This document shows, in pieces, positions 1 through 64,000 of a stretch of DNA of 64,000 bases. The translations under genes were made by a program, and so were the position numbers. Position 1 is the stretch's first letter. The number at the start of each line of letters is the position of its first letter. The stretch is from an uncultured Clostridium sp. GTDB taxonomy: Bacteria; Bacillota; Clostridia; TANB77; CAG-508. The DNA is taken from assembly GCA_900554565.1 (NCBI GenBank), contig USHX01000002.1:16100-80099 (forward strand), in the 5' to 3' direction. Below the pieces are notes generated by a model. It was not told the origin of the DNA. It searched no databases and worked only from the letters and a program-made list of their open reading frames with translations.

Positions 1-855
1 GATGATACATTATTTAAAAAATACTGGCCAGCAGATTTACAAGTAGTTGGAAAAGACATTGCAAGATTCCATTTAATATATTGGCCAATATTCTTAATGG
101 CATTAGACTTACCAATACCAAAAACGATATTAGTTCATAACTGGATAACAATGAAAGATGGAAAAATGTCAAAATCAAAAGGAAATGTAATATATCCAGA
201 AACATTAATAGAAAGATATGGCTTAGATGCAACAAGATATTTCTTATTAAGACAAATACCAGTTGCGCAAGATGGAATATTTTCACCAGAAGAATTTGTA
301 GAAAGATACAATTTTGATTTATGTAACGACCTAAGTAACTTATTAAATAGAACAGTATCAATGGTAAATAAATATTTTGAAGGAAATGTACCAAAATATA
401 ATGGAACACCAAATGAAGTTGACAAAGAATTTGAAGACTTTACAATAAATCAAATAGACAAATTTGAAAACAAATTTAATAACTATGAAATTGCAAATGC
501 ACTTCAAGAAATATGGGCAATAATATCTAGAACAAACAAATATATAGATGAAACAAGTCCATGGGCACTTGCAAAAGAAGATGGAAATAAAGAAAAATTA
601 GAATCTTCAATGTATCATTTAATAGAAAATTTAAGAAAAATAGCAATTCTAATAACACCATTTATGAAAGAAACAGCAGAAAATATTTTTAGACAAATAG
701 GAATAGTAGATGAAAAAATGAAAACTTGGGAAAGCCTAAAACCTTATGAAAAACTAGAAGGAATAAAAGTTATTGAAAAAGGTGAACCAATATTTATGAG
801 ACTAAAACCAGAAGAAGAAATAGAATATATTAAAGAAGCAATGAAAAATAAATAA
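1..855 (+). CDS. metG: methionine--tRNA ligase, C-terminal part (5' end outside window)
   Basis: Frame 1 is open from base 1. Contains the KMSKS signature (GKMSKSKGN) and an anticodon-binding helical region. TAA at 853-855. Confidence 0.9.
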   Translation, partial: DDTLFKKYWPADLQVVGKDIARFHLIYWPIFLMALDLPIPKTILVHNWITMKDGKMSKSKGNVIYPETLIERYGLDATRYFLLRQIPVAQDGIFSPEEFVERYNFDLCNDLSNLLNRTVSMVNKYFEGNVPKYNGTPNEVDKEFEDFTINQIDKFENKFNNYEIANALQEIWAIISRTNKYIDETSPWALAKEDGNKEKLESSMYHLIENLRKIAILITPFMKETAENIFRQIGIVDEKMKTWESLKPYEKLEGIKVIEKGEPIFMRLKPEEEIEYIKEAMKNK

Positions 856-864
856 TAGTTACAA

Positions 865-908
865 AAAAGGCTTAATTGAACCAAAAAATGTTCAATTAGG
901 CCTTTTAA
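865..908 (+). terminator. rho-independent terminator after metG
   Basis: 16/17-bp stem aaaaggcttaattgaac / gttcaattaggcctttt followed by a T run. Confidence 0.55.
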
Positions 909-970
909 AAATGTCGAAAATAGTATATAATGTGTGTGGATAATAAATAAATAAAAGAAGGATGTAAAAA

Positions 971-1903
971 ATGGTAAATGATAAGGAGAAGGTATATCAA
1001 CTAGATATCTATAAAATAAATACAAGGCAGAAACTAGACAAGAAAAAAGTACTGTTAATAATATTACTAATAATTGCTCTTATATGTGCAATATTAACAC
1101 AAAAATACATATCAAGAACAATAAAAGAATATAAAGTATACAAACAATATGAAGCACAATTAGCATCAATAAATCATCAAGCAGAAGAAAAGCAAAAAAA
1201 GGCAGAAGAAAAAGCAGAAAAAGAAAGAAAAGAAAAATTACCAAACTTAACAGAAACAGGCAAAGAAAACATATCTAAGATTTACCATTCAGAAACTAAA
1301 AGAGTATTTTTAACGTTTGATGATGGACCATCATCTGTTACATCTAAAATATTAGACACACTAAAACAAGAAAACATAAAAGCATCCTTTTTCGTATTAG
1401 GAAATAATGTAGAAGCAAGACCAGAAATGGTAAAAAGAATGTATGATGAAGGACATTTTATTGGAATACACGGAACATCACATGTATATTCACAAATATA
1501 CCAATCACCACAATCAGTATTAGATGAATATAATGAATGTAATGAAAAAATAAAAAACGCACTAGGACAACAAGAATACAATCCACATTTATTCAGATTT
1601 CCGGGTGGATTAGCTGGTGGAAAATATGCTGAAATAAAGCAGCAAGCCAAAGAACTATTACTACAAAACAATATTGTAAATGTAGACTGGAATGCATTAA
1701 ATGGAGATGCTGAAACAAATAAGCTTTCACCAGAATTTGAAATACAAAGACTACAAGAAACAGCAGAAGGGAAAAATAGTGTAGTATTGTTAATGCATGA
1801 TGCCCAAGCGAAAAGTGTTACAGCAGATACATTACCACAAATAATTTCATATTTAAAAGAACAAGGATATGAATTCAAGAATTTTTACGAAATAATAAAA
1901 TAA
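971..1903 (+). CDS. membrane-anchored polysaccharide deacetylase (NodB homology domain)
   Basis: N-terminal TM helix (VLLIILLIIALICAIL), then NodB motifs FLTFDDGP, HGTSH and LLMHD. Confidence 0.8.
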   Translation: MVNDKEKVYQLDIYKINTRQKLDKKKVLLIILLIIALICAILTQKYISRTIKEYKVYKQYEAQLASINHQAEEKQKKAEEKAEKERKEKLPNLTETGKENISKIYHSETKRVFLTFDDGPSSVTSKILDTLKQENIKASFFVLGNNVEARPEMVKRMYDEGHFIGIHGTSHVYSQIYQSPQSVLDEYNECNEKIKNALGQQEYNPHLFRFPGGLAGGKYAEIKQQAKELLLQNNIVNVDWNALNGDAETNKLSPEFEIQRLQETAEGKNSVVLLMHDAQAKSVTADTLPQIISYLKEQGYEFKNFYEIIK

Positions 1904-1919
1904 ATGGAAGGAGAACACA

Positions 1920-4235
1920 GTGCCTAGAAAAAAATCAAATCAAAATACAGATATAAAAGAAAAATTGGAATATTTAGGACTTGACTTAAATAATATTCCA
2001 AAGGATTTAAGCAAATATAAACCATTAGATTTTAGGGTTCCTAAATTTTATGATGAAAAACAATATAGACAATATAAATATATACCAACAAAAAATATAC
2101 AAATATTATTATCGCAAACCAATAGATTAGATGACATTGCTGAAAAATATAAAAAGGCAAAACCATTAGCTAGCTATTTAGATGGTGAAAGTGAAGAAAA
2201 TATTTTAAATTATACAACATTTTTAAATATGCTAACAAAACTTAATATAAAAGAAATAGATGAAATAGAAGAAGAACAAAATAAACTAGCAAAAAAAATT
2301 CCATTCAAAGTAAAATATGAAAATAATTATTTATGGCAAATATATTATTCAGAAAATACAGACCAATATTTTATGCTAGTGCCTACAGAAGATACAGATT
2401 ACTCAACATTTTTTTATCTATTAAAAAAGCAAATAGAAAAAAAGAGAGCTTCAAAAATATTTGTCCCAATAAGAAATGCGGAATATAGTAGTGAATATTT
2501 AAAAAAATCAGAATTTGAAGATATAGAAAATTATTTATGGTTATTTACAAAGGATTGGCCTTTAATATATGAAGTATATGATAAAACAAACAAATTAAGT
2601 ATTCATATAGTGGGAGAAACAGAAGTATATCAAAAAGTAAAAAGCCCATATAAAATTAAACTAAAAGATAAAGAAGAGGCAAGTAGGTTCTATAAATTAT
2701 TAAAAGCAATGTTTATATTACAAACTGAATTACCACACTATTTTAAATTTACAACAAACATTACTAAAAATGGTGAAATAGAATTTGACTTAGAAGGTAA
2801 AAAACTAGAATATGAAGATATTGCAGCATGGTTAACAGAGGAATACAATATAGGAGAAGACAAGCAAAAAGTTGCTGAAGAACTTATTAAAGAAAACAAA
2901 GAAAAACTAGAAAAACTAAAAATAGAAATAGCGGCACAAGAAATAGAATATTTAGCAAAAGAAAAACAAATATCTACATTTTTAGAATGCAAAAAAACAT
3001 TTTTTGGAAAATTTAAATATTACTTTAAATACAGTAAGAAAAATAAAAAAAGCAAAATAAAGCAAGCTCCTGAAAATGTGAAAGATATTATTGAAAGCCA
3101 AGAAGATGAAAATCAAGAACTTCCAAAAAGAAAAAGAAAAAAATCAAATTATACAATTGAAGAGCTGATTGAATTATATAGAACAATAAATTTAAAAGAA
3201 AACGAGCTTAAAAATATCCTAATGGATTTAAATAGTTTAAAATTAAAAAACAAAAATATGACTAAAAAAATAGAAAATGCAACAGCATTTATAGAAGAAA
3301 TAGACAATCATAAGAAAAGTATATTTGAATTTTGGAAGTACAGCAATAAAGATGAAATGGCTACATTACCAGAAGGAGAACAAGAAGAAGTAAATATAAT
3401 AAAGAAAATAGAAAAAACATTTGACTATGAAGAAGATATAGAAAAGTTCGGAAAAACAATGGATAAAATGCAAAGAAAGTTGTTAAGCAAAGAAGAAACA
3501 GATAGCACTTATATTACAACAACTGGATTGTTAGAATTGGTAAATAAAATAAAAATAAATGACTTTTTACCAAAAGACATTGAAACTGAATTAAAAGAAA
3601 TAAAAAAAGAAGCAACTCAAGAAAAAGCACTTCTTGAAAACGAAGAATTTGATATATTTGGTGGGTTAAGTCAAGACAACACAAAAGTATCAAAAATAAA
3701 AAATAAAAAACACAGAGAATTGCCAAAAGATAAGTTTAATATTTTAGAAATAGGAAAAAATACAAAACAAATTGGATTTAAATTATCATTAGAAAATGTT
3801 ATATCAAATGTAAAGAAAGCTTTAGGAAAAGTAGTTATACCTGAAAATTTACCAGTTTATAAAGCAATTGTAGATGATAAATTAGATGATAGAATGTTTA
3901 ATATATTTAATATAAATCCTGAAAATGAAATAGCAGAAGCAATAAAAAGAGAAGGAAGTAAAGTTAATTTCTATAAATTAAACTTGAAAGAAGGTTCAAA
4001 TGCTATAAGTTTTACTAATTGTATATTTTATGATAATCAAAATAAGACATTGCCAATTGGACAAGATTTATCAACTAAAATGCTAGTAGATGTTTCAAAT
4101 TTAGTACTAAAATTAAAAAGCAAAAATACTTTTAAATTAGCAGAACTAGAAGATGAAAAGGATGATTTTTCTAAAATTAATGTTAAAACTGTTACTGTTT
4201 TTGAATTTGATGTTGATATAAAAAAACAGGATTAA
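1920..4235 (+). CDS. large hypothetical protein with K/E-rich coiled-coil-like centre
   Basis: 771-aa uninterrupted ORF with a GTG start just after GGAAGGAG. No motif I can name. Confidence 0.55.
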   Translation: MPRKKSNQNTDIKEKLEYLGLDLNNIPKDLSKYKPLDFRVPKFYDEKQYRQYKYIPTKNIQILLSQTNRLDDIAEKYKKAKPLASYLDGESEENILNYTTFLNMLTKLNIKEIDEIEEEQNKLAKKIPFKVKYENNYLWQIYYSENTDQYFMLVPTEDTDYSTFFYLLKKQIEKKRASKIFVPIRNAEYSSEYLKKSEFEDIENYLWLFTKDWPLIYEVYDKTNKLSIHIVGETEVYQKVKSPYKIKLKDKEEASRFYKLLKAMFILQTELPHYFKFTTNITKNGEIEFDLEGKKLEYEDIAAWLTEEYNIGEDKQKVAEELIKENKEKLEKLKIEIAAQEIEYLAKEKQISTFLECKKTFFGKFKYYFKYSKKNKKSKIKQAPENVKDIIESQEDENQELPKRKRKKSNYTIEELIELYRTINLKENELKNILMDLNSLKLKNKNMTKKIENATAFIEEIDNHKKSIFEFWKYSNKDEMATLPEGEQEEVNIIKKIEKTFDYEEDIEKFGKTMDKMQRKLLSKEETDSTYITTTGLLELVNKIKINDFLPKDIETELKEIKKEATQEKALLENEEFDIFGGLSQDNTKVSKIKNKKHRELPKDKFNILEIGKNTKQIGFKLSLENVISNVKKALGKVVIPENLPVYKAIVDDKLDDRMFNIFNINPENEIAEAIKREGSKVNFYKLNLKEGSNAISFTNCIFYDNQNKTLPIGQDLSTKMLVDVSNLVLKLKSKNTFKLAELEDEKDDFSKINVKTVTVFEFDVDIKKQD

Positions 4236-4250
4236 TAGTAGACAAAATAT

Positions 4251-4288
4251 AAAATATGTGCTAATATGTATTAGTACATATTTTATAT
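4251..4288 (+). terminator. rho-independent terminator
   Basis: 15-bp stem with one mismatch (aaaatatgtgctaat / attagtacatatttt) followed by T-rich sequence. Confidence 0.5.
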
Positions 4289-4371
4289 GCCGATGTGGCG
4301 GAATTGGTAGACGCACTGGATTCAAAATCCAGCGGGAAACCATGTGGGTTCGAGTCCCACCATCGGTACCA
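4289..4371 (+). tRNA. tRNA-Leu (anticodon CAA), class II with long variable arm, encoded CCA
   Basis: Acceptor stem GCCGATG/CATCGGT. Anticodon stem CTGGA/TCCAG with loop TTCAAAA. T arm GTGGG-TTCGAGT-CCCAC. Variable arm CGGGAAACCATGT. 3' ACCA. Confidence 0.92.
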
Positions 4372-4378
4372 TTAAGTG

Positions 4379-4424
4379 AAACTTTATAAGTATTGAAATA
4401 TCAATATTTTATAAGGTTTTTATT
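4379..4424 (+). terminator. hairpin terminator after the tRNA
   Basis: Long imperfect hairpin aaactttataagtattga...tcaatattttataaggttt followed by a T run. Confidence 0.45.
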
Positions 4425-4512
4425 ATTTGAATTAATGCAAAACTAACGCAATAGATTTTTTATTTGACTGAATAAAATTTCAATAAAAAAGCATACTATT
4501 ATCGGTGATAGT

Positions 4513-4698
4513 ATGATAGATAATTATAGAAAAAGTAAGAAAAAATTCAAAGAATATATAAAGAAAAATCCAGACTGTACAAAAGAAGAATGGGATAAAT
4601 ATGCGCAAGATAATAGACTATTTAGTAGCACTACATTGGCATTTCATAAGAATGCACATAACTTTGAAGAATTAAAGAATAAAATGAAAAGATTTTAG
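4513..4698 (+). CDS. small hypothetical protein (61 aa)
   Basis: ORF preceded by a GGTGA-like RBS. No recognisable domain. Confidence 0.35.
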   Translation: MIDNYRKSKKKFKEYIKKNPDCTKEEWDKYAQDNRLFSSTTLAFHKNAHNFEELKNKMKRF

Positions 4699-4776
4699 TA
4701 CAGTGAAGTTGGATGTAAAAGCAAAATAGATAGATAAAAATGATATTGGTAGAATTAGAATAGTTAGGGGAAATAT

Positions 4777-6210
4777 ATGAAAATAGGAATAGATATAGAT
4801 AATGTTATTTCAAACTTTAATGAACAATTATTAGAAGAATATAAAAAACATGATAAAGAGCTAAGAAACACAGGAATTATAAATGAAAAAGCAGAGTATA
4901 TAAGAAAGAATATGTTTGATTGGACAGATGATGAAGAAAAAGAATTTTATAATAACAACATAGAAAAAATTGTCAAAAATCTAAAGGTAATAGATGGAGC
5001 AAAAGAATATATAGAAAAATTGAAAAATGATGGACATAAGATTTATATTATAACAGGAAGAGACAATGGAGAATATACGGATCCATATAATATGACAAAA
5101 GAATGGCTAGAAAAATCGGGAATTTATTATGATAAATTAATTTTAACAAATGCATATAAAAATCAGGAAAATGGAAAAACGAAAAAATGCTTAGAAAATG
5201 ATATAGATATCATGATAGACGATTCGGTACATATTTGCCAAGATTGCATAGAAAACAGTATAACTACACTTTTAATGGACACTCCATATAACAAAAATGT
5301 AGATATTCAAAGAGTTTATAATTGGAAAGAAATATATGATTTTGTTAATGAATATAAAAAAGAGAAAGTAAATGTTATATTAGATACAGATACCTATAAT
5401 GAATGTGATGACCAATTTGCACTTGCATACATGATAAAATCACAAGATGTGTTTAATATAGAAGCAATAACAGTAGCACCATATTCAAATAAAGAAAAAA
5501 ATGTAACTGTTGCAGAAGGGCAAAAATTAAGTTATAACGAAATAATAAAAATATGCAAATGGACAAACTTTAATACTGAAAATAAAGTTTTTAAGGGTTC
5601 AAGAGATTATATCTCAAATGGTTATAATGAAAATAGTGAAGCGGTTAATAAAATAATAGAGATAGCTTTAAAGAATGAAAAAACATATATTATGGCAATA
5701 GGAGCACTTACTAATGTTGCACTAGCAATAAAAAAAGAACCTAAAATAATAGAAAAATTAGAAATTGTATGGCTAGGTGGACACAGTTTATTACAGAATA
5801 ATAATGAAGAATTTAATTTTATGCAAGATGTAGAAGCAGTTAGAATAGTTTTTAAATCAAAAGTAAAACTAACAGTAATACCTTGTAAAAATGTAGCTTC
5901 TAATTTGAGAACATCTATATATGAATTGCAATATCACTTGAAAGATAAAAATGATTTATGCAGTTATTTGATAGAAAGATTCCATGATGATGGATATCAT
6001 GGAGTAAAGAATAGGAGAGTAATATGGGATATAGCAGCAGTAGCCTACATGATAAATAGAAATTGGTTTACTGGTACCGAAATTAGTTGTCCAAAAATAG
6101 AAGAAAATACATCATATGAGTTGACAACAAATAGACATAAAATCATGATGATAAATTACATTGAAGTAAATAAGGTATATGAGGATTTGTTTGAAAAGTT
6201 GAAAAAATAG
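4777..6210 (+). CDS. fusion protein: HAD-type 5'(3')-deoxyribonucleotidase-like N-domain plus inosine/uridine-preferring nucleoside hydrolase C-domain
   Basis: N-terminus IGIDIDNVISNF carries the DxDxV nucleophile motif of HAD nucleotidases. The second half starts with the nucleoside-hydrolase Asp cluster ILDTDTYNECDDQFALAYM. The ORF is continuous and preceded by a GGGGA RBS. Confidence 0.7.
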   Translation: MKIGIDIDNVISNFNEQLLEEYKKHDKELRNTGIINEKAEYIRKNMFDWTDDEEKEFYNNNIEKIVKNLKVIDGAKEYIEKLKNDGHKIYIITGRDNGEYTDPYNMTKEWLEKSGIYYDKLILTNAYKNQENGKTKKCLENDIDIMIDDSVHICQDCIENSITTLLMDTPYNKNVDIQRVYNWKEIYDFVNEYKKEKVNVILDTDTYNECDDQFALAYMIKSQDVFNIEAITVAPYSNKEKNVTVAEGQKLSYNEIIKICKWTNFNTENKVFKGSRDYISNGYNENSEAVNKIIEIALKNEKTYIMAIGALTNVALAIKKEPKIIEKLEIVWLGGHSLLQNNNEEFNFMQDVEAVRIVFKSKVKLTVIPCKNVASNLRTSIYELQYHLKDKNDLCSYLIERFHDDGYHGVKNRRVIWDIAAVAYMINRNWFTGTEISCPKIEENTSYELTTNRHKIMMINYIEVNKVYEDLFEKLKK

Positions 6211-6212
6211 TT

Positions 6213-6247
6213 AAAAAGAACATTGGATATAATTCAATGTTCTTTTT
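6213..6247. terminator. bidirectional terminator between convergent genes
   Basis: Perfect 13-bp stem aaaaagaacattg / caatgttcttttt. Confidence 0.55.
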
Positions 6248-6251
6248 GATG

Positions 6252-6944
6252 CTATTTAATGTTCCTACAAAGCGAAATAGCTCTTTCTGCTGCACCTTCG
6301 CCATTAACTTTGTTATAAAGAGATGTATTAATAACAGAGTTAGAAAGATTAATTTTTATTACGCGACCTTTTAAATAATCAAATACGGTTTGGTTATTTA
6401 GTAACTCTTTAGCTTCTTTAATACTTAGAGGCTCAGGAGTAAATTCTTTATACCCAAGCCCGTGTGGATGAGAGCGATTGTAAAGACTGGCTAGTACTTC
6501 AGCCTTGTCCTTATTTGAAATATCCACCAAATTATCATCCAAAGTGGTTACTCCATATGTTTTAGCATTTTCTTCGATTTTATCAATTGGCTTTTCGAAA
6601 ACATTTTCGAATGATTTTCTAAAAGCATCTGAAAACTCTATATCTGCAATTTTATCTATTACTAATGGAAAGTAACGCAAATATATCATTATTCTTGAAG
6701 CTTCATCTGCTAATCTATACGGAATGTTTTTGCCAACGAATAATTCATCTAATACATCTTCCAATAACAATATAAGTTGTACTGGAGTTATAGAAGAACT
6801 TACAGATTCAGATAAATATCCACACAAGTCTTCAGATATCTCGTAAGGTACATTTTTAATTTTTGAAGCTTCTTTAAATTTATCAGAAGCGTTATTTAAT
6901 ATAGGAACATTTCCTAATATAATTTTTTTACTACTGTCATTCAT
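6252..6944 (-). CDS. hypothetical protein, paralog A of a tandem pair
   Basis: 230-aa ORF. Its C-terminal half matches the neighbouring gene (KAEVLASLYN..., ...GAAERAISLCRNIK). RBS GGAAGGGTGG. Confidence 0.6.
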   Translation of the reverse strand: MNDSSKKIILGNVPILNNASDKFKEASKIKNVPYEISEDLCGYLSESVSSSITPVQLILLLEDVLDELFVGKNIPYRLADEASRIMIYLRYFPLVIDKIADIEFSDAFRKSFENVFEKPIDKIEENAKTYGVTTLDDNLVDISNKDKAEVLASLYNRSHPHGLGYKEFTPEPLSIKEAKELLNNQTVFDYLKGRVIKINLSNSVINTSLYNKVNGEGAAERAISLCRNIK

Positions 6945-7042
6945 TTTTGTCCACCCTTCCTGTAAAAAAATTTATACTATTTTAGCATTAACTAACAATA
7001 AATAATTATACTTATTGCTAAATATAAAGCTATAACACTATT

Positions 7043-7071
7043 ATTATACCAAAAATGGGGCTAGAAGTCAA
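7043..7071 (-). promoter_or_regulatory. sigma-A type promoter for paralog A
   Basis: Minus strand reads TTGACT - 17 nt - TGgTATAAT. Confidence 0.55.
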
Positions 7072-7152
7072 TTTATGTAAATTACATCAGAAATTGCAAT
7101 ATTTTGAGCCAAAAGTAAAAAAGCATCGCAATTATGCAATGCCTTAAAACTA

Positions 7153-7821
7153 TTACTTAATGTTCCTACAAAGTGAGATGGCCTTTTCGGCAGCACCTAC
7201 ACCATTATTTTCATTATAATTAGTGACATCAATAACATTATTAGATAAATCAACTTGAATTAGGTGCCCAGGTAAATATCCAAAATAAGTGAAGTTTTCC
7301 AACAATTTTTTAGCTTCTTTTATATCCATAGGTTTAGGATCATAATGTGAAAAGCAAAGACCTTTTGAATTTGCATTGTTGTAAAGGCTGGCTAAGACTT
7401 CGGCCTTATTTTTATTTGAAATGTTTACTAAATTATTACCTAAGGTTAATACTCCATAATCTTTGTTTTTGTTATTTGTGTTCTTAACTTTTCCAAAACG
7501 CTTGCAAAAAAGTTCTTCAAACTTATTTGAAAAATCTTTATTAGCAATTTCTCTTATTACTACAGAAAAACAAGTTATGTGCTGCATAATTTCGTAAAAT
7601 TCATAAGAAAGTTTAAAATCAGCAATACCGAAACAAATGTCATCCAAAGCTCTAATTACTAATTGATATAACTGTGCTGGTGTTAAATTCTCATCTGCAA
7701 GTTCAGATATATAAACACAAAAATCTGCAATTTCCTTTGGGATATTATCTGATTCCTTACTAGCTTTTCTCAAAAGTTCGGGAACATTTTCTAGAAAAAT
7801 TTCTTTACTACTGCTTTGCAT
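7153..7821 (-). CDS. hypothetical protein, paralog B of a tandem pair
   Basis: 222-aa ORF ending ...GAAEKAISLCRNIK. It shares the leader and RBS region with paralog A. Confidence 0.6.
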   Translation of the reverse strand: MQSSSKEIFLENVPELLRKASKESDNIPKEIADFCVYISELADENLTPAQLYQLVIRALDDICFGIADFKLSYEFYEIMQHITCFSVVIREIANKDFSNKFEELFCKRFGKVKNTNNKNKDYGVLTLGNNLVNISNKNKAEVLASLYNNANSKGLCFSHYDPKPMDIKEAKKLLENFTYFGYLPGHLIQVDLSNNVIDVTNYNENNGVGAAEKAISLCRNIK

Positions 7822-7921
7822 ATATTGAGTCCACCTTTCCTGTAAAAAAATTTCTATTTATTAAGTCTATACTGGCAATAGATAGTTATCTTATTGCAAA
7901 CAATATGGAAATAACGAAACT

Positions 7922-7950
7922 ATTATAGCAAAAATATTATTTAAAGTCAA
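7922..7950 (-). promoter_or_regulatory. sigma-A type promoter for paralog B
   Basis: Minus strand reads TTGACT - 17 nt - TGcTATAAT. Confidence 0.55.
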
Positions 7951-7984
7951 TTTATGTAAATTGTAGCAAGAAAAATCTTTTATG

Positions 7985-8013
7985 TTGACAACAGGGCACA
8001 AAAAATATATACT
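7985..8013 (+). promoter_or_regulatory. possible promoter for the 8031 gene
   Basis: TTGACA - 17 nt - TATACT. It lies very close to the RBS, so this is uncertain. Confidence 0.35.
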
Positions 8014-8030
8014 AGAAAAGGTGATTAAAT

Positions 8031-8978
8031 TTGAGCAAATTAGAAAAATATATAGAAGAAGTAAAAAGAAAAACAGAAGGATATTCAGATATTGAAAAAT
8101 TACGATATGTATATTTAGATTTAGGAAAAAGATTTGCATTTGACCTAAATTTTTCATTTGGAAATAGTAGAAGGAAGAAAGAAATATATGATCATAGTGG
8201 ATTTCAAGAAGAACTTGAAAAAAGTATGGAAAATAATACAATAATATGTAAATCAATATCATATATATATGAACACATAGTAAAACAATTAGGAATAAAA
8301 GCTGAATCAATTATAGCACCAGAAGACTATAGTAAATATCCACACATGTACAATATTATAACTACCAAAGAAGACCAAAAATATAAATTTGATTTACAAG
8401 AAGATATGAGATATATAAAAGCAAATATGAGAACAAAGCACTTTGGGAAAGCAATTGATGAAGAACAAGATTTAGTAACAAGAAAAGAACTAGAAAATAT
8501 AGACAGAAAATTACAATATATAAATAAAGACCAGTATTATACAGATGAATACTTAGAATTAATAAAACTAAACATGCAAATGTTTGAAAATTTAGAAGAA
8601 AAGGCAGAATTTGTTTTCAATAATTTAGATGTATATGTCAATAAGAATATGAAATATGCGGATAGAAGATGGAGAATGGAAGATATAATAGGAACAGATT
8701 ATCAAGAAGGATTAATATTTTCAAAAGAAGATAAGAAAAAAATAAATATTGTAGATTGTTACAAAAAAATTAATAGCGAAAAGAAATATAAACTAGGAAT
8801 AACTGTAGCCAAAAAGAATGGCATAGATGTATACATGTTTTCAGAAGAAATGAATTCTTTTAAAAAACTAACATTAGAGCAATTTGCAGAACAAGTAGAA
8901 AATGGATTAGTAAATATACAAGGAATACAGGGACTAAAAGCAATTTTAAGAAATCGAAAAGAAGAAAAGGAAAAATAG
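8031..8978 (+). CDS. hypothetical protein (possibly transglutaminase-like Cys-His-Asp fold)
   Basis: TTG start after AAAGGTGA. The spacing of ICKS, PHMYN and FDLQED resembles a papain/transglutaminase triad. Tentative. Confidence 0.45.
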   Translation: MSKLEKYIEEVKRKTEGYSDIEKLRYVYLDLGKRFAFDLNFSFGNSRRKKEIYDHSGFQEELEKSMENNTIICKSISYIYEHIVKQLGIKAESIIAPEDYSKYPHMYNIITTKEDQKYKFDLQEDMRYIKANMRTKHFGKAIDEEQDLVTRKELENIDRKLQYINKDQYYTDEYLELIKLNMQMFENLEEKAEFVFNNLDVYVNKNMKYADRRWRMEDIIGTDYQEGLIFSKEDKKKINIVDCYKKINSEKKYKLGITVAKKNGIDVYMFSEEMNSFKKLTLEQFAEQVENGLVNIQGIQGLKAILRNRKEEKEK

Positions 8979-9003
8979 AATATAGAAAGATAAGGACAAA
9001 CAA

Positions 9004-19579: not shown

Positions 19580-20962
19580 ATGATACATCAATACAAATTA
19601 AATGGATTTAATATAGTGCTAGATACATATAGTGGAGCAGTGCACTGCGTAGATGACTTAAGTTATGACATAATAGCATTATATGAAAATACTAATAAAG
19701 AAGAAATAATAGAAAAAATGCTTGAAAAATATAAAGACATAACAAAAAAAGATATAGAAGAGACAATAGAAGAAATAGAAAAAATAAAACAAGATGGAAA
19801 GTTATTCTCAAAAGACATATATGAAGGAAAAAATCTAGATTTAAAGAAAAGAGATTCTGTAGTAAAAGCACTATGTCTGCATGTTGCTCATACATGTAAC
19901 TTGAATTGTGAATATTGTTTTGCAGGCCAAGGAAAATATCATGGAAAAGATGCAATAATGAGCTTTGAAGTTGGAAAACAAGCTTTAGACTTTTTAGTGA
20001 AAAATTCAGGGACAAGAAAGAACCTAGAAGTAGATTTCTTTGGTGGAGAACCACTAGTTAATTTTGATGTTGTAAAACAATTAGTAAAATATGCAAGAAG
20101 TATAGAAAAAGAGACAGGTAAACATTTTAGATTTACATTAACAACAAATGGAATGTTACTAGATGATGATGTAATAGACTTTTTAAATAAAGAAATGAAT
20201 AATGTTGTATTAAGTTTAGATGGAAGAAAAGAGATAAATGATGCCAAAAGAAAGAAAATAAATGGTGAAGGAAGTTATGACATAATAGTTCCAAAATTCC
20301 AAAACTTTGTGGAAAAAAGAGGAAATAAAGAGTATTACATGAGAGGTACATTTACTCGCAATAATTTAGATTTTACAAAAGATATATTCCATATGGCAGA
20401 TTTAGGATTTAAAGAATTATCAATGGAACCAGTAGTATCAAGTCCAGATACAGATTATGCATTAAAAGAAGAAGACTTAGATACAATATTTGAACAATAT
20501 GAGATACTAGCAAAAGAAATGATAAAAAGAAGGAAACAAGGAAATCCATTCACATTTTATCATTATATGATAGATTTATCAGGCGGACCATGTATTTATA
20601 AGAGAATTACAGGTTGTGGTTCAGGAACAGAATATTTAGCAGTAACACCAACAGGAGATTTTTACCCATGCCATCAATTTGTTGGAGATGAAAAATTCTT
20701 AATGGGAAATGTAAGAGATGGAGTTACAAATACAGAATTAAGAGATGAATTTAAATTATGTAATGCATATTCAAGAAAAGAATGCAAAGATTGTTGGGCA
20801 AAATTATATTGCAGTGGTGGTTGTAGTGCAAATGCATATCATGCAACAGGTTCAATAAATAATGTATATGAATATGGCTGCAAATTATTTAAAAAGAGAA
20901 TAGAATGTGCAATAATGGTAAAAATTGCAGAAGCAATGGAAGAATCAGAAGAAGTGGAATAA
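19580..20962 (+). CDS. scfB: SCIFF radical SAM maturase (SPASM domain)
   Basis: CNLNCEYC radical SAM cluster and a C-terminal Cys-rich SPASM region (CGSG..., CKDCWAKLYCSGGC). Sits directly after the SCIFF gene. Confidence 0.88.
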   Translation: MIHQYKLNGFNIVLDTYSGAVHCVDDLSYDIIALYENTNKEEIIEKMLEKYKDITKKDIEETIEEIEKIKQDGKLFSKDIYEGKNLDLKKRDSVVKALCLHVAHTCNLNCEYCFAGQGKYHGKDAIMSFEVGKQALDFLVKNSGTRKNLEVDFFGGEPLVNFDVVKQLVKYARSIEKETGKHFRFTLTTNGMLLDDDVIDFLNKEMNNVVLSLDGRKEINDAKRKKINGEGSYDIIVPKFQNFVEKRGNKEYYMRGTFTRNNLDFTKDIFHMADLGFKELSMEPVVSSPDTDYALKEEDLDTIFEQYEILAKEMIKRRKQGNPFTFYHYMIDLSGGPCIYKRITGCGSGTEYLAVTPTGDFYPCHQFVGDEKFLMGNVRDGVTNTELRDEFKLCNAYSRKECKDCWAKLYCSGGCSANAYHATGSINNVYEYGCKLFKKRIECAIMVKIAEAMEESEEVE

Positions 20963-20964
20963 AA

Positions 20965-22365
20965 ATGGAAAATTTGTATCAAAAATTAGAAGAATATAGT
21001 AAAAAAGATATTGTGCCATTACATATGCCCGGACATAAAAGAAATACTGAAATGTTAGGTACACAATTACCATATAACATAGATATAACAGAAATAGATG
21101 GATTTGATGATTTACATCATGCGGAGGGAATAATAAAAAATATACAAGAAAAGGCTCAAAGCATATATAATACTAGAAAAAGTTTTATATTAATTAATGG
21201 TACAACATGTGGAATTTTAGCTGGAATAAGAAGCTTTGTTAAGAAAAATGACAAGATACTAGTGGCAAGAAATTGCCATAAATCAGTGTATCATGCAATA
21301 GAACTTAATGAGTTAAAACCAATATATATTATGCCAAAAACAAATGAAGATGGTATAAATCTAGAAATTACACCAAAAGAAGTAGAAGAAAAAATAAAGG
21401 AAAATCCAGATATAGAATTAGTAGTGTTAACAAGTCCAACATATGAAGGAATAATAAGTGATATTAAAGAAATCGTAGAAATATGTCATAAAAATAAAAT
21501 TCCAGTGTTAGTAGATGAAGCACATGGTGCACATTTAAAATTTATGAATAAAACTAAAGAACTTTCAGCAGTAGATGCTGGTGCAGACATTGTGGTTCAA
21601 AGTATACACAAAACTTTGCCAGCACTTACTCAAACATCTTTGTTACACATAAATGGTGATATGGTAAATGAAGAAAAATTAAAACATGAATTATCAATAT
21701 TTGAAACAAGTAGTCCATCATATATATTAATGGCATCAATAGAAAACTGCTTAGATTTCCTACAATATAATGAGAATATGTTTGAAAAATATGAAGAAAA
21801 TTTAGAATACTTTTATGACAGAACAAAAGGATTGAAAAAGCTAGAAATTCTAAGAAACAAATTAACTGACAAATATTTTGATGATGGAAAAATTGTTATA
21901 ATAATGACTAAAACAAATATAACAGGAAAAGAATTATCTGAAATTTTAAGAGAAAAATACAAAATAGAATTAGAAATGTCATCTGTAAATTATGCAATTG
22001 CAATGACATCTGTATGTGACAGCAAAGAAAATTTAAAAAGGTTAATAGATGCATTAATAGACATTGATACAAAATTAGAAATTCAAAAAAAGCCTAAATA
22101 TGAATTTGAAAACATACTACCTGAAATTTCAAAATCTATATATAAAGCTGAAAAAGAACATGAATTTTTTAAAGTGGATTACAGAAAAGCAGAAGGAAAA
22201 ATATCTAAGGAATATATGTGGGTATATCCACCAGGAATACCGATTATTACACCTGGAGAGATTATTTCTAATGAGATAATTAATTTGATGAAACAAATCA
22301 GCGAAGCGGGATTAGAAATAAGAACAGATAATGGTACATTTCCGGAAGTTTTGATATTGAAATAA
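20965..22365 (+). CDS. PLP-dependent Orn/Lys/Arg decarboxylase family protein
   Basis: PLHMPGHKRN N-terminal motif and SIHKTLPALTQTS (PLP lysine). Confidence 0.75.
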   Translation: MENLYQKLEEYSKKDIVPLHMPGHKRNTEMLGTQLPYNIDITEIDGFDDLHHAEGIIKNIQEKAQSIYNTRKSFILINGTTCGILAGIRSFVKKNDKILVARNCHKSVYHAIELNELKPIYIMPKTNEDGINLEITPKEVEEKIKENPDIELVVLTSPTYEGIISDIKEIVEICHKNKIPVLVDEAHGAHLKFMNKTKELSAVDAGADIVVQSIHKTLPALTQTSLLHINGDMVNEEKLKHELSIFETSSPSYILMASIENCLDFLQYNENMFEKYEENLEYFYDRTKGLKKLEILRNKLTDKYFDDGKIVIIMTKTNITGKELSEILREKYKIELEMSSVNYAIAMTSVCDSKENLKRLIDALIDIDTKLEIQKKPKYEFENILPEISKSIYKAEKEHEFFKVDYRKAEGKISKEYMWVYPPGIPIITPGEIISNEIINLMKQISEAGLEIRTDNGTFPEVLILK

Positions 22366-22469
22366 ATTGAAAAATATAGTATAATAAATTTGTGTAAATT
22401 TAGGAAAACTCCATTTTACATTTTTAGAAAAGACAGTTTTATAAAATAACTATTTTAGGAGGAGCAAAA

Positions 22470-22883
22470 ATGAACTTTATAGAAAGATCTGGTTGGAAAG
22501 TTTTAAAGATAGTCTTATTTGGGTTAATAATATACGGCATTATCAATTTTAAATTCATTTTATCTTTGAAAATGATTGGAATATGGCTATTAGTTCGACC
22601 AATTCCTTTTATGTCTAATCTATTGTCAGGAAATAATGGCTGGTTAGATAGTGAAGTAGCAAAATTAGAATATAACATTGATTTGCTAAATACAATGGAA
22701 AAAGATAAAAGAATGACTCAAAATCTTACTCAAGACCAAAGAGAAAACTTTGAGAAACTTTTTAAGGCAATGATAGAAAATGCTGATATAATAATAAAAT
22801 CAGATAAGTATAATGACAAGCTAAAAGGAAAAGCTAGAAAAATGAAAGAAAAAGTAATTGAAAAGCAAAAAAGCCTAAAGTAG
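22470..22883 (+). CDS. hypothetical membrane protein
   Basis: 137 aa with two N-terminal TM helices. RBS AGGAGG. Confidence 0.45.
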   Translation: MNFIERSGWKVLKIVLFGLIIYGIINFKFILSLKMIGIWLLVRPIPFMSNLLSGNNGWLDSEVAKLEYNIDLLNTMEKDKRMTQNLTQDQRENFEKLFKAMIENADIIIKSDKYNDKLKGKARKMKEKVIEKQKSLK

Positions 22884-22935
22884 GGCTTTTTTATTTTTAG
22901 AAAATATAATATCAATATTGATTTTGTATAAAAAA

Positions 22936-22960
22936 TTCCTAAAGTATCTAACTTTAAGAA
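22936..22960. repeat. left arm of 25-nt inverted repeat (candidate inversion site)
   Basis: ttcctaaagtatctaactttaagaa. 21/25 complementary to 23114-23138, with a perfect 13-nt core aagtatctaactt. Confidence 0.6.
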
Positions 22961-22975
22961 TTAAAATATAAAAAT

Positions 22976-23004
22976 ATTATAGCAATAAGTAATACAAAAA
23001 GCAA
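22976..23004 (-). promoter_or_regulatory. strong sigma-A promoter inside the repeat-flanked segment, facing away from the pilin-like gene
   Basis: Minus strand reads TTGCTT - 17 nt - TGcTATAAT. Confidence 0.55.
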
Positions 23005-23011
23005 GAGAAAA

Positions 23012-23047
23012 AATAGCAAAAACTCAAAGTGAATTTTTGCTATTTTT
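23012..23047. terminator. bidirectional hairpin terminator inside the segment
   Basis: Perfect 11-bp stem aatagcaaaaa / tttttgctatt with flanking A and T runs. Confidence 0.5.
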
Positions 23048-23113
23048 GCATAGTTTATAAAAGGAGTAAGGTCAACAAAACGCTGAGGATAAAAGGATTT
23101 AGAAAACTAATAT

Positions 23114-23138
23114 TTCCTTAAGTTAGATACTTGAAGAA
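23114..23138. repeat. right arm of 25-nt inverted repeat
   Basis: ttccttaagttagatacttgaagaa. Ends 29 nt before the P1 ATG. Confidence 0.6.
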
Positions 23139-23166
23139 AATTAGAGAAAAGGAGAAAAAGAGAGTC

Positions 23167-24456
23167 ATGAAAACAAAAGAAACAAAGAAAAACAAAGGAA
23201 TTACACTGATTGCATTAGTAATCACGATAATAGTAATTTTAATTTTGGCAAGTGTATCAATAGCAATGCTAACAGGCAACAATGGAATTTTAACACAAAC
23301 AGGAGTAGCAAAAGAAACGACAGAAAATAAATCAGCAGAAGAAAAAGTGCAATTAGCAATAGTAGGAGCAATGGCGAATAATAAATTGGGATTAACTGTA
23401 GGTGAATTAGAAAAAGAATTAAAGAATTATGGCGGAACGTTAGATGGGAAAGAATTTCCTGTAACTGCAATAGTTGATGGAAAAAGTTTTGAAGTAGACA
23501 GTGAAGGAAATGTGAAACTGCTAAATGGAAATGAAGAGAAGAAAGTAGAACCCGGACAATATGTAAGTGAAACAAAGAAAAATAATTATAAAGATTCAGA
23601 AAATAACACAGCAACAGTACCAGCAGGATTTACAGTATCAGAAATAGAGGGAGAAAAAAATATCTCAACAGGATTAGTAATATATGATATTCCGAAAGAG
23701 AAAATAGAGAATGTAGATTGGACAACAAAAAATGAAGACGGAGCATATAATGTCCAAACTTTGTATAATCAATTTGTATGGATACCAGTAACAAGTGAAG
23801 AAAAATATCAAAGAGATTGTAGTTATCCAGGTAATTTTGATAGTAGTGATGAAAATACATTTACAGATACAGGATATTTGCCATCAAATATACAACCGAC
23901 AACAGATGATGCAACAAATAATGAGACAGCAGAAAGAACGGCGGTATTAAAATATAATGGATTTTATATAGCGAGATATGAAGCAGGAAATGAGAACTCA
24001 AATGTGGTTAGCAAGCAAAATGCAACAGTATATACAAATGAAACTCAACGAAGTTTTAAAATTATAGGAAAAACAATGTATGGAGACAGTAGTACTTATG
24101 TAAAAAGTGCAATATGTTCGGGAATACAATGGGATATGGTAATGAAATTTGTAGATGGAAAAATAGATGGGAATGGAAATACCTATGATGTAAGAACATA
24201 TAATGAAGCTAGACACAAAGGAGATAATGTAGGAGTAGAAAAAACAGGAAACAATATATCAGATAAAGTGCAAAATATATATGACCTTGAAGGCAATTGT
24301 TTGGAATATGTAGCAGAAATAAATATTCTTTATGGTCCGTATGTCTATCGTGGAGGTTACGTCTACGATAGTTATACCAGAGCTAGCGGTCGCTATGGTC
24401 ACGGGGGCTATGCTTACCGCGGCGGAACTTTCCGACCAGTACTTTATATTAAGTAG
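23167..24456 (+). CDS. pilin-like protein P1 (prepilin-type N-terminus, FGE/SUMF1-like C-domain)
   Basis: RBS AAGGAG. N-terminus KNKG|ITLIALVITIIVILILASVSIAMLTGNNGIL looks like a class III leader plus helix, but with Ala at +5. The C-terminal YDLEGNCLEYV, YRGG and TFRPVLYIK resemble the GNVWEW / RGG / GFR motifs of FGE-sulfatase domains (tentative). Confidence 0.65.
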   Translation: MKTKETKKNKGITLIALVITIIVILILASVSIAMLTGNNGILTQTGVAKETTENKSAEEKVQLAIVGAMANNKLGLTVGELEKELKNYGGTLDGKEFPVTAIVDGKSFEVDSEGNVKLLNGNEEKKVEPGQYVSETKKNNYKDSENNTATVPAGFTVSEIEGEKNISTGLVIYDIPKEKIENVDWTTKNEDGAYNVQTLYNQFVWIPVTSEEKYQRDCSYPGNFDSSDENTFTDTGYLPSNIQPTTDDATNNETAERTAVLKYNGFYIARYEAGNENSNVVSKQNATVYTNETQRSFKIIGKTMYGDSSTYVKSAICSGIQWDMVMKFVDGKIDGNGNTYDVRTYNEARHKGDNVGVEKTGNNISDKVQNIYDLEGNCLEYVAEINILYGPYVYRGGYVYDSYTRASGRYGHGGYAYRGGTFRPVLYIK

Positions 24457-24500
24457 AACTAAAATGATAGCGTATTGTATAGTGTTTAAATTAACTAAGG

Positions 24501-24535
24501 CAGTATCAAGTTTTATTTTGATACTGTTATTTTTA
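24501..24535 (+). terminator. rho-independent terminator after P1
   Basis: 9-bp stem cagtatcaa / ttgatactg followed by TTATTTTT. Confidence 0.55.
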
Positions 24536-24660
24536 TATAAAAAAGTAAAATTCTTGCACAGGAAGGTTATGGAAAATTAATTAAAATTTAATTAAAACAG
24601 TTGTAAAAATGGTAAAAAATTGATATACTTAACTAGCAAAAAGTAAGTATATCTTTTTTA

Positions 24661-25146
24661 ATGGAAAAAATAAACAAGGAGGAAAATAACATGGAAGAAC
24701 AAAACAAAGAAAACGAAGAAATCGTAGAATTAGACAATGAAATAAAAACAGAAAATGACACAATAAAAATATCAGATGATGTAGTAGCAGTAATAGCAGG
24801 AGTAGCAGTATCAGAAGTACCAGGAGTAGCTGGAATGGCAGGAGGATTTGCAGGCGGAATATCAGAAGTATTTAGTGGAAAGAAAAACCTAGCAAAAGGA
24901 ATAAAAGTAGAAATAGATGAAAAAGATGTAAAAATAGATGTAAACATAATAGTAGAATATGGTTCAAGAATACCAGATGTAGCATTTGAAATACAAACAA
25001 GAGTAAAAAAAGCAGTAGAAAGCATGACAGGGTTAAATGTAGAAGAAGTAAACGTACATGTACAAGGTGTTAACACAGATGTATCAAGCAAAGAAGAAAC
25101 AGAACAAAATGAAGAAAACAATAACAACGAAGAACAAGAACAATAA
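24661..25146 (+). CDS. Asp23/Gls24 family envelope stress protein
   Basis: ISDDVVAVIAGVAVSEVPGVAGM and VEVNVHVQGV motifs. Confidence 0.85.
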   Translation: MEKINKEENNMEEQNKENEEIVELDNEIKTENDTIKISDDVVAVIAGVAVSEVPGVAGMAGGFAGGISEVFSGKKNLAKGIKVEIDEKDVKIDVNIIVEYGSRIPDVAFEIQTRVKKAVESMTGLNVEEVNVHVQGVNTDVSSKEETEQNEENNNNEEQEQ

Positions 25147-25212
25147 AAATTAAATCATCAAAAAGAAAAATTACGAACAAAAAACGTAGAAAGAAAAAGG
25201 AGAAAAAAGAAA

Positions 25213-25761
25213 ATGAAAATTTTAGAAAAAATCACATTAATTATATACTCTAATATCATGTTAATATTATCAATAGTATTATGCTTATTAATATTTGGAT
25301 GGCTAGATATGGCACTAGTAGGAGACTTTTGTTATAAAATGATAGTAGGAGATACTTCAAGTAAAGTACTATTAGGATTAGGTGTGGCATTTATACTATT
25401 ATCAATAAAATGCATATTCTTTGATTCAACATCAAAAGAACAAATAAAAGAAAGACAAGGAGTTTTACTAGAAAACGAAAGTGGAAAACTTATGATATCA
25501 AAAGAAACAATAGAAAACCTAGTAAACTCAGTAGCTCTAAATTTCCAAAGTGCTGAACAAGTATCAACAAGAGTAGAATTAGATAGTGAAAACAATGTAA
25601 AAGTATTTGTAAACTTAACAGTAACAGAAGATGCTGTAATAAAAGATTTATCAGCAAATTTACAAACAAGAATAAAAGAAAAAGTAAAAACAGCAACAGA
25701 CCTAGAAGTAAAAGAAGTTAATATAACTGTAAAAAAAGTTGCACCAAAAGAGGATGAATAA
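25213..25761 (+). CDS. amaP: alkaline shock response membrane anchor protein (AmaP-like)
   Basis: Two N-terminal TM helices, soluble tail, position directly after asp23. Confidence 0.65.
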   Translation: MKILEKITLIIYSNIMLILSIVLCLLIFGWLDMALVGDFCYKMIVGDTSSKVLLGLGVAFILLSIKCIFFDSTSKEQIKERQGVLLENESGKLMISKETIENLVNSVALNFQSAEQVSTRVELDSENNVKVFVNLTVTEDAVIKDLSANLQTRIKEKVKTATDLEVKEVNITVKKVAPKEDE

Positions 25762-25791
25762 AAAAATAAGTAAGAAAGGAAAAGAAAGATA

Positions 25792-25995
25792 ATGGAAGGA
25801 TTAAAACAATTCTGGAGCCAATATAAAGGCGCAATAATAGGAGTTATTATAGCTATTTTAATATTAGTAACAAGACTACATGATTTAATACTAGCAATAG
25901 TAGTATTATTTTTAGGAGCATTTATAGGAAATTATGTTCAACAAAATAAAGATGATGTAAAAACAAAACTAAAAAATTTTATAGATAAAATGTAA
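25792..25995 (+). CDS. small integral membrane protein (DUF2273-like)
   Basis: 67 aa, two TM helices, conserved position in the asp23 cluster. Confidence 0.6.
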   Translation: MEGLKQFWSQYKGAIIGVIIAILILVTRLHDLILAIVVLFLGAFIGNYVQQNKDDVKTKLKNFIDKM

Positions 25996-26013
25996 TAGTG
26001 GGAAGGAAAAAAG

Positions 26014-26415
26014 ATGAACCGTACAGAAATAAGAGAACAAGCATTTAAACTAATATATAGTTTAGAAATTCAAAAAAAAGAAGACTTAGAAGAAGCAATA
26101 GAACTATATATAGAAAGTAATGAAATAACAGAAAAAAATGCGATAGAATATATAAAAGATGCAGTATTTGGTATTGAAAAAAACAAAGAAGAAATAGTAT
26201 CAAGTATTGAAAAAAATCTAAAAAAAGATTGGAAAATTGATAGAATATCAAAAATAGATTTATCAATTTTAAAACTTGCAATATATGAAATTAAACATAC
26301 AGAAGTGCCATATAAGGTAGTAATAAATGAAGCAGTAGAACTAGCTAAAAAATATGGAGAAGACAATTCTAGAAACTTTGTAAACGGAGTGTTAGCAAGT
26401 ATAGTAAACCAATAG
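26014..26415 (+). CDS. nusB: transcription antitermination factor NusB
   Basis: [13 protein letters not shown]-terminus and [14 protein letters not shown]...FVNGVL C-terminus. Confidence 0.88.
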
Positions 26416-26424
26416 AAAAGGAAA

Positions 26425-27627
26425 ATGAAAATGAAATATGCAGATTTAGCAATAACAGTTTCAGATTTAAATAAATATATAAAAAATAAAATAGCTGATG
26501 ATGAATATTTAAACAATGTTCTAATAAAAGGTGAAATATCAAATTTCAAGAACCATTATACAGGACATATGTATTTTACATTAAAAGATAAAGATTCTTT
26601 AATAAAATGCATATGTTTCAAATCATATGCGCAAAAATTAACTTTCATGCCTAAAGATGGTATGAAAGTTATGGTTTTGGGCACTGTTTCTGTATTTGAA
26701 AGAGATGGAATTTATCAAATATATGTAAAAGCAATGGAAGAAGATGGTTTAGGAGACTTATATACAAAATATCAAGAATTAAAAGAAAAACTAGAAAAAC
26801 AAGGACTATTTTCAGAAGAGCACAAAATGAAAATTCCAATAATGCCAAAAGTAATAGGTGTACTAACTTCAAAAACTGGGTCAGTAATAAAAGATATAAT
26901 AAATGTTTCAAAAAGAAGAAATCCAAATGTATATATAAGATTATTGCCTGTACCTGTTCAAGGAGAAGGAGCTGCGGAAAAAATAGCAGCAGGAATAGAA
27001 TATATGAATAGAAATAAGTTGGCAGATGTATTAATTTTGGCACGTGGTGGAGGGTCTTTAGAAGATTTATGGCCATTTAATGAAGAAATAGTTGCTAATA
27101 GTATATACAACTCAGAAATACCAATAATTTCAGCAGTAGGACATGAAACAGACTTTACAATAGCAGATTTTGTTGCAGACTTAAGAGCACCAACACCATC
27201 TGCAGCAGCTGAATTAGCTGTATCTGACATATATGAAGTTCAAAGAAAAATAGACACATATCAAGATAGACTTCGCAATAGTTTAATAAAAAAAGTAGAG
27301 CTAATGAAAATGAGATATGAAAAAGTAATGGCAAGTGCAGTATTCAAAGAACCACTAAGAAAAGTAAATGACAATTATCAAAAAATAGATACAATAATAA
27401 AGAATTTAGATACACTAATAAAAACAAAACAAGAAAAAGAAAAAACAAAATATATAGAATTAGTTTCTAAATTAGATGCACTAAGCCCACTGAAAACCTT
27501 GTATAGAGGATATTCTATAACTGAAAAAGATGGAAAAGTAGTAAAAAGTGTAAAAGAATTAAAAAAAGGCGATAAAGTCTTAGTAAAACTATCTGATGGA
27601 GAAAAAAGAGCAACAATAGAAGAATAA
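26425..27627 (+). CDS. xseA: exodeoxyribonuclease VII large subunit
   Basis: OB-fold N-terminus (VLIKGEISNFKNHYTGHMYFTLKD), RGGGSLEDLWPFNEE and GHETDFTIADFVAD. Confidence 0.9.
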   Translation: MKMKYADLAITVSDLNKYIKNKIADDEYLNNVLIKGEISNFKNHYTGHMYFTLKDKDSLIKCICFKSYAQKLTFMPKDGMKVMVLGTVSVFERDGIYQIYVKAMEEDGLGDLYTKYQELKEKLEKQGLFSEEHKMKIPIMPKVIGVLTSKTGSVIKDIINVSKRRNPNVYIRLLPVPVQGEGAAEKIAAGIEYMNRNKLADVLILARGGGSLEDLWPFNEEIVANSIYNSEIPIISAVGHETDFTIADFVADLRAPTPSAAAELAVSDIYEVQRKIDTYQDRLRNSLIKKVELMKMRYEKVMASAVFKEPLRKVNDNYQKIDTIIKNLDTLIKTKQEKEKTKYIELVSKLDALSPLKTLYRGYSITEKDGKVVKSVKELKKGDKVLVKLSDGEKRATIEE

Positions 27628-27665
27628 GAAATGTTTGGTGATATTGAGAAGGGGGAAAATATAAA

Positions 27666-27887
27666 ATGAAGAAAAGCTTTGAAGAACAAATGGAAAACTT
27701 AGAGAAAATAGTAGCAGAATTAGAAAATGGAAACTTAAATTTAGATGAATCTGTAAATAAATTTGAAGAAGGAATCAAAATTTCAAAAGAATGTAATAAA
27801 ATATTAGAAGAAGCAGAAAAGAAAATAACAATATTAGTAAATGAAAATGGAGAAATGAAAGAAGAAAACTTTGAAACAGAAGAATAA
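27666..27887 (+). CDS. xseB: exodeoxyribonuclease VII small subunit
   Basis: SFEEQMENLEKIVAELENGNLNLDESV motif. Follows xseA. Confidence 0.88.
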   Translation: MKKSFEEQMENLEKIVAELENGNLNLDESVNKFEEGIKISKECNKILEEAEKKITILVNENGEMKEENFETEE

Positions 27888-27901
27888 GAAGGAGGATAAA
27901 A

Positions 27902-28342
27902 ATGAACAATTTTTTAGGATTTATACAAAATAAATATATATATGTACCATTTTTCTTATGGTTTGGAATACAATTATTCAAGTTACTATATGACTTAGTA
28001 ACAACGAAAAAATTCAATTTTAAAAGAATAATGGGAGCAGGCGGAATGCCAAGTTCACACTCAGCAGTTGTTGCAGGGCTTGCAACATTAATTGGGAAAT
28101 ATCAAGGAGTAGACACACCAATATTTGCAGTATCACTAATTGTGGCATTTGTAGTAATGTATGATGCATGTGGAGTAAGAAGAGCGGCAGGAAAACAAGC
28201 AGAGTTATTAAACAAACTAATAGAAACTCCAGGACTTACAAGTGTGCAAGTATCAGAAAGATTAGTAGAAGTATTAGGACACACACCAATACAAGTATTT
28301 GTAGGTGCTTTAATAGGAGTAATAGCAGGACTAGTATTTTAA
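27902..28342 (+). CDS. divergent PAP2 family membrane protein (YuiD-like)
   Basis: GGMPSSHSA and YDACGVRR motifs. Confidence 0.75.
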   Translation: MNNFLGFIQNKYIYVPFFLWFGIQLFKLLYDLVTTKKFNFKRIMGAGGMPSSHSAVVAGLATLIGKYQGVDTPIFAVSLIVAFVVMYDACGVRRAAGKQAELLNKLIETPGLTSVQVSERLVEVLGHTPIQVFVGALIGVIAGLVF

Positions 28343-28366
28343 TAAAAATAGAAGGAGATGGCTCAT

Positions 28367-64000: not shown

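Follow-up and report, generated by a model that had tools for sequence, protein, structure and literature searches.

In C. difficile, the cwpV switch (Cdi1) and the flagellar switch (Cdi4) are flipped by the tyrosine recombinase RecV. Both are short segments of about 150–200 bp that have imperfect inverted repeats of some 20 bp at their ends and lie in the leader of surface-structure genes, and the recombinase gene resides elsewhere in the genome. The locus described here, also from a Clostridia host, resembles them in these respects, and for its recombinase we likewise propose a gene located elsewhere. Among gut Clostridia, invertons with common repeat motifs have been linked to tyrosine recombinases encoded elsewhere, and surveys put the median number of invertons at about three per Clostridia-like genome (PMC11892184). 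Segment 22936–23138 of the window (the whole stretch of 64,000 nucleotides that was analysed) is probably such a site-specific inversion switch, or inverton, sequenced in its OFF orientation. While this kind of switch is already known, the repeat family to which its arms belong appears to be undescribed; a search of a paper library for the arm motif TCYTNAAGT-N5-ACTTNARGA and for the arm sequences turned up no relevant paper.

An inverted-repeat search returns two arms of 28 nt at 22936–22963 (left, gene-distal, plus strand) and 23111–23138 (right, gene-proximal, minus strand) that are 147 nt apart and complementary at 23 of 28 positions. The 25-nt repeat with 21/25 complementarity and a perfect 13-nt core that had been noted in the initial annotation is present and nested within these arms. 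The window contains the core, AAGTATCTAACTT, at exactly two places, 22942–22954 on the plus strand and 23120–23132 on the minus strand, and all five mismatches between the arms fall outside it. The conserved part of each arm measures 23 nt and corresponds to 22937–22959 (TCCTAAAGT-ATCTA-ACTTTAAGA) on the left and to 23115–23137 (plus strand TCCTTAAGT-TAGAT-ACTTGAAGA) on the right. The left arm is a near-palindrome about an asymmetric centre, 22946–22950, of which the centre of the right arm (23124–23128) is the exact reverse complement. Taken alone, this repeat is at chance level and statistically not unusual. The G+C content of the window is 27.7%, and second-order Markov shuffles of the window contain on average 0.68 repeats at the observed score of 18 (+1/−1), with at least one equally scoring repeat in 48% of the shuffled windows. 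Four other 13-nt perfect inverted cores are present in the window. Because the repeat score is at chance level, the case rests on the comparison with other loci.

The segment between the arms contains a putative sigma-70-type promoter with an extended −10 element, TTGCTT-17-TGcTATAAT, on the minus strand (−35 at 23004–22999, −10 at 22981–22976), which points leftward through the left arm and away from the downstream gene P1. This promoter is found as the initial annotation described it, and we infer its activity solely from its match to the consensus. It was missed by our consensus scanner because its −35 hexamer matches at just three of six positions. In two other assemblies of the same locus (L017 and L082), the position equivalent to 23001 carries a G>T substitution that changes this hexamer from TTGCTT to TTGATT, nearer to the consensus, and L082 has one further change in the promoter spacer. 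The perfect 11-bp bidirectional hairpin previously noted at 23012–23044 is confirmed as part of a larger, terminator-like hairpin at 23009–23047, with 18-nt arms at 94% and flanked by an A-run and a T-run. A predicted intrinsic terminator, also bidirectional, is located at 22867–22892, just outside the left arm and 3′ of the upstream gene of 137 amino acids, which it terminates. Between this terminator and the ATG of P1 at 23167 the scanner detects no plus-strand promoter, which bears out the earlier impression that no good promoter faces P1. The candidate ribosome-binding site of P1 (AAGGAG, 23149–23154, plus strand) is situated 12 nt before the ATG, outside the invertible segment. A search of the window against Rfam returned nothing at gathering thresholds except for one tRNA, and only noise (E < 1) for 22800–23300.

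In the mechanism that we propose, two roughly 25-bp recombination sites in inverted orientation would surround a segment of about 150 bp with a single extended −10 promoter. In the OFF state, transcription would start near 22969 on the minus strand, cross the left arm and end after about 80–105 nt at the terminator (22893–22866), while P1 would be promoterless and silent, shielded by two terminators. Inversion would then be carried out by a recombinase whose gene lies elsewhere in the genome. Strand exchange inside the identical centres would turn the segment round, transferring each coordinate x to 46074 − x. In the resulting ON state, the promoter would be on the plus strand, with its −35 at 23070–23075, its −10 at 23093–23098 and a start near 23105. 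The −10 would thus face P1 from 68 nt before the ATG, in line with the geometry that had been anticipated for the flipped segment. The P1 leader would have a length of about 62 nt and contain the right arm and the ribosome-binding site, and the internal hairpin would come to lie upstream of the promoter, which it could insulate from read-through. The flipped junctions are predicted to read ...AAAAAATTCCTAAAGTATCTAACTTAAGGAAATATTAGTTTTC... and ...TATTTTAATTCTTAAAGTTAGATACTTGAAGAAAATTAG..., so that they would be recognized by reads spanning TTCCTAAAGTATCTAACTTAAGGAAATATTAG or TTTTAATTCTTAAAGTTAGATACTTGAAGAAAATTAG; among the junction-spanning ORFs none is usefully different as a protein marker of the flipped state. 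Ongoing inversion at the window locus and the position of the crossover are likewise what we infer.

The candidate target P1 (23167–24456, plus strand) encodes 429 amino acids with a hydrophobic, pilin-like N-terminus and a C-terminal domain without assigned function. Its match to the Pfam family N_methyl scores 17.1 bits, under the cut-off of 21.2, the residues that follow the Gly are ITLIA with no Glu at +5, and it matches no NCBIfam family. No sequence in the PDB is significantly similar, the best being an archaeal pilin with E = 0.49. An AlphaFold model built from 35 relatives has a mean pLDDT of 69, with low confidence for the N-terminus, and its only notable fold match in the PDB is a weak one to ToxD (PDB entry 7spq, E = 8.5e-3). 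The family of P1 is large, with at least 5688 relatives, and is multi-copy in metagenome-assembled genomes (MAGs) of uncultured gut Clostridia, where about a dozen or more copies are found per genome; many contigs break within these genes. An exact-protein look-up gave no record identical to the P1 protein of the window, and a search of viral contigs found no relatives there. The P1 reading frame is intact and 99% conserved between strains although its present orientation offers no promoter detectable by the scanner, and we count this in favour of a switch. Pilin-like proteins of the uncultured order TANB77 have been tied to immunotherapy response, and those proteins are shorter (PMC11680825).

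We examined what lies upstream of P1 relatives, taken from GTDB genomes and from homologue look-ups. The same module is found at four non-syntenic loci, each time directly upstream of a P1-family gene. Besides the window, these are L025 (CAKOWW010000006.1), L097 and a locus represented by the three contigs L078, L079 and L081. In L025, the arms are at 392–414 and 558–580, and the putative promoter TTGATT-17-TGaTATACT is on the minus strand beside the left arm, corresponding to OFF; the P1 homologue is 54% identical and the module precedes a tandem pair of pilin-like genes. In L097, located upstream of a sigma-factor gene and thrS, arms at 5804–5826 and 5961–5983 enclose the minus-strand promoter TTGACT-17-TGtTATAAT (5873–5845), again in the OFF orientation, and the P1 homologue is 63% identical. 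The L078 locus lies between sua5 and metK and its P1 homologue is 68% identical. Here the arms are at 1782–1804 and 1959–1981, and the promoter TTGATT-17-TGtTATAAT (1914–1942) is on the plus strand beside the right arm and faces the gene, as expected for ON. Three of the four loci (the window, L025 and L097) thus have the promoter pointing away from the gene, and the fourth (L078, L079 and L081) has it pointing towards the gene. In general form the promoter reads TTGnnn-17-TGnTATAAT, always adjoins one arm and is directed outward through that arm. The identities of 54–68% between P1 and its homologues at the other three loci suggest that the four loci represent four different species of uncultured gut Clostridia.

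Related genes also occur with no such module. Three tandem genes of the P1 pilin-like family (373, 414 and 573 amino acids) are found in the window itself at 59351–63500, with no arm motif upstream, and when compared by eye they resemble the tandem pair of L025 in their N-terminal halves. From this comparison, it appears that arm–promoter modules have been acquired or lost at individual loci. Arms are also missing from the closest paralogues of P1 (loci P0003 and P0126, between tsf and pyrH), where a fixed promoter of the same type faces the gene, and we count this too in favour of a switch.

All eight arms of the four loci fit the 23-nt pattern TCYTNAAGT-NNNNN-ACTTNARGA, with a spacing of about 130–155 nt between the arms and 16–83 nt between the gene-side arm and the ATG. 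With up to three mismatches allowed, this pattern occurs in about 667 kb of retrieved DNA outside the modules at only two lone sites. When the window and L025 segments are reverse-complemented and aligned with L078, only three blocks are conserved among the loci, being arm, promoter and arm. The internal hairpin 23009–23047 has no counterpart inside the other modules. A hairpin with A/T-rich flanks is present just outside the gene-distal arm in the window, in L078 (1735–1764) and in L097 (about 5727–5770, also present in L086, a second contig of that locus); it is scored as a terminator in the window and in L078 and not so in L097, and no terminator is found beyond the gene-distal arm of L025.

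Each arm consists of two half-sites of 9–10 nt (TCYTNAAGT) around an asymmetric 5-bp centre; judged by its sequence, it is thus built like a simple recombinase core site. The 23 nt of the left arm in the window match the family consensus at 23/23 positions and are identical to the left arm of L097, and the differences from the left arms of L025 and L078 are confined to the central 5 nt. These centres read ATCTA in the window and L097, ATCAA in L025 and ATTAA in L078, and the two arms of any one locus have an identical, inverted centre, within a stretch of at least 13 nt that is identical and inverted between the arms in each of the four loci. Centres that are matched within a locus and free to vary between loci fit the overlap or crossover region needed for strand exchange. 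The odd length and asymmetry of the centre between inverted half-sites further suggest that the recombinase would be of the tyrosine type. The asymmetry between half-sites (TCC versus TCT) was also considered as a tracer of past inversions and was dropped, as it concerns a single nucleotide with an inconsistent pattern.

The same features can be read in other ways. A 9-5-9 near-palindrome such as each arm forms is typical of repressor operators, and the arms could be paired dyad sites that bind a dimeric regulator, possibly with looping of the DNA. The leftward promoter would then be fixed and give rise to a roughly 100-nt small RNA that stops at the terminator 22893–22866, with P1 transcribed otherwise. 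The left arm does occupy a roadblock position, some 20 nt past the predicted start, and the promoter, with a terminator following at a distance of about 100 nt, looks like that of a small-RNA gene. Paired operators leave unexplained, however, why the centres match in inverted form within a locus and differ between loci, and why the promoter of L078 adjoins the other arm and lies on the other strand. In addition, the leftward transcript is not conserved past the arm, L025 has no terminator there and no Rfam family is matched, so that we consider paired operators very improbable. A second reading takes the arms as the stem that closes a structured leader RNA of P1, since centre differences between loci that preserve arm complementarity are also the signature of a conserved RNA helix. 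There is, however, no promoter upstream of the left arm, and a terminator immediately precedes it. The interior is moreover not conserved and without an Rfam match, and in L078 it is inverted relative to the gene. An RNA stem is the least probable of the explanations considered, and we give it hardly any weight.

The inverted state of the L078 interior is supported by alignment. The interiors of L078 and L097 align with a score of 51 on opposite strands versus 24 on the same strand, compared with a maximum of 38 for shuffled sequences, which confirms that the L078 interior is inverted relative to the other module loci. The module occurs in both orientations and, in the different genomes, at places that are not syntenic, as would also be expected of a miniature mobile element. 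Such a non-autonomous transposon, roughly 200 bp long, would have terminal inverted repeats and an outward promoter and would have inserted beside different genes in either orientation. That one locus exists with and without the module (L097 versus L086 and L087, see below) fits such an element as well. On the other hand, all four copies are directly upstream of a single gene family, with the gene-side arm at the short distances from the ATG given above, and the 64-kb window contains a single copy. The interior is unconserved apart from the promoter, unlike in young MITE copies, and no target-site duplication is visible by eye. A mobile element is for these reasons very unlikely, and the module-less allele itself argues in the same direction.

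This allele is seen in two contigs from other samples, L086 and L087, which cover the L097 locus with nearly identical flanks and have lost precisely 157 bp, comprising the interior and one arm. Where L097 has the full module (5803–5984), a single arm is left (L086, 455–479; L087, 391–415), positioned 16 nt before the ribosome-binding site, and no promoter precedes the pilin-like gene. The change is a deletion, not an inversion. It lies between 14-nt direct repeats, AAAAATCCTAAAGT, that are made by the palindromic half-sites, and as one complete arm is retained, it corresponds to a deletion between these repeats rather than to the empty target site of a mobile element. A deletion running this precisely from arm to arm identifies the arms as sites of rearrangement. 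Together, the conserved arms, their matched centres, the occurrence of both orientations among loci and the arm-to-arm deletion fit a site-specific inversion switch.

Near-palindromic arms are, apart from their 5-nt centres, direct repeats as well as inverted ones, and the switch might conceivably have three states: ON, OFF and permanently promoterless. The same sites would then support both a reversible inversion and an irreversible loss of the promoter cassette by arm-to-arm excision, of the kind seen in L086 and L087, and the OFF promoter might in addition make a functional RNA of about 100 nt. We regard this extension as improbable. If true, a three-state switch would govern members of a very large family of pilin-like surface proteins in uncultured gut Clostridia.

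Within a given locus, the orientation is constant in the available assemblies. Several ENA and Logan assemblies contain the window locus, as does the human-gut MAG GCA_900758285.1. A look-up of the 137-amino-acid neighbour gave six places, of which five cover the switch, all of them OFF; look-ups of P0001 and P0133 added two further OFF copies and that of Asp23 the contig L077, which starts within the 3′ part of P1. Including the window and seven public contigs (L001–L005, L017 and L082), 8/8 copies with an almost identical intergenic region are OFF, although the window may itself derive from one of these assemblies. The L078 locus is ON in all three of its contigs, and no locus was seen in both orientations in these consensus assemblies. 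The invertible-promoter reading of the initial annotation is supported by the comparative data (the arms, the outward promoter and the flipped-type orientation in L078, L079 and L081), with inversion at the window locus itself not seen among the eight copies. A mixed population is expected to break assemblies at the arms. The contig ends that can be placed are elsewhere, at about 22891, 23242 and 23277 and in the 3′ part of P1 (L077), and these consensus assemblies hence give no sign of mixing. As such assemblies report the majority orientation only, the constant orientation and the contig ends oppose frequent or balanced switching, not switching itself.

A constant orientation is also what a fossil or locked switch would give, which had once inverted, accounting for the ON and OFF arrangements among loci, and is now fixed at this locus, for example because its recombinase was lost or fell silent. 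P1 would then be permanently silent or expressed otherwise. The differences between the window arms at 5/28 positions outside the core agree with this, as do the module decay seen in the deletion alleles and the negative outcome of the recombinase search described below. Against it, the two arms still match perfectly over the 13-nt core, centre included, the left arm has kept its full identity to the family consensus and the P1 reading frame is intact and conserved, while majority-rule assemblies hide minority orientations. A locked switch is on balance unlikely, and a functional inversion switch continues to be the reading we favour.

Neither the window nor the flanks of the module loci gave a match in tblastn searches that used two tyrosine recombinases and a serine recombinase as queries, and no recombinase came up when the ORF translations of the window were read, in agreement with what had been remarked initially for the window. 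An integrase in L039 was considered as a possible invertase and dismissed, being of phage type with an excisionase-like neighbour. A scan with the arm pattern of a metagenome collection that does not include this species gave 18 matches, 16 of which come from one unrelated coding locus. The remaining two are located inside a restriction-modification-like gene (L070) and at a lone site near an integrase (L066). The latter, on a 3.5-kb metagenome contig with 31% G+C, is the arm-like sequence TCCTCAAGTATCTAACTTAAGGT at 1532–1554, which is 33 nt upstream of a divergent membrane-protein gene and 320 nt upstream of a gene for a tyrosine recombinase of 311 amino acids (1874–2809; Pfam Phage_integrase, 1.6e-27). 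This arrangement might be a weak pointer to the invertase family, or a coincidence. A corresponding scan of viral sequences returned nine matches (L088–L096, from IMG/VR). In these, the perfect palindrome TTCTTTAAGTATTAAACTTAAAGAA is conserved about 30–45 nt upstream of a giant-virus-type major capsid gene, in its promoter region and beside a late-transcription-factor-like gene. It fits the arm pattern and was judged to be an unrelated resemblance in AT-rich DNA.

Several other features of the window were recorded. A very long, near-perfect hairpin at 48370–48600 has a 28-nt perfect core (48392–48419 and 48549–48576) and a nested repeat (48436–48471 and 48498–48533), and as RNA it would fold with −78.8 kcal/mol (z = −11.8), with no match in Rfam. 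It is located between a Crp/Fnr-type regulator gene (47655–48299, minus strand) and nrdD (48787–50913), and the palindrome GTTGCATTTGCAAC flanks it at 48331–48344 and 48702–48715, the first copy overlapping a promoter-like site. Genes resembling priA (15460–17257), uvrA (31412–34244) and hisS (45672–46980) each appear to be broken into two overlapping ORFs in different frames, which suggests that the assembly contains indel errors or that the frameshifts are real. At 19252–19434 a short peptide rich in Cys (…GGCGECQTSCQSACKTSCGVANQKCE…) is encoded, followed by a radical SAM/SPASM enzyme at 19580–20962, recognized by Pfam matches. With the peptide recognized by eye, this pair looks like a SCIFF peptide and its maturase.

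If active, the switch upstream of P1 would impose heritable ON/OFF control on one member of the largest surface-protein family of a bacterium that is known from metagenomes only. A phase-variable member of the P1 family would point to selection by the host immune system or by phages, and the switch would provide a handle on which of the P1-family copies are expressed. The arm motif could be used to find more switches in uncultured Clostridia and, by co-occurrence, their recombinase.

Compared with the known systems, the proposed switch differs from those of cwpV and flgB in the position of its promoter. In the C. difficile systems the promoter is outside the switch and orientation acts after initiation, via termination, whereas here it is inside. 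The repeat sequences are also unrelated, and the recombinase is known there (RecV) while none was found here in the window or flanks. With a promoter inside a short element that immediately precedes a pilin-like gene, which would be either ON or OFF, the segment resembles fimS of E. coli, inverted by FimB and FimE of the tyrosine family. It is, however, about 150 bp long with palindromic arms of 23–28 nt and no recombinase nearby, while fimS has 314 bp, 9-bp repeats and adjacent recombinase genes. From the invertons of Bacteroides capsule and surface-protein loci, which a master recombinase flips (Mpi and Tsr families), it is set apart by phylum, by repeat motif, by promoter type (the Bacteroides sigma-A motif versus the TTGnnn-17-TGnTATAAT form) and by the presence of one module per genome fragment examined. 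It shares with those invertons a single repeat motif common to several loci, a promoter inside the segment, an association with variable surface molecules and, if our proposal is correct, a recombinase that acts in trans.
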